From NCBI GenBank assembly GCA_052148155.1, contig JBKQIY010000144.1, positions 547-64,546 of the forward strand: a DNA stretch of 64,000 bases, read 5' to 3'. Below, piece by piece: positions 1-64,000 of this stretch (position 1 is the first letter of the stretch; the number at the start of each line of letters is the position of its first letter). Origin of the DNA: Acidimicrobiia bacterium. Lineage in GTDB: Bacteria > Actinomycetota > Acidimicrobiia > IMCC26256 > PALSA-610. A program made the translations under genes and the position numbers. The notes under the pieces were generated by a model. That model did not search any database. It worked only from the letters and a program-made list of their open reading frames with translations, and had not been told where the DNA came from.

Positions 1-1
1 G

Positions 2-643
2 TGGAAACTGAAAATCATTATCGGCACGACGCGGCCGACTCGGGCTGCAGATCTGGTGCACCCGTGGGTTGTCGGGCAGGCACGAGCGCACGGTGCGTTC
101 GACGTGGAGGTGCTTGACCTTCGCGACTGGCCGCTGCCCCTGTTTCAGGAACACATGGGTTCGATCGGCGACTTCACTGATCCCACGTATTCCGAACCGG
201 TCGTGCGGCAATGGAATCACAAGATCAAAGAGGCGGACGCCGTGCTCGTGATCACCGCTGAGTACTTGCACTCGGTGCCTGGCGTCCTCAAAAACGCGTT
301 GGACAGTATCTTCGTGAGCTTTGCGTTGCGGAACAAACCCATCGCCGGCGTTGGATACAGCGGAGGCGTTGCAGCCGGAACTCGCGCGATCGAGCATCTC
401 ATGGCGATAGCGATCGAGGCAGAAATGGTTCCCTTGCGCCAGACCGTCCTGATACCACACGTCAACGACGCCTTCGACGACGCGGGCGTGCCGATCGACC
501 CGGCAACCAACGTTGCAATGACCGTGATGCTCGATGATCTTGCGTGGTGGTCGGCGCTGCTGGCAAACGGACGAGCGCAGGGCGAACTCCCGCCCGCAGT
601 GTTCAGAATGAGAGCGGCGCTCGCCGCACTGCAGGCCGACTAG
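2..643 (+). CDS. NADPH-dependent FMN reductase family protein (5' end cut by window edge)
   Basis: Frame is open from the window edge (WKLKIIIGTTRPTRAADLVHPW...), so the start lies upstream of base 1; ORF-track 56..643 is the internal-start version. Core AVLVITAEYLHSVPGVLKNALD resembles the conserved E-Y-x-x-S-hPG-LKNAhD core of FMN_red proteins. Confidence 0.7.
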   Translation, partial: WKLKIIIGTTRPTRAADLVHPWVVGQARAHGAFDVEVLDLRDWPLPLFQEHMGSIGDFTDPTYSEPVVRQWNHKIKEADAVLVITAEYLHSVPGVLKNALDSIFVSFALRNKPIAGVGYSGGVAAGTRAIEHLMAIAIEAEMVPLRQTVLIPHVNDAFDDAGVPIDPATNVAMTVMLDDLAWWSALLANGRAQGELPPAVFRMRAALAALQAD

Positions 644-1100
644 CGCAGAAACGACGAGCTCAACCCGGGCGCACGGACACAATCCTCGACAGAATCGAAG
701 CACGCGGCGCGCCAGAACTGTCCGTCGCGCCGCTTCGGGCAGTGTCGGTGTGGCTTGGGCCGCCAGAGGCGCCCGGGATGGTGACCCGCCCGTCACACGT
801 GCGGACCACGCGGTGTGTGAATCGAAACCGCGGGCGCTCCGCAGACCACCTCTGGACCCATTGAGACAGCCCGGTTCCCTATGCGAATTCGCGAACCCGA
901 CGAAATCGGATCAGGGATGACGCGCCGTCACCTTTTTGGTGCGGCGATGGCCGGGACCCTGGGACTGTCGGCTGATCGTGCCGGTTGGGGGCGCGCGTTC
1001 GACAGACGCCTGTTCCCAAATCCCGCCTCGGGTGCCCCCGACCGGGACCGGGACGTTCCCGATCGCGGCGTGCCGTCGCAGAATGCGGCAAGCTGAGCGA

Positions 1101-2549
1101 ATGGAAATGCCGACCGTCGCTGACGCGGCGAAGCTCATCCGTGCGGGCCGGCTGTCTGCCGAGGAGCTGATGGTCGCGTGTCTCGACGAAATTGAGCGTG
1201 GCAACCCCGACCTCAACGCGTTCGTGTATATCGATGCCGAGCATGCGCTGGGAGCAGCCAGGGCGGTCGACGCGATGGTGCACGACCGACGATTGAGCGA
1301 ACTTGGGCCCTTGGCAGGCGTGCCGTTCGGGGTGAAGGACCTCGAGGATTGTGCCGGCATGCCGACAACGCGTGGGTCGCGCTGGTTTGCGGACGGTCCG
1401 GCGAAGGCGGCCGACTCGATCCACGTCGGCCGGCTGCGGGCCGCGGGCGCCATCCCGGTCGGTAAGACCGCGACACCCGAGTTTGGGGCGTGGGCCTATA
1501 CCGCCAGTCCGCTGCTCGGGGTCACGCGCAACCCGTGGAACCTCAGCTGCACACCGGGCGGGTCGAGTGGCGGCACTGCCGCCGCCGTGGCGTCGGCAAT
1601 GGTGCCGTTCGGTACGGCGAGCGACGGTGGTGGTTCGATCCGGACCCCGGCCAGCTTCACCGGGCTCGTAGGACTCAAGAGCACCTACGGGCGTATCCCT
1701 ACCTTCGGCGACACGCATCTCGCCCAGAACGCTGTGGTCGGATGCCTGACGACGACCGTGGCTGACACCGCCTTGTTGCTCGACGTCATGGCCGGACCCG
1801 ACGCCCGTGATCGCACATGCCTACCAGCCCCGACCGGCAGCTACCTCGACGCGCTCGACGCAGTCGGACTCCAAAGCTGTCGGGTCGCATGGTCCTTGGA
1901 CTTCGGCTTCGCAACCATCGACCATGAGGTGGGAGCCCTCTGCGAGCAAGCCGCGCAGGCCTTCGTCGGCGCAACGGGCGCGTCACTCGTCGACCGGCCA
2001 ATCCAGCTCGAGGATTACATCCGCACCTACGCCTTCGTCGAAGGTGTCGACAAGTTCGTCGGCATCGAACGCGACTTGTGGGAGAGCCGACTCGGCGAAC
2101 TCGACCCGCTGTCGGCGCCAGGTTGGACCCGCCTCAGCATGAAGACGTTGCCGTGGGCTGCGTCAGTGGAGTACGACCGTCGGCAGCTCGTCGCCGACGT
2201 TGCCGCGATCTTCGACGACGTCGACCTCATCGTTACGCCGATGTCTTCGATGCGACCATTTGCCGCGCAGGGACCGATGCCCACCAGCATCGACGGCACC
2301 GAGGTACACGGTGGCATGTCGGTCGTGCTCGCGATGCTCGCCAACCTCGTCAACCTGCCCGCCATTAGCGTTCCCGCTGGTCTGGTCGCAGACGGTCTCC
2401 CAGTCGGCCTCCAGATCATCGGACCGCGCTTTCGCGAGGACCTGGTCTTGGCCGCCGCCGCACGGTACGAGTCAGTACGACCCTGGCCCCGCCATAGCGC
2501 TCGCACATCACCTCCGTCAGCAGGCCGACGCGCGAACGAAACTACATAA
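1101..2549 (+). CDS. amidase (amidase-signature family)
   Basis: ORF 936..2549 trimmed to in-frame ATG 1101 (MEMPTVADAAKLIRAGRLSAEEL). Amidase-signature motifs GVPFGVKD, GGSSGGTAAAVA, DGGGSIRTPA. Confidence 0.85.
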   Translation: MEMPTVADAAKLIRAGRLSAEELMVACLDEIERGNPDLNAFVYIDAEHALGAARAVDAMVHDRRLSELGPLAGVPFGVKDLEDCAGMPTTRGSRWFADGPAKAADSIHVGRLRAAGAIPVGKTATPEFGAWAYTASPLLGVTRNPWNLSCTPGGSSGGTAAAVASAMVPFGTASDGGGSIRTPASFTGLVGLKSTYGRIPTFGDTHLAQNAVVGCLTTTVADTALLLDVMAGPDARDRTCLPAPTGSYLDALDAVGLQSCRVAWSLDFGFATIDHEVGALCEQAAQAFVGATGASLVDRPIQLEDYIRTYAFVEGVDKFVGIERDLWESRLGELDPLSAPGWTRLSMKTLPWAASVEYDRRQLVADVAAIFDDVDLIVTPMSSMRPFAAQGPMPTSIDGTEVHGGMSVVLAMLANLVNLPAISVPAGLVADGLPVGLQIIGPRFREDLVLAAAARYESVRPWPRHSARTSPPSAGRRANETT

Positions 2550-3257
2550 CTCGACGAGTGCTACGCGTCCGAAAGAGACGTCAGGCAAGACACCGATCGC
2601 CGGTCTCGAAGTACCAGCACACGCGCGGCTGAGCCTCGCGCTCCGGGCTGTCGCCTGCGGCTGGGTCGCTCGTTTTGCTCCGCTCGGCCGGGTTCAGTGC
2701 GGCGACGGCAGGCGGCGTGCGTGGTGGTGTCGGGCCGCCGGAGCCGGCATTGTGCCGTTGCGTTGCGGGCTGGAGACATGTCGTGTTGCCGCCGACGCGG
2801 ACGTGTAGGGATCGGTTCGTTCGACTTAAGAGCCTCGGAATCAGATCACGGGAAGGTTGGGAATGCGCGACCGGATGTTCTTCATGCCTGCGATGACGGC
2901 CCGAGGAACCGGTCGGGGTCTCCGAGGAGGGGACGCGCGTCGAGAGACGGACACGGAACTGCCGACGATCCGCGGCCAAGGTTGACACGACCCCGACCGA
3001 CCGTTAAACGGTCGGTCGGCGGGTATGGGACGAGCGCGTGGCGAGCACTGATGAGAAGCGTTCGAGGCGTCGGTCGAGGAGGCGCTTGTTGAGGTCAGGA
3101 TCCGTCGGCGAGCGTGGACCGGCTGCGGTTGCGGTTTCGGTGTCGGCCCGGTCTCACCAGCTTCGCCGTGCGCCGTCGTCGCCGATCCTCGACGACCGAA
3201 CAGTGCGGTCTGGTGACTGACCGACCGTTCGGTGACGCGGGTCGGCGGCTCGCGGGT

Positions 3258-4058
3258 ATGGCTCGCGCCGTCGCGCACGATCCGTACGAGGCACGCGAGC
3301 GCGTTCTCGAACGCCTCGACGAATGGAAGGAGCGTCGCCGAGCCCCCTTTCAGCCTCCGATCGTCGGCGGATGGGAAGAGGAGTTCCACGGATTGTTGGG
3401 CGAGCCGTGGCCGTGCCCCGCGCACGACGAGTTCTCGGCGTTGTACCAAGAGGTGATGGCGTCGTTGACGACTCGGGGTCTGCAGGTCGGCCGCGGTGCC
3501 TACGGCGGCTGGGACGACGGTGATGCAGCCCTCGCGCGAACCGCGTGGTGCGCGACGTTGCACACGCGACCTGAGCACGCGATCGAAACCGGCGTGGCAC
3601 GAGGTGTCACATCGCGAATGGTGCTCGAGGCATTCGAACGAAACGGCTTCGGTCACCTGTGGAGCATCGATATCCCACCGTTAATCGAGACGGGCCTGCA
3701 GGCGGAAACCGCGCTCGCGGTGCCCGCAGGCTTGCGCCGACGTTGGCGCTATCTCGCAGGATCGAGCCGCCGCCGCCTTCCCGGACTCGTTTCGATTCTC
3801 GGAACGGTCGATCTCTTCGTTCACGACAGCATGCACACGACCCGCAACGTCGGGTTCGAACTCGCGCAGGTATGGCCGGCGCTGCGCGACGGTGGAGTGG
3901 TTGTCGTCGACGACGTCGAACGCAACTCGGCCTTCGCGGCGTTCGGTGGCGCGACACGCGACTGGCGCGCCGTTGCCGGGAAGGCTGACGACGACCGCGC
4001 AATCGTCGGCGTCGCGCTGAAACGCGCGCCGCCGTCGAGGTCGGTTCCGACTCATTGA
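3258..4058 (+). CDS. class I SAM-dependent methyltransferase-like protein
   Basis: ORF 3114..4058 trimmed to ATG 3258 (MARAVAHDPYE). IETGVARGVTSRMVLEA ... LWSIDI ... DLFVHDSMHT ... GGVVVVDDV resembles a Methyltransf_24/CmcI-like Rossmann methyltransferase. Family call is by eye only. Confidence 0.55.
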   Translation: MARAVAHDPYEARERVLERLDEWKERRRAPFQPPIVGGWEEEFHGLLGEPWPCPAHDEFSALYQEVMASLTTRGLQVGRGAYGGWDDGDAALARTAWCATLHTRPEHAIETGVARGVTSRMVLEAFERNGFGHLWSIDIPPLIETGLQAETALAVPAGLRRRWRYLAGSSRRRLPGLVSILGTVDLFVHDSMHTTRNVGFELAQVWPALRDGGVVVVDDVERNSAFAAFGGATRDWRAVAGKADDDRAIVGVALKRAPPSRSVPTH

Positions 4059-5274
4059 CGTCAACGCGAACGGAATTCCGTACCGCTTTGCGTGTCCCTC
4101 CGGCTCGCCGACGCGCCGATGTGGCCGGCATGTCACGGCAGACTGCGACGTATGGTCCGGTATCGGTCGGCAACGATCGCGGACCGGTTCTGGGAACCGA
4201 CGAGAACGTTCGCGCTGTCGTGGAGGTGTTGCGCGGCTGCGCGGTGGCCTTCACGGTTCCGATACGGGAGGGGCATCATCGGCCGCTCAATGCGCCGTGA
4301 GATCAGGCGACGTTCGACGCGGCTCGGCTGTCAGTCGCGGAAATTGCTCCCGGATGGTGGTCCTGTGCGAGTGTGCAAGGCGCACCGTCAGGATCCCCAG
4401 TTCGGCAATCGCACGGCCGCCGGAGCGGTCGAGGCCTCGGGTCTCGCGGATCCGTGAGCGTGGTTCGGACACTCCGTGCGAACAGACGCCGCGGTTCGGA
4501 CTGCGGCCTATGTCGAGGCATATGGGCGTTCTGAACTCTGATCGGGTTGTCGCCGACACCACCCACCCAAACGAGGGGACGAAGACGCCGGCTCACCTCT
4601 GCATGGTGTCGACCGGCGACGACCCCGATCGAGTTGGAGCGGTGTACTCATACGAATACGGCGGCTGGGTCGAATGAGTGTCCCGGGCGCCCAGGCTGCC
4701 GCGGGCAGGTGGGAGTGCATCACGGACCGTCGCGCGCGTCGCGCGCGGCATCGAACCCAGCTGCTCGGCCTCGGCGGGTGTCGACGCGATCAACCGCCTG
4801 CGACGGTGCGTCAGCCGTGGCCTCGCCGGTGACGTCTCAGGCTGATCTTGTGAAGTGGGCCCGGAAGCTGACAACGAGGGAACCACACCTACAGCTCAAT
4901 CGAGCATCGCCAAGGCGGCCGGCTCACACCCTCGAGGCCGGCTCTTCGGTCGGTCATGTTTCCGGAACCGCATCCGATTCTACGGCGACGGGGGCTCGCG
5001 GGGAAGCGGCATATCGCACCATCTGGGCGACGGCGCGCGGCGACGGAAGCGTCGACGTCATGTGAGACGAGGACCGAATCAGGGCGGCCGCTGCCGGGAA
5101 AGCTGGTCGACGTGAACTGGCAGCGAGGAAGATTGGGAGCGCCGACGTCGGAACGGAGCAACCCGACGGGATCGGCGTTTTCGGTGGTTCATACAGCCGC
5201 GTCGCGCTGTGCGGTCCGCTCTTCGAACGGACCCGATGCCGGCCGCCGTCCAGACGCTGACCGGGTCCGGCCTG

Positions 5275-5856
5275 TCACGTCAGGTTCCGGCTGGCGACGT
5301 AGCGTTCGAATGCGTCGTTGACGCCGTCTGTGTCTCCGGTCGCGAGGAGATCGAGGAGCAGTCCCCGGATGACCGCGACACCAAGGCGCGCCTCGGTACG
5401 GGCGACGTCCTCGGCCACGCCGTTGTCGATGAGGGCGCCGGCCACGGCGTCGATCCAGGAGTCGACGATGTCATCGAGGAGAGAAAGCGCGTAGGGACGG
5501 CCCTGCAACGCGAGGCTGTAAACCTCGAAGAACAGTCGCTCGTGAGGAGCGAGCAAAGGGTCGCTGAGCTGACGCCAGAACCGCCGGGCGACGTCGCCGA
5601 CTGAATCGGCAGACTCGACGAGTTGGGACAGCACGAGTCGTTGGCGGTGTTCCATGCTCCGCACGACCTCGACGAGGAGCGCTTGTTTCGATCCAAAGTG
5701 GTAGATGAGCATTCGGTGGCTCGTGCCCGCCGCGGCGGCAAGTTCGCGTAGCGACAGATCGCTCATCCCGCGTTCGCTGACGTAGTCGATCGTCCGTTCG
5801 AGCAATTGTTGTCTGGGGTTGGTGACGTCGCTGAGCGTCGACTCTGCTATTGCCAT
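5275..5856 (-). CDS. TetR family transcriptional regulator
   Basis: ORF 5275..6300 trimmed to ATG at 5856 (MAIAESTLSDV...). TetR HTH: MSDLSLRELAAAAGTSHRMLIYHFGSKQALL. Start codon abuts the inverted repeat at 5857. Confidence 0.85.
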   Translation of the reverse strand: MAIAESTLSDVTNPRQQLLERTIDYVSERGMSDLSLRELAAAAGTSHRMLIYHFGSKQALLVEVVRSMEHRQRLVLSQLVESADSVGDVARRFWRQLSDPLLAPHERLFFEVYSLALQGRPYALSLLDDIVDSWIDAVAGALIDNGVAEDVARTEARLGVAVIRGLLLDLLATGDTDGVNDAFERYVASRNLT

Positions 5857-5902
5857 GTTCCGTATGGTACATGAAACGTATGGTTCATGTACCATACGGA
5901 AC
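5857..5902. promoter_or_regulatory. perfect 19-bp inverted repeat (8-bp spacer), candidate TetR operator in the divergent promoter region
   Basis: GTTCCGTATGGTACATGAA (5857-5875) / acgtatgg / TTCATGTACCATACGGAAC (5884-5902). It lies between the TetR start (5856, minus) and the SRPBCC gene start (5933, plus). Confidence 0.65.
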
Positions 5903-5932
5903 AGATGAGTAGCTGCTCGCGGGGAAGCCAGT

Positions 5933-6370
5933 GTGGAGCATGACATCACCGTCGAGATAGACGCCGGGCTTGACGCAGTCTGGACGGTGCTAACCGACGT
6001 CGAACGTTGGCCCGAGTGGACCCGCTCGACGCAGAACATCGTCGTTCTCGGCGACGGGAGGGAGTTGCAGGTCGGCACCAGGGCGCGGGTGAAGCAACCC
6101 CGTCTTCCCGCAGTGGTGTGGGAGGTCACCGTCTTCGAACCTTCGCAGACGTTCGTCTCGCAAACCAGGGCCGGCGGGGTCGCCTCCGTCGCCGCACATC
6201 GCCTCAAGGTTGGTGACCGGGGAACCGTGGTCGTGGATCTTGCGATTCGCCAGTCCGGTCCCTTGGCGCCGCTGGCCGCGCGTCCCATGTCGCGGCTCAC
6301 GCGTCGCTATCTGCGTATGGAAGCCGACGGCCTCAAGCTTCGCAGCGAAACTGGAGACAGTTGCTCCTGA
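5933..6370 (+). CDS. SRPBCC (polyketide cyclase/dehydrase, START-like) family protein
   Basis: ITVEIDAGLDAVWTVLTDVERWPEWT is the typical SRPBCC N-terminal pattern. Divergent from the TetR gene. Confidence 0.75.
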   Translation: MEHDITVEIDAGLDAVWTVLTDVERWPEWTRSTQNIVVLGDGRELQVGTRARVKQPRLPAVVWEVTVFEPSQTFVSQTRAGGVASVAAHRLKVGDRGTVVVDLAIRQSGPLAPLAARPMSRLTRRYLRMEADGLKLRSETGDSCS

Positions 6371-6497
6371 TGTGGTGGCGTGTCGTTGATGAGACCACAG
6401 CGGCCGCCGGGAATCGTCCCCCGCCAGTCGACGTCGTCGGGCCCGAACGCCGTTTAGGATCGGACGTTGTGTCAATGGGCGACTCGTCTGGTGATGG

Positions 6498-8102
6498 ATG
6501 GCCTGGAACATCGCAGATCTCACGGAGCACGTCGTCGATTCAGTGCCCAATCGCGTCGCCTTGATCGTCCGGGACGAGCCGCGTACGTTCATCGAGCTTG
6601 AGCGACGCGCGAACCGGTTGGCTCACCACCTTGCCGCGCAGGGGATCGGGGTGGGCGATCACGTCGGGATCTATGGACTGAACAGTCACGCGTTCGTCGA
6701 AACGATCTTCGCGGCCTACAAATTGCGCGCGGTGCCGGTGAACGTGAACTACCGCTACGTCGAAGGCGAGCTGCGGTATCTTTTCGACAACGCCGATCTT
6801 GTCGCGCTCGTACATGACGCGCAGTTCGCGCCGCGCATCCGAGCGGTACGCGATTCGCTGCCGATGTTGCGCCACCTGATCGTGAACGACGACGGCTCGA
6901 ACGAAGACGCCTCGACGATCGGATCTGTTCTCTACGAGGACGCACTTGCGAGTCGAGCGCCAGAGCGTGACTTCGCTGGTAGATCCGGCGACGATATCTA
7001 CATGCTGTACACCGGCGGCACGACCGGCATGCCGAAGGGTGTCGTGTGGCGTCAAGAGGACGTGTTGTGCGTTCTCGGTGGTCTTGTCAACTTCGACACC
7101 GGCGTGCGCGTCGAAGACGAGTGGGAGTTCGCGAACGCCGCTGCCAGGGCGTCTGACGATGTTGGCCTCGGCGTTGTGATCGCGCCGCTGATGCACGGTG
7201 CCGCGCAGTGGGGGACCATCAACGGATTGATCAACGGCCGCACGACGGTATTGATGGCCAGGTTTGATCCGCACGAGGTGTGGAAGGCGATCGAGAAGTA
7301 CCGCATTGCGACGCTCGGCCTTACCGGCGACGCGATGGGTCGGCCGCTCATCGAAGCACTCGATGATGGAGAGTACGACGCGTCCTCGCTCGTCGCGATC
7401 GCTTCGACAGCCGCGATTTTCAGCCCAACGGTGAAAGAACAGTTCCGCGAACGCTTCCCGAACCTGGTCATCGCCGACGCCGTCGGTTCCACCGAGACCG
7501 GCTACAACGGCGTGCAGGTGAGCACGAAGGGCGGAAGCGAGAAGCTCGGCCTTCCGACGGTGCGGATGGGTCCGGACACCGTGGTGCTCGACGACGACAT
7601 GAACGTCGTACAGCCAGGTTCGGGGGTGGTCGGACGCATGGCACGCGGTGGCAACGTGCCGTTGCGATACCACAAGGATCCCGACAAATCAGCGGCAACG
7701 TTTGTGACCGTCGACGGCCGACGCTACGCGATTTCCGGAGACTCGGCGATCGTGGAGGCCGACGGAACGATGACGTTGCTCGGCCGCGGTTCTGAATGCA
7801 TCAACTCTGGCGGCGAGAAGATCTACCCCGAAGAGGTGGAGGCCGCGCTGAAAGCTCACCCGGCCGTGTTCGACGCAGTCGTTGTCGGCGTGCCCGACGA
7901 ACGTTGGGGCGAACGTGTGGCCGCGGTGATCGAGGTGCGGCCCGGTCACGTCGTATCGCTCGAGGACCTTGCCACGCATGCCCGAAACCATGTCGCGGGC
8001 TACAAGGTGCCACGCGAGCTGCACGTTGTCGTTAAAATTGAACGTTCGCCGAGCGGCAAACCGGATTACCCGTGGGCCAAGAACGTCGCGACCGGCGCCT
8101 AA
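6498..8102 (+). CDS. acyl-CoA synthetase / AMP-dependent ligase (FadD-like)
   Basis: AMP-binding motif [17 protein letters not shown]..., GGEKIYPEEVE, C-terminal GYKVPRE...SPSGKPDY. Paralog of 39037..40656. Confidence 0.9.
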   Translation: MAWNIADLTEHVVDSVPNRVALIVRDEPRTFIELERRANRLAHHLAAQGIGVGDHVGIYGLNSHAFVETIFAAYKLRAVPVNVNYRYVEGELRYLFDNADLVALVHDAQFAPRIRAVRDSLPMLRHLIVNDDGSNEDASTIGSVLYEDALASRAPERDFAGRSGDDIYMLYTGGTTGMPKGVVWRQEDVLCVLGGLVNFDTGVRVEDEWEFANAAARASDDVGLGVVIAPLMHGAAQWGTINGLINGRTTVLMARFDPHEVWKAIEKYRIATLGLTGDAMGRPLIEALDDGEYDASSLVAIASTAAIFSPTVKEQFRERFPNLVIADAVGSTETGYNGVQVSTKGGSEKLGLPTVRMGPDTVVLDDDMNVVQPGSGVVGRMARGGNVPLRYHKDPDKSAATFVTVDGRRYAISGDSAIVEADGTMTLLGRGSECINSGGEKIYPEEVEAALKAHPAVFDAVVVGVPDERWGERVAAVIEVRPGHVVSLEDLATHARNHVAGYKVPRELHVVVKIERSPSGKPDYPWAKNVATGA

Positions 8103-8261
8103 AGACATCTGAAATTAAGACCGGCGTTCGTCGAGGACCTGGCTGCACCGTCCACCTTGACACGTCCCCCTCGACCCGGCGCACGATGTCGGTTCTATGT
8201 CGTCCACGAGCTGACCGGCCAACGTCGGGCGGGTTCGCCCTGTCCACCATAAGCTTGTGCG

Positions 8262-8438
8262 GTGCCGACGCCTGTCGGTCCGCTAGGACCCGAAGAGATC
8301 GACCCGAATGATCCCGACCACTGGGACTGGGACGCGCAAGCGCCGCTATCAGTCGCACGGCCACCATGGATCCGCTTCACGGCGTTGGCGATCGCCGTGA
8401 TCCTCGTCCTGTTTGTGATCGCGGAATTCTCTCGGTGA
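8262..8438 (+). CDS. possible small membrane protein (58 aa, below ORF-track cutoff)
   Basis: Own translation from GTG 8262: VPTPVGPLGPEEIDPNDPDHWDWDAQAPLSVARPPWIRFTALAIAVILVLFVIAEFSR*. It has an acidic N-terminus and one C-terminal hydrophobic helix. Third-position GC is only moderate and no RBS was identified. Confidence 0.3.
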   Translation: MPTPVGPLGPEEIDPNDPDHWDWDAQAPLSVARPPWIRFTALAIAVILVLFVIAEFSR

Positions 8439-8531
8439 GCATCGACTCGTACGTCTGACGTCGTCCAGCACTTCTTGTTGGCGACACCGGCGCAAGCCCA
8501 TCGTCGGCCGTACTGGCCGGGTCGTGGAACC

Positions 8532-8549
8532 GCCGGTTTCGAAACCGGC
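8532..8549. repeat. 18-bp perfect palindrome GCCGGTTTCGAAACCGGC in a non-coding-looking stretch
   Basis: Read directly; it is its own reverse complement. Function unknown (protein-binding site or hairpin). Confidence 0.5.
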
Positions 8550-8932
8550 TGGACCAACATTTCGATGTCGAGCCGACGCGTTCGAGGGCCAGCGGCCGAC
8601 GCGTTCGGGGGAGATGTGGATGAAGACTCGAGGCCCGCTGATGGCTTCGGCGCGGCCTGCGATCTCGATCGCTCACGGGTGAGAACCGTCCCCGGCCGCG
8701 ATGCCGTCGATCACGATCGTGGCGCGCCGGCGTGTGTTACGTCTTGGACCGTGAGGTATCAACCGGGCCAGGGTATGAACGTGAGCTGACTGACCACGCC
8801 GCGCGCACAGGTCGTTCGGTCCTCGCGCGGTCCTGCTAGTAGGCATGGCGGTTTGCGGCCAACGCCTCGAACGTGATGACTTGACCCGTCGACGAATGTC
8901 TCCGTGACGGACCGACGAGCGAGAAGGTAGCC

Positions 8933-9535
8933 ATGGGCAACGTCGTAGTCGCACTCTCGATGTCGCTGGACGGGTTCATCGCCGGACCTCACGACGGTCC
9001 CGCCAATCCGCTCGGTGACGGCGGAGCGAGGCTCTTCGACTGGTGGTCAGCCGGCACCGAGCGCGTCGGTGCCGACGACCGCTTCAAGCCGCCGGCGCGC
9101 AGTCGCGCGATCGTGAAAGAAATGTTCGACTGCGGCGCGATCATCACTGGTCGGCGTACCTTCGACATCGCCAACGGCTGGGGCGGGCACCATCCCGTCG
9201 GCGTCCCGTTCTTCTTACTCACCCACGACGCGCCCAGCCGGTACGTGGGAGTAGGTACCGGCGGAACGGTCGTCACCGACGGCATCGAGAGCGCACTTGA
9301 CCAGGCACGCGCGGTGGCCGATGGGCGCGACATTGCCGTCTGTGCTGCTGATGTAGCCCAGCAGTACCTCAAAGCCGGCCTGCTCGACGAAGTCCACGTG
9401 AGTCTTGTTCCCGTGCTGCTCGGCAGCGGTGTGCGGCTCTTCGCGAATATCGAAGACCGCCAGTTCTGCCTCGAATGCACCCGAGTGGTCGAATCCGACG
9501 GCGTCACCCACCTCCGCTACCACGTCGCGAAATAG
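8933..9535 (+). CDS. dihydrofolate reductase family protein (RibD C-terminal domain type)
   Basis: MGNVVVALSMSLDGFIAGP...LFDWW...TGRRTFD...PVFLLTH pattern typical of RibD_C/YwjB-like reductases. Confidence 0.8.
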   Translation: MGNVVVALSMSLDGFIAGPHDGPANPLGDGGARLFDWWSAGTERVGADDRFKPPARSRAIVKEMFDCGAIITGRRTFDIANGWGGHHPVGVPFFLLTHDAPSRYVGVGTGGTVVTDGIESALDQARAVADGRDIAVCAADVAQQYLKAGLLDEVHVSLVPVLLGSGVRLFANIEDRQFCLECTRVVESDGVTHLRYHVAK

Positions 9536-9804
9536 CCAGCGCGAGAGGCGGGACATGGGCAGTTCGTGTGGATTGCGAAGCGTGAAGCTGCGGCTGCGGC
9601 TTGCCACGGCTTGGGCGGTTTCGGTTTCGGGCACGCGCACGCGTCGTGAACCCCGGGCCGGCAATCGATCGACATGTGTTGATGCCAACACGCCTCGGCC
9701 GCCGAAGCCGTGGCAACTTGTCGTCTCGGTAAACAAAGCGTGAAGGACAGGAGATCGGGCGGACTATCGTGCGCGAGCGGTGTACCGCGTGCGAGGCTCA
9801 TGTG

Positions 9805-10161
9805 ATGGCAGAGATCCACATTTTCGCGCGGGCCCGAGACAAGATGGCGGTCCAGGCGGGCGAGGTCGTCTTCAGCCAAGGCGACGCCGGCGACGCGATG
9901 TACGCCGTACTCGACGGAGCCGTTGACATTTCGTTGGGCGGTGTCGCGGTGGAGACGGTCGGCCCGAGCGGAATATTTGGGGAACTTGCACTCGTGGACG
10001 CGAGCCCTCGCAGCGCGACCGCGATCGCGCGTGTCGAGTCGCAGCTCGCTCGGGTGGATCGAAGAGAGTTCATGTTCTTGGTGCAGGAGCATCCGACTTT
10101 CGCACTTCAAGTGATGCAGGTGCTCGCGGAACGTATTCGGCACGCGAACGAATCCCACTAG
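9805..10161 (+). CDS. stand-alone cyclic nucleotide-binding (CNB) domain protein
   Basis: ORF 9769..10161; ATG 9805 preferred (MAEIHIF...). Phosphate-binding cassette FGELALVDASPRSATAIA. At about 118 aa there is no room for an output domain. Confidence 0.8.
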   Translation: MAEIHIFARARDKMAVQAGEVVFSQGDAGDAMYAVLDGAVDISLGGVAVETVGPSGIFGELALVDASPRSATAIARVESQLARVDRREFMFLVQEHPTFALQVMQVLAERIRHANESH

Positions 10162-10443
10162 CTCTCCGGGCCGTGTTGCCGGTCCGGCGTTTTCGGCGTC
10201 GTACGGGTCGGTTGTTGGCTCGGCGAGGAGATCGCGGGTCTTGAGCCGTCGTGGGCCAAGCCGGCACTGTCGGGCGCCCAAGACGGAACGTTGAACACAG
10301 CAAGGCAACGCCCATGTGCGTGACTGCACCGGCATGCTCGCGCGGCCGGTCGTCGCGGTTGGTCTCCCGGCTCGCCGTAGCAGCGCTGACGTAAGATCGG
10401 ATGGTTGCTGGCTGACCGGACACCCAACTCGAAGGAGGCTTGG

Positions 10444-12285
10444 TTGTCGTCGGTCGTCGACGCGGAGCGTCGCGGTGAGCTTTTGCTCGCCTTCGACCTC
10501 GTGGAACGCGCGCTGGTCGAATTCCCGGGCGATGTCGAACTCCAATTCCGGGCCGTCCTCGCACTCGCGCGGTCCGGCTCGACGGGAGAGGCGGCTCGCA
10601 GGTTCGACGAGTATGAGCTCGGGATCGTCAAAGATGAAGACACGCAGGCGCTGTCGGCGCGACTGAAAAAGGATGCTGCCCTCGTCGCCGATGGTGACGA
10701 AGGACAGCGACTCGCTCTGCAAGCTGCCCTCGAGTATCGGATGATCTATGAGCAGACCGGCGGCTATTTCCCTGCGGTGAATGCGGCGACGTTAAGTTTC
10801 CTTGCCGGCGATCGCGACGGGGGAGTTGCGTTGGCTGGCGATGCGCTCCGAGCCGTCGTCGCTTCGCACGACGATTCTTACTACGCGTTGGCGACTGAAG
10901 CCGAAGCGCACCTGCTTCGGGGCGAGGTCGAAAGCGCACGGAGTGCGCTCGAGCGTGCGGCCCGTGCGAACAAGGGTGACTACGGCGCGCTCGCGACGAC
11001 GCGCCGCCAGTTACGCATGATCTGCCAGACCGCCGGAATCGATACGGAGGTCCTTGCGGCTGTGGCTGGACCAGCAGTCGTTCATTTCTGCGGTCACCGG
11101 ATCGATGTCGATGACCGTGGACCGTTCCGGTCGACGGACGAACGCCATGTTGGTGGCCTGATCGTGGACGTGGTCGCGAGACACAACGTCGGGTTCGCCT
11201 ATGGGTCGCTGGCGAGTGGCGGAGACATCTTGTGGGCCGAGGCGCTTCTCGCCCGCGGCGTCGAACTCCATATCGTCTTGCCGTTTGCGCTCGAAGAGTT
11301 CGTCGAGTGCTCGGTCGCCCCTTCCGGACACTCGTGGGTCGAACGGTTTTCGCAATGCCTCGATCGGGCTGCGTCGGTGACCTACGGCACCAGTGACGCC
11401 TTCCTCGGCGATGACGTCCTGTACCGATACTGCTCCGAAATTGCGATGGGACTCACCCTGGTGCGTGCACGCTGGCTCGACGCCGAGGTGCACCAATTCG
11501 CGTTGTGGGACGGTAAGCCGGCCCGCGGCGAGGCCGGTACCGCAATCGACGTCGCTCTGTGGCAGAGCACCGGTCATCCGGTCACGATCGTCCGACCTCC
11601 CACTGTCGACGGCCCGCCGATCATCACGGACTCGGGCCAGCGGTCAGTACCGGGCCCGACCGTCGCGCGTCACGACCGGGCCGTGGAGGCAGGTTCGGGG
11701 CGCGTCATCCGGGCGATGTTGTTCGCCGACGTACGCGGGTTCTCGAAACTCACTGACGAGCAACTTCCGACGTTTGCACAATATGTGTTCGGGTCTTTCG
11801 CCGAGGTGCTCGACCGATACCGCACCGTTGTGGAGTACAGCAACACGTGGGGGGATGCGCTCTACGCGGTCATCACCGATGCTGTGTCGGCGGCCGCGTG
11901 TGCGCTCGACCTCCAACACGCCATCGAGCATTTGGCTCCCGAGACGGTTGGGCTCCCGGCCGATCTCGCGCTCCGTCTTGGCGGACACGTCGGTCCGATC
12001 TTCCCTGTCGCCGATCTCATCCTCAAACGGCGATCGTTCGTCGGCTCGCACGTGAACCGCACGGCGCGTATCGAGCCCGTCACACCGCCGGGTGCCGTCT
12101 ACGTCACATCACCGTTCGCGGCTGCGCTCGAACTCACCGACGGACACCCATTCGCCTGCGACTACGTCGGACATCGGCCCGCCGCGAAAGATTACGGGTC
12201 GCTGCGCATGTATCGACTCCGACTGGCGAATACGACTCCGGCCGACTTGTCGGGCGGAGGGCGCGCGGGCACGCCCGTCTCGTAG
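10444..12285 (+). CDS. multidomain class III adenylate/guanylate cyclase (N-terminal helical repeats + SLOG-like Rossmann domain + cyclase)
   Basis: ORF 10405..12285; TTG 10444 preferred because GAAGGAGG lies 5-6 nt upstream. C-terminal cyclase motifs: MLFADVRGFSKL, NTWGDALYAV, GSHVNRTARIE. Middle region: VVHFCGHRI...GFAYGSLASGGDILWAEALLARGVELHIVLPF. Confidence 0.85.
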   Translation: MSSVVDAERRGELLLAFDLVERALVEFPGDVELQFRAVLALARSGSTGEAARRFDEYELGIVKDEDTQALSARLKKDAALVADGDEGQRLALQAALEYRMIYEQTGGYFPAVNAATLSFLAGDRDGGVALAGDALRAVVASHDDSYYALATEAEAHLLRGEVESARSALERAARANKGDYGALATTRRQLRMICQTAGIDTEVLAAVAGPAVVHFCGHRIDVDDRGPFRSTDERHVGGLIVDVVARHNVGFAYGSLASGGDILWAEALLARGVELHIVLPFALEEFVECSVAPSGHSWVERFSQCLDRAASVTYGTSDAFLGDDVLYRYCSEIAMGLTLVRARWLDAEVHQFALWDGKPARGEAGTAIDVALWQSTGHPVTIVRPPTVDGPPIITDSGQRSVPGPTVARHDRAVEAGSGRVIRAMLFADVRGFSKLTDEQLPTFAQYVFGSFAEVLDRYRTVVEYSNTWGDALYAVITDAVSAAACALDLQHAIEHLAPETVGLPADLALRLGGHVGPIFPVADLILKRRSFVGSHVNRTARIEPVTPPGAVYVTSPFAAALELTDGHPFACDYVGHRPAAKDYGSLRMYRLRLANTTPADLSGGGRAGTPVS

Positions 12286-12326
12286 GTCTGCAACCTCGCT
12301 CGGTCCGGTGGACTCGACGGTGAGAT

Positions 12327-15300
12327 CTAGCTTTTCGAGGTGGTCGTCGCGTCGGGAACCGCGGAGGACAATCTCGCCGGAACGTCGGTTGGACGGGCCG
12401 CGATGCCGGCCGAGCCGTACAGAGTCTTACGGTTCGGCCGTCGGCACCGTGGACGGTGAGGCGTCTCGCCCATCGCAGGACAGCCCGACGGGCTCTCGTT
12501 CACCGGCCCCGAAGATGGGAGCTCGGCACGGACCGGCAATGGTTTCGCGGTCCGCACCACAGATGGCCGCGCGATCGGCGGGGACGCGTTGATGTTCCAT
12601 GTGGCGGTGGTCTGAGCCGGCGAACACGCGGGTGCGTAGGTCTCGCCGGGAAAGTATGTCTGCCACTCGTCTGGGGTCAGCGCCCGCGGGGCGGCGGCAC
12701 AGAGCTGGCTGAGCAGCGTGGCGGGTGACGCACCCCACGAGTCGGTGAAGAAACGCGAACCGTGGAAATCGATGGCGACCGCGGCGATTTCACCGTCAGC
12801 GGGCATCCCCACAGATATCTGCCCTTCGACCTGGCCGACAGCCGGCGTGACGTCTCGCGCGATTCCCAGCGGCTGCAAGAATCGGCCCAACTCGTCGCCG
12901 GTCACCACGACATCGGTGCCGTCACCGCGGACGTCGTTGTAGAAGTTCAGGCCTACCGTCGCGACCTCCCCGTTGTCTGAAATCGCCAGCGCGGTCGGAT
13001 CGAACGTGGACGATGAGGTCAGCACGACATCCGATGCCACGTCTTGCGTGTTCGACGTTGACCCGAGATTCCAGATCGCGACGGTCCCGCCGGCATTGAA
13101 GGCGAGAAGCTGGCCGTTCGGGCTGAACCGGAGGGCATAACCGTCGTTTCCGAAGCTGCCGCTGCCGAGGGCAACGACCCCGGCGCTCATGCTCAGCGTG
13201 TGGAGTATCGCTCCGCTGCGCGCATCCAACAGCACGCCGCCGACTTCGCCGGAAGAACCCTGCGTTGCCACAAGCGCGACGACGTCGGTGCCGGGTTGAA
13301 AGGCCGGTACGGACACGGTCTGCTCGCCCAGCCCGACCGACTGGTTGTCGATCACCTGGAGTGGTTGACCGGTCGCGACGGAATAGGTCACCAGCGCGCA
13401 GCTGTGCGGTCCGGACGTCCCGTGCGCGTTGTCGTCGAAGGTCACGGCGACGACGTCGGTGGCGTCACTCAATGACACACCGACGGGGATGTCGTCGGGT
13501 ATGCGAGCCAGGGGGGTCGCGCCCAACTGCGTGCTGTCGACGATGGTGCCGGTCGCCGCGTCGAGGATCAGCACGCGGCACGGGCATCCGCCGGTGTGTC
13601 CGATGATCGCGACCGCGTCTGTCCCGCTGGGATCAAAGCTGACCGCGTTGATCGCTTCGTCGGGTCCGAGGGGCACGGATAGGCGACGTTCGGTGTGAGC
13701 GGCTCCGTCGATCATGGCGAGGGAGTGTGCACTCCAGGCGAGCGCGGTCTGGCCGGTCGGTGCCTCGACGACGGTCGTCCCCGCGGGCACAGCACCGTTG
13801 CTGGGCACGATGGCGGACGAGGTACTGGCCGGTGACTGCAGGTCGATGATCTGCAATGCCGTCAGGCTCGACGCGACCAGGCTGGTTCCGTTCGGACTGA
13901 TCGACAGATTGCAGAAGTACGACGCGCATAACTCGAGCGGTACGACACCCTGCGTCGTCCATTTCGCCGCGGTGAGGTTCCACACCTGGTAGGTCGGGAC
14001 CGACCCGATCGAGTTGAGCAGCACGACCGCGCGGCCGTCCGGGGTCGAGGTCACGAGCGTGTTGAGGTTGCCGCCACCAAGCGCGGCCGGAATAGGCCGC
14101 GTCAGTTCGAACTGTGCACGGGGCGCCGAGGCCCCGGCAACCACTTGCAGTTCGACGTGCCGTTCGTTGTTATACACCCACACGGTCGGGCCGGTGGGCG
14201 CGAACTCCACCGCGGGCGGGTCGGCGGTCTCGTCTGGCGAGATCCGCGGCGGGTTGACCCAGCTGCTCAACTCCGGTGTCGCGAAACTGCCGATCTTGTA
14301 GGCGGCGCCGGCCTTGCCGGTCGCGACGTCGATCGGGACCAACGCGTAGTCGTCGCCTCCGGTGTAGACGAGCGCAGTGGCGAGTGAGCCGTCCTCGTTG
14401 ATCGCGACACCGACCGGCTGGTGGGGGAGTGCGATTCGGCGCGGGGGTGATTGACCGGTTGATATGTCCACCGCCTTCGCGCCGTTCGGGGCGAGCCACG
14501 CGAGCACGTCGCCGTTTCCCGACAGCGCAGGGCGCCGTCCGGTCAGACCGTTGCCGCTGTCCGGTTCTTGAGAGGCGACCGACCATGCCGAGACGGTGCC
14601 GTCGCCGCTCGCGGCGTTCGACGTCAGCGCCAAGACGTTGCCGTCGCCCGAGAGGGCGCTTTCGGAAGTCAGGCCGGTGCTACTCGTCGCGTTCGCCGCC
14701 AGTGAGCCGTCGGCGTTCCACACCTGCACGACGTCGGGCCGGCTCGATTGTGCCGATGAATACGTCGCGAAGCGCTGGCTGTCCGATGACCATGACACGG
14801 GATACGGCTGCGCCGACAGGAGATCTGACGTCGATCCGGCGAGCTGGCCGGTCACGAAGCGGCCGCCGGCATTCGCGAGTGCGTCCAGTGCACTGTTCGC
14901 AACTGAACCGTCGATCTGGATATCAGGCTGTTCGCAGCCGCTGTCTGGATACGAGGCGGTGTTCGAGGTCGAGTTCGGGTTGATCGCGCTGCTCGCACAT
15001 GCGTGGCGTACGGCCTCCGCCGCGAGGAGGACGCCCAGCTGGTAGGTCTGGTCACCCGAGCTCATCAGTTGTTCGCTGCGACGGGCAGCAAGTCTCGCCT
15101 CGGCGAGGAGGGTCGATTGCTGCAGCGCGAGGCTGCCCTTGACCAAGTTCGAGTTCGCGGTGTCGAGATTCGCGTTGGTGATGGAGAGTTCTTGCGCGCG
15201 GCTCTCGGCCAGGGTGCGCTGCTGGGAGGCTTCGATGGCACTGAGCTCGGCTTCATGCTGGCGGGCGAAAGCCAAACCACGCTGCTGGTCTGCCTCCATG

Positions 15301-16091
15301 CGCTGCTGGTCCGCCACAAGGCTGGCCCTGGTCGCCTTTCCGCGCGCGACAATCGCCTTTTCGCTCGCGATGAGTGCGAGCCCCTTTTGGACATCGGCGA
15401 GGTGCTGTTCGGTTCGCGCCCGTGCCGCGCTGCGTCGAGCGGCTCCTGCCGCGTTGACCGCGAAGACGGACGTCGCGATCGATGCCAGGGTGAGAACCAC
15501 GAGCGCGACGCCCGCCGCGACCGCCTGCCGTAACGCTCGCCGATGCTGACGTACGTCTTCGCCAGTGAGTTCGTCCTTGGCCATCCCATGCGCGGGCGCG
15601 GCGAGGTCGGCGATGTGATCTCGGAACCGGCCGTCGGTCAGGTCGAGCTGGACTTCTGCACGTGCCCAGCGCATATCGACATGAAACGGCTCTTCCTGAA
15701 AACAGCCCGCGAACGCCGACCCCAGCGCGGTTGTGGCTTTCCAGTCGAAGTCGTTCGCGCTTTCGTCCCAGCGGATCTCGCCGTCAGTCAACAACACCAA
15801 GAGTCCGTCCGAGCCGTGCTTGGCCCGCCAGTGTTCGACCTCGCGTCCACACCACACCGACGCCGCCGCGTCGGGCGAGGCAAGGAACAGGAAGTACCGT
15901 GAGCTATCGATCGCGTCGGCGATGGAAGACCACAACCCCGGATTGGCCGACAGGGCTGTCCGGTCCCGGAACACGTCCAGTGCCCGGCGCCGGTACCACG
16001 GCTTGGCGAACTTCGACAGTCCGTCTTGCACGCGCTCCGATAACAGATCGTCGCCGCCATGGCTGTACGAAATGAAGACGTCGTAGCTCAT
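12327..16091 (-). CDS. TIR domain protein with one TM helix, coiled coil and large beta-propeller-like region
   Basis: ORF 12327..16106; ATG 16091 preferred (GGGAGG 5 nt upstream). N-terminus SYDVFISYSH...FLFLASPDAAASVWCGREVEHW (TIR). Hydrophobic AVAAGVALVVLTLASIATSVFAV. Q-rich heptad region. Repeated blade-like units (LSGDGNVLAL, LSGNGDVLAW, INEDGSLATA, STPDGRAVVL, ISPNGTSLVA, FSPNGQLLAF, ISDNGEVATV). Near-C-terminal LTPDEWQTYFPGETYAPAC. Confidence 0.85.
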   Translation of the reverse strand: MSYDVFISYSHGGDDLLSERVQDGLSKFAKPWYRRRALDVFRDRTALSANPGLWSSIADAIDSSRYFLFLASPDAAASVWCGREVEHWRAKHGSDGLLVLLTDGEIRWDESANDFDWKATTALGSAFAGCFQEEPFHVDMRWARAEVQLDLTDGRFRDHIADLAAPAHGMAKDELTGEDVRQHRRALRQAVAAGVALVVLTLASIATSVFAVNAAGAARRSAARARTEQHLADVQKGLALIASEKAIVARGKATRASLVADQQRMEADQQRGLAFARQHEAELSAIEASQQRTLAESRAQELSITNANLDTANSNLVKGSLALQQSTLLAEARLAARRSEQLMSSGDQTYQLGVLLAAEAVRHACASSAINPNSTSNTASYPDSGCEQPDIQIDGSVANSALDALANAGGRFVTGQLAGSTSDLLSAQPYPVSWSSDSQRFATYSSAQSSRPDVVQVWNADGSLAANATSSTGLTSESALSGDGNVLALTSNAASGDGTVSAWSVASQEPDSGNGLTGRRPALSGNGDVLAWLAPNGAKAVDISTGQSPPRRIALPHQPVGVAINEDGSLATALVYTGGDDYALVPIDVATGKAGAAYKIGSFATPELSSWVNPPRISPDETADPPAVEFAPTGPTVWVYNNERHVELQVVAGASAPRAQFELTRPIPAALGGGNLNTLVTSTPDGRAVVLLNSIGSVPTYQVWNLTAAKWTTQGVVPLELCASYFCNLSISPNGTSLVASSLTALQIIDLQSPASTSSAIVPSNGAVPAGTTVVEAPTGQTALAWSAHSLAMIDGAAHTERRLSVPLGPDEAINAVSFDPSGTDAVAIIGHTGGCPCRVLILDAATGTIVDSTQLGATPLARIPDDIPVGVSLSDATDVVAVTFDDNAHGTSGPHSCALVTYSVATGQPLQVIDNQSVGLGEQTVSVPAFQPGTDVVALVATQGSSGEVGGVLLDARSGAILHTLSMSAGVVALGSGSFGNDGYALRFSPNGQLLAFNAGGTVAIWNLGSTSNTQDVASDVVLTSSSTFDPTALAISDNGEVATVGLNFYNDVRGDGTDVVVTGDELGRFLQPLGIARDVTPAVGQVEGQISVGMPADGEIAAVAIDFHGSRFFTDSWGASPATLLSQLCAAAPRALTPDEWQTYFPGETYAPACSPAQTTATWNINASPPIARPSVVRTAKPLPVRAELPSSGPVNESPSGCPAMGETPHRPRCRRPNRKTLYGSAGIAARPTDVPARLSSAVPDATTTSKS

Positions 16092-16560
16092 GCTGGCCTC
16101 CCGCAATGCGGCCCACGGCCGCTTCCCGCATCGCTAGATCATGCCCGAACGCCCGGTCGGGTCGCGTTCGTGCCGCGGCAGTGCCGCCAGGTTCGATGTC
16201 CGTTCGGGGTCGGCTCGCGCGACACGTCGCGATCGTTTCGAGCGGGGAATCGCCTTCCCGGCGGCGAGCCGGACCCGTTTGTGTCGCGAACTCGACATTC
16301 GACACGCACGGCCGTTATGAGCCGATCTCTGGTCGTCGCCGGAAGCGTCGAGACCGCAAGAGCATGTTCGGTGTCGGCGGGACGAGCTGGGTCAGGAACG
16401 CTCGCCCGACGCGACTTCGGGATGTCACCCGAGTCCGAACCCGAGACGCTCCGGTGCGAGAAACGGTCCGTCGACCAGCAGGTCGGACGCGCGGGCTGCT
16501 CCGGTGCCGGTCAGGGGCCGGGGTGGCGCCCCGGGCCGGTGACGAACAAGACTCATCCTC

Positions 16561-17022
16561 ATGTACAACGTGATAGTGGTCGGGACGGACGGCTCGGAGA
16601 CGGCGGGCGTCGCGGTCCATCAGGCGACAGCGCTCGCAGCCCTCACCGGAGCGACACTCCACATCGTCAACGCCTACCGGACGATGTCGATCAGCAGCGT
16701 GGCGGTCGCCGCGACTGCTGGAGGAATGTCGAACATCGACGTCGAGGCACTGAATAAGAGTGTCGGCACCGAAAGCGCACAGGTGTGCGAGCATGCCGCC
16801 AGCGAGGCGCGCCAACTGGGTGTCTCGGTTGAGCTGCATGCGGTCCCCGTCGAGACCGCGGATGCGCTGGTCCGGGTCGCCGAAGATGTCGGCGCCGATC
16901 TGGTCGTTGTGGGCAACCGGGGAATGAGCGGCAAGAAACGCTTCGTGCTTGGCAGCGTCCCGAACAAGGTGTCGCACCACTGCCCGTGCAGCTTGCTCAT
17001 CGTTGACACGACGGCCGAGTGA
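16561..17022 (+). CDS. universal stress protein (UspA family)
   Basis: IVVGTDGSETA...LHIVNAY...DLVVVGNRGMSG...LGSVPNKVSHHCPCSLLIV. Confidence 0.9.
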   Translation: MYNVIVVGTDGSETAGVAVHQATALAALTGATLHIVNAYRTMSISSVAVAATAGGMSNIDVEALNKSVGTESAQVCEHAASEARQLGVSVELHAVPVETADALVRVAEDVGADLVVVGNRGMSGKKRFVLGSVPNKVSHHCPCSLLIVDTTAE

Positions 17023-17383
17023 CGTTCCGCAGGGTCGGTCTCAGTCGCGTCGGCGCGATCGCCCGTCCACCAAGAGGCACTCACACGAGCTGGAGGTAGG
17101 CAAGTCGCGTCGCGGCCCGACGACGATCGACGACGGGGACGGTGACGGTGACGCTCCGAAACGTGTCGAGGTTGGCGCTCGCGGGTTGCGTGCTCGGGTA
17201 CGGTCGGTCGTTCGAGCGCAATGGGATCGCACCGCGGTGGGGTGTGCGCCGTCGTCACGTCTGCGACCAAACGGGCCTCGAAGTCCGTCGCCGAGTGGCT
17301 CGATGACCCGATCCGGTTCGCCGACACGTCGACGAGGTTGACTGCAGCCAAGGTTGTGCGGGAGCGGCGTTGGCGTCCGGGTG

Positions 17384-18067
17384 TCAGCGTTCGCGGTTGT
17401 CGAACCGATATCCCATGCCTGGCTCGGTGATGAAGTACCGCGGTCGGGACGGTTCGGGTTCGAGCTTGTTTCGGATCTGGCTGATGTAGATGCGCAGATA
17501 GTGGGTCTTGTCGTCGTGTTCTGGCCCCCATGCGTGTTGGAGCATCTGCTGTTGCGTCACGAGCCTGCCGGGGTGGCGGACGAGCTGTTCGACGATCTGC
17601 CATTGCCTGGGCGTGAGACGAATCTCGCCGTCATTGCCGCGTATTTGCTTGGCTCGCAGATCGATCGTGAAGTCGTCGGTGACGACGACTGGTGCTGCTT
17701 CTGTGGTTGTTCCTCGCCGCAACACGGCGCGCAGTCGTGCGAGGAATTCATTGACGACGAACGGTTTCGTGACGTAGTCGTCTGCGCCTGCGTCGAGCGC
17801 TGCGACCTTCGCAGACTCGGTATCGACGGCCGACAGCGCCACGATGGGCACGTCAGTCCAGTCTCGCAACGCGGTCGCGACCATGACGCCGGCCATGTCG
17901 GGCAGATAGAGGTCGAGGATGACGGCGTCGGGATGTTCGCGTTCGGCGAGCGTCAGACCTTCGCTGCCTGTGGTCGCGATCACGACCTCGTACTCGTGGG
18001 CCTCGAGGAGGATCCGCAGCGCGCGCCCTAACGCGGTGTCGTCCTCGATGACGAGCAGCTTGGTCAC
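17384..18067 (-). CDS. kdpE: KdpE-like OmpR-family response regulator
   Basis: ORF 17384..18346 trimmed to GTG 18067 (VTKLLVIEDD; the alternative ATG at 18097 adds 10 aa). Receiver motifs DLYLPDMAG and DDYVTKPF. C-terminus THYLRIYISQIRNKLEPEPSRPRYFITEPGMGYRF closely resembles my recollection of E. coli KdpE. Confidence 0.85.
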   Translation of the reverse strand: MTKLLVIEDDTALGRALRILLEAHEYEVVIATTGSEGLTLAEREHPDAVILDLYLPDMAGVMVATALRDWTDVPIVALSAVDTESAKVAALDAGADDYVTKPFVVNEFLARLRAVLRRGTTTEAAPVVVTDDFTIDLRAKQIRGNDGEIRLTPRQWQIVEQLVRHPGRLVTQQQMLQHAWGPEHDDKTHYLRIYISQIRNKLEPEPSRPRYFITEPGMGYRFDNRER

Positions 18068-18200
18068 GGCTCTCGCACATTCGGACCGACCGGGCATCGT
18101 TGCGTTCCGGGCGGGTTCGGCGCATGTCTGGACCGTGCCGGTGGCTGGCGGGTGTGTGTCGCCGTTTCCTCTTGTCGTTGGGACGCCGTGAGGGCCTCCT

Positions 18201-18884
18201 CTAGTCGTGTCTGAGGTTGGACGCTGAATGTTGGAAGAGCCGTTCGATGTCCGCTTCGGTGGCGCTTTCCGTAACGAGGATGACTTCGTCGCCCGGCGCA
18301 AGTTGGAATGATCCGCCGGGGACGTTGGGTTCACCGCCTCGCACAACCGCAGCGATCATCGTGCCGGTGGGCATCGTGATATCGGCGAGCGTGCGTCCCG
18401 CAGCGTCGGAGTGTGCACCGATCGTCGTTTCGATGAGCCGCACGCCGGCACGGGCGAGTTGCAGCAGCCCGATCGTGTCAGCCGAGCCCGTTGCTTCCAT
18501 CACCAGCGACAAGAGGGTCGACGATGCGGAGACAGCGACGTCGATGCCCCAATGTTCATCGAAGAGCCACTGATTTTCAGGATTGTTCACGCGTGCAACG
18601 ATGCGTGGAATGTCGAAATAGCGTTTGGCGAGCAACGAGGTGACGAGATTGTCTTCGTCATCGCCGGTGGTCGCGACCAACACGTCGGCTTTGAGCGCGC
18701 CCGATCCTTCGAGGACGTTGGGGTCGCAGGCGTCACCCCACAAGACCTGGCATTTGAGGTTACCTTTGAGGCGTTCGACGAGTTCGTCGTCGATGTCGAT
18801 GAGGCTTACCTCGTGACGAGCCGCGGTCAGCGCGGTCGCGGTTTCGATACCGAGACGTCCGGCTCCGGTGATGATGACTCTCAT
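18201..18884 (-). CDS. trkA: TrkA-type RCK (K+ transport regulatory, NAD-binding) protein
   Basis: MRVIITGAGRLG Rossmann motif plus a C-terminal TrkA_C-like region. ATG 18884 overlaps the upstream stop (ATGA). Confidence 0.85.
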   Translation of the reverse strand: MRVIITGAGRLGIETATALTAARHEVSLIDIDDELVERLKGNLKCQVLWGDACDPNVLEGSGALKADVLVATTGDDEDNLVTSLLAKRYFDIPRIVARVNNPENQWLFDEHWGIDVAVSASSTLLSLVMEATGSADTIGLLQLARAGVRLIETTIGAHSDAAGRTLADITMPTGTMIAAVVRGGEPNVPGGSFQLAPGDEVILVTESATEADIERLFQHSASNLRHD

Positions 18885-19540
18885 CGTGGCCATTCCTTGT
18901 CCAAGAAGCTGCGAAGTCGTTGAAGAGAGGTTGCCGCGACGATGAAACTGATGATGTCTCCGTCTTCGATGGCGGTCGTCGTGGTCGGGATGAGGGATTG
19001 GCCCCCGCGGTTGATCTCGACGACGTGGATCTCGCTGTCGACGTTGAACTCGTTGACGTTACGTCCGGTGAGATAGATGGGCGCAGGCGCACGGACCAGA
19101 AGGTTTTCGCCGTTGCCGAAGACTTGTTCGGGTTCGAGCTCACGAAAGGAAAGGAGTTGATGGATCTCGTTGACGGTCCAACGCACAGAGGCGACGGTCG
19201 TGATGCCGAGGTCTCGGTAGATGTCGGCGCGGCGGGGGTCGTAGATGCGGGCGACGACTTTCGGAACGCGGTAGATATCTCGGGCGGTTCTCGCTCCGAC
19301 GATGTTGGAGTTATCGCCGGACGTGACCGCGATGAACGCGTCGGCTTCTTGAATGTTGACGGCTTCGAGAACGCGTTTGCTGAACCCGATTCCGGTCTGC
19401 GCGCGTCCCGAGAAGCGGCGCGACAGGCGGAGGAAGGCTTTGGGGTTCTTGTCGATCACGCAGACGGAGTGGCCTTCGCTGTCGAGCCGTTCCGCGATGC
19501 CGGCTCCGACGCGTCCGCAGCCCATGACGATGGCGTGCAT
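18881..19540 (-). CDS. trkA: TrkA-type RCK (K+ transport regulatory, NAD-binding) protein
   Basis: MHAIVMGCGRVGAGIA Rossmann motif, then DAFIAVTSGDNSNIV. GGAGAA RBS lies between the ATPase stop and this ATG. Confidence 0.85.
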   Translation of the reverse strand: MHAIVMGCGRVGAGIAERLDSEGHSVCVIDKNPKAFLRLSRRFSGRAQTGIGFSKRVLEAVNIQEADAFIAVTSGDNSNIVGARTARDIYRVPKVVARIYDPRRADIYRDLGITTVASVRWTVNEIHQLLSFRELEPEQVFGNGENLLVRAPAPIYLTGRNVNEFNVDSEIHVVEINRGGQSLIPTTTTAIEDGDIISFIVAATSLQRLRSFLDKEWPR

Positions 19541-19550
19541 GCTGGTTCTC

Positions 19551-22325
19551 CTAGGCGGTCGTCGGTTGGCGTCGTGATCGGATCCACAGTTTGCGCAGTT
19601 CGTCTGCGATCAGCAGGACGACACCGAACGCGATGAGCATGAGCCAGTCGTACACGGTGAGTGGCGCCGTGTGGAACACCGATTGCAGCAGTGGGACATA
19701 GCTGATCGCGGAGATGATCGCGATGCCGAGAAATTCTGCGCCGACCAGCGGGAGGTTGGACAGAAGCCCGACTCGGAACACGCTCTCCTCGTCGGTGCGG
19801 ACCGCGAAGCCGTTGAAGAACTGACTGACGACGATGCCGGCTTGGGTCATGGTCAGCGCTTCGCGGTAGGTGGGGTTGCTCGCGGTGAACTGACTGAACG
19901 GAATGTGTGCGGAATGGATCCGCCAGTAAAAGGCGAAGATCACACCAGCTGACTGGATGATGCCCAGAAACAAGAATCGGCGTACGACCGACCCCGAGAA
20001 CAGCCGTTCGGATGGAGGGCGAGGCGGACGGTCCATGATGCCAGGTTCGGGTGGCTCGGCGCCGAGCGCGAGGGCAGGCATGACGTCCGATCCAAGGTCG
20101 ATCGCGAGGACCTGCAGCGCGGTGAGCGGCACGAGCGGGAATCCGACGAACACACTGATCAGGATCGGGCTGAGTTCGGCAATGTTGTGACTGAACAGGT
20201 AGATGAGGAACTTACGGATGTTCTGGTACACCGAGCGTCCGAGCTCGACCGCCGAGACGATCGACGCGAACGAATCGTCGAGCAGGACCATCACAGCGGC
20301 TTCACGAGCGACGTCAGTGCCGGTGATGCCCATCGCGACACCAATGTCCGCGCGTTTGAGCGCCGGAGCATCGTTGACGCCGTCGCCGGTGACCGCGACG
20401 ATCTCGCCCATGTCTTTCAGGGCGCTCACGACTTGCATCTTGTGTTCGGGCCGTACCCGTGCGAACACGATCTCCCAATGCGCTCTGAGCACGTCCTTGA
20501 GGTCGTCGTCGGACATGGCTTCGAGATCGTTGCCGCTGACGACCTTGGCGTCATCGCCGACAACGATGCCGACCCGTCGAGCGATGGCTTCGGCGGTGAG
20601 GCCGTAGTCGCCGGTGACCATGATCACGCGGATGCCCGCACCGCGACACGCACGCACCGCATCGACCACTTCCGGGCGAGGAGGATCGAGCATCCCGACC
20701 AAGCCCAAAAACGCGAGTTCACGTTCGGCCTCCTCGACCGGCGCGTAGGCCTGGGAGACGGGTCTTGACGCGACACCCAGCACCCGCAACGCATCTCCGG
20801 CGAGCGCGTCGTTCGCGGCGGTGATCTCGTTGCGGAGCTCGTCGGTCAACGCGACGACGGACCCGTTCCAGCGTACGGTCGTACATCGCGCGAGGAGCTC
20901 TTGCGGAGAGCCCTTGACGAAGCTCTCGTAGCAGCCGTCGACATCGTGGATCGTCGACATCAGTTTGCGATCCGAATCGAAAGGGTGCTCACTGACCCGT
21001 GGGGTCTTCTCAGCCGCAGCTTCGATGTCGAAACCCGCCTTCGCGGCAGCGACCACGATCGCGCCTTCGGTTGTGTCCCCAAGGATCCGCCAGCCCTGGT
21101 CTGCCGTCGGTGCCAAGAGTCTCGCGTCCGCGCACAACGCAGCGGTCCGCAACAGGACAGATACGTCTTCATCGACGTCGTCGACAGCTCCTTCGGGCGC
21201 ATAGCCGACACCATGTACGCGGTGCACGATGCCGGACGCCCACGCTGCCTGTACTGTCATTTCGGCCTTGGTCAAGGTGCCGGTCTTGTCGGTACAGATG
21301 ACCGTCGTGGAGCCAAGTGTCTCCACCGCGAGCAGCTTTTTGATCAACGCATTGCGCTTCGCCATGCGACGTACGCCGATCGCCAACGAAACCGACAATG
21401 TGGCTGGGAGTCCCTCCGGAACGAGCGCGACCATGACGCCAAGCGCGAAGACGAACGCGTCCGTCACCTTCGAACCACTGGTTGTGGCACGCAACGCGAA
21501 CAAGACCGCACCAAGACCGATGGCCGCGACCGAAACCCGCTTGGCCATGATCGCGACCTGCCGTTGGAGTGGGCTTTTTTCTTCGTGGACCTCAGAGGTG
21601 AGTTGGAAGATCCGCCCGAACTCGGTTCCCAATCCGGTCGCGAAGATGACGGCCTTGCCGGTTCCGTTTACGACCGACGTCCCCATGAACACTGCGTTGC
21701 GGGCCTCGACGAGCTCCGTGCCGGGAGCCGCCTCGCTGTCGGTGCGTCCCACCGGGTCGCTCTCGCCGGTGAGCGCAATGTTGTTGACTGACAGCTCATG
21801 AGCCTCGACGACGCGAGCGTCCGCGGAGATCGCATCGCCCGCCTCGAGAACCACAACATCGCCAGGAACCAGGTCCCGTGCTGGCACCTCTACGCGCTCG
21901 CCATCGCGAATCACGCGACTCGATCGAGGCACCATCGCCTGCAGGGCCTCAGCCGTCCGTTCCGCGGAATACTCCTGGAAAAATCCGATCACGGCATTGA
22001 GCAATACGACACACAAGATCGCGATCGCCAGCTCCAAGTTGCCGGGATCGTGCGGCGTTTGGATGCCGTACGCCAAGAACGTGATCGCTGACGCAACGAT
22101 CAGCACTACCGCGAAAAGATCGGTGAACTGCGCGAAGAACCGAAAGATGATCGGGCGGTGCTTTGCGCGCGGCAGCTCGTTCGGACCGCACCGCACGAGC
22201 CGCGCTGCGGCCTCGTCGTTCGTGAGTCCACGCGGCGAACTGTCGAGCGCCGCGTACACATCCAGGCGCGACAACTCAATCGGCCCGTCCGCCACTGGCA
22301 ACTCCCGCTCCTGCGCGGTCGTCAA
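19551..22325 (-). CDS. cation-translocating P-type ATPase (P2-type)
   Basis: [10 protein letters not shown] phosphorylation motif, [23 protein letters not shown], and an N-terminal cation-ATPase domain ([19 protein letters not shown]). Start is TTG 22325 per the ORF track and is uncertain. Confidence 0.9.
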
Positions 22326-22711
22326 CCCGGCCTCTTCACGGTCATCGGGACCTCACGTCTAACGCGATTCCAACAAGGTCGTAACGCTCGTGGAACACGA
22401 ACTCACCCGACGAGCACAGCTACGCGATCTTTACGCTGGGTCCGGTGTTCTTTACGGCGTCTTAGCGCGACGGTGTGCGACGGACCGACGTGGCGCAAGA
22501 TCCCACGGTCCGGCCGCGCCGCCGGCGCGTCTGGTCGACCCGCCCACGCGCCGCGTCACCCGGTCAAGGACGCTGCGACGATCCGCGCCGCCGGTCCTGG
22601 CTGTCGGGGTGCACGTCCCGCCGGCCGCGCGGCCGTTCGAACGGTGGGTCATGCGCCGCTGAGGCCCGCTGAGGCCGTTGACGGGTCGTCGTTTCGGCGG
22701 ATGGTGGCGGT

Positions 22712-23713
22712 TCAGTCTGCGGCTTGGGCGAGAACCTTCATATCGCTCGGAAGCTGCGCCTTCTCCCGGAAGTCGCGCAGTCCGTAGCCGGTCAGGGTCG
22801 TCGGTCCGATTGCGCGGGCGGTCGCGCTGCGCCGCAAGCCGAACATGGGTGCGAGTTCGCCGAAGTAGCTGCCGACGTCTATGCGCGCGAGGTCTTCTTC
22901 GCTGCCGTCGTCGCGTGTACGCAGGATCTGGATCTGGCCTGTCTCCACGACGTAGACGAGGTCGCCGCGGTCGCCCTGGGTGAAGATGGCCTCGCCCGCC
23001 GCGAGTTGGATGGTTTCGGGATCGCGGGGTGAGGTGTCGGCACGTGGAGTCAGGTTTACGACACCGTCGGCGAGCGGAATCATCCGCTCGTCGTGTGTGG
23101 CGACGACGACTAACCGGCCGTCGTCGGCGAGCGCCCGCATCAGCTTCAGTACGCCGTCGACCTGGATGTAGTCGAGGTGGGCGGTGGGTTCGTCGGCGAG
23201 GATGACGGGCGGGTCGTGCGCGAGCGCCCGCGCGATGGCCACGCGCTGTTGTTGGCCGCCCGACATTCCCGAAGGTCGATGCTGGAGGCGGTGGCCGAGG
23301 TCCACTCGTTCGAGGAGTTCGGTGGCGCGGGCACGAGCCACGCGAGATCTCACTCCGGCTCCGCGCAGCGGCACCATCACGTTCTCGACTGCGGTCAAGG
23401 ACGGGACGAGGTTGAACGCTTGGAACACGACGCCGACGGTCTTGCGGCGATACTCGGTCAGTGACGCACCGTGGAGGGCGATGACATCAACTCCTGCGAC
23501 GGACACTTCGCCGGAGTGCGGGGTCAAAATCGCGGCGAGCACCGACAAGAGCGTCGTCTTGCCGCATCCCGACGCGCCGAGCAGCAAGACGAGCTCGCCG
23601 GCCGATGCTTCGACTGAAAGTCCGTCGATCGGCCGGATCGGATATCCCCCCGACGAGTACTCGATGACAAGATCGGTCACGCGCAGATCGGCCCGGGCGG
23701 TGGACACGCTCAC
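22712..23713 (-). CDS. ABC transporter ATP-binding protein with C-terminal cyclic nucleotide-binding domain
   Basis: ORF 22712..24043 trimmed to GTG 23713, which overlaps the permease stop (GTGA). Walker A GASGCGKTT, signature MSGGQQQR, Walker B VILADEPT. A C-terminal region of roughly 110 aa follows with GEAIFTQGDRGD...FGELAPMFGLRRSATARA (CNB phosphate-binding cassette). Confidence 0.85.
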   Translation of the reverse strand: MSVSTARADLRVTDLVIEYSSGGYPIRPIDGLSVEASAGELVLLLGASGCGKTTLLSVLAAILTPHSGEVSVAGVDVIALHGASLTEYRRKTVGVVFQAFNLVPSLTAVENVMVPLRGAGVRSRVARARATELLERVDLGHRLQHRPSGMSGGQQQRVAIARALAHDPPVILADEPTAHLDYIQVDGVLKLMRALADDGRLVVVATHDERMIPLADGVVNLTPRADTSPRDPETIQLAAGEAIFTQGDRGDLVYVVETGQIQILRTRDDGSEEDLARIDVGSYFGELAPMFGLRRSATARAIGPTTLTGYGLRDFREKAQLPSDMKVLAQAAD

Positions 23714-24813
23714 CCGCCGAACGCCAGGGCAGGATCGACGGTCACGGCTCGTCGCAACGCAACGAGCGACGACGCCAGACCGACCACAACCGCGACGATC
23801 GGTAGCACGACGTACGACGAGATCGGGACCGAGACCGCCATCGCCATCGCGGGTGTCAGGAGAAACGAGAGAATGTATGCGGCGACCGCGGCGGACAACG
23901 CCAGCACGATCGCTTGGAACGCCAAGCCGGACAGCAGTGTCCGCGTCGCGACGCCGGTCGCTTTGAACACTGCGAAGTCGCGGGATCGCTCGATGGCCTG
24001 CAAGTACAGGATCGAACCGATGATTCCCGCTGCCACGATCCACAGCAGAACGGTGATGAAGCTGATTGTCTGTGTCGCTTGGCTGATCGGTCGTTTGAGG
24101 TCAGCCTTCACCGCCTGGTTCGAGAGCAGCTGGTAGCCCGCGGGTGGCGACACGATCGAGCCTCGCACCGCGACAGTCGTGGCGAGCGGAGCGCCGTTCA
24201 GCGCTCCTTCTTGCAGGCTGGCTAGCGGCACGAATGCGACGGGAACGCCAGCGAAGTACGTCAGCCCTTTGGTGCGACCCACGATCGTGAACTCGCGGCC
24301 GAGCGCACGAACCGTCGAACCGAGCCGCAGGCCGAGCGAGGCATCAGCGATCATGTCGCCCGATGCGCGCAACGACCGACCGCCGGCAAGCTTCGGATTC
24401 ACCATCCCACCCGGCACGATCCCGATCACGTTGAGGTCGCGCACCGACGTCGTCGTGACGCTCGTGCGCATGAGTAGCACCGGCTCGGCGGCCTGTACGC
24501 CGGGGAGCGCGGCGATCTTGTGCGCTTCCGAAGCCGGAAATACCCGCGAACTCGTGAACGGTCCCGACACGCCGGCCGGCACAATCCACGAGTCGACATG
24601 GAAGGCCGCAACCGTGTGTTTGATCTCGTTTCCGAAGCTGGCGCTGACGCCGCTCATCAACAGCGTCAACGCGAAGACCAACCCGGCCGCAAGCACCCCG
24701 ATCAGAAACCGACGGCGCCGCCACTGCAGGTCACGCAAGCTCACGAACAGCAAGAACCTCGAGCTTAACGGCACCGTGGTTCCCCTCGCGGGCCGCGGGC
24801 ACTTCGAATTCAT
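23710..24813 (-). CDS. ABC transporter permease (FtsX/MacB-like)
   Basis: ORF 23710..25002 trimmed to ATG 24813. Order is N-terminal TM (FLIGVLAAGLVFALTLLM), a large loop, then three C-terminal TM segments (FITVLLWIVAAGIIGSILY..., LSGLAFQAIVLALSAAVAAY..., VVLPIVAVVVGLASSLVAL). Confidence 0.75.
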   Translation of the reverse strand: MNSKCPRPARGTTVPLSSRFLLFVSLRDLQWRRRRFLIGVLAAGLVFALTLLMSGVSASFGNEIKHTVAAFHVDSWIVPAGVSGPFTSSRVFPASEAHKIAALPGVQAAEPVLLMRTSVTTTSVRDLNVIGIVPGGMVNPKLAGGRSLRASGDMIADASLGLRLGSTVRALGREFTIVGRTKGLTYFAGVPVAFVPLASLQEGALNGAPLATTVAVRGSIVSPPAGYQLLSNQAVKADLKRPISQATQTISFITVLLWIVAAGIIGSILYLQAIERSRDFAVFKATGVATRTLLSGLAFQAIVLALSAAVAAYILSFLLTPAMAMAVSVPISSYVVLPIVAVVVGLASSLVALRRAVTVDPALAFGG

Positions 24814-25265
24814 CCGCGGACCGCGCGGCGCGCGCCGCCCTGAGATGACGTGACTCTCAGTCTCGGCGTCGGCCAGGATCGAGGGGATCCGTTTCCAGAG
24901 CGAAACGTGTTGCTCCTCGCATGTGGCGGCGCCTGTCGGGTAGCCGAGCCACGGTCGGAAACGATGCCGCGCGTGTTCGTCGCAGTCGCGGGCGTTTGTC
25001 ACATTTCGGGCCCGATGTTCTCGGAGCGTCCAACGTTTCGTTCAGTCCGAAGTGCGCTCGGCTGAACCGGTGAACCGCCGCCAAACGAGGCGTCCGCGGT
25101 CAGGCACACGCGCGTTGACGCTCGTGCCGGTGTTGTGAGCGCGGTCGCGGTAACGGCCTGAAAGTACGGAGACGTCGCACTCCAGGTCCGCTCGACCGTG
25201 GTGGGTCCGCTCGCAACGGTGCTTCTGGCCTCGGGCCCCCGTCTCGGCGTCGGGGAGGAGGATGG

Positions 25266-26105
25266 TCAGCGCAGACCCGGGCCCAGCGCATGCAGGCGAT
25301 GCAAGCCGGCTTCGCCGCGCGTCGAGAGACGAGCCAGCCGCAGGCAGCGCAAACCGCAGATCACGATCCAGCCGAGGTCGACTTGTGCGCCGCAGCCGAA
25401 GCGCGGGGAGTTCTCGGCGCAGTGATGGTTCCGGTGCCATCCTTCGCCGACCGTGAGCCACGCGATCACCGGCATGTTCGTCGCGTACCCGCCGAGTGTC
25501 CGTTCCGACACGCCTGCGTGACCGAAGCCGTTGATCGCACCTCCGGCCAGCAGGTAGTAGGCCGCGTGAAGACCAGACGCGGCAAGACCCGCGACGACAC
25601 CGACGGCGACACCGACCCAACCACCGACAATCCAGTGCCCAACGAACGCCATCGTCGTGCACGCAACTGCCACGCCGATCGCGAGTCCGAACTCACCGTG
25701 GTCGAACAGCAAACTGTCCCATCGATCTGGCGTCAGGTCGCGATACTTGTTGACGAGTTGCGGGTCGCGCGTGCTTTTGGTGTACAGCGGTCCGTTCCGC
25801 CAGAACACCCGCCACGCGCCTCGGCGCCCGCCTCCGAAGTTGCGCGGCGTGTGCGGGTCGTCGGGAGTGTCCTCGGCCAAATGGTGGTATCGATGCACTT
25901 GCGCCCATTGCCGAGGCTTCAACGCTGTGGTGATCCAAATGACGACGCGACTTGCGGCGCGAACCTCGGGCCGCAGTTCGATGCTTCCATGAGCGAGGAA
26001 ACGGTGGAGGTACACGGTCGTCGCAAACATCGCGAGTTGCGTCACCGCGAAGCCGACCAGCACGGTGGTGATGCCCATCACAAGGTAGGGAAGCGCAGCG
26101 CTCAA
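25266..26105 (-). CDS. membrane fatty acid (acyl-CoA/acyl-lipid) desaturase
   Basis: Three His boxes: HRFLAH, HRYHH, WHRNHH. Several hydrophobic segments. Confidence 0.85.
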   Translation of the reverse strand: MSAALPYLVMGITTVLVGFAVTQLAMFATTVYLHRFLAHGSIELRPEVRAASRVVIWITTALKPRQWAQVHRYHHLAEDTPDDPHTPRNFGGGRRGAWRVFWRNGPLYTKSTRDPQLVNKYRDLTPDRWDSLLFDHGEFGLAIGVAVACTTMAFVGHWIVGGWVGVAVGVVAGLAASGLHAAYYLLAGGAINGFGHAGVSERTLGGYATNMPVIAWLTVGEGWHRNHHCAENSPRFGCGAQVDLGWIVICGLRCLRLARLSTRGEAGLHRLHALGPGLR

Positions 26106-26360
26106 CGAAACCTCTCATCTCGGGACGATGGTGCGTGTGTCGACCGTCACGGTGTTCTATGAGTCGAGTTCAAGAATCAGGTAAGACATTCGAGTCGGGA
26201 CGGGACAGACGCTTGCCGTTCTGCACGGACGACAACACTGCCCATGTTCGACAGCGCACCCGAGGGGCAGCCGCGTCGTCGTCGACGCGTCGTTCGGCCC
26301 TCGGCGATAGGTGTCCGGTCATACGTGATCGTGGCTCGCGCGGTGATGCGGAGCCCGGGA

Positions 26361-26891
26361 TCAGGCTGGGTCGCGTCCGCGGGAGCGTTCGTGTTCTTGG
26401 GCGCCGACCAAAGCGTATCCCCGCAGGGTTCGAAACCGCATGCATGGATGCGGTGGTGGTTTGGTGTGGTGGTGGTGGTGGTGGTGGTGGTGTGGTGTTC
26501 GCTGCGGCGACGACGGGACGGAACCCCGAGGGTGCGCGAGTGACGTCGAGACGGTTCGAGCTCCCACTCGCGAGCGTGTGCGGTCCGAGATGCCCGGGCG
26601 GATCGGCGGCGAAGGTTGGCGTCGGCGACACCAGGCCTTGTTGTGCGGTTGGCCTGCGGTCGCCTCAGTCTTGACGGTGGAGTTCGCCGTGATCGACGTG
26701 GCGCGGTGTCGGCGCGACGAGTCGGCGACGTCGGATGTCGCCACGCCGACGAGGCGACGTTCGTCCCGGCGGTCGTTGCGCACGAACCGGTACGTGTCGG
26801 TTGTGTCGTGGTCGGTGCCATTTCGCCGACCCGGCCCGCCGAGACACGTGACGCCGAACTTGAGCTTGTTCTGTGGCGTGCGGTTGCTCAT
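26361..26891 (-). CDS. doubtful ORF: Arg-rich hypothetical protein with a (His)9 tract
   Basis: ATG 26891 (MSNRTPQNKLKFGV...), within ORF 26361..26993. The first ~80 codons show high third-position GC by my count. However, the sequence is low-complexity and all six frames are open across the repeat, so this may not be a gene. Confidence 0.2.
   Translation of the reverse strand: MSNRTPQNKLKFGVTCLGGPGRRNGTDHDTTDTYRFVRNDRRDERRLVGVATSDVADSSRRHRATSITANSTVKTEATAGQPHNKAWCRRRQPSPPIRPGISDRTRSRVGARTVSTSLAHPRGSVPSSPQRTPHHHHHHHHHTKPPPHPCMRFRTLRGYALVGAQEHERSRGRDPA
26452..26497. repeat. imperfect (GGT)n trinucleotide microsatellite, with a perfect (GGT)8 core at 26468-26491
   Basis: ggtggtggtttggtgtggtggtggtggtggtggtggtggtgtggtg, read directly. 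Confidence 0.9.
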
Positions 26892-27424
26892 GATCGTTGG
26901 CTCAATGTGGGTGGTGACGGACGCGGGCGCGGCGCGCATGTCGTGACGGAGTATGGCCGGCCAGTCCTGGCGGCCGTGCCTCACTGCGCGCACGGTGGGT
27001 CGCTAAGTTGCGTCTCGATGCGTGCGCGTGTTGGGTTGCAGATGTTCGTGCGGCGGGTGGTGGTCGTCGTGTACGCCGCCAGAGCCGGCGGCTTCGGCCA
27101 GTCGCCCGGTGCGGCCGATATGTTCGGCGGTGACGGACGCGTCGTTGTCGGCCGCGACTGGAACGCACGCAAACATCTCTTGACGAACCTTCCTCGAATG
27201 CGGCGATCGCCCCGAACGCCTGTTCCGTCGACCAGCACGACGCAGCTGCGACCGACCACGACGACGACCGTCGACGGGCGTTTCCTTCCGGTCAGTCCCA
27301 CGACCGGCGGCGTGCTTGTCGGCTGCCCCAAGCGATGTGACCGCCGACAACGCCAGTTCTTCACAGATCCTTAGGTTGCGATCGCAGCGGTGAGGTGGGT
27401 CACGCGTACAGTCGCGGGCGTCGC

Positions 27425-27985
27425 ATGAAACGCAGGTCTCGGAGGCCCTATTGGTCGAGACGCGGGCTGCTCGTCGCTGCCACGCTGGTCGTCGTGGTCG
27501 TCTGCGCGGGCTGCGATTCTGCGGCGAAGGCGAAGGCGGCGCCTTCGCCTGCCAGCTCGTCGTCGGTCACATCATCGTCGCTGGTGGTGGGCACATCGGT
27601 GACGCAGTCGAGGTACGCGACGCTGTATCTGCAGATCCTCGGACCCGCCGATGAAGCGAGCGGGAAGTTCTTTTCGGCACTCAAGGCGCTTCCGGCCAAC
27701 GCGACCGGGGCTCAAGCTCAGAGGATCGCCACGCCGGCCGCGGACGCGATCAGCACCGCTGATCAACGTCTGTTGCAGGTGTCATGGCCGCCCGATGTTG
27801 CTTCCGCGGTCAGCGCGCTCGTTCTTGTCGACGCACGGCTGGTCGAAGATCTCGGCGACCTCGGTCCGTTGAGTTATGTCACGTCCGGAGGTTGGAAGAG
27901 CCGCTTCGAGCGCGACGTGTCCGCGGTGAGCACTCAGGTGGCCGTTGTGGTTTCAGATCTCCAGCGACCGATCGCAACGAAGTGA
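27425..27985 (+). CDS. putative secreted protein or lipoprotein
   Basis: ORF 27395..27985; ATG 27425 preferred (MKRRSRRPYWSRRGLLVAATLVVVVVCAGCDS). Basic n-region, hydrophobic core and a degenerate lipobox-like CAGC. Ser/Ala-rich linker follows. Confidence 0.6.
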   Translation: MKRRSRRPYWSRRGLLVAATLVVVVVCAGCDSAAKAKAAPSPASSSSVTSSSLVVGTSVTQSRYATLYLQILGPADEASGKFFSALKALPANATGAQAQRIATPAADAISTADQRLLQVSWPPDVASAVSALVLVDARLVEDLGDLGPLSYVTSGGWKSRFERDVSAVSTQVAVVVSDLQRPIATK

Positions 27986-28133
27986 CGACTTCATCAAGGC
28001 TCTGTCAGGCATGGACGGCGGGTCGTGAACGAGCGAAGCCGCGAGCGCGAAGACAGGTCGACACAGCTGATGTACAGACTCGATCGCTAGACATGCCCGA
28101 ATTGCATCGGCGTCGTGGTTTTCGGAGTGCAAC

Positions 28134-29060
28134 ATGATCGAAGCCACGGCTTTGACGAAACGGTACCGAACAACGTTGGCCGTGGATCACCTGACGTTCA
28201 CCGTGGCCGACGGTCGCGTGACAGGCTTTTTGGGTCCGAACGGTGCCGGGAAATCCACGACGATGCGACTGATCGTCGGTCTCGATGCCGCGTCGTCGGG
28301 GACCGTCACCGTGAACGGGCGCTCGCTACGTGATCGGCGCTTCCCGTTGCACGAAGTCGGTGCGTTGTTGGAGGCGAAGGCCATTCATCCGAGTCGCACG
28401 GCCCGGAACCATTTGCATTGGCTTGCCCAGTCGAACGGGATCAGTTCCGGCCGTGTCGACGAAGTCCTCGAACAGGTCGGACTGACGTCAGTCGCGCGGA
28501 AGCGGGCGGGGACGTTCTCGCTCGGCATGAGCCAGCGCCTCGGCATTGCGGCCGCACTGCTCGGCGATCCCGAAGTCTTGTTGCTCGACGAACCGGTGAA
28601 CGGGCTCGACCCGGAAGGCATTCAGTGGGTGCGTCGGCTCCTACGTTCACTTGCGTCCGAAGGTCGCACCGTGTTCGTGTCCAGCCATCTGATGAGCGAG
28701 ATGGCGCTCACTGCCGATCACCTGATCGTGATCGGCAAAGGCCGGCTCATCGCCGACGCGAGCGTCGAAGAGGTCATCGCGCAGGCGTCCGCGAATCACG
28801 TGAAGGTCGTCTCACCTCAAGCCGATGCGTTGCGTTCGCGCGTCACCGCGGCCGGCGCCGATGTCGAGCGCGACGGCGCGGACACCCTGATCGTGACCGG
28901 GTTGGAGTGCCGAGATGTCGGGATTATCGCTGCCGGTGCCGGGATCACGCTCTATGAGCTGTCGCGCCAAGAGGCATCGCTCGAGGAGGCCTTCATGGAG
29001 ATGACCCGCGGCAGCGCCGAATACGTCTCAGACCCCGACGCCGCCGGGAGCACGGCATGA
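28134..29060 (+). CDS. ABC transporter ATP-binding protein (ABC-2 type)
   Basis: GPNGAGKSTT, LSLGMSQRLGIAAAL, LLLDEPVNGLDP. Confidence 0.9.
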   Translation: MIEATALTKRYRTTLAVDHLTFTVADGRVTGFLGPNGAGKSTTMRLIVGLDAASSGTVTVNGRSLRDRRFPLHEVGALLEAKAIHPSRTARNHLHWLAQSNGISSGRVDEVLEQVGLTSVARKRAGTFSLGMSQRLGIAAALLGDPEVLLLDEPVNGLDPEGIQWVRRLLRSLASEGRTVFVSSHLMSEMALTADHLIVIGKGRLIADASVEEVIAQASANHVKVVSPQADALRSRVTAAGADVERDGADTLIVTGLECRDVGIIAAGAGITLYELSRQEASLEEAFMEMTRGSAEYVSDPDAAGSTA

Positions 29061-29905
29061 GTACCGCCGAAACGATGGTCGTGCCTGCGGTCCGTCGGAA
29101 CCTGCCGTCACCATCGCCGCTCAGCCAGTTCGTCGCGGTGGTGCGCGCAGAGTGGACGAAGCTGTGGTCTGTCCGGTCCACCATCTGGTCGTTACTCGTC
29201 ACGATCGCGATCATTGTCGGACTCGGGGCGCTGTTCTGCGCCGCGAGAGTCGCACGAGCCAACCGCCTCGATCCTGGCGACCTGCGAAACTTCGATCCAA
29301 CCGGGTTCAGCCTCAACGGCATCTTCTTGGCGCAACTCGCGGTCGGCGTGCTCGGCGTGTTGGTCATCAGCTCCGAGTACGCGACCGGTCAGATCCGGGC
29401 AACCTTGGGCGCGACCCCGCAACGGAACGTGGTCCTCGCCGCGAAGGTCGTGGTGTTCATGGTCGTCGTCTTCGTCGTCGGTCTCGTCGCGTGCTTCGCG
29501 GCCTTCTTCATCGGTCAAGGCATTTTGAGCGGCTCGACGCGGTTCCACCACGCCTCGATCGGCGATCCCGGCGCGCTCCGCGCCGTCATCGGCGGCGCGA
29601 TGTACCTCTCGGTACTCGGCGCGCTCGGAATCGGGTTGGGAACGATCCTGCGCCGCACCGCGGGGGCGATCGCTGCGCTCGTCGGCTTGTTACTGATCCT
29701 GCCCATCCTCGTCAACTTCCTGCCGTCGCCGTGGAGTACCGATATCTCCAAGTTCTTGCCGTTGCAGGCCGGAAACAACGTGTTCCATACTGCGAGCCTG
29801 TCCAGCACCGACCTGTCGCTGTGGGTCGGATTCGCCGTGTTCTGCGCGTACGCGGTCGCGTCGTTGGCGGTCGGTGCCGTGCTCCTCGTCCGGCGTGACG
29901 CCTAG
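29057..29905 (+). CDS. ABC-2 family transporter permease
   Basis: ATGA overlap with the ATPase gene. Six hydrophobic segments, and WTKLWSVRST near the N-terminus typical of ABC-2 permeases. Confidence 0.85.
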   Translation: MSTAETMVVPAVRRNLPSPSPLSQFVAVVRAEWTKLWSVRSTIWSLLVTIAIIVGLGALFCAARVARANRLDPGDLRNFDPTGFSLNGIFLAQLAVGVLGVLVISSEYATGQIRATLGATPQRNVVLAAKVVVFMVVVFVVGLVACFAAFFIGQGILSGSTRFHHASIGDPGALRAVIGGAMYLSVLGALGIGLGTILRRTAGAIAALVGLLLILPILVNFLPSPWSTDISKFLPLQAGNNVFHTASLSSTDLSLWVGFAVFCAYAVASLAVGAVLLVRRDA

Positions 29906-29941
29906 GCCGAAACGCCCGCGTTCCGACCGCGCCGATCAGGC

Positions 29942-29965
29942 CGGACGACGCAGCCGGGTCGTCCG
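29942..29965. terminator. possible stem-loop between convergent genes (8-bp stem CGGACGAC/GTCGTCCG, 8-nt loop)
   Basis: Read directly. No U-tract, so function is uncertain. Confidence 0.2.
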
Positions 29966-30115
29966 AGACGTTGACCACGTGCGTTGTGGCGATTCGTTAG
30001 GTGCACCCTCGGCGGGTGGGAGGGCCGGATATTGCGTAGACCACGGCACCTTCGGACGACACGAACGCGACGGCGCGTTGCGGGCGTCGAAGGACGGCGC
30101 CGATGCCGCGCCCTT

Positions 30116-31840
30116 TCAATGCTGCGACAAGATGCTGTCGGGGATCTGCGCTTCGGGATGTGGTTGTGTCGGGCTCCCGTGGCCATGGCGCGCCGGCGGT
30201 GCGTGCCGTCGTGCGGCGGCGCACGCTTCCAGACCGGCGAGCGCCCATGTCGCCAGATCGTCGATGTTGGCTCGAGTTGCGGCTGTTGGTCCGATGTCGT
30301 GCACATAGACGACCGCGTCGGTGAACAGGGCGAACCGGTGACGGGTTGTCTGTTCGGCGTGGACGATGAGTTCCTCGTGCACCTTCGCCAACCGGACGAG
30401 ATCGCGCATGCGGTCGACCTCGACGATCGGCCGCCGGCCCGACAACGGGATCGCGTCCGCGTCGACGAGGAGGTACCGGTAGCGGGCGATCATCGCGGCC
30501 GCGGCGCCCTGACCGGCACGCCGACGATCGACGGCGAGCACCGACGCGGCCGTCATGAGGATCAGTGCGATGAGCACGATCGAGACCAACCGCGCGAGCG
30601 CGTCTGAGAACTGGACCGGCCCGACGATAAACGTCCGTGCCCGTTCGGCCGGCACCCGTACCGCGCCGGTCTTCGACACTGACGCGCCGGCCGCGAGTTC
30701 ACCGCCCGTGGCCGGAGGCGGCGTCGGCAACAGTTCCACGGGTGTCACCTGGAACGCGAACACGGGAACGAGGTCGACATCGAGACGGGTCGCGGCGGCG
30801 TCGCCTCCCACATGCAACCGCCAGGCGACCTGCAATGTCACATCGGGTGTGCTGAGTCCAGTCTCAGCAGTGAACGCGTGCTCCATTCGTTGCAGCGCGT
30901 CGAGGTCGAGCGTCGCAGTGGTGTGCAGCTGATCTCCGGCGAACCGGCGCGGCGCCGCGAGGACGAGCTCACGTTGCCAACCGGTGGCGCTCGACACGTC
31001 GGCGACGACCTGCGACGTTTCGAGTATCGCTCGGGGTGTGTCCGGGCTCAACGCGAACGTGAAATGGAGATCGACGGTGACCTGGTGTATCAGCCGTGTG
31101 AACAGCGGATCGCCACTTTGAATCTGACCTTGCGGATAGACCGCACCACGAGGGGCGAGCCCGGAGTAGCCGATCGTCGCGGTCTGTCGGTACGGCTCGG
31201 CGACAGTTGTCGTCTCCGTGCGCGGCGCGCACCAGACGGTGACGGCGACAAGCACCGCCGTGCTTGTGGCGATCGCGGCGCAAACGAGCACCCCGACGGC
31301 CCGCCGACCGAGCCGAGGTGTAGCCAAGCGTGGGAGTGGGGACCGCGGCCGGGCGCGTCGTTGTACTCGTTTGCGCCGCGATCGCCGGTTCCCGAACGCG
31401 AATCCGCCGAAGATGAACGCGAGCACGGGGAACAGCACGACCGGTCGGCCCGCCAGCGCCCGAACCTCTCCACCGTGAGGTACCCGGGCCACGAGCCTGC
31501 CGACGAGGAGATTCGCGGTCGGGTGATCAGGATCGGTGAAGTTGTTGTTGTCGCCTTTGAACGTGAATCGCCCGTCGTGTATCGCAATGATGCGATGCAG
31601 CACGACGGTGCGCAACGTCGCGCTGTGGTAGGCCGCGATCTCGCCGACGTGGTACGCCAAAGCCGGCTGCACGATCGCCAGATCGCCCGTGTGGAAGCGG
31701 GGGATCATGCTCGTCCCGTGGGTCGAGACGAACGTGGTGTTCCCGCCGAGGGTCGCCGGCCAGAACACGACCGCGACGGTGATGAGCGCGCCGGTCAGTG
31801 CGAGCTGCACCGTCGTCCGTAGCAAGCGCAGGGGGCGCAT
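30116..31840 (-). CDS. SipW-type (S26B, ER/archaeal-type) signal peptidase I fused to a ~400-aa membrane-flanked domain
   Basis: Peptidase boxes GTSMIP, GDLAIV, VLHRII (His rather than Lys base region), FKGDNNNFTDP. Then TM (VVLFPVLAFIFGGFAFG), a basic linker, TM (AVGVLVCAAIATSTAVLVAVTVW), about 260 aa, TM (LVSIVLIALILMTAASVLAV) and a ~130-aa tail. Confidence 0.8.
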   Translation of the reverse strand: MRPLRLLRTTVQLALTGALITVAVVFWPATLGGNTTFVSTHGTSMIPRFHTGDLAIVQPALAYHVGEIAAYHSATLRTVVLHRIIAIHDGRFTFKGDNNNFTDPDHPTANLLVGRLVARVPHGGEVRALAGRPVVLFPVLAFIFGGFAFGNRRSRRKRVQRRARPRSPLPRLATPRLGRRAVGVLVCAAIATSTAVLVAVTVWCAPRTETTTVAEPYRQTATIGYSGLAPRGAVYPQGQIQSGDPLFTRLIHQVTVDLHFTFALSPDTPRAILETSQVVADVSSATGWQRELVLAAPRRFAGDQLHTTATLDLDALQRMEHAFTAETGLSTPDVTLQVAWRLHVGGDAAATRLDVDLVPVFAFQVTPVELLPTPPPATGGELAAGASVSKTGAVRVPAERARTFIVGPVQFSDALARLVSIVLIALILMTAASVLAVDRRRAGQGAAAAMIARYRYLLVDADAIPLSGRRPIVEVDRMRDLVRLAKVHEELIVHAEQTTRHRFALFTDAVVYVHDIGPTAATRANIDDLATWALAGLEACAAARRHAPPARHGHGSPTQPHPEAQIPDSILSQH

Positions 31841-31915
31841 CGTCGTGGTTGCTCGCGCGCGGAGCAGAGGCCCGAGTGCTGGCCCCTACCCCGCTCGCGC
31901 GCTTCCCCCGGATCG

Positions 31916-32332
31916 CTAGTTGGAGACTGCGATGTCGGTTGCCTGGATGGTCGCGACGTCTTGCGCCAAGCTCGTGACGTCGCACGTGAACGTGGTCGAC
32001 GTCGAGCCGTCGTAGACGCCGACGCCGCAATCGACCGTCGGGCCCGGCGTCGCGCTCACCGTGAACCCGACGAAGCCGTGTTCTTGCGGTACGCCCGCCG
32101 TCAAGTCGCCCGCGGCCACGAACGTGACCGTGTCAACCGTCACGCCGTCGGACGCCAAGGTGTAGTGCATGCTCGTGACGTGGGCGCCCGACACGTTCTG
32201 CGTGCCGTAACCGAGCTGGTTGCCGGCGTGAGTGTCGAATGTGTTGCTCGCCGTGAACGCGGCGCCGACCGCGACGGCGATGAGCACCATGATCGCGAGC
32301 GCAAAGAAATTCGTACGTTGCCTACGTAACAT
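31916..32332 (-). CDS. small secreted protein with SipW-cognate-like (TasA/camelysin-type) signal peptide
   Basis: MLRRQRTNFFALAIMVLIAVAVGAAFTASNTF: the AAF-T/N junction resembles the B. subtilis TasA signal region (..GGGTWAAFND, as I recall it). The mature part is Thr/Val/Gly-rich and beta-like. Immediately upstream of the SipW-type peptidase on the same strand. Confidence 0.6.
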   Translation of the reverse strand: MLRRQRTNFFALAIMVLIAVAVGAAFTASNTFDTHAGNQLGYGTQNVSGAHVTSMHYTLASDGVTVDTVTFVAAGDLTAGVPQEHGFVGFTVSATPGPTVDCGVGVYDGSTSTTFTCDVTSLAQDVATIQATDIAVSN

Positions 32333-32482
32333 AATTGGGGCCTCCTTGCCCGTTTCAACACCTGGCCGTCCTGTTGGCCAACGGGTTGATCGGCTCGGAG
32401 GAGATGGGCCTTGAGGCCCTCCTGGGCGACACTTCGGGCGCGCCTCGGCCCAGACCCGATGTCGACGTGGTGACCGGTCGCG

Positions 32483-33820
32483 TCAGCGGTGGTCGGTGAT
32501 TCCGGCGATGCGATGCATCCGCAGGCGCCGGGTCCCTGCCTTGAAGTCAGCGAGTTCGCTGGTCACGAGCCAGAGCGCCAACGCGCTGAACACAAGCAAG
32601 CCGAGCAGGGCAGCGAGATTGAGGCCTGTCGCCAACGCGGACGTCGACCGTTTGACGAACGACGCCGGAACGAACGACAGCTGGCGCGAACCACGCGCCG
32701 CTTTGGTGGCCTTGTGGCCCCCTGCGAAGTAGCCGCCACCGGCGCCCGTATTGCCGGTTCCGGAACCGGCGGCCTGGGCCTTGGTTTTCGCAGGCTTGCC
32801 CTTGAGGGTGTACCTGGCGCCGCGCCGGGCCTTGGACCGGGCCTTTTGATGCTGCGCCGGATGGCCAACCTTGTGAGAGACCGGTCGATAGTGGGGGCGC
32901 ACCGACCCGCCTCCACCTCCGTTGCCGGCTGTCGGGACCGGCAGCGGCGGCAACGCGTTGCTCGACGTCGGGGTCGCCGACTCGGTGGTTGGCGTCGCGG
33001 CGGTGGTGGTCGGGCGCGGACGAGGCTGGGTCGGTGGCGGTGCTGCCGCGTAGGGAGCGGGAGTGAACGTGAGTGACAATACGACCGCCGGGACCGGCGG
33101 ACCGCTGTTCGGGTCGATCGTGGTGGCCGGCGCGGGTTGGTTGAACTGTGTGGTGGTCGTGGTGGTCGTGACCGGAAGGGAGAGCGCGCCGTTGATCGCG
33201 TTCTCGTATCCGCCACATCCGGAGGTCGCGGTCGGGATCGCGTTGACCGTGAAGTCGGGGTCAACCATCGAAACTGTTCCGGTGTCCGACGAGTACGGGA
33301 TCGCGCCCTGCGCGTTCGTGCGGGTCACGACCTGGAACGGCCCGACCGGACAGTTGTTCATGGTCGGTGACTGCGACCACAGCAATTCGATACTTCCGGA
33401 GAGGAACGCCGCACCGCTGGCCGGGTCGATGCCGCCTTCGAAGTTGCTGGTCGCGACGGCTTGCACGCTGACCACGGCGGGAGAGGTCGATGCCGAAGAA
33501 CTCGACGAGCCCGGCGAATCGGGCAGATTGACCTGTACTTCGACCGGCTGGAACGAAAGGCTCGACTGCGGGATCGTGATCAGGCCGTTCGGCGACACAT
33601 TGGCGGAGGCGGACCCCATGGTCGACATGCCCGCCACGGTGAACGTCGGGGTGAACACGGACAGGTGCATCGAGATGGTGACGTCACCCGCGTCGGCGAT
33701 GACAGCGCCGGCACTGGGGGCGATCATGGGCGCAATGACCGCGACTGCGAGCGCGACCGCAGCCGCGATGGCGAGTCGCCGCTTTTTGGCGCTCGAGGCC
33801 CGCAAGGTTACTTTCCCCAT
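32483..33820 (-). CDS. secreted, C-terminally membrane-anchored protein with poly-Thr and Pro/Thr-rich linker
   Basis: ORF 32483..34009 trimmed to ATG 33820 (MGKVTLRASSAKKRRLAIAAAVALAVAVIAPMIAPSAGA signal peptide). Followed by TTTTTTTQ, a PT-rich spacer, a Gly- and Lys/Arg-rich segment, a C-terminal TM (LNLAALLGLLVFSALALWLV) and a short basic tail. No LPXTG motif. Confidence 0.65.
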   Translation of the reverse strand: MGKVTLRASSAKKRRLAIAAAVALAVAVIAPMIAPSAGAVIADAGDVTISMHLSVFTPTFTVAGMSTMGSASANVSPNGLITIPQSSLSFQPVEVQVNLPDSPGSSSSSASTSPAVVSVQAVATSNFEGGIDPASGAAFLSGSIELLWSQSPTMNNCPVGPFQVVTRTNAQGAIPYSSDTGTVSMVDPDFTVNAIPTATSGCGGYENAINGALSLPVTTTTTTTQFNQPAPATTIDPNSGPPVPAVVLSLTFTPAPYAAAPPPTQPRPRPTTTAATPTTESATPTSSNALPPLPVPTAGNGGGGGSVRPHYRPVSHKVGHPAQHQKARSKARRGARYTLKGKPAKTKAQAAGSGTGNTGAGGGYFAGGHKATKAARGSRQLSFVPASFVKRSTSALATGLNLAALLGLLVFSALALWLVTSELADFKAGTRRLRMHRIAGITDHR

Positions 33821-34032
33821 TTTCCCCGCCACAGATAGGACAGAGTAGGACGAAACCGCTCTGTTATGCCAAGGGTCTATCGAACTACTGGCGTACGAGA
33901 TAGGGGCGGTCGCCAACTTTGACGCAAGCTTGCGGAAGCTTGACCGCTCCCCGCCGCTAATGTGAGAGTCCTGTTCGTCCCGTGCCCGCAGACGGTCTGG
34001 TACTGCCATACGAGGCGCTCGGGCTGATCGTC

Positions 34033-35835
34033 ATGGGGCTCGACCGGACCATGGATCCCGACACCCGCCCACCCGACCAGCACTCACGACTGCGCGTCGT
34101 CGACCTCCGCGTCGGTCCCGGCCGCGAGCTCCATCTGGGCGGACATCTGGCAGGGATCCTGGCCGACAGCCGAGAGCGCAGCGCCGCCGCATCCTGGATC
34201 TCGGCGACCGTCGCCGGGCCCCGGCCGGCCGATGCCGACGGCTCCATCGACGTCGACGGGACGGTCGTGTCGGTACATACGCTCCCGTCGCCGATGCTGG
34301 CACCGGGACAACCGCGAGTGGTCGACCAGGGCCTGCTCTGGACCCAGTGGCGGTCGAGCTGCGCCCGCCGCCGCGATGAACTCGCGGCGGCGCATGCGTC
34401 GCATCGTCTGGAGCGATATCGGATCGAGGCGGCGCTCGAGCGGGCGCGGACCCGCCCCGCCGCATCGACGCCCCGGCCCGAGCCGGCCCCGCGGCCCGAG
34501 CCCGATCGGGCGGCCGAACTGCCGTCCGGCCCCGAGCCGGAGACGGGACCCGAAGGCGAACCGGACGACAACGCGGCCCTGCGCAGCCAGGTGCAGTCCC
34601 TCATCGCGTCACTCGACGTGCTTCCCGCGGCGCCGCTGCCGGAAGGAGCGCTCCTCGCCGACGCATGGGATGCGCACGCGGCGCTGGTCCGGGTCCGCGA
34701 CGGCCTCGACGCGCTTCCTTCGGCTGACGTGGAAACGCTGGAGCAGCGCGTCGACGCGGCGCGCGCCAGCGTCGCCGAGACGTCGGCCGGCATCTCCGAC
34801 CAGGCACGACTGCAGATCGAAGAATGCCACCGCGGGGTGGTGGAGGCCGAGGCGGAACTCTTCGCGGCGAAACGTCGACATCGCTCGCGTGCGATCACGA
34901 ATTACGAACATGCTGTCGCCGCGGAACTTGTGACGCTCGCAGATGCCGGGCTCGATTCGCACGCGTCGTTCCTTGTCGCGGTCGACGAAGGCGCCGCCGC
35001 ATCCAATGCGGCCGCCAGACGGCTCGCACTGGCCGAACTCGCCGAAGCAAGAGCAGAGCTCGACGAGGCGCTGCAGGTTCCCGACATGCCGACGCGCGCC
35101 GAGCTCGAAGAACGTGAGGCCCAGATGGGCGCCCGCGCGTTCGAACTGCTTGGCTACGCGCCGGGAACCGATCCGGCCGCTGAGCTTCGCGCGTTGCGGG
35201 TCCCGACCGAAGGTCGCGCCGAACTGCTCGACGAGATCGCGCAGGTGTTGACGACCGCGGGCGTCGTGGTGATCGGCGATCTCGTGGATTGCGCTCGCGC
35301 ATTTGTTGCGCCGAGGTCGCGTCAGCCGCAGACCGCGGCGCGGGACAGACCCGCGACCTCGACACCTTCGGAACCGGTTCGTGTCGTGCCGGCCGCGGTC
35401 ACTTCGGTTCGCACCCTCGACGTCGAAACGCTGGAACAGCAGCGCTTCGCTCACGACCGCGCTCTCGAGCAGCTCGATACCGAACTCGCGGCGATCGACG
35501 CGGTCTACAACGCCGATCTGCGGACGCTCCCGGCCGCCGAGCTGACGCGGGCAGTCGAGGTGTTGCTCGATCGGTACCGATCGGGGGCCCTGTTGGCTGG
35601 TCGGCTCCCGCTTGTTCTCGACGGTGCGCTCGACGGGCTCACCCCTGCCGCACGCGAAGCGGCGGTGAAGGCCCTCGCAGGTGCCGATGACCTCCAGACG
35701 ATCGTGGTCAGCGACGATGTCGAGGTCATGCAGAGCCTGGCGCAGACCGGTGGCACCCTCGTGCGGTGGCCGGCGCCTGACCCGTCCAGGCGCGATGGCT
35801 CGCCGCGCCAGCCGACCCCGGCCGGCGGCGCATGA
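34033..35835 (+). CDS. coiled-coil protein with degenerate SMC/RecF-like ATPase head features
   Basis: ORF 33982..35835; ATG 34033 or 34051 plausible. N-terminus LRVVDLRVGPGRELHLGGHLAGILADS sits where a Walker A would be, but no GK[ST] is present. Long Ala/Glu/Arg helical middle. C-terminus LPLVLDGALDGL...LQTIVVSDD is a Walker-B/D-loop-like pattern without DE. Confidence 0.55.
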   Translation: MGLDRTMDPDTRPPDQHSRLRVVDLRVGPGRELHLGGHLAGILADSRERSAAASWISATVAGPRPADADGSIDVDGTVVSVHTLPSPMLAPGQPRVVDQGLLWTQWRSSCARRRDELAAAHASHRLERYRIEAALERARTRPAASTPRPEPAPRPEPDRAAELPSGPEPETGPEGEPDDNAALRSQVQSLIASLDVLPAAPLPEGALLADAWDAHAALVRVRDGLDALPSADVETLEQRVDAARASVAETSAGISDQARLQIEECHRGVVEAEAELFAAKRRHRSRAITNYEHAVAAELVTLADAGLDSHASFLVAVDEGAAASNAAARRLALAELAEARAELDEALQVPDMPTRAELEEREAQMGARAFELLGYAPGTDPAAELRALRVPTEGRAELLDEIAQVLTTAGVVVIGDLVDCARAFVAPRSRQPQTAARDRPATSTPSEPVRVVPAAVTSVRTLDVETLEQQRFAHDRALEQLDTELAAIDAVYNADLRTLPAAELTRAVEVLLDRYRSGALLAGRLPLVLDGALDGLTPAAREAAVKALAGADDLQTIVVSDDVEVMQSLAQTGGTLVRWPAPDPSRRDGSPRQPTPAGGA

Positions 35836-36227
35836 TTTCGCCGGAGCGGGTACGCGTGGTCGTCGATGCGTACGTGGAGGCGTATCGACGGAACGACAAA
35901 CAAGCGTGCCTGGACCTATTCGCGGCCGGGGCGGAGTGGCACGATCCGGTCGGGGAGCCGCCGCACGTCGGTCACGTCGGAGTGAGCGCGTTCTGGGAGC
36001 AAGCCCGAACGATGGCGGATGTCATCGAACTCGTCCCGAGCGACGTGATCGTGTGCGCCAACCAGGCGGCGATGGTGTTCGAGATCCACGTGACCGTGGG
36101 TGCGGCGGACGGCTCGTCGTCGACGATGGTGATGGATGCCGTCGACGTCTTCGTGCTCGACGACGATGGACTCATCGTCGAGCTCCGCGCGTATTGGGAC
36201 ATGACGCGCGCACGTACGCGCGCTTAG
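35832..36227 (+). CDS. SnoaL-like / NTF2-fold protein
   Basis: ERVRVVVDAYVEAYRRNDKQACLDLFAAGAEWHDPVG is the typical SnoaL/ketosteroid-isomerase-like start. ATGA overlap with the upstream gene. Confidence 0.7.
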   Translation: MISPERVRVVVDAYVEAYRRNDKQACLDLFAAGAEWHDPVGEPPHVGHVGVSAFWEQARTMADVIELVPSDVIVCANQAAMVFEIHVTVGAADGSSSTMVMDAVDVFVLDDDGLIVELRAYWDMTRARTRA

Positions 36228-36327
36228 CGCGATTCGATGCCGAAAACGCAACGAAAGGGCACGGCCGCGGGGCGCTGACCAGGCCGACTTTCGCCGGGAC
36301 ACCTGTTTCGGCCACAATCTATAAGCG

Positions 36328-37008
36328 ATGAACGTTGAATCCCGCGATTCCGTCTCGCTCAAGCCCGCAGAACTCGATGAGTTCGCTCAGATGCTCACCG
36401 TCAGCGGGCTCTCCCTGACCGACGAGCAGATCGACCTGCAGCTTGAAGCGTTCCCGCTCGCAGTCGTCGCGATGTTCGACAGCGAGGTCCAGGGCGTCAT
36501 GCTCGGCTCGCTCGAACGGATCGGTGGAACACCCGCGATCCTTTGGGGTCTCGGCGTGGCGCGCAAAGGCAAGCAGGCCGCGACCGCGCTGAAAGCGATG
36601 ACCGGCGAGTTGTCGCGCCGTGCCGCGATCTCGTTTCCCGACGAGGACGTGCTCGTCGCGACCCGCCTGTCGCAGCCGAGCTGTTATGCACTCCTCGCCA
36701 GCTACGCGAACCTCGTTCCCCGTCCCGGTTACGTTCCCAACGGCGAAGACCGCGCGTGGGGCCGGCGCCTCGCGAAGCGGTTCGGACTCGACCCCCATTT
36801 CGACGACCGCGGGTTCACGGTCGCGGTGAAGAGCCGCAAGCCGACCTGTGTCCCGATCCTCGACGCCAGTCCGGTCAAGGCGACCGGCGGTTCCAAGATC
36901 GTGTCCCTGGTCGGCGAACTCGACGCGACGCGCGGCAAAGCGATGATCGTGTTCGGGTGGGCGATCGCCGAAGAGCTCGCGGCCGGTTCGTACGTCGCCG
37001 CGTTCTAG
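36328..37008 (+). CDS. hypothetical protein (no motif recognised)
   Basis: Clean 226-aa ORF with protein-like composition. I could not assign a family. Confidence 0.55.
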   Translation: MNVESRDSVSLKPAELDEFAQMLTVSGLSLTDEQIDLQLEAFPLAVVAMFDSEVQGVMLGSLERIGGTPAILWGLGVARKGKQAATALKAMTGELSRRAAISFPDEDVLVATRLSQPSCYALLASYANLVPRPGYVPNGEDRAWGRRLAKRFGLDPHFDDRGFTVAVKSRKPTCVPILDASPVKATGGSKIVSLVGELDATRGKAMIVFGWAIAEELAAGSYVAAF

Positions 37009-37012
37009 GTGT

Positions 37013-39040
37013 TTAACCGGCGCGGTCTCGTAACACCGCATCGAGTTGCGTCCGCAACGCAACGGGCGTCGTGACCGGTTCGCGGCACGCGTAACGCTCA
37101 CACACGTACGCGGTTGGGACCTCGCGTGCGGGCCGATCGGCGAGGAGCGGAATCGTCTCGTCGGCGCCGGATGCGACGAGGGTCACTGACGCGGGGACGA
37201 GGCGGCCCACCACCTCGGACCGCAACGCGCGGCTCCGAGGATCGGACGGCTCGCCGACGATGACGATCTCGATCGGTGCGAGAACCTGACGTTCGAGTGC
37301 TCCGAGCAGATAAGCGAATCCGGTCGGGTGCGACGTCATCGGGCCGACGAGCATTTCAAGGATCGCGACGGCGGGCGCCGCGTACCGTTCGTCGCCGGTG
37401 AGCACACTCAGACGGAGCAGGCCGTTGGCGGCCAACGCGTTCGCGGATGGTGTCGCGTTGTCGAAGATGTCCTTCGGCCGTACCACCAGGGGTTCGGCGT
37501 CATGGCCAGTCGTGAAGAAGCCACCGACGTCACGATCGAAGAAGAGGCGCAGCAGATCGTCGGCGACGGCGCGCGCGTCGGCGAGCCAGGCGATGTCGTC
37601 GAGTTCGGTGAGGGTGACCAGCGCCTCCAGCAGCGCGCCGTAGTCTTCTGCGTACGCGAGGTACGGCGCGCGCCATGACCGACGGAAACGACCGTCGGCG
37701 TCGCGCAGCTCGCGCAGCAAGAACGTCGCGTTCGTGCGCGCCGCTGCCATCCAGTCGTCACGATCGAACGCCGCGGCTGCTTCGGCCATCGCGGCGAGGA
37801 ACAGCGAGTTCCAGCCGAGCAACACCTTGTCGTCGCGACTGGGACGGACTCGGCGGGTTCGGCGGGCCAACAGCGCCGGCCGGTGGCGGGCAACCGCGGC
37901 CGGCTCGGGCTCGTCGCGGACAGCGACGTGCAAGATGCTGCCCGCGAAGTTGGTGTGCGGGTCGACGAAATTCGGTGTGGCACTGACGCCGTAGTAGCGC
38001 ATCACTTCGTCGGCGTCGGCGCCGCAGACCTCGCCGATCTCGTCCGGCGACCACAGATAGAACTTGCCTTCGACACCCTCGGAGTCGGCATCTTCCGCCG
38101 CGTAGAAGCCGCCGGCGGGGTCGGCGAGATCGGTCAGCACGTACCCCACGATGTCTTCGACCACTGACCGGTACCGGATGTCACCGGTGACGAGGTAGCC
38201 GTGCGTGTAGGCACGGGTCAACAGTGCGTTGTCGTAGAGCATTTTCTCGAAGTGGGGGACTAACCACCTCTCGTCGGTCGAGTACCGGGCGAAGCCTCCG
38301 CCGAGCTGATCGTGGATCCCGCCTGCGGCCATCGCGTCGAGACTGGTTGTGATCATCTCGCGGATCTCAGCTGCGTCGGTGCGCACGAGCTCACGGCACA
38401 AGAAGGCGATCGTCATTGCCTGCGGAAACTTCGGAGCCCGGCCGAATCCGCCCCATTGGCGATCGAACCCCGCGCCTGTGTTCTGCGCTGCGGCTGCGAG
38501 CGTTCCGGCATCGAGGCCGCCGGATTGGGCGGGGCGTAGGACACGCTCGTCGATCGCATCGGTCAGTTTGGCGGCCTGTCCCTCGACGTCGTCGCGTTGT
38601 TCATTCCATGCTTGCGCGACGACCTCGCACACCTTCGCGAACGCCGGCATGCCGTGACGATCCTGGTCGGGGAAGTAGGTACCTCCGTAGAACGGACGAC
38701 CGTCGGGAGTCAGCCACACCGACATCGGCCACCCGCCTTGGCCGGTGAGCGCCTGCACGGCCTGCATGTACACCGCGTCGACGTCGGGCCGCTCTTCGCG
38801 GTCGACTTTCACGTTCACGAAAAGCCGGTTCATGATCTCGGCCATCGCCGGATCCTCGAACGATTCGTGGGCCATCACGTGACACCAGTGACAAGACGAA
38901 TAGCCGACCGACAAAAAAATGGGTTTGTCTTCGGTGCGCGCCTGTGCGAACGCCTCGTCGCCCCAGGGATACCAGTCGACGGGATTGTCGCGGTGTTGGT
39001 GGAGGTACGGGCTGGTTTCGGCGGCGAGGCGGTTGCTCAT
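37013..39040 (-). CDS. thioredoxin-domain protein (DUF255/YyaL, spermatogenesis-associated-20-like)
   Basis: [22 protein letters not shown]...[23 protein letters not shown] is the hallmark N-terminus, followed by a long (alpha/alpha)6-like C-terminal region. Confidence 0.9.
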
Positions 39041-40656
39041 CGGTTCGGCGAGCCGGACTCGATCGCGGTCGACTTGGCCCAGCGGTAGTCGGGTTTTCCG
39101 GCGGGCGACCGCACGATCGTTTCCACCAGCACGACCTCGCGTGGCAGTTTGTACCGCGCCAGGTGCGCCCGGGCGTGCTCATGGAGCGTTTCGAGGGTGG
39201 GCGCGGTCTCGGCGCGGGGTTGCACGATGGCGACGACACGCTCACCCCAACGTGCGTCGGGCACGCCGACGACCACCGCGTCGATCACCTCAGGGTGGGC
39301 TTTCAATACCGACTCGACCTCTTCGGGGTAGACCTTCTCGCCTCCGCTGTTGATCGAGACCGAACCGCGGCCGAGCAACGTGATCGATCCGTCGGCGTCG
39401 GCGATCGCGTGATCGCCCGGGACAGCCCACCGCACACCGTCGACGACCGGGAAGGTGGCGGCGGTCTTGTCGGGGTCCTTGTAGTAACCCAACGGGATCG
39501 GCCCACGGCGCGCGAGTCGACCGACGACGCCGGGCGGGGCGGGACGAAGATCGTCGCCCAGTACCACCGTGTCGTCGGACACCCGGAACCGCGGCGCGCT
39601 CGGAATGTCGCTGCCTGATACAACCACCGATTGGCCTTGTCCGCCGGTCTCGGACGCGCCGTATCCGTCGACGATGAGCACGCCGGGCAGCCGCTCGACC
39701 AGCTGACGTTTGAGAGCAGGCGAAAGGATCGCACCGCCGGAAAGCAAGACTCGTAGCCCGGAGACGTCGAGCGCGCGGCCGGCTTCGGTGTCGAGCGCGT
39801 CGAGGAGCGGGCGAGCGAACGCGTCGCCGACGATCACCATGAAGTTGGCCTGTTCGTGTTCGACGAGCTCCCACAGTTTCAGCGCGTCGAGTCGATGCTC
39901 GACCGGAATGACGACCGCGCCGCCGTTGAAGAGCGCGCTGAATGCCATCCAGTGCGCGGTTCCGTGCATGAACGGGCAGGCCGGAATGCAGCGGGTGCGT
40001 GCGTCGAGGCACCGCTCGGCGATCTCTTCCGGCGCGGTAATGGGTTTGCCGCCGCCCCCGGCACCGCCCATCGCCCCGAAGAACACGTCTTCGTGGCGCC
40101 ACATGACACCCTTGGGCATCCCGGTGGTGCCGCCGGTGTAGAGGATGTACAGATCGTCGGCGCTCCGGGCTGAGAACGTCCGCTCGGAGCTCGCGGCCGC
40201 CAGCGCCGATTCGTAGTCGATCGCACCGAGGTCAGAGCACGCCGCGTCGGTGCCGTCGTCGACGACGAGGTACGTGTGGAGCTTCGGCAACGACGGGGCG
40301 ATCGTTGCGAGTTTCGGTGCGAACTCGCGGTGGAACACGACCGCGCAGGCGTCGGCATCGTCGAGGAGATAGCGGAGCTCGTCTTCGACGTAGCGGTAGT
40401 TGACGTTGATCGGCACCGCGCGGAGCTTGAACGCGGCCAGCATCACCTCGAGATATTCGATCGAGTTGTACAAGTAGCAAGCGACGTGGTCGCCGGGGCC
40501 CACTCCTCGCTCGGCGAGCGCGTGGGCGAGTTGTGTGGCCCGCGTGTCTTCTTCGGCGAAGGTCAAACGCCGGGCGGCGCACACCATCGCTTCGTGATCG
40601 GGCACGGTGTCGGCGACGCGTTCCCACAGATCGGCGAGGTTGTACTCCATGTCCAA
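39037..40656 (-). CDS. acyl-CoA synthetase / AMP-dependent ligase (FadD-like), paralog of 6498..8102
   Basis: [44 protein letters not shown]...SPAGKPDY. Its stop overlaps the start of the downstream thioredoxin-domain gene 37013..39040 (ATGA). Confidence 0.9.
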
Positions 40657-40732
40657 CCTTCCGCGACGGTTCAGGGTCCTGGGCCGGACCGTAGTAGTGG
40701 GACGAGCCGGGCGTCGAACGGGCCGGTGCCCC

Positions 40733-41950
40733 TCAGACGCCGAGACTCGTGAGCGCGGCGTCGACCCGTTTGCCGGCGCGGATCATGAGCTCCTCATGGC
40801 GACCGGACGTGCCCGTGGCGTCGACCGCGTCGGCATCGACCCAAAGTTCGGCCTCCACCGGCGCGAGCCGTTGGCGAACGTCCCCAAGGGCATCCGGGTC
40901 GCGCTCGACGCGATCGCGAAGCCGGGCGAAGCGCTGCCATTGCGCGGGATCGCTCAGCATTGGGGGAACGAGCGGCGGGAAGAACGGAATGAACACACCT
41001 GCGCACGGACTGCCCAGACACGCCCAGGCGCGGGGCGGTGCGTCGACGCGCAATTCGACGACAAACGATGCGGTCGTGGCCTGATCGTTGCGCAGGTGCA
41101 TGCAGACCGTGACGTGACGATCGTCGTCGTGGTGGAATCTCGGAACCGCATTGGCGACACATGCTTGTTCGCGATCAGACGAGCCGGGCGTCCCCCATGG
41201 TCCGTGGCCGTGATCGCGTAGCGTTGCGACGACGTCGCCGACCGTCCCATGGCCGGTCGTCGGGTCGGTGAGGCCGGACGAACGTCGCGCGATGCAGGCA
41301 CGGGTTGCTGCCAGACGATGATCCGCGATCGAGGTTCGGATCGTGCGCGACCGCCACTGGTCGAAGTCGGTTCCGGGCGCGACGTCGGTCGAAGCGACGG
41401 TCCAATCGGCGGCCAGCGAGATCCGATTCGAGATCGCCGATCCATCACCGACCGGCCGTGCGGCCCAGCTTCGAGCGCTCGTTTCGAGCACCCATCCGCC
41501 GTGCGCGTCGGCGATCAAAAACGAAGAGAAATACGGTTCGGTTCGGTGCCGCTCGCCGCTGCCGCCCTGGCCGTGCTCGGCGATCGCTCCGGTCATGACC
41601 GCGAGGGCGTCGTCGGCCGATCGCGCTCGCTCCAGACCGAGTCGCACAAGATCCATCCCGATCAGGCCTGCGGTTTGGATCCGCGGGTCGTCGATCGTCC
41701 AGACCCGTTCGTTGCCTATGGCCACACCATGCTCGTTCACGCCGTGTTCGAGTCCCCACAGCCACGTGGGATGCGAGCCGACCAGCGCGTACGCGCCGCG
41801 GTCGGCGATCTCGAGGTACTGGGTGTGCAGCGTGGCGCCGGCAGGGCGGGCGCGGTGTGCGCACACGACCTGGGACTCTTCGGGCGGACGGTCAGAGTTC
41901 TTGGCGAAAACCATGCTGTCGTTCGTACGCACACAGAGCGTATCGCACAC
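40733..41950 (-). CDS. Ntn-hydrolase, C69 dipeptidase / secernin-like
   Basis: N-terminal MCDT (Cys2 nucleophile position), VFAKNSDRPP, HGVNEHGVAIGNE. Confidence 0.7.
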   Translation of the reverse strand: MCDTLCVRTNDSMVFAKNSDRPPEESQVVCAHRARPAGATLHTQYLEIADRGAYALVGSHPTWLWGLEHGVNEHGVAIGNERVWTIDDPRIQTAGLIGMDLVRLGLERARSADDALAVMTGAIAEHGQGGSGERHRTEPYFSSFLIADAHGGWVLETSARSWAARPVGDGSAISNRISLAADWTVASTDVAPGTDFDQWRSRTIRTSIADHRLAATRACIARRSSGLTDPTTGHGTVGDVVATLRDHGHGPWGTPGSSDREQACVANAVPRFHHDDDRHVTVCMHLRNDQATTASFVVELRVDAPPRAWACLGSPCAGVFIPFFPPLVPPMLSDPAQWQRFARLRDRVERDPDALGDVRQRLAPVEAELWVDADAVDATGTSGRHEELMIRAGKRVDAALTSLGV

Positions 41951-42000
41951 GGGCCACGGTCCCAGCTACGCGATGCGGGCGGATCGCGTGTTCCGTTCGG

Positions 42001-42348
42001 TCAGCGGAACCAGATGCGCTGGTAGTCGCGACTCATCGGGTGCAACAACAATCCGACGAGCGCACCGAAGAAGATGAGATCGATCAACCCGCCGAGATCG
42101 GTGAGCGTCGCCATGCCCAGATATCTGAACAGCACCAGCACCTGGACGATCGAACCTCCGACGGCGAGCGAGTAGCCCCACTTTTTCTCGTTCGCGATCC
42201 CGTAGGCGCCGCCGGCGAGCACGAATCCGATCAGCGTCAGGCCCGCGAGTCCGCCGAGGAGGTTGAAGAGGACGTCGATGTAACACAGGATCACCGCCAT
42301 GTAGAGAGTCTGCGGCTGTGACCGGTTGAGGAAGCGGCGCTCGTTCAC
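42001..42348 (-). CDS. small integral membrane protein
   Basis: ORF 42001..42666 trimmed to GTG 42348, which overlaps the rlmN stop (GTGA); ATG 42300 is an alternative. Three hydrophobic segments (LYMAVILCYIDVLFNLLGGLAGLTLIGFVLAGGAY..., YSLAVGGSIVQVLVLF, LIDLIFFGALVGLLL). Confidence 0.55.
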   Translation of the reverse strand: MNERRFLNRSQPQTLYMAVILCYIDVLFNLLGGLAGLTLIGFVLAGGAYGIANEKKWGYSLAVGGSIVQVLVLFRYLGMATLTDLGGLIDLIFFGALVGLLLHPMSRDYQRIWFR

Positions 42349-43424
42349 AGCACCATTCTTGCGGATCTGGCACCGATCTCGGCACCGGGGCCAGTTTTGG
42401 TGGCTCCGACCGCTTCCCGAGCCCGGAGTTGACCGCAGGCAGCGTCGATGTCGACCCCCCGATTGTGACGCACAGTGACCATGACTCCGGCGGCGGCGAG
42501 GTGAGCCGCGAAGCGGTTGATCCGGTCCCGGTCCGGCGGACGGCCGGCGAAGGCACCGGTCGGATTCAGCGGGATCAGGTTCACGTGGGTGCCGCCTCGC
42601 AGGCCCTGGAGCCGGCGGGCGAGCAGATCGGCCTGGGCGGGGTCGTCGTTGACGCCTGCGATGCACGCGTACTCGAACGTCACCCGCCGACCTTTGATCG
42701 CCGCGTAGGCCCGGGCGGCGTCGATCACGGCGGCGATCGGATACCGGTGGTTGAGCGGAACCAGCGTTTCGCGCAGCGTGTCGTCGGGCGCGTGGAGCGA
42801 CACCGCGAGCGTGACCGGCAGTGCGTGTTGCGCGAGGCGGTGCATGCCGGGCACGACACCGACGGTCGAGACGGTGAGGTGACGGGCCGACAGGCCCAGA
42901 TCGTCGTGCAACCGTTCGAGTGCCGCACAGACCGGTTCGATATTCGCCAGCGGCTCACCCATTCCCATGAACACGACGTGGGATACCCGCTGCGACGTCG
43001 TGTGCTGCGCCCGAACGACCTGTTCGACGATCTCGGCGGCGTCGAGGTGTCGTTCGAAGCCGCCCTGGCCGGTCGCACAGAACGTGCACCCCATGGCGCA
43101 ACCCGCTTGGGACGACACGCACACCGTGGCCCGTTGCGCGCTGAGCATCAACACGGTTTCGACCTGGGCACCGTCGTGGGTTCGCCACAGCCACTTGGTC
43201 GTCGCGGCGTCGCGGCTGGTCTGGGTGATCACCGGCGCGAGCGCGAGTGGGAGCGCGACGTCGAGTTGGCGACGCAACGTCTTCGGCAGTGTCGTGAGCG
43301 CATCGAGCGGAGTCCGCTGCGTCCACAGACCGTCGTAGAGCTGTCCGACCCGATAGGGCGCGGCGCCGTTGGCGGCGACGATCGCCGCGAGCTGTTCTCG
43401 TGACGCGCCGTAGCGGGTGGTCAT
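42345..43424 (-). CDS. rlmN: 23S rRNA/tRNA (adenine-C2)-methyltransferase RlmN (radical SAM)
   Basis: ORF 42345..44291 trimmed to ATG 43424 (MTTRYGASREQL...YRVGQLY). Radical-SAM CAMGCTFCATG, then GMGEPL, and C-terminal DIDAACGQL. Confidence 0.9.
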   Translation of the reverse strand: MTTRYGASREQLAAIVAANGAAPYRVGQLYDGLWTQRTPLDALTTLPKTLRRQLDVALPLALAPVITQTSRDAATTKWLWRTHDGAQVETVLMLSAQRATVCVSSQAGCAMGCTFCATGQGGFERHLDAAEIVEQVVRAQHTTSQRVSHVVFMGMGEPLANIEPVCAALERLHDDLGLSARHLTVSTVGVVPGMHRLAQHALPVTLAVSLHAPDDTLRETLVPLNHRYPIAAVIDAARAYAAIKGRRVTFEYACIAGVNDDPAQADLLARRLQGLRGGTHVNLIPLNPTGAFAGRPPDRDRINRFAAHLAAAGVMVTVRHNRGVDIDAACGQLRAREAVGATKTGPGAEIGARSARMVL

Positions 43425-44338
43425 GACCCCTCGATCTCGTCGTCGTAGGCGCGGTCGGTGCGATGCACCGAGAAGCCTAAAGACCGGTACAGCGACAGCG
43501 CGCTCGTGTTCGCAGCCGCACAGAAGAGCATCGCTTCGACCGCGCCCCGTTCGTGTACTGCGTGCAGTCCGGCGAGCGCCAACGCCCGACCGAGCCCCGT
43601 ACCTTGGGTTCGGGGATCGACGCCGATCACGTAGATCTCCCCGAGCTGCGGATCTGGGGGACGGGCCGGGTGCTGTTTCAACCAGTTGAAGCCGGCCATC
43701 CCGAGCGCGTCGAACGCGACGAGAAACAGTGCAGGGTCGAACCACGGTTCGGCCATCCGGCCCTGCAGGGTCGCGTCGGCCCAGCCGCCCTGATCGGCAT
43801 GTTCGGCGAACGCTCGGTTGTTGACGGCGAGCCAGTCGGCTTCGTCGCGGCCGGCGACGAAGCTCCGCACTTCGATGCCGGCCGGCCATCGGACCGGCTC
43901 CGACACGGGTAGCGGCGCGCGCATCTCGAACAATGTGCGGGTCGTTCGGAACCCGGCCCCGGCGAACGTCGAGTCGTCGGCGTCGGTCGCGCCCAGCACC
44001 CAGCACGTGAGTGTGCCCCCGCCGTGGTCGGCGACGTGTGCGGCCGCGGCGGTGACCAGCATCGTGGTGACGGAACGGTTTCGCATCTCGGGAAGGCGAA
44101 CGAGCCCCGCCGTCCAGGCCGACCTGGCCCCGTCGGCGCGCGTCAGATGCAGGTACGCACTCGCGTTCGCGACGAAACCGACCGAATCGGCACCAGGGTG
44201 CGCGAGGTCGCGCCACATGGCGTCGCCCAGCGAACTGTGCCCGTCGACTGCTCGCGCTGCCGCGTCGAGCGCGGCGACGGAGTCGCGCCACGTTGCGAAA
44301 TCCGAAGGATCGACGCGGGTCAGCGCCTCGGTCGTCAC
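43421..44338 (-). CDS. mshD: mycothiol synthase (tandem-GNAT acetyltransferase)
   Basis: ORF 43421..44530 trimmed to GTG 44338. Two GNAT halves. C-terminal GEIYVIGVDPRTQGTGLGRALALAGL...LFCAAANTSALSLYRSLGF resembles MshD. Its stop overlaps the rlmN start (ATGA). Confidence 0.75.
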   Translation of the reverse strand: MTTEALTRVDPSDFATWRDSVAALDAAARAVDGHSSLGDAMWRDLAHPGADSVGFVANASAYLHLTRADGARSAWTAGLVRLPEMRNRSVTTMLVTAAAAHVADHGGGTLTCWVLGATDADDSTFAGAGFRTTRTLFEMRAPLPVSEPVRWPAGIEVRSFVAGRDEADWLAVNNRAFAEHADQGGWADATLQGRMAEPWFDPALFLVAFDALGMAGFNWLKQHPARPPDPQLGEIYVIGVDPRTQGTGLGRALALAGLHAVHERGAVEAMLFCAAANTSALSLYRSLGFSVHRTDRAYDDEIEGS

Positions 44339-44361
44339 CGCCCCGAGGGTACTCTGCGTCG

Positions 44362-45006
44362 GTGGCCGGTCCCCGAGGTGCGAGGGCGCGCGCGGCCGCG
44401 GTTGTCGAGACGTTGGCTGAGCTCTATCCCGACGCGCGCTGCGCTCTGACGCACGACAACGCATACCAGCTGCTCGTCGCGACGATCCTTTCGGCGCAGT
44501 GCACTGACCAGCGGGTGAACATGGTGACACCCGCGCTGTTCGCCAAGTATCCGGGCCCGGCCGAGCTCGCCGTCGCGGATCCCGAAACCCTCGAGGAGTT
44601 GGTACGTTCGACCGGGTTTTTCCGATCGAAAGCGAAGAACCTCATCGGCATGGCGCAAGCCGTGATCGCTCGTTTCGACGGCGAGATCCCGACCGAGCTC
44701 GACGACTTCGTGACCCTTCCCGGCGTCGGCCGCAAGACCGCCAACGTCGTCCGTTCGGTGTGGTACGGGCTGGCGGGACTGCCGGTGGATACCCACGTCA
44801 CGCGTCTGTCACACCGGCTGCGTCTCACCGCGCACGACGATCCGGTGAAGATCGAATCCGACCTCGGTGCGATGGTTCCACCGGCGGCGTGGGGGATGTT
44901 GTCGCTGCGGCTCATCGAACACGGACGCCAGGTCTGCGACGCCCGCACACCACGCTGCGATGGGTGTGGTCTCGCGGCTATCTGCCCGTCGGCGGGCCGG
45001 GTGTAG
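44362..45006 (+). CDS. nth: endonuclease III
   Basis: ORF 44293..45006; GTG 44362 chosen to avoid overlapping the divergent mshD. YQLLVATILSAQCTD, HhH-GPD LPGVGRKTANVV, Fe-S cluster CDARTPRCDGCGLAAIC. Confidence 0.85.
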   Translation: MAGPRGARARAAAVVETLAELYPDARCALTHDNAYQLLVATILSAQCTDQRVNMVTPALFAKYPGPAELAVADPETLEELVRSTGFFRSKAKNLIGMAQAVIARFDGEIPTELDDFVTLPGVGRKTANVVRSVWYGLAGLPVDTHVTRLSHRLRLTAHDDPVKIESDLGAMVPPAAWGMLSLRLIEHGRQVCDARTPRCDGCGLAAICPSAGRV

Positions 45007-45210
45007 TCAGGACGTCTCGAGATACCCGCGGGCGCGATCCAAGGAGCGGCTCGCGCCGAAGACGCCACGCTCGGCGCCGTACAGTTCAGCCGCGACAGCC
45101 GAGTCGGGCGTCGCGCCGTAACGCTCGGCCATCTCGGTGATCCGATTGGCGATGTCTTCGAGTTGGGCGCCGATGCTCGACAAGAGGGCGAGGTCGCTGC
45201 TGGTGCTCAC
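45007..45210 (-). CDS. small hypothetical protein (67 aa)
   Basis: ORF fills exactly the gap between nth and the hisD leader. Helical, acidic composition (LEDIANRITEMAERYG). No family recognised. Confidence 0.4.
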   Translation of the reverse strand: MSTSSDLALLSSIGAQLEDIANRITEMAERYGATPDSAVAAELYGAERGVFGASRSLDRARGYLETS

Positions 45211-45296
45211 CGATGCAGCATGGCACGCGACCCGCGACCGACACCCGAATTCGTCTGCCGCCGCGAACGGCCGGCCGGTACGATGAGCGGCTCCCT

Positions 45297-46574
45297 ATGC
45301 TGGCCCGAGTCGATCTCCGCGGTTGTTCCGACGTGCGCGGCGCGCTCGCGCGGCGGCCGGGAGCCGGAGTCGATGTGGGAGGGCCCGTCGCGGCGATCAT
45401 CGCCGACGTACGAGAGCATGGAGATCGTGCCGTTCGTACATATACGGAACGGTTCGACGGCTGCCGGCTCGACGAGCTCGCGGTCGCCGGTTCGGAGATG
45501 GACGGGGCGCTCGACCGTGTGGATCGCCGTCTGCGCGCCGCGCTGGAAATGGCACGCGATCAGATCGTGGCATGGCACGAGGTCCAGGCCGGCTGCGAGA
45601 TCGAGCACGTCCGTTCGGGTGTTCGGATCCGGGAGCTGGCCGTCCCGGTCGAACGGGCCGGCTGCTATGTGCCCGGCGGTCGGGCCCCGCTCGCATCGTC
45701 GGTGCTGATGACGGCATTGCCGGCCCGGGTCGCTGGCGTCGAACACGTCGCGCTCTGTTCGCCGCCCGGTGTCGACGGCACCGTGCCCGACGCGATCCTG
45801 GCGGCCGCGGCGCTCGCCGAAGTCGCGGTGGTCTACCGCGTCGGTGGCGCGCAGGCGATCGCGGCCCTGGCGTACGGGACCGAGACGATCGACGCGGTGG
45901 ATGTCATCGTCGGGCCCGGCAATGCGTACGTCGCGGAAGCGAAACGTCAGGTCGCAGCGGATGTCGGCATCGACGGCTACGCCGGACCGTCCGAAGTCGC
46001 GGTGGTGGCCGACACGACGGTGGGAGCGACGCTCGTCGCGGCTGATCTGCTCGCCCAGGCCGAACACGGTCCGGGCGGGGCATCGGCGCTGATCACCTGG
46101 TCCGACGCGGTCGGCGTTGCCGTCGAACGTGAGCTCGAACGGTTGTTGGCGGGGACGCAGCATGCGGCGGAGACCGAAGCGGCACTCCGCGCCGGTGGGC
46201 GGCTGATCCTGGTGGATGGACGCGATCAGGCGTTGGCTGCCGTCAACCTGATCGCCCCCGAACATCTCGAGCTGCTGTGCGCAGACCCGGAGGCGCTGGT
46301 ACCGCTCGTCCGCAACGCGGGCGCGGTGTTCGTCGGTGCCGACACGTCGGCGGTGATCGGTGATTACGTCGCGGGCGTGAACCATGTCCTTCCGACGGGC
46401 GGGACCGCGCGTTTTGCCGATGCGTTGCGCGTCGACGACTTCCGCAAGCACGTACATGTTGTGTCGCTCGAACCGGGCGCATTGCATGCGTTGGCTCCGT
46501 TCGTGACGACGTTGGCCGAAGCTGAAGGGCTTCACGCGCATGCCGCCGCCATCCGACTCCGGGAACCGTCATGA
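45297..46574 (+). CDS. hisD: histidinol dehydrogenase
   Basis: ORF 45213..46574 trimmed to ATG 45297. GRAPLASSVLM, GPGNAYVAEAKR, AQAEHGP, GDYVAGVNHVLPT. Confidence 0.92.
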   Translation: MLARVDLRGCSDVRGALARRPGAGVDVGGPVAAIIADVREHGDRAVRTYTERFDGCRLDELAVAGSEMDGALDRVDRRLRAALEMARDQIVAWHEVQAGCEIEHVRSGVRIRELAVPVERAGCYVPGGRAPLASSVLMTALPARVAGVEHVALCSPPGVDGTVPDAILAAAALAEVAVVYRVGGAQAIAALAYGTETIDAVDVIVGPGNAYVAEAKRQVAADVGIDGYAGPSEVAVVADTTVGATLVAADLLAQAEHGPGGASALITWSDAVGVAVERELERLLAGTQHAAETEAALRAGGRLILVDGRDQALAAVNLIAPEHLELLCADPEALVPLVRNAGAVFVGADTSAVIGDYVAGVNHVLPTGGTARFADALRVDDFRKHVHVVSLEPGALHALAPFVTTLAEAEGLHAHAAAIRLREPS

Positions 46575-47668
46575 GCTCGGCGACCGGTGACCGTGTGCAG
46601 CCACGCGATGACCTGCGGGCACTCGCGGGATATCACTCACCGCAAGTCGACGTTGCAGTTCGGCTCAATACCAACGAAAGCCCGTACGCGCCGCCGCCGG
46701 GATTCGTCGCGCGCTACGTCGCCGCCCTGCAAGACGTCGCCTGGCATCGGTATCCCGATCGCACCGCGGGGGACCTTCGCGCTGCGCTCGGCGCATTTTT
46801 GGGTCAACCGGCCGAGCGGCTGCTGTGCGCGAACGGCAGCAACGAAGTGTTACAGACGTTGTTGCTCACGTACGGAGGTTTCGGCCGTCGCGCGGTCGTG
46901 TTCGAACCGACGTACGCGTTGCACGCGCAGATCGCGCGGACGACGGCAACCGACGTCGCGATCGGGGAGCGAGGACCGGATTACAGCATCGACGTCGACG
47001 CCGCCGCCGGGCTGCTCCGCTCGGCACGGCCGTCGGTGGTGTTCGTGTGCAGTCCGAACAATCCGACCGGAACTGTCGAAGCACGCGAGACCGTCGAGCA
47101 ACTCTTGTCGATTGCATCCGACATCGGTGCACTCCTCGTCGTCGACGAGGCGTACGGCGAGTTCGCACCTTGGAGCGCGCTCGAGCTTGTCGGCGACGAC
47201 CGTCCGCTCATCGTGGTGCGCACCTATTCGAAGGTGTGGTCACTGGCTGCGGTACGGCTCGGTTTCGCGGTCGCGCCGACATGGGTGATCGCCGAGCTCG
47301 ACAAAGTCCTGCTGCCGTACACGCTTTCGGTCCCCACCCAGGTCGCGGGCATCGTCGCGCTCGACTTCCGTCGCGAGATGGAAGAACGGATCGCGTCGCT
47401 GGTCGAAGAGCGCGGTCGGTTGTTCGCAGGTCTGGCCGACATGGCCGGTCTGACTCCCGTGCCGTCCGGTGCCAACTTCGTGCTGATCAGCGTCGACGGC
47501 GATGCGCACGAGTTATGGGTGCGCTTGCTCGAACGCGGGGTCCTCGTACGCGATTTCTCGTCGTGGCCGCGCGTCGAAGGATGTCTACGGGTGACGGTCG
47601 GCACGCCCGCCGAAAACGACGTATTTCTGGCCGCGCTCCGCGCGGCGTTGCCGGAGGTGGTCGGGTGA
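46571..47668 (+). CDS. hisC: histidinol-phosphate aminotransferase
   Basis: ATGA overlap with hisD. LNTNESPY, CSPNNPTG, RTYSKVWSLAAVRLGF (PLP-lysine region). Confidence 0.9.
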   Translation: MSSATGDRVQPRDDLRALAGYHSPQVDVAVRLNTNESPYAPPPGFVARYVAALQDVAWHRYPDRTAGDLRAALGAFLGQPAERLLCANGSNEVLQTLLLTYGGFGRRAVVFEPTYALHAQIARTTATDVAIGERGPDYSIDVDAAAGLLRSARPSVVFVCSPNNPTGTVEARETVEQLLSIASDIGALLVVDEAYGEFAPWSALELVGDDRPLIVVRTYSKVWSLAAVRLGFAVAPTWVIAELDKVLLPYTLSVPTQVAGIVALDFRREMEERIASLVEERGRLFAGLADMAGLTPVPSGANFVLISVDGDAHELWVRLLERGVLVRDFSSWPRVEGCLRVTVGTPAENDVFLAALRAALPEVVG

Positions 47669-48252
47669 TCCGCAAAGCCGAGCTACGACGAGAAACCAAA
47701 GAAACCAACATCGATCTCGTGCTCGTCGTCGACGGCCTGGGCACCACGACCATTTCGACCGGCATCCCTTTCTTCGATCACATGCTCGAACAGCTCGCCA
47801 AGCATGCCGGCTTCAACCTCGGAATCGACGCGCGGGGCGACCTCGAAGTCGACTTGCACCACACGGTCGAAGACGTCGGGATCGTGCTCGGCCAAGCGTT
47901 GCGCGAGGCCCTGGGCGACAAGCGCGGCGTCCGCCGTTTTGCCAACGCCCTGGTACCGCTCGACGAAGCACTGGTGCAGGTCGCGCTCGATCTGTCTGGT
48001 CGGCCGTTCCTGGTGTACGAGGTCGAGCCGGTCGCCGAATGGATCGGCACCTTCGATCCGCAGCTCGCCGAGGAGTTCTGGAAAGGTTTCGTGGATGGTG
48101 CCCGCGTCACGTTGCATATCCGCAGCGTTTCCGGAAAGAACGGCCATCACGTGATCGAAGCGTCGTTCAAGGGTGTCGCGCGGGCGTTGCACGACGCGGT
48201 GACGGTCGAGGGTGACGACGTGCCGTCCACGAAAGGAACGCTGTCGAGCTGA
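47665..48252 (+). CDS. hisB: imidazoleglycerol-phosphate dehydratase
   Basis: GTG 47665 overlaps the hisC stop (GTGA). RETKETNI, GIPFFDHML, DLHHTVEDVGI, GKNGHHVIEASFK. Confidence 0.92.
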   Translation: MIRKAELRRETKETNIDLVLVVDGLGTTTISTGIPFFDHMLEQLAKHAGFNLGIDARGDLEVDLHHTVEDVGIVLGQALREALGDKRGVRRFANALVPLDEALVQVALDLSGRPFLVYEVEPVAEWIGTFDPQLAEEFWKGFVDGARVTLHIRSVSGKNGHHVIEASFKGVARALHDAVTVEGDDVPSTKGTLSS

Positions 48253-48253
48253 C

Positions 48254-48865
48254 ATGACGATCGCGGTGGTCGACTACGGAATCGGGAATCTCCGCTCGGC
48301 GGAAAAGGCCCTGCAACATCTCGGAGCGGATGCGGGGCTGACGTCGAGCGCGGCGCAGATCGCGGATGCCGATGCTGTGGTCCTGCCCGGTGTCGGCAAC
48401 TTTGGTTCGTGCATGCGGGCGCTGCGGGCGAGCGGTTTGGAGGCGGTCACCCGCGCCGCCGCGACCGACGGCCGGCCGTTTCTCGGCATCTGCGTCGGCA
48501 TGCAGATGCTGTTCGACGGCAGCGACGAGTCACCCGACGTCGAGGGGCTCGGGGTTGTGGCCGGACGGATCACACGGCTTCCTGCCGGCGTTCGACTGCC
48601 GCAGATGGGTTGGAACACACTCGAACCGCGAGCCGGTGCCCGCCTCCTGGACGGTCTTCCCGAGCCGGCTTGGTGTTACTTCGTGCACACCTACGCGCCA
48701 GATCCGAACGACGAATCCGTCATTGCGGCGTGGTGCGACTACGGCCGCAGATTCGCGGCCGCGATCGAGCGGGGTTCGCTGTGGGCGACGCAGTTCCATC
48801 CCGAAAAGAGCGGCGCGGTCGGATTGGCGCTCCTCGCCAATTTCGTCGACGCGGCGGCCGCCTGA
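48254..48865 (+). CDS. hisH: imidazole glycerol phosphate synthase, glutamine amidotransferase subunit
   Basis: ATG 48254 (MTIAVVDYGIGNLRS). LPGVGNF, GICVGMQ (catalytic Cys), QFHPEKS. Confidence 0.92.
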   Translation: MTIAVVDYGIGNLRSAEKALQHLGADAGLTSSAAQIADADAVVLPGVGNFGSCMRALRASGLEAVTRAAATDGRPFLGICVGMQMLFDGSDESPDVEGLGVVAGRITRLPAGVRLPQMGWNTLEPRAGARLLDGLPEPAWCYFVHTYAPDPNDESVIAAWCDYGRRFAAAIERGSLWATQFHPEKSGAVGLALLANFVDAAAA

Positions 48866-48867
48866 CC

Positions 48868-49605
48868 GTGGACCTGTATCCCGCAATCGACATTCGTGGC
48901 GGCAGCGTCGTACAACTCCGTCAAGGCGACTACGAACGCGAAACGCACTATGACGATGATCCGGTCGCGGTCGCGCGCCGATTCGAGAGCAGTGGAGTTC
49001 GCTGGATCCATGTCGTGGATCTCGACGCGGCCCGCGACGGCGGCGACGCGAACCTCGACGTGATCGAATCGATCTGCGCCAACGTGTCGGTGCGGGTCCA
49101 GACCGGAGGCGGCGTTCGAACGATCGAAGATGCCGCCGACCGGTTCGCGGTCGGCGTCACCCGTGTGGTCATCGGAAGTGCCGCGGTGGAGCGCCCCGAG
49201 CTCGTTGATGAGCTCGCGACGATGCATCCGGGCCGGGTCGCCGTCGGCATCGACGCGCGCGGGCTCGACGTCGCCATCCATGGCTGGGCCAAAGCGACCG
49301 GCCACGACGCGGTCGCGCTCGCGAGGCGCTTCGACCGACCGGGCGTCGCGGCGTTGGTCGTCACCGAAATTGGGCGAGACGGCATGCTTGGAGGTCCCGA
49401 TCTCGATCAACTCCGGACGGTGCTCGCGGCGAGCCCGGTCCCGATCATCGCCAGCGGCGGGGTCGGGAGCCTCGATCATCTTCGGGCGCTCGCAGCATTG
49501 GAGGCGGGCGGCCGTCGGCTGTCCGGGGTGATCGCAGGAACCGCGATCTACGAACGGCGTTTCACCGTTGCCGAAGGAATCGTCGCGTGCTCGCCGTTCG
49601 AGTGA
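48868..49605 (+). CDS. hisA: ProFAR isomerase (HisA, PriA-like)
   Basis: GTG 48868 ([12 protein letters not shown]). [27 protein letters not shown]. Confidence 0.9.
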
Positions 49606-50357
49606 TCCCGTGCCTCGACGTTGACGCAGGCCGCGTCGTCAAAGGCGTGCGGTTCGTCGACATCCGCGACGCTGGCGATCCCGTCGAACTCGCGGCCCGG
49701 TACGACGCCGAAGGCGCCGACGAGCTTGTCTTCCTCGATATCACCGCCTCGTCGGACGATCGAGACACGATGGTGCACGTCGTCGAACGGGTGGCGGACC
49801 AGGTGTTCATTCCGTTCACCGTGGGCGGCGGAATTCGTACGGTCGAGGACGTCCGGCGCATGTTGCGCGCCGGTGCCGACAAAGTGTCGCTGAACACCGC
49901 GGCGGTGAACGACGTCGATCTGGTGTCGAGAGCAGCAGACGAGTTCGGAACGCAGTGCATCGTCGTCGCGATCGATGCGCGCCGTCTCCCCACCGACGGG
50001 CCGGACGTACGCTGGCAGGTCGTCACCCACGGCGGCCGTAGCGAGACGGACCTCGACGCGGTCGAATGGGCGGCGCACGCGTGCGCGCTCGGCGCCGGCG
50101 AATTGTTGGTCACGTCGATGGACCGTGACGGGACGAAGGTCGGCTACGACATCGAGTTGCTGCGCGCGGTGAGCGACGCGGTCGACGTGCCCGTCATCGC
50201 CAGCGGCGGGGTCGGCACCCTCGAACATCTTTGTGCGGGCGCGACCGAAGGGGCCGCGACCGGCCTGTTGGCTGCGTCGATTTTCCATTTTGGGCAGTAC
50301 ACGGTGCACGACGCCAAGACCGCGTTGGCTGCGCACGGCCTCACAGTTCGCCCCTGA
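49587..50357 (+). CDS. hisF: imidazole glycerol phosphate synthase, cyclase subunit
   Basis: [32 protein letters not shown]. Confidence 0.93.
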
Positions 50358-50472
50358 GCCGACTATCGGTCCAGGTGAGAGCGTTGCATGTCCAGGGAAG
50401 GATCCGGTAACGCGGTCGTAACGAGGAGATGGTTCCCCCCGGAGGCGGGCTGAGGTACCGTGACCTGACTGA

Positions 50473-50495
50473 GTGCCCGGCTCGGCGCCGGGCAC
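50473..50495 (+). terminator. GC-rich stem-loop (9-bp stem GTGCCCGGC/GCCGGGCAC, 5-nt loop) downstream of hisF
   Basis: Read directly. It sits just upstream of the GAAGGAGGG RBS of the 50513 ORF. No U-tract, so it could be a tail-less terminator or an RBS-proximal regulatory hairpin. Confidence 0.3.
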
Positions 50496-50512
50496 GGAGC
50501 GAAGGAGGGCCT

Positions 50513-50746
50513 ATGCCCGAGACACACGCTCTTGCGCACGGTGGTGCGGTCGATGATCACTTCTTCCGCCGCTACCGGGCGCTTCTCGATGCCGAAGATT
50601 GCGCGTTCGACGAACTCGAACACGCGTACGAGGACGGCGACCGCAGCGCCTTCGACTTCGACTACGAAGCCTGGTGCTCCGCGGTCATCCGCCGAAAGTC
50701 GTTCCTCGAGGGGAACGGTTTCGCGGCGGCACCGATGTTGGCTTAA
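50513..50746 (+). CDS. small acidic hypothetical protein (77 aa)
   Basis: ORF 50429..50746 trimmed to ATG 50513, with GGAGGG 4 nt upstream. No family recognised. Confidence 0.45.
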   Translation: MPETHALAHGGAVDDHFFRRYRALLDAEDCAFDELEHAYEDGDRSAFDFDYEAWCSAVIRRKSFLEGNGFAAAPMLA

Positions 50747-50757
50747 TCGTCACACCT

Positions 50758-51393
50758 TCACGGTGTGACGATGCGGGCGATACCGGCCAGCGTCTCGGTG
50801 ACGACGCGGTCGGTCCGACCGACGAAGAAGTGACTGGCGCCGGGAACAATCGCGACGGTGGTCGCAGTCCAGCCCGCCACCGCTTCTTCAACGTCGGCGG
50901 GCGCTCGGAACTCGTCGTTCGCGGCCAGCACAAGATGTTTGGGGCGTACGTCGGACGCCGCGAAATACGTCGGCCAGAATCGCAACGGCGGCGCGATCGC
51001 GACCCACCCTGCGACGCGGGGATCGACGACCGTCAACGACACATCTGCGCCGAACGACCAGCCGACGAGCGCGATCGGCAACCCCGCGACCGCGTCGGCC
51101 ATCGTCGCGACCGCGGCGAGCGCATCGAGTTGTTCGCCTTCACCGTCGGCGTAGGTGCCGGTGCTGGCCTCGACGCCCCTAAAGTTGAACCGAAGGCACG
51201 CGAAACCCGCGGCCGACAATTCCGCGAACAGCACCGAGATGACGAGGCTGCGCATCGTGCCGCCGTATTGCGGATGCGGATGGCACAGCACGATCCCCGC
51301 TCGGGGCGTGGCGTGGTCGCCCAACGTCAGTTCCGCTTCGAGTGCCGGCCCGTCATCGGTTTGGATGATGAGGTCGCGCGCGTCCGTGCTCAC
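50758..51393 (-). CDS. alpha/beta hydrolase
   Basis: GTG 51393 overlaps the ptrB stop (GTGA). VLCHPHPQYGG, nucleophile-elbow-like GWSFGA. Confidence 0.7.
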   Translation of the reverse strand: MSTDARDLIIQTDDGPALEAELTLGDHATPRAGIVLCHPHPQYGGTMRSLVISVLFAELSAAGFACLRFNFRGVEASTGTYADGEGEQLDALAAVATMADAVAGLPIALVGWSFGADVSLTVVDPRVAGWVAIAPPLRFWPTYFAASDVRPKHLVLAANDEFRAPADVEEAVAGWTATTVAIVPGASHFFVGRTDRVVTETLAGIARIVTP

Positions 51394-53453
51394 GCCTGCA
51401 CTCCGACCGTCGAGCACACGAACGCGAGGATCGCAGCCTCGTCACGCCACGCGTCGTAACGACCGGACGGACCGCTGTGACCCGCTCCCATCTCGGTACG
51501 CAAGAGGATCGGTTTGTCGGAAGTGGTGTGGACGCGAAGCTTGGCGACCCATTTCGCGGGCTCCCAATACTGCACGCGCGGATCGTTGAGGCCGGTCGTC
51601 ACGAACATCGCGGGATACGGACGCGCGTCAACGTTGTCGTACGGCGAGTACGCCTTCATCCGGGCGTACGCGTCGGGCTCGTGCGGATCGCCCCACTCTT
51701 CCCATTCGGTAATCGTGAGGGGCAGGTCGGCATCAAGCATCGTCGTGACGACGTCGACGAACGGTACCTCGGCAACGATCGCCGCGAACAGGTCGGGCCG
51801 CAAGTTCGCCACCGCGCCCATGAGCAGGCCGCCTGCGCTCCCTCCTCGGGCGACGAGGCGAGACGGTGTCGTAAAGCCGTGCTCGATCAGCGTCTGCGCG
51901 CACGCGACGAAGTCGCTGAACGTATTCGCCTTGTGTTCCAGACGGCCAGCTTCGTACCACGCACGTCCGAGTTCGCCGCCGCCCCGCACGTGTGCGATCG
52001 CGCAGACGAAGCCCCGATCGAGCAGCGACACACGTGACGCACGGAACGCCGGGTCGCTGGAATGCTCATAGGCGCCGTAGCCGCCGAGCAGCGCGGGGGC
52101 GCGACCGTCGAGGACGACGTCGCGCCGATGCACGACCGAGATCGGCACGAGGACACCGTCGGGGGCGGTCGCCCACAGACGCACCGACGTGTACAAGGTC
52201 GGGTCATAGCCACCGAGGACCGGTTGGACTCTGACCACGGTCGAGGTCGCGAGGTGGGGGTCGTAGTCGAGGTCGGTCACGGGGGCGATCAACGACGTGT
52301 AGCCGTAACGCACGACGTGGGTGTCGTATTCGGGGTTCGGTCCGAGCCATATGCTGTACACAGGATCGGAGACCGGCACCACCGTGTCGGATTCTTCGTC
52401 GAGGCGAAGGACGCGCAGCCGGTCGAGGCCGTCGGCGCGTTCGCTCAACACGAGATGTTCGACGAAGGCGTTGACCGCGTCGAGCCGGACGTCGTTGCGC
52501 GGCGACAGCACATCGACCCAGTTGACGCGGGCCGGATCGGCGACCGGTGCTGCGACCAACTTGAAGTTGCGTGCGCCGTCGCCGTTGGTGACGATGAGGA
52601 ACCGGTCGTGGTCGCGTTCGTTCCAATGATGCTCGACCGTATATTCGTGTTCGTGCTCGCGGGCGGCGACGAGCGTCGGGGGTTGAGTGGGGTCGTCGGT
52701 CGGAACGAACCATGTTTCCGACGTCAGTTTCGACGACGAGTCGATCAGGACAAAGCGGCCAGATCGTGTGCGTCCAATGTCGATGAAGAAGCGTTCGTCG
52801 TCCTCGCGGTACACGAGCGCGTCGTCAGACGTTGATGTTCCGAGCGTGTGACGCCACACCTCGTTCGGGCGCATCGCGTCGTCGGGCCGGACGTAGAAAC
52901 ACACCTCCGCGCGGTCGGCCCACGCGAGCCCGTAGGTGACGTCCTCGACGACATCGGCGAGGTCGGCGCCGGTGTCGAGGTCGCGGAACCGCAGCGTGTA
53001 CCGCTCGGCTCCCGAGAGGTCGGTCGTGTAGGCAAGGAGTCGGTGGTCGGGAGATATTTCGAACCCGCCCAACGAGAAATAGTCGTTCCCGGAGGCGAGC
53101 ACGTTCTCGTCGAGCAGGAGCTGGTCGGCGCCTCCCGTACGGGGCCGGCGGTAGTGCATCGCGTACTGCAGTCCCTCGACGGTACGAGAGAAGTAGCTCC
53201 AGTCGCCGTGCGGGACGGGAGCCGAATCATCGGATTCTTGGACTCGCGTTCGGATCTCACCGTAGATGCGTTCGCGCAGCTCGGCCACGGGTGCGAGCAC
53301 GGCTTCGGCGTAGGCGTTTTCGGCTTCGAGGTAGACGCGGACGCCAGGATCGTCGCGGTCGCGCAACCAATACCAGTCGTCCACGCGTTCGTCGCCGTGC
53401 AAGGAAAGCACGTGCGGGCGCCGGGGCGCTTGCGGCGGCGTCGGCGGACCCAT
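51390..53453 (-). CDS. ptrB: oligopeptidase B / S9A prolyl oligopeptidase family
   Basis: ORF 51390..53843 trimmed to ATG 53453 (MGPPTPPQAPRRPHVLSLHGDERVDDWYWLRDRD). Ser elbow GGSAGGLL. C-terminal GAGHSG. Confidence 0.85.
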   Translation of the reverse strand: MGPPTPPQAPRRPHVLSLHGDERVDDWYWLRDRDDPGVRVYLEAENAYAEAVLAPVAELRERIYGEIRTRVQESDDSAPVPHGDWSYFSRTVEGLQYAMHYRRPRTGGADQLLLDENVLASGNDYFSLGGFEISPDHRLLAYTTDLSGAERYTLRFRDLDTGADLADVVEDVTYGLAWADRAEVCFYVRPDDAMRPNEVWRHTLGTSTSDDALVYREDDERFFIDIGRTRSGRFVLIDSSSKLTSETWFVPTDDPTQPPTLVAAREHEHEYTVEHHWNERDHDRFLIVTNGDGARNFKLVAAPVADPARVNWVDVLSPRNDVRLDAVNAFVEHLVLSERADGLDRLRVLRLDEESDTVVPVSDPVYSIWLGPNPEYDTHVVRYGYTSLIAPVTDLDYDPHLATSTVVRVQPVLGGYDPTLYTSVRLWATAPDGVLVPISVVHRRDVVLDGRAPALLGGYGAYEHSSDPAFRASRVSLLDRGFVCAIAHVRGGGELGRAWYEAGRLEHKANTFSDFVACAQTLIEHGFTTPSRLVARGGSAGGLLMGAVANLRPDLFAAIVAEVPFVDVVTTMLDADLPLTITEWEEWGDPHEPDAYARMKAYSPYDNVDARPYPAMFVTTGLNDPRVQYWEPAKWVAKLRVHTTSDKPILLRTEMGAGHSGPSGRYDAWRDEAAILAFVCSTVGVQA

Positions 53454-53510
53454 CAGCGAAGAGCCTAAACGCCGGTCGGGGACCTCCACAGCCCGGTACG
53501 ATTTGCGTCG

Positions 53511-53894
53511 ATGTCTGCGCAGACGACCACGCCGATCCCGTACACCGCCGAGGAGCTCGATGCCGTCTCGTACGACGCCAAGGGATTGGTCCCGGCGATC
53601 GTGCAGGAGGCCGGCACCCACGACGTGCTCATGGTGGGGTGGATGAATCGCGAGGCGCTGGAACGCACGTTGCAGACCGGACGCACGTGGTTCTGGAGCC
53701 GCAGCCGCCAGGAGTACTGGTGCAAAGGTGAATCGTCGGGCGATCGGCAGTACGTACGCGACGCACGCTACGACTGCGACATGGACGTGTTGTTGTTCGT
53801 CGTCGAACAGGCCGGACGGGGAGCGTGCCACACCGGCCAACATTCCTGTTTCTTTCGCGCGTTCGGTGACGGGTCGGCCCCCGGCCCAGTGTGA
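53511..53894 (+). CDS. hisI: phosphoribosyl-AMP cyclohydrolase
   Basis: [50 protein letters not shown]. Confidence 0.9.
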
Positions 53895-55417
53895 ACAGCG
53901 GTTCGGCGACAGTTCACCCCACGTTCGAGACGTTCGCGGCTCAAGCGCGGGACTACACCGTCGTGCCGGTATGGCGCGAAGTGCTCGCCGATCTCGAGAC
54001 GCCGCTGTCGGCGTTCATGAAGTTGGTCGGCGACCGCGAAGGTTTCCTGCTCGAGTCGGTCGAGCATGCCGAACGGTGGGGTCGTTTCTCGTTCCTGGGT
54101 CGCGACCCGGCGCTCACGTTCGTCGCTCGCGGACGTCACCTCGAATGGATCGGAGGTGGTCCACCGCCTGATGTGCCTTCCGAGCAGGGGACACTCGCGG
54201 CGCTCGATGCGCTCCTCAAGCGATACCGTGCGCCCGCGCAGCCCGAGTTGCCGCCCTTTCACGGCGGGATCGTCGGATGGATCGGCTATGACACGGTCCG
54301 AGAGATCGAACGCCTTCCCGACGTCCCCCACGATGACCTCGGCCTCCCCGACGCGGTGTGTTCCCTCGCCGGACATGTCGCCGCGTTCGACCACTTTCGC
54401 CAACGCTTGTTCCTGATCGAGAACGTGTACCCCGAGCCGGGCTGCGACGAACCGACGCTGCGCCGCTACTACGACACGGCAGTCGGTCGGCTTTCCGACG
54501 CGGTCGACGACCTCGGAATGCCCCTCGCGTACGTTCCGGCCGTCCCACCGGCCGACGAGCTCGCCGAAATCCCGACGGTCCGGGCCAATGTCAGTGACGC
54601 ACAATGGACCGCGGCGGTCGAAGCCGCCAAGGAGCACATCCTCGAAGGCGACATTTTCCAGGTCGTCCTCGCCCAACGATTCGATCTGGTGGAACCGGTC
54701 GATCCGTTCTCGGTGTATCGGGTGCTGCGCCTGGTGAACCCGTCGCCGTACATGTACTTCTTACGTCATCCCGAAGCGACCCTGGTCGGGTCGTCACCGG
54801 AACCGATGGTGCAGGTACTCGGCGGGCGGGTGATCAGCCGTCCGATTGCGGGGACTCGACGGCGCGGGCGAACACCCGAACATGACCAACGTCTCGCAGC
54901 CGAGCTGGTGGAGCATCCCAAAGAACGTGCCGAACATGTGATGCTGGTCGACCTGGCCCGCAACGACGTCGGCCGCGTCGTGCGATTTGGCAGCGAACGG
55001 GTAGAAGAGTTGATGACCCTCGAACGCTATTCGCACGTGATGCACCTCACGAGTCAGGTCGCGGGCGAGCTCGCCTCGGATCACGGTCCGATCGACGTGC
55101 TCCGGGCGACGTTCCCCGCGGGCACCGTGAGCGGCGCACCCAAGGTTCGGGCGATGGAAATCATCGACGAACTGGAACCGACGAAGCGGGGCCCCTACGC
55201 CGGCGTTGTCGGCTACGTCGACTTCTCGGGCAATCTCGACACTGCGATCGCCATTCGGACCATGGTCTGGCGCGACGGCCAGGCCACGCTCCAGGCGGGA
55301 GCCGGGATCGTTGCCGACTCCGAACCTGACGACGAGGCCCTGGAATGCCGCAACAAGGCCCGGGCGTTGTTGACCGCGGCCGCGGCGGCCGCCCGACTGG
55401 ACCGAAACGAGGATTGA
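53891..55417 (+). CDS. trpE: anthranilate synthase component I
   Basis: GTGA overlap with his[28 protein letters not shown]-like [26 protein letters not shown]. Confidence 0.92.
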
Positions 55418-55423
55418 TCTCGT

Positions 55424-56290
55424 ATGACGCAGACATTTGTGTCGCGGGTGGACCGGGATGCGGTATTCGTCTCAGGTCCGGACGCGACGTCCTTTTTGCA
55501 AAGTCTCCTTTCGCAGGACCTCGACCCGGTCGTGGTGGGTGACAGCAGCCATGCGCTGCTGCTCCAGCCGCAGGGAAAGCTTGTCGTCGACCTGCGCGCA
55601 GTGCACGTACTCGCCGAGCAGTGGTGTTGCATCTGCGAAGCCGGCTTCGGGTCTGCACTCGTGCAGGGACTGAAACGATTTCGCATTCGCGTGAAGGTGG
55701 AGATCGAAGATCGTTCGGCGCTGACGGAAACGGTCGCGGTGCGCGGACCCGACGCGGCGGCGCTGGTCGCTTCTGTCGTCGATCCGGACGCCCTGATTGT
55801 CGCTCGTGCCGACTGGCCGACCGGCCCGGGCGTTGAAGTGTTGTGCGAGCCGTCCGCCGCGGCCCTCATCAGCCGCCTCGTCGAAGCCGGCGCGGTCGAG
55901 ATCGATGAGGCCGCGTTCGAGGCGTTACGGGTCGAAGCCGGCATACCCCGTCAAGGTTTCGACATCGACGACACCACGATCGCGCAAGAAGCATTTCTCG
56001 AACGCGACGCCGTGTCGTTCACCAAAGGCTGCTTCCTCGGTCAGGAACTGGTGTGCCGGATCGACAGTCGTGGTCACGTCAACCGGCTGCTCCGCCGGTT
56101 ACGGGCGACGGCGTCGCTCACGCGCGGCTCGACGGTCGTTGCCGACGGCAAGGAGGTCGGCCAGGTCACCAGCGTTGCCGGGAGCGTGGCGCTCGCCACC
56201 ATCCGCCGACAGGTCGAACCGGGCGTCGAGGTGCTGGTCCGGACAGCATCGGGAGATGTCTGCGCGCGCGTCGAGGCGGTCGACGTTTGA
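55424..56290 (+). CDS. YgfZ/GcvT-like folate-binding protein
   Basis: DRDAVFVSGPDATSFLQSLLSQDL..., FTKGCFLGQELVCRI (the K-G-C-[FY]-x-GQE motif of the YgfZ family). Confidence 0.7.
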   Translation: MTQTFVSRVDRDAVFVSGPDATSFLQSLLSQDLDPVVVGDSSHALLLQPQGKLVVDLRAVHVLAEQWCCICEAGFGSALVQGLKRFRIRVKVEIEDRSALTETVAVRGPDAAALVASVVDPDALIVARADWPTGPGVEVLCEPSAAALISRLVEAGAVEIDEAAFEALRVEAGIPRQGFDIDDTTIAQEAFLERDAVSFTKGCFLGQELVCRIDSRGHVNRLLRRLRATASLTRGSTVVADGKEVGQVTSVAGSVALATIRRQVEPGVEVLVRTASGDVCARVEAVDV

Positions 56291-56293
56291 TCG

Positions 56294-57766
56294 CTACGAC
56301 AAGGACGCTTCCGCCGCGATGTGGGCGGTGTGGCTCGGCAGACGCACGATGAAACGGGTTCCGCCTTCGGGAAGTGCTTCGACGGTCGCGACACCGCCCA
56401 TCGCGGTGGCGAGCTGGCGCACGATCGCCAACCCGAGCCCAGTCCCGACCGATCGTCCGGGTGTGGAACGTACCGTGTAGAGCCGATCGAAGACGTGCGC
56501 GACGTCGTCGGCAGGAATTCCGGGGCCGTCGTCGGTGACGGTGATCTCGTTGTGGTCGGCGTCGACCATGTTGGCCGACACGTCGATGCTTGAGGCCGCG
56601 TACTTCAACGCGTTTTCGACAAGGTTGGCGACAATTTGCGCCAACCGTTCGGGATCGAGCGCGACGGGGAGCGCGGCGCTGCTCGACGACCGCAGCCGCA
56701 GGCCGAGCGCCTGCGCCTGGGGCGCGAACGCTTCGGCGGCGTCGGTGACGATCTCCGCCAGATCGCACGGGCGCGACTTGAGGGAGAACTCGCGACTATC
56801 AAGTTTCGACAGGTCGAGGAGATCGTGCACGAGTCGTTCGAGCCGGCGCGCTTCGGCACCGATCACGGTGGCTGCCCGTTTCCGCGCGTCGGGTTCGGCG
56901 TCTTCGAGGGTGCCGTCGGCGAGCGCCTCGGCGTAGCCGCGTATCGACGTGAGCGGTGTCCGAAGGTCGTGCGAGATGGACAGGAGAAACGCCCGTTGAC
57001 TGCCGCGAGAGCGTTCGAGTTGCGACGCCATCTCGTTCAAGGTGCCGCCGAGTGCGGCGAGCTCGCCGTCGGTGCCGGGCGGAACGTCGGCCCGGGCCGC
57101 AAGATCTCCCGACGCGAGCTGAGCCGCGGCACGTTCGATCTCGCGGATCGGGCGGGTCAACCTTCGCGCGAGCGCGACCGCCACGACGATGGCTAAGCAC
57201 AACATGAGGAGCCCAGCGACGAGGAGGAGGGGCAGCGCGTCGGACAAGACCGTCGTTTCGACGCCGTCGGTTGCGACAACGACGAGGAGCTGGCGGCGGA
57301 TGGGCAGCGAACGGGCGGGGAGCGCGAGGAACACGGTGTTGCCGCGTCGGCCGCTGACGTCTTGCCCGTCGAGCAGTTGTTGCGGGTCGAGGTCAGATGG
57401 TTGCAGCGACGACGGCAGCGAGAAGACGGGACGTACACCGATGTTGGTGACCGTTCCGGCGGGGGAGACGAGCACGGCACTCATGTCGGTGATGCGCAGG
57501 CCCGCGCGGAGGTCGGTTTTGAGCCCGGCCAGTCCGGCGAGCAGCCCGGATCCGCGCAGCCCGGAGTCGACCGCGAGGCTCGCGACCAATGGCCTCAGTT
57601 CGGCGGTGCGCGACCGCAGGTTCGCGAGCGCGTTCTGCTGCAGTTCCCGTCGCACGAGTACATAGCTGGTCGCGTAGGAGAGCCCGAGCACAACCGCGGC
57701 GACTGCGACGATCGCTGCGACGAGCCGTGCCGTGAGCGTGCGACGTCGACGTCGCTCGCCGCTCAC
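56294..57766 (-). CDS. sensor histidine kinase (two TM, HAMP, HisKA, HATPase_c)
   Basis: ORF 56294..58453 trimmed to GTG 57766, which overlaps the regulator stop (GTGA). H-box SISHDLRTPLTSI, N-box NLVENALKY, DDGPGIP, GTGLGLAIV. Confidence 0.85.
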   Translation of the reverse strand: MSGERRRRRTLTARLVAAIVAVAAVVLGLSYATSYVLVRRELQQNALANLRSRTAELRPLVASLAVDSGLRGSGLLAGLAGLKTDLRAGLRITDMSAVLVSPAGTVTNIGVRPVFSLPSSLQPSDLDPQQLLDGQDVSGRRGNTVFLALPARSLPIRRQLLVVVATDGVETTVLSDALPLLLVAGLLMLCLAIVVAVALARRLTRPIREIERAAAQLASGDLAARADVPPGTDGELAALGGTLNEMASQLERSRGSQRAFLLSISHDLRTPLTSIRGYAEALADGTLEDAEPDARKRAATVIGAEARRLERLVHDLLDLSKLDSREFSLKSRPCDLAEIVTDAAEAFAPQAQALGLRLRSSSSAALPVALDPERLAQIVANLVENALKYAASSIDVSANMVDADHNEITVTDDGPGIPADDVAHVFDRLYTVRSTPGRSVGTGLGLAIVRQLATAMGGVATVEALPEGGTRFIVRLPSHTAHIAAEASLS

Positions 57767-58434
57767 GCCGGTTCGAGGCGATAGCCGACGCCCCGCACGG
57801 TGTCGATACGGACCGTGCCGTCGAGCTTCTTGCGAACCTGGGCGAGATGCACGTCGACGGTTCGAGCGTCGCCGAACCAGTCGTAGCCCCATACGCTGTC
57901 GAGGATCTGTTGGCGGCTCAGGGCCAGGCCGGGGCGTTCCGCCAGGAACCGGAACAGCTCGAACTCTTTGGTGGTGAACGCGACCGGCGTGTCGTGTACA
58001 CGGACCTCGCGTCGGCCCATGTCGATCGTCGCGGCGCCGACCTGGAGGATCTCCGCCGCGGCCGGACCGTCGGTGCGACGCAGGACCGCCTTGACCCGGG
58101 CGACGAGCTCGACCGGCGAGAAAGGTTTCGTGACGTAGTCGTCGGCGCCGAGCTCGAGGCCGAGCACCCGGTCGATCTCGCTGTCGCGTGCGGTCAGAAA
58201 GATGACCGGAATCGTCGACGTCTGACGGAGCCGGCGGCACACTTCGAGCCCGTCGACGTCGGGCAGACCGACGTCGAGGACAACCAGCCGCGGTCGGTGT
58301 TCGCCGACCGCCCGCACGCCGTCCTCGCCGGTGGTTGCCTTCACCACCCGAAACCCTTCGCGGGCGAGGTAGAGCTCGATCAGGTCGGCGATGTTCGGTT
58401 CGTCGTCGACGACGAGAATGGTCCCGCGTTCCAT
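57763..58434 (-). CDS. OmpR-family response regulator
   Basis: ILVVDDEP, VLDVGLPDVDG, DDYVTKPFS, and a winged-helix C-terminus GVGYRL. Confidence 0.9.
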   Translation of the reverse strand: MERGTILVVDDEPNIADLIELYLAREGFRVVKATTGEDGVRAVGEHRPRLVVLDVGLPDVDGLEVCRRLRQTSTIPVIFLTARDSEIDRVLGLELGADDYVTKPFSPVELVARVKAVLRRTDGPAAAEILQVGAATIDMGRREVRVHDTPVAFTTKEFELFRFLAERPGLALSRQQILDSVWGYDWFGDARTVDVHLAQVRKKLDGTVRIDTVRGVGYRLEPA

Positions 58435-58482
58435 ATGCCTTCAATCGTCGCATCCGAACGCCGGATGAAGGTGAGCGTTGTG

Positions 58483-59667
58483 TTATGGGACGGTCAAGTC
58501 GGGGAGACGGTTCGCTTTCGCCACGCTGCCCAACCAGGCGGCGCTGGGTTTCGGCGTCCGCACGAAGGTGTCACGGTCCACCGCGACCAGCCCGAATCGG
58601 GGCTTGTAGCCATCGGCCCACTCGAAGTTGTCGAGCAGCGACCAGTAGGTGTAGCCGCGCACGTCGAGGCCGTCGCTCACGCACCGGCCCAGACCCTGGA
58701 GCGCCTCGGTCACGAATCTGATCCGGGTCGTATCGTCGTCGATCCCGATACCGTTCTCGGTGACGTAGACGGGATTGCCGGTCACGGCGACGGCGTGGCG
58801 GATCGCGGCCTCGAGAGACTGCGGCCAGAATTCGTAGCCCATCGACTCGACCGTCGCACTGTCGGGGTCGGGATCGATGGGCAGGCCGTCCAGGCCGATG
58901 CGCGTCCGCGTGTAGGCCTGGACGCCGATGAAATCGTTGCCGCGGGTCGACTCGAGGAAGAAATCTTCGTGCATTGCCCGCGCCCGTTCCATCCCGGCTT
59001 CGCCGCCCTCGGGCGTCCACCAGTCCGACATGGACAAGGTCAGTCCGACCGGGAAGTCGCCTGGGCCGCCTTTCAAGATGTCGTACGCACGCTGGTGCGC
59101 GGCGCGCAGATGCTCATTGGCTTTCGCGTACAACGAGAAGTCCTGCCGGCCGGGCGGGAACCGTCCCATGAGATAGCCCAGGAGCGACACGACGTTCGGT
59201 TCGTTGATCGTGCAGGCCATGGCGATGAGGTCGCCGAAAGCGCTCACCGAGCGGTCACAGAACCGTCCGAATTTGTCGACGATCTCCGGCGCGGCCCAGC
59301 CGCCGCGGTCGGCCATCCAGCGCGGCGTGGTGAAATGGTGAAACGTCACCACCGGCGCGACGTCATGCTCGACACAGGTTGCGATCACCCGCCGGTAGTA
59401 GTCGAGCGCAGCACGCGAAAATTCGCCGTCTTCAGGTTCGATGCGGGACCACTCGATCGAAAACCGGTACGAACCGAAACCGAGGTCAGCGACGAGGGCG
59501 ATGTCGTCGGCGTAGCGGTGCAGGCTGTCGCAGCAGTCGCCCGACACCTCGACCGCGGCCGTCCCGGGCGTGTGCTCGAAGACCCACCAGTCGTTGTTCC
59601 AGTTGCCGCCCTCAATCTGGTGCGCGGCGCCGGCCACACCCCAGACGAATCCATCGGGAAGTGTCAC
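58483..59667 (-). CDS. GH1 beta-glucosidase
   Basis: FVWGVAGAAHQIEG, YRFSIEWSRIEP, acid/base TINEPN, nucleophile YVTENGIG. Confidence 0.9.
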   Translation of the reverse strand: MTLPDGFVWGVAGAAHQIEGGNWNNDWWVFEHTPGTAAVEVSGDCCDSLHRYADDIALVADLGFGSYRFSIEWSRIEPEDGEFSRAALDYYRRVIATCVEHDVAPVVTFHHFTTPRWMADRGGWAAPEIVDKFGRFCDRSVSAFGDLIAMACTINEPNVVSLLGYLMGRFPPGRQDFSLYAKANEHLRAAHQRAYDILKGGPGDFPVGLTLSMSDWWTPEGGEAGMERARAMHEDFFLESTRGNDFIGVQAYTRTRIGLDGLPIDPDPDSATVESMGYEFWPQSLEAAIRHAVAVTGNPVYVTENGIGIDDDTTRIRFVTEALQGLGRCVSDGLDVRGYTYWSLLDNFEWADGYKPRFGLVAVDRDTFVRTPKPSAAWLGSVAKANRLPDLTVP

Positions 59668-59725
59668 CGCCTGAGGCTAGAACGCCTGGGCGCGAACGTG
59701 GGGCCCATACACTTCTGCGCATCCT

Positions 59726-60529
59726 GTGACCGTTCTCGACGACATCCTCGCCCGCAAACGCGACGAGGTCACGCTCCTGCGACGACCGCAGACCCGTGAC
59801 CTGCTCCGGCGCCGCGCCCTCGACGCACCGCCGGTACGCGACTTCGCGGCGGCGTTGCGCCCCGTCGGGGACCACATCGCGGTGATCGGCGAACTCAAGC
59901 GTCGTTCCCCGTCGAAAGGCGATCTCGCACCCGATCTCGACCCGGTCGTCACCGCGACCGCCTACGAGTCGGGCGGAGCGGCCGCGCTGTCCGTATTGAC
60001 CGATGCCCCGTTCTTCGCGGGCCGCGTCGACGACCTGACCGCCGCGCGCGACGCGACGTCGCTGCCCGTGTTGCGCAAGGACTTCACGATCGACGAGGTC
60101 CAGGTCTACGAGTCGAGGGCGATCGGTGCCGACGCCATCCTCCTCATCGCCGCCGCGGTTCCCGACGACGAGTTGCTCGCAGATCTTCATGCTGTGGCCC
60201 ACGAGCTCGGTCTCGCGGTGGTCGTCGAGTGCCACAACGCACCCGAAATCGAACGGGCGTTACGTGCGGGTGCGGCGATCGTCGGTGTCAACAGTCGGGA
60301 TCTCGCCACCTTCAAAGAGGATCTCGGTGTCGGGGAGGCACTCGCGGCGCGGGTACCTCCGTCGGTGATCGCGGTCGCCGAGTCAGCGGTGCGTACCGCG
60401 GCGGACGCAGTCCGGCTCGGTGCCGTAGGGTTCGACGCGGTCCTCGTCGGCGAGGCGCTCGTCCGTGCCGCGGATCCTGCAGCTTTGGTGCGCGACCTCG
60501 GCGCCGCGCCGGTGAAACGGAGGTCGTGA
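59726..60529 (+). CDS. trpC: indole-3-glycerol phosphate synthase
   Basis: ILARKRDEV, IGELKRRSPSKG, LRKDFTIDE, NSRDLATF. Confidence 0.9.
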   Translation: MTVLDDILARKRDEVTLLRRPQTRDLLRRRALDAPPVRDFAAALRPVGDHIAVIGELKRRSPSKGDLAPDLDPVVTATAYESGGAAALSVLTDAPFFAGRVDDLTAARDATSLPVLRKDFTIDEVQVYESRAIGADAILLIAAAVPDDELLADLHAVAHELGLAVVVECHNAPEIERALRAGAAIVGVNSRDLATFKEDLGVGEALAARVPPSVIAVAESAVRTAADAVRLGAVGFDAVLVGEALVRAADPAALVRDLGAAPVKRRS

Positions 60530-60746
60530 TGGACACCTGCCTTCGTGGTCGCCCAGGACGAGGTTCCAGCCTCCGAGGCCGGACCTGCAGTCGGCGACCG
60601 AGCGACCATGCGCGGGCGGCGGCTGCCGCCGGACAGGCACGAGTGATGCGGCGCGACTCGTCGGGTCGGGGTACGTTCGACGTTCAGGTCGACGACGACG
60701 TCACCCACCATCGCCTGATCGACGTATGACGTTCCGGTAGCGACGC

Positions 60747-61481
60747 GTGTTCGTCAAGATCTGCGGCATCACGAACGAGGACGACGCACTGCTCGCGGTG
60801 GCGCTCGGCGCGGACGCGCTCGGCTTCGTCTTCGCGCCGAGCCGACGCCAGGTGAACCCCGACACGGTTCGCGACATCGTCAAGCGCTTGCCGCGCGAGG
60901 TCACAACTGTTGGCGTGTTCCGTGACGATCGGCCGGCGCACGTCGTAGATGTCGCGTCGCGTGTCGGTCTGCACGCGGTACAACTGCACGGTCGCGAGCC
61001 TCGCTCCGAGGTGCAGTGGATCCGCGAACGTGTGCGGTTCGTGATCCAAGCATTTGCGGCCGGAGATCCTGCGCTGGCCGCCGCCGCCAACAGTCCGGCG
61101 GATGTCATCTTGGTCGACTCGCCGAATCCGGGCTCGGGCCGGGTCTTCGACTGGCGTCTCGCCGAGGGCGCGCCGAGCGGTGTCCGATTGCTCGTCGCCG
61201 GCGGGCTCACCGCCCACAACGTCGGCGACGCCATTCGCGTGTTGCGACCATGGGGCGTCGACGTCTCGAGTGGGGTCGAGGTCGCGGCGGGCCGCAAGGA
61301 TCCCCGCAAGCTCCGACAGTTCATCGAAGCCGCGCGAGCGGCCGCGGTCGGCGTCGGCGACCTGAGTGTCGACCTGACCCGCGACGAGCCCACCAGGCAC
61401 GAACGAGCCGGGCATGACCACCGTGTCAGCGACGTCGCCGAGGCACAGATCCGTCCGTACGACTGGCAACTCGACGACTGA
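60747..61481 (+). CDS. trpF: phosphoribosylanthranilate isomerase with a C-terminal extension
   Basis: MFVKICGIT, ALGFVFAPSRRQV, VQLHG, ILVDS, GVDVSSGVE. About 40 extra C-terminal residues (DLSVDLTRDEP...PYDWQLDD). Confidence 0.8.
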   Translation: MFVKICGITNEDDALLAVALGADALGFVFAPSRRQVNPDTVRDIVKRLPREVTTVGVFRDDRPAHVVDVASRVGLHAVQLHGREPRSEVQWIRERVRFVIQAFAAGDPALAAAANSPADVILVDSPNPGSGRVFDWRLAEGAPSGVRLLVAGGLTAHNVGDAIRVLRPWGVDVSSGVEVAAGRKDPRKLRQFIEAARAAAVGVGDLSVDLTRDEPTRHERAGHDHRVSDVAEAQIRPYDWQLDD

Positions 61482-61621
61482 GCCCGCCGGGAGCACGGCA
61501 TGCACGCTGTGAAGATTCACAGAACTTCCTCGGTGTCCGACCTCTAACATGATGCGACCCGTTCCCGTGCCCCCGGCCGGTGCCGTCCCTCGCCGAAATC
61601 GAAACAGGAGTCGCGACGTCG

Positions 61622-62857
61622 ATGTCAGTTCCGCCGCGCGGTACGGTCGTCCATCTCGAGCCACCGGGCCCCGAACCCGCGGGACTCGGACGGTTCGGAG
61701 ACTTCGGCGGCAGGTTCGCGCCCGAAACCCTCGTCCCGGCGCTCGCCCAACTGGAGGTCAACTTCCGCGAGGCGTGGAGCGACCGCGCCTTTCGCGACGA
61801 GTACGCGTCGCTTTTGTCGAGCTACGTCGGCCGACCGACGCCCGTCACCGAGTGTGCACGCCTGTCGGAACGGCTCGGCGTGCGCGTGTTCCTCAAACGC
61901 GAGGACCTCGCGCATACCGGTTCGCACAAGATCAACAACGTGCTCGGACAGTGCCTCCTGACGCGACGAATGGGCAAACGACGCGTGATCGCCGAGACCG
62001 GTGCCGGCCAGCACGGCGTCGCCGCGGCGACCGGAGCCGCGCTGTTTGGGCTCGGCTGCACGGTCTACATGGGCGCAGTCGACGTCGAACGTCAAGCGCT
62101 CAACGTCTGGCGCATGAAACTTCTCGGAGCCGATGTCGTCCCGGTGCAGACGGGGAGCGCAACGCTGAAAGATGCCGTTAACGAAGCGATGCGCGCCTGG
62201 GTGGAGGCGGTCGAAACGACCCACTATTGCATCGGCTCCGCGATGGGTCCGCACCCGTTTCCATGGATGGTCCGCGAATTCCAGCGCGTCGTCGGCGACG
62301 AAGCACGTACCCAGACACGGGCGTTGCTCGACGGCAAAGATCCCGACGTTGTGCTCGCGTGCGTCGGCGGCGGCTCCAATGCGATCGGGACGTTCAGTGC
62401 CTTCATCGCCTCGGGCGCCCGCCTCGTCGGCGTCGAGGCTGGCGGGCTCGGCTTAGAAACCGGCCATCATGGCGCCGCGGTCAGTCGAGGTATCCCTGGC
62501 GTCGTGCACGGCATGCGTTCGCTGTTCCTACAAGACGAGTACGGTCAGGTACTCGAGGCCACGTCGATCAGCGCCGGACTCGACTATCCCGGCGTCGGAC
62601 CTGAACATGCGATGCTCGCCGCTGACGGCCGCGCCGAGTACTACTCCGCGACCGACACGGAAGCACTCGAAGGTTTTCAACTTCTGGCGGCGACGGAAGG
62701 CATCGTGCCTGCGCTCGAGCCCGCGCACGCGATCGGATGGCTCGCCCGCGAAGCCGGACATTCCGTCCCGGCCGGATCGACGGTACTGGTGACACTGTCC
62801 GGGCGGGGCGACAAGGATGCCGCCCAGGTCGCCGAACGTCTCGGCGAGACGACATGA
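61622..62857 (+). CDS. trpB: tryptophan synthase beta subunit
   Basis: ORF 61580..62857; ATG 61622 preferred (CAGGAG upstream). [34 protein letters not shown]. Confidence 0.92.
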
Positions 62858-62864
62858 GCGGCGC

Positions 62865-63650
62865 ATGAGCGCAGGTGTCGAACTCGAAACGCACCTACGT
62901 CAACGACGCGCCGGCGGGCACAAGCTGCTCGTTCCGTACGTCACCGGCGGGCTCGGCCGCGAGTGGTGCGAGGTCGTGCGAGCGGTGGTCCATGCCGGAG
63001 CCGACGCAGTCGAGATCGGCATCCCTTTCTCCGATCCGATCATGGACGGCCGCACCATCCAAGAGGCCAGCCAACGGGCGCTCGATCTCGGCGCAACACC
63101 GATCGGTGTGATCGACGCGCTCGCCGACATCGATGTCCCAGTCCCACTCATCGTGATGACCTACTACAACCTCATCGTCCGCCTCGGGCACACACGCGCC
63201 GCGCAAGCCCTGCAAGGCGTCGGCGTCACCGGTGCGATCATCCCCGATCTTCCCCTCGACGAACTCAACGGTTGGGGCGACGCCGCCGATGCGGCCGGTG
63301 TCGCCACCGTGCTCCTCGCGGCGCCGACAACCCCCGACGACCGTCTCGCTGCAATCTGCGAACGGTCGCGCGGCTTCGTGTACGGCGTGTCGTTACTCGG
63401 CGTGACCGGCGAGCGCAGCGCGCTCCCCGTCCACGCCGAACTGATGGGCGTGCGCTGCAAGGCGGTCACCGACCGGCCCGTCCTCCTCGGCGTCGGCATC
63501 TCGACTCCCGCGCAGGCCGCGCAGGCCGCCGCGAGCGCCGACGGCGTGATCGTCGGCAGCGCCCTGGTGCGACGTCTCCTCGAGGGCGGCGGCCCGGACG
63601 AAGCCGCCGCGTTCGTCGCGACCCTGCGCGCCGCGCTCGACGTCGGCTGA
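62865..63650 (+). CDS. trpA: tryptophan synthase alpha subunit
   Basis: ORF 62817..63650 trimmed to ATG 62865. EIGIPFSDPIMDG, YYN, GVTG. Confidence 0.92.
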   Translation: MSAGVELETHLRQRRAGGHKLLVPYVTGGLGREWCEVVRAVVHAGADAVEIGIPFSDPIMDGRTIQEASQRALDLGATPIGVIDALADIDVPVPLIVMTYYNLIVRLGHTRAAQALQGVGVTGAIIPDLPLDELNGWGDAADAAGVATVLLAAPTTPDDRLAAICERSRGFVYGVSLLGVTGERSALPVHAELMGVRCKAVTDRPVLLGVGISTPAQAAQAAASADGVIVGSALVRRLLEGGGPDEAAAFVATLRAALDVG

Positions 63651-63759
63651 GGCTCGGATCCCCGCTCGGATGTGACATTCGCCCTACAGCGGTTCGCGGC
63701 CACGGTCGATACCTCCCCGGGTACGGCAGGGACGCCGGGAATGGATCCAGGGAGGGACG

Positions 63760-64000
63760 ATGGAGAAGGGCTCACTGATCGGCATATCTGTTGCCGTCGT
63801 CGGCGTCTTCTTGAGCGCGACGCTTCACGGCATCAACGTGGTGTTCCTCTTCACCGAACTGCCGTCGATTCTGATCGTGTTCACCGGCTGCATCGGCGCC
63901 ACGATGGTCGCCTTTCCGATGGAAGCCACGTCCAACCTTCCCAAGTACGTCAAAAAGGTGATGAAGGGCGGCGAGGAGCACTCGGCGATGGAGACGATCA
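63760..64000 (+). CDS. motA: flagellar stator protein MotA-like (3' end beyond window)
   Basis: Own translation (no stop in window, so absent from the ORF track): MEKGSLIGISVAVVGVFLSATLHGINVVFLFTELPSILIVFTGCIGATMVAFPMEATSNLPKYVKKVMK. It lines up by eye with the B. subtilis MotA N-terminus (MDKTSLIGI...AAILIIIAGTISAVVIAFP, as I recall it). GGAGGG RBS lies 4 nt upstream. Confidence 0.7.
   Translation, partial: MEKGSLIGISVAVVGVFLSATLHGINVVFLFTELPSILIVFTGCIGATMVAFPMEATSNLPKYVKKVMKGGEEHSAMETI

What the first reader, a model, noticed from the sequence alone, without database searches (positions are those of the whole stretch)
22712..24813. FtsX/MacB-type ABC exporter whose ATPase carries a C-terminal cyclic-nucleotide-binding domain
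Seen in sequence: the ATPase has normal Walker A (GASGCGKTT), signature (MSGGQQQR) and Walker B (ILADEPT) motifs. A C-terminal extension of roughly 110 aa follows, with GEAIFTQGDRGDLVYVVETG ... GSYFGELAPMFGLRRSATARA, which is a canonical CNB phosphate-binding cassette. The permease and ATPase genes are translationally coupled (GTGA overlap at 23710-23713). Direct cNMP gating of a MacB/LolCDE-like mechanotransmission ABC system is not something I know to be characterised. Together with the cyclase and CNB genes at 9.8-12.3 kb, it makes cyclic-nucleotide signalling a recurring theme of this window.
Basis: partly seen in the sequence, partly recalled or inferred. Interest (0 to 1): 0.55.

Follow-up and report, generated by a model that had tools for sequence, protein, structure and literature searches.

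The report
ABC pump ATPase with cyclic-nucleotide sensor
A two-gene membrane pump of the MacB/FtsX type whose ATPase ends in a cyclic-nucleotide-binding domain is really there; it is common in Actinobacteria, including mycobacteria, and its architecture is already catalogued, but I found no report of anyone testing how the nucleotide controls it.

Summary
Window 22712-23713 (-) encodes a 333-aa ABC ATPase with intact catalytic motifs. Its 112-aa C-terminal tail matches Pfam cNMP_binding (65.7 bits, cut-off 27.5), and the cassette Glu286 and Arg295 align with those of PKA. The gene overlaps (GTGA) an upstream FtsX/MacB-type permease, whose start is more likely TTG 24753 than ATG 24813.

The pair is a conserved, self-contained module:
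- A narrow pattern scan found it in at least 239 species genomes.
- The permease lies directly upstream in 73 of the 80 best loci, and no other neighbour is conserved.
- Relatives occur in Mycolicibacterium (59% and 39% identity), Euzebya and Nocardioides.

Published surveys already list M. tuberculosis Rv2564 as carrying a CNB domain and describe Rv2563/64 and Rv0072/73 as MacB-like with a regulatory NBD domain. I found no biochemistry, and no solved structure covers both domains.

The closest solved permease is the heme exporter HrtB, but its heme ligands are replaced here.

Most likely mechanism (inferred, not shown): cAMP or cGMP binding to paired CNB tails under the ATPase dimer tunes ATP-driven mechanotransmission.

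Verdict: a new member of a known but uncharacterised kind; moderate interest.

The parts
23710..24753 (-). Type VII (MacB/FtsX-superfamily) ABC permease, 347 aa from TTG 24753. In 367-aa numbering the model shows TM1 at residues 17-71, an extracytoplasmic domain at 72-231, and TM2-TM4 at 232-359.
   Evidence: Pfam FtsX 8e-11. Homologues carry PF12704 MacB_PCD plus PF02687, and most start at the Leu21 equivalent. AF2 model has pLDDT 77.5. Foldseek best hit is HrtB 7w7a/7w78 (TM 0.68-0.72), followed by MacB, LolC/E, 5xu1, YbbP, BceB and FtsX. A profile against PDB sequences gives HrtB at 3e-18 over the full length.
22712..23713 (-). ABC ATPase with a C-terminal cyclic-nucleotide-binding domain, 333 aa, GTG start.
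   Evidence: Translation. Pfam ABC_tran plus cNMP_binding. An identical protein exists in NCBI as 'MAG: ATP-binding cassette domain-containing protein [Acidimicrobiia bacterium]' (P0001).
23710..23713 (-). GTGA overlap: the permease stop TGA and the ATPase start GTG share bases.
   Evidence: Sequence read on the minus strand.
23051..23713 (-). Nucleotide-binding domain, residues 1-221. It contains Walker A (residues 46-53, 23555-23578), Q98, signature residues 150-157, Walker B D174/E175 and H207.
   Evidence: all motifs invariant. Best NCBIfam matches are FtsE, DevA, LolD and MacB, all below their equivalog cut-offs. Best PDB folds are MacB, Spr0694, LolD, MJ0796, YbbA, FtsE and HrtA.
23018..23050 (-). 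Pro-rich linker TPRADTSPRDP, residues 222-232, conserved in close relatives. It replaces the N-terminal helical (alphaA/N3A) part of canonical CNB domains.
   Evidence: Alignment A1. Mean pLDDT of 58 for the 10-residue block 221-230.
22760..23017 (-). CNB beta-roll plus one hinge helix, residues 233-318. There is no long C-helix lid. Residues 319-333 are predicted disordered and end in a conserved AAD.
   Evidence: Pfam PF00027 65.7 bits. AF2 model has strands spanning 233-310, a PBC helix at 287-291 and a helix at 312-318. PDB sequence hits are PKA RI/RII, PKG, CRP family, Bd1971 and MloK-like.
22817..22867 (-). Phosphate-binding cassette YFGELAPMFGLRRSATA, residues 283-299, with Glu286 and Arg295.
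   Evidence: Aligned with the PKA cassettes. Invariant in A1. Present in 79 of 80 loci.
9769..10161 (+). Context only: a stand-alone 130-aa CNB protein. No link to the ABC pair has been shown.
   Evidence: Pfam 1.9e-19. 39% identical to the ATPase tail over 88 aa.
10405..12285 (+). Context only: TPR-S/TPR/class III nucleotide cyclase, a possible local source of cNMP. No link to the ABC pair has been shown.
   Evidence: Pfam Guanylate_cyc 8.7e-8 and TPR-S 6e-9. It is not a conserved neighbour of the ABC pair.

Best explanation
What is shown. This is a self-contained two-gene type VII (MacB/FtsX-superfamily) ABC system. Two 4-TM permease subunits each carry an extracytoplasmic domain of about 160 aa on long TM1/TM2 stalk helices. 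They pair with two ATPase subunits whose C-termini carry a minimal CNB domain: a beta-roll, an intact phosphate-binding cassette and one hinge helix.

What is inferred.
1. The two CNB tails sit beneath the NBD dimer, in the position held by the C-terminal regulatory domains of MalK, MetN, ModC and CysA.
2. They bind a 3',5'-cyclic nucleotide. cAMP is the more likely ligand, because the RSAT cassette resembles CRP and MloK1.
3. Movement of the cassette and hinge helix on binding changes how easily the NBDs close. This tunes ATP hydrolysis and therefore the mechanotransmission stroke of TM1/TM2 and the extracytoplasmic domain.
4. I favour activation by relief of autoinhibition, which is the usual logic of CNB domains, but the direction is unknown.

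Output. As in HrtBA and other type VII systems, the output is most likely expulsion of a hydrophobic or amphipathic molecule from the outer leaflet, not transport across the bilayer. The substrate is unknown. It is not heme through HrtB's ligands. A lipid is a lead, from the Nocardioides fusion of the permease to a CNB-patatin phospholipase.
For: - Domain calls and motifs.
- Cassette Glu and Arg aligned to PKA and invariant.
- CNB fold in the AF2 model (pLDDT 81).
- Permease topology and stalk helices of about 55 residues each.
- Type VII structural and sequence relatives, HrtB best.
- NBD closest to MacB, LolD and FtsE.
- The pair is conserved as a unit: the permease is directly upstream in 73 of 80 loci, and nothing else is conserved in more than 11 of 80 loci.
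- The same pair occurs in Mycolicibacterium, Euzebya, a Mycobacteriales MAG and a Logan assembly.
- All 120 best homologues in two searches carry PF00005 plus PF00027, so the fusion is under selection.
- NBD-CNB fusions with 2 or 3 CNB copies also pair with FtsX/MacB_PCD permeases.
- In Nocardioides limicola the orthologous permease (38% identity) is fused to a CNB-NTE-patatin module.
- HrtBA mechanism and lateral substrate access: PMC9271180.
Against: - No binding or activity data exist for any member that I could find.
- The CNB domain lacks the N-terminal helices and the C-helix lid that transmit or cap ligand binding in characterised CNB proteins, so affinity and coupling may be atypical.
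- A few distant representatives have lost the cassette Arg (P0136 and P0139).
- The orientation of CNB relative to the NBD in the model is uncertain (linker block pLDDT 58).
- No cyclase is conserved next to the pair.
- The lipid lead rests on one fusion, plus my unverified recollection that Rv2565 (a CNB-patatin protein) is adjacent to Rv2563/64.
Confidence: 0.6

Rival explanations
1. The tail is a CNB-fold regulatory or dimerisation module that does not sense cAMP or cGMP. It would either bind another small ligand, as NtcA, CprK and other CRP/FNR-superfamily domains do, or simply hold the ATPase dimer together.
For: It is a minimal domain without alphaA/N3A or a lid helix. The Pro that usually precedes the cassette Arg is replaced by R/Q/K in the close family. 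Some distant members lack the Arg. No cyclase is conserved nearby.
Against: Glu286 and Arg295 contact the ribose 2'-OH and the cyclic phosphate in characterised CNB domains. Both are invariant across the family and in register with PKA. The Pfam score is more than twice the gathering threshold.
Confidence: 0.2
2. The system is FtsEX-like. It moves no substrate, and its extracytoplasmic domain instead activates a partner enzyme outside the membrane, such as a cell-wall hydrolase or lipase. On this reading cNMP would control an extracellular activity from inside the cell.
For: It has the type VII architecture with an extracytoplasmic domain on stalk helices. FtsX appears among the fold hits (8ymc and 8i6o). 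There is precedent for a type VII ABC paired with an esterase: the YbbAP-TesA entries 9ge6-9ge8 appear.
Against: No partner gene is conserved next to the pair in 80 loci. FtsX is a weak hit (E 1.5e-5), whereas HrtB, a true substrate expeller, is the best hit by both fold and sequence.
Confidence: 0.15
3. It is an HrtBA-type heme-detoxifying exporter with an added sensor.
For: HrtB is the best solved relative over the full length (Foldseek TM 0.68-0.72; profile E 3e-18). It has the same size and the same N-terminal motif.
Against: The heme ligand Glu219 aligns with Ala, and the heme-stacking His163 aligns with an invariant Gly (residue roles from PMC9271180). Identity is only about 21%. HrtA has no CNB domain. 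No HssRS/ChrSA-type regulator is conserved nearby.
Confidence: 0.03
4. It is a glutamine or polar amino-acid importer ATPase (GlnQ). Relatives are named this way in M. tuberculosis and in some MAG annotations.
For: P0119 is named 'glutamine transporter ATP-binding protein'. Rv2564 and Rv0073 carry GlnQ-type names. The NCBIfam GlnQ model scores 152.9 bits.
Against: The GlnQ score is far below its cut-off of 379 and lies below the FtsE, DevA, LolD and MacB matches. The partner is a 4-TM FtsX/MacB_PCD permease, not an importer permease. No binding-protein gene is conserved nearby. The review itself doubts the name.
Confidence: 0.02

Closest known systems
Mycobacterial Rv0072/Rv0073 and Rv2563/Rv2564 ('GlnQ-like') ABC systems, represented here by the Mycolicibacterium sp. 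XJ870 pair in L081
   Same: It is the same two-gene module: a 349-aa MacB_PCD/FtsX permease followed by a 329-aa ABC_tran plus cNMP_binding ATPase. The ATPase is 59% identical over both domains and the permease is 39% identical over its full length. The literature lists Rv2564 with PF00027 and describes both M. tuberculosis systems as type VII [ECD/TM/NBDr]x2.
   Different: The class is different (Acidimicrobiia rather than Mycobacteriales). I could not compare directly with the H37Rv sequences, because they are not in any searchable collection here. In M. tuberculosis a CNB-patatin gene (Rv2565) is said to lie next to Rv2564, which is my recollection only. No such gene lies near the window pair.
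HrtBA heme exporter of Corynebacterium diphtheriae (PDB 7W78-7W7D)
   Same: It is the best solved relative of the permease by fold and by sequence, over the full length, with a 4-TM plus extracytoplasmic-domain layout of about 345 aa. Its ATPase, HrtA, is among the NBD fold hits. It provides a model in which substrate is taken laterally from the outer leaflet and squeezed out on ATP binding.
   Different: The heme ligands Glu219 and His163 are replaced by Ala and Gly. Identity is about 21%. HrtA has no C-terminal sensor. HrtBA is regulated transcriptionally, not by a fused domain.
MacB, LolCDE and FtsEX (type VII mechanotransmission ABC systems)
   Same: It shares the NBD subfamily, the FtsX C-terminal domain and MacB_PCD, and long stalk helices.
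   Different: No adaptor (MacA), no second permease paralogue (LolC/E), and no EnvC/PcsB/RipC-type partner is conserved nearby. None of these systems has a CNB domain on its ATPase.
C-terminal regulatory domains of importer ATPases (MalK, MetN, ModC, CysA, PotA)
   Same: An extra domain follows the NBD at the same position, and these chains are the only PDB entries that align beyond residue 221. From established knowledge, they regulate transport by ligand-dependent association beneath the NBD dimer.
   Different: The folds are unrelated and the rmsd is high (8-12 A). Those are importers with different permeases, and their ligands are substrates or regulator proteins, not second messengers.
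Other CNB-ABC combinations
   Same: A cyclic-nucleotide-binding domain is attached to an ABC transporter. NBD-CNBx2, NBD-CNBx3, ZnR-NBD-CNBx2 and NBD-NBD-CNB proteins all exist. The CNBx3 form is encoded next to an 803-aa FtsX permease.
   Different: The copy number and placement of the CNB domain differ. A search hit (PMC10986499, the HetC peptidase-ABC exporter of Nostoc) contains the phrase 'cyclic nucleotide-binding domain' five times, but I did not read it.

Membership tests
Type VII ABC (MacB/FtsX superfamily) | Permease with four TM helices and a large extracytoplasmic domain between TM1 and TM2 | tested here: met
   The AF2 model shows H17-71, a beta-rich domain at 72-231, H232-286, H290-322 and H331-359. 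Pfam FtsX matches, and MacB_PCD is present in homologues.
Type VII ABC (MacB/FtsX superfamily) | Structural similarity to solved MacB, LolC/E, FtsX, HrtB, BceB or YbbP permeases | tested here: met
   Foldseek against PDB gives 57 hits at E<=0.001, and all 50 listed rows are this superfamily. The best is HrtB at E 8e-17 with TM 0.68-0.72.
Type VII ABC (MacB/FtsX superfamily) | ATPase of the MacB/LolD/FtsE subfamily with intact catalytic motifs | tested here: met
   The best NCBIfam matches are FtsE, DevA, LolD and MacB, all below their equivalog cut-offs, so the ATPase is an orthologue of none of them. PDB hits are MacB, LolD and MJ0796. The motifs are invariant.
Type VII ABC (MacB/FtsX superfamily) | Dedicated partner (adaptor, outer-membrane channel, hydrolase activator or lipoprotein acceptor) | tested here: not met
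   No gene other than the pair itself is conserved in more than 11 of 80 loci. A partner encoded elsewhere in the genome cannot be excluded.
Cyclic-nucleotide-binding domain (PF00027) | Profile match above the curated threshold | tested here: met
   65.7 bits against a cut-off of 27.5, E 3.7e-18.
Cyclic-nucleotide-binding domain (PF00027) | Eight-stranded beta-roll with a short helix in the phosphate-binding cassette | tested here: met
   The AF2 model has strands spanning 233-310 and a helix at 287-291, with pLDDT mostly 76-95.
Cyclic-nucleotide-binding domain (PF00027) | Cassette Glu (ribose 2'-OH) and Arg (cyclic phosphate) conserved and in register | tested here: met
   E286 and R295 align with the PKA RI/RII cassettes, are invariant in A1, and are present in 79 of 80 loci.
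Cyclic-nucleotide-binding domain (PF00027) | N-terminal helical bundle (alphaA/N3A) and C-terminal hinge plus lid helices | tested here: not met
   Only an 11-residue Pro-rich linker precedes the roll. A single 7-residue helix (312-318) follows it, and after that the tail is disordered.
Cyclic-nucleotide-binding domain (PF00027) | Binds cAMP or cGMP | not testable with these tools
   This needs a binding assay. No solved structure and no paper on any member was found.
Mycobacterial Rv0072/73 - Rv2563/64 type systems | FtsX/MacB_PCD permease of about 349 aa followed by an NBD-CNB ATPase of about 330 aa, homologous over both proteins | tested here: met
   This was tested against the Mycolicibacterium sp. 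XJ870 pair, with 59% identity over 310 aa and 39% over 348 aa. The link rests and on remembered gene lengths.
HrtBA heme exporter | Heme axial ligand Glu219 on TM2 and stacking His163 in the extracytoplasmic domain | tested here: not met
   The profile alignment places Ala246 and the invariant Gly189 (367-aa numbering) at these positions. The residue roles are from PMC9271180.
GlnQ-type polar amino-acid importer ATPase | Score above the equivalog cut-off, plus an importer permease and a binding protein | tested here: not met
   GlnQ scores 152.9 bits against a cut-off of 379. The partner is an FtsX permease. No binding-protein gene is conserved nearby.

The most novel reading that the evidence does not exclude
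A cytoplasmic second messenger (cAMP or cGMP) directly gates a type VII mechanotransmission ABC machine, so the cell's cNMP level controls work done on the outer face of the membrane. The output could be handling of a membrane lipid or lysolipid in concert with cNMP-regulated patatin/NTE phospholipases, as the Nocardioides permease-patatin fusion hints. This would be the first second-messenger-regulated type VII ABC system. It would also assign a function to Rv0072/73 and Rv2563/64 of M. tuberculosis.
Probability: 0.4. Interest if true: 0.65.

Novelty: new member of a known kind. Interest (0 to 1): 0.4.

Why it matters
Type VII ABC systems (MacB, LolCDE, FtsEX, HrtBA, BceAB) are central to envelope biogenesis, cell division and drug or toxin resistance. 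As far as I know, none is reported to be controlled post-translationally by a second messenger. From memory, M. tuberculosis encodes many adenylyl cyclases but has few understood cAMP effectors.

Two of its catalogued CNB proteins are ATPases of this same family, and they still carry a doubtful 'glutamine transporter' name. A conserved, compact two-gene module, present from Acidimicrobiia to mycobacteria and in cultured, non-pathogenic hosts (Mycolicibacterium, Euzebya tangerina, Nocardioides limicola), gives a tractable way to test whether and how cNMP controls such a machine. The Nocardioides fusion gives a first hint about the substrate class.

Tried and rejected
- GlnQ importer reading: rejected.
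- HrtBA orthology: rejected, because the heme ligands are lost.
- Defence-system membership of the ABC pair: PADLOC gave only generic ABC-ATPase matches for the ATPase and nothing for the permease.
- Operon extension to the neighbouring genes (fatty-acid desaturase upstream; P-type ATPase, two TrkA genes and a response regulator downstream): none is conserved next to the pair in 80 loci.
- Riboswitch or other RNA element upstream: no Rfam match anywhere in the window.
- Promoter and terminator scans gave no more matches than the shuffled controls.
- Plasmid collection search: only NBD-level hits and no true fusions.
- The diverse C-terminal alignment A3 was too variable to seed a genome scan, so the closer alignment A4 was used. 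As a result, 239 species is a lower bound for one subfamily only.
- The AFDB fold library was unavailable, so no structural census with UniProt names was possible.
- The exact window protein P0001 is not in the contig index.
- McCue et al. 2000, which to my recollection first listed Rv0073 and Rv2564 as cNMP-binding ABC proteins, is not held. I cite it only as a reference seen.
- The ligand (cAMP or cGMP) cannot be decided from sequence. The RSAT cassette resembles CRP and MloK1, but that is recollection, not a test.
Full report
**Observation**

The minus strand of window 22712-24813 carries two overlapping genes. The downstream gene (22712..23713) encodes a 333-aa protein with Walker A GASGCGKTT, Q-loop, signature MSGGQQQR, Walker B ILADEPT and H-switch ATHD. 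Pfam finds ABC_tran (residues 30-178, E 8e-34) and cNMP_binding PF00027 (residues 236-317, E 3.7e-18, 65.7 bits against a cut-off of 27.5).

The upstream gene ends in a TGA that shares bases with the ATPase GTG (GTGA at 23710-23713). It matches the FtsX C-terminal permease domain (E 8e-11).

One correction is needed.

**Is the CNB domain genuine?**

- Searched alone against all PDB sequences, the 112-aa tail hits PKA RI/RII, PKG, CRP-family regulators, Bd1971 and CNB-gated channels.
- Both residues are invariant in 32 homologues down to 66% identity. The motif recurs in 79 of 80 related genome loci, with the caveat that one search pattern contained it.
- An AlphaFold2 model (pLDDT 81) shows the NBD followed by a beta-roll, a short cassette helix (287-291) and one helix (312-318).
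- The domain is minimal. An 11-residue Pro-rich linker replaces the N-terminal helices, and there is no lid helix.

**What is the permease?**

- An AlphaFold2 model (pLDDT 77.5) gives two helices of about 55 residues (TM1 and TM2 with stalks) flanking a 160-aa beta-rich extracytoplasmic domain, followed by TM3 and TM4.
- All 50 listed Foldseek hits in the PDB are type VII ABC permeases. HrtB is best (TM 0.68-0.72), followed by MacB, LolC/E, the pneumococcal 5XU1 system, YbbP, BceB and FtsX.
- A sequence profile of the family also finds HrtB over its full length (E 3e-18), far ahead of LolF/C/E.
- HrtB's heme ligand Glu219 and stacking His163 (PMC9271180) align with Ala and an invariant Gly. 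This is therefore an HrtB-like machine, not a heme exporter.
- The ATPase is closest to FtsE, DevA, LolD and MacB but reaches none of their equivalog cut-offs. GlnQ scores lower and far below its own cut-off.
- No solved chain spans both NBD and CNB. Only importer ATPases with unrelated C-terminal regulatory domains align past residue 221.

**Distribution and context**

- The window protein is identical to an NCBI protein from an Acidimicrobiia MAG, and all 120 best homologues carry both Pfam domains.
- An exhaustive search of cluster representatives finds about 16 full-length fusion clusters at 41-65% identity.
- That search also turned up other architectures: NBD-NBD-CNB, NBD-CNBx2, NBD-CNBx3 and Zn-ribbon-NBD-CNBx2.
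- A narrow pattern scan of one genome per species found 239 species. The best 80 are almost all Acidimicrobiia or other Actinomycetota MAGs.
- In 73 of those 80 loci a permease homologue lies directly upstream; most of the other seven matches lie at or near a contig end.
- Clustering all flanking ORFs shows nothing else conserved in more than 11 loci. The neighbouring desaturase, P-type ATPase, TrkA genes and response regulator are therefore incidental. So are the stand-alone CNB gene and the cyclase at 9.8-12.3 kb, which are real but not linked by synteny.
- A profile of the divergent members reaches named organisms: Euzebya tangerina, Nocardioides limicola, Mycolicibacterium sp. XJ870 and Mycobacteriales MAGs.
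- The Mycolicibacterium pair (349-aa MacB_PCD/FtsX permease plus 329-aa ABC-CNB ATPase) is 39% and 59% identical to the window pair over the full length.
- The same module appears in Euzebya, in a Mycobacteriales MAG and in a Logan assembly, each with different neighbours.

**What is already known**

A survey lists Rv2564 with PF00027 (PMC4886424). A review of M. tuberculosis ABC systems describes Rv2563/64 and Rv0072/73 as MacB-like, type VII [ECD/TM/NBDr]x2. It says their function is uncertain, their 'glutamine' name is doubtful, and they are non-essential in vitro (PMC7761784).

To my recollection McCue et al. 2000 first flagged Rv0073 and Rv2564 as cNMP-binding ABC proteins. That paper is not held. 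Ten full-text searches found no binding, activity or structural study. The architecture is catalogued but uncharacterised.

**A lead on function**

In Nocardioides limicola the orthologous permease (38% identical to the window's) is the C-terminal part of an uninterrupted 974-aa protein. Its N-terminal part is CNB-NTE_Ploop-patatin. It is followed by the NBD-CNB ATPase and then a CNB-GerE regulator.

A triple-CNB ATPase elsewhere is encoded next to an 803-aa FtsX permease, beside desaturase, acyl-AMP ligase and glycosyltransferase genes. In the window itself, a desaturase lies immediately upstream of the pair.

Two further points fit with this. HrtB-type systems take their substrate laterally from the outer leaflet. 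A type VII ABC paired with an esterase also has precedent in the YbbAP-TesA PDB entries seen. Together these point, weakly, to a lipid-like substrate.

**Mechanism**

Shown: the parts list, their conservation as a unit, and the intact cassette.

Inferred:
- The CNB tails lie beneath the NBD dimer.
- They bind cAMP or cGMP.
- By moving the cassette and hinge helix, they change NBD closure and hence the mechanotransmission stroke.

I favour activation by relief of autoinhibition. The main rival is that the minimal domain binds something else, or nothing at all.

**Verdict**

It is a new member of a known but biochemically untouched kind. Interest is moderate. It would rise substantially if cNMP gating were demonstrated.

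Noticed in passing
window 9769-16106: Three adjacent genes form a Pycsar-like parts list. The first is a 130-aa stand-alone CNB protein, which matches the CNB portion of PADLOC PycTIR and Effector-TIR models at about 7e-17. The second is a TPR-S/TPR/class III cyclase at 10405..12285 (+). The third is a convergent 1259-aa protein with an N-terminal TIR domain at 12327..16106 (-).
   Followed up: partly
L083:1080-4004 (Nocardioides limicola, JAERJA010000003.1): An uninterrupted 974-aa ORF fuses CNB, NTE_Ploop and patatin phospholipase domains to a MacB_PCD/FtsX permease that is orthologous to the window permease (38% identity). It is followed by the NBD-CNB ATPase and a CNB-GerE regulator, so three CNB proteins lie in a row.
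   Followed up: partly
window 26452-26497: A (GGT)n microsatellite of about 16 copies lies in the gap between the desaturase gene and the next ORF. It produces the poly-W, poly-V, poly-G, poly-P, poly-H and poly-T shadow ORFs seen in all six frames.
   Followed up: partly
window 17384-22325 (-): A same-strand run lies downstream of the ABC pair. It comprises a P-type cation ATPase (924 aa), two tandem TrkA-N/TrkA-C genes and an OmpR-type response regulator. It looks like a cation-homeostasis cluster and is not conserved beside the ABC pair elsewhere.
   Followed up: partly
L084:4001-8375 (GCA_039028115.1): An ABC ATPase with three tandem CNB domains (653 aa) is followed by an 803-aa permease with two FtsX domains. 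The neighbouring genes encode two fatty-acid desaturases, an acyl-AMP ligase with a carrier domain and a glycosyltransferase.
   Followed up: no
one search hits P0126, P0241 and P0261: Giant proteins of 2651-3779 aa matched the query in 11-14 separate stretches. Their best-scoring stretch falls in the CNB region of the query (residues 236-315). They were not examined further.
   Followed up: no
window 24754-25265: About 510 nt of apparently non-coding sequence separates the desaturase stop from the likely permease start. It has no Rfam match and no sigma-70-type promoter match.
   Followed up: partly
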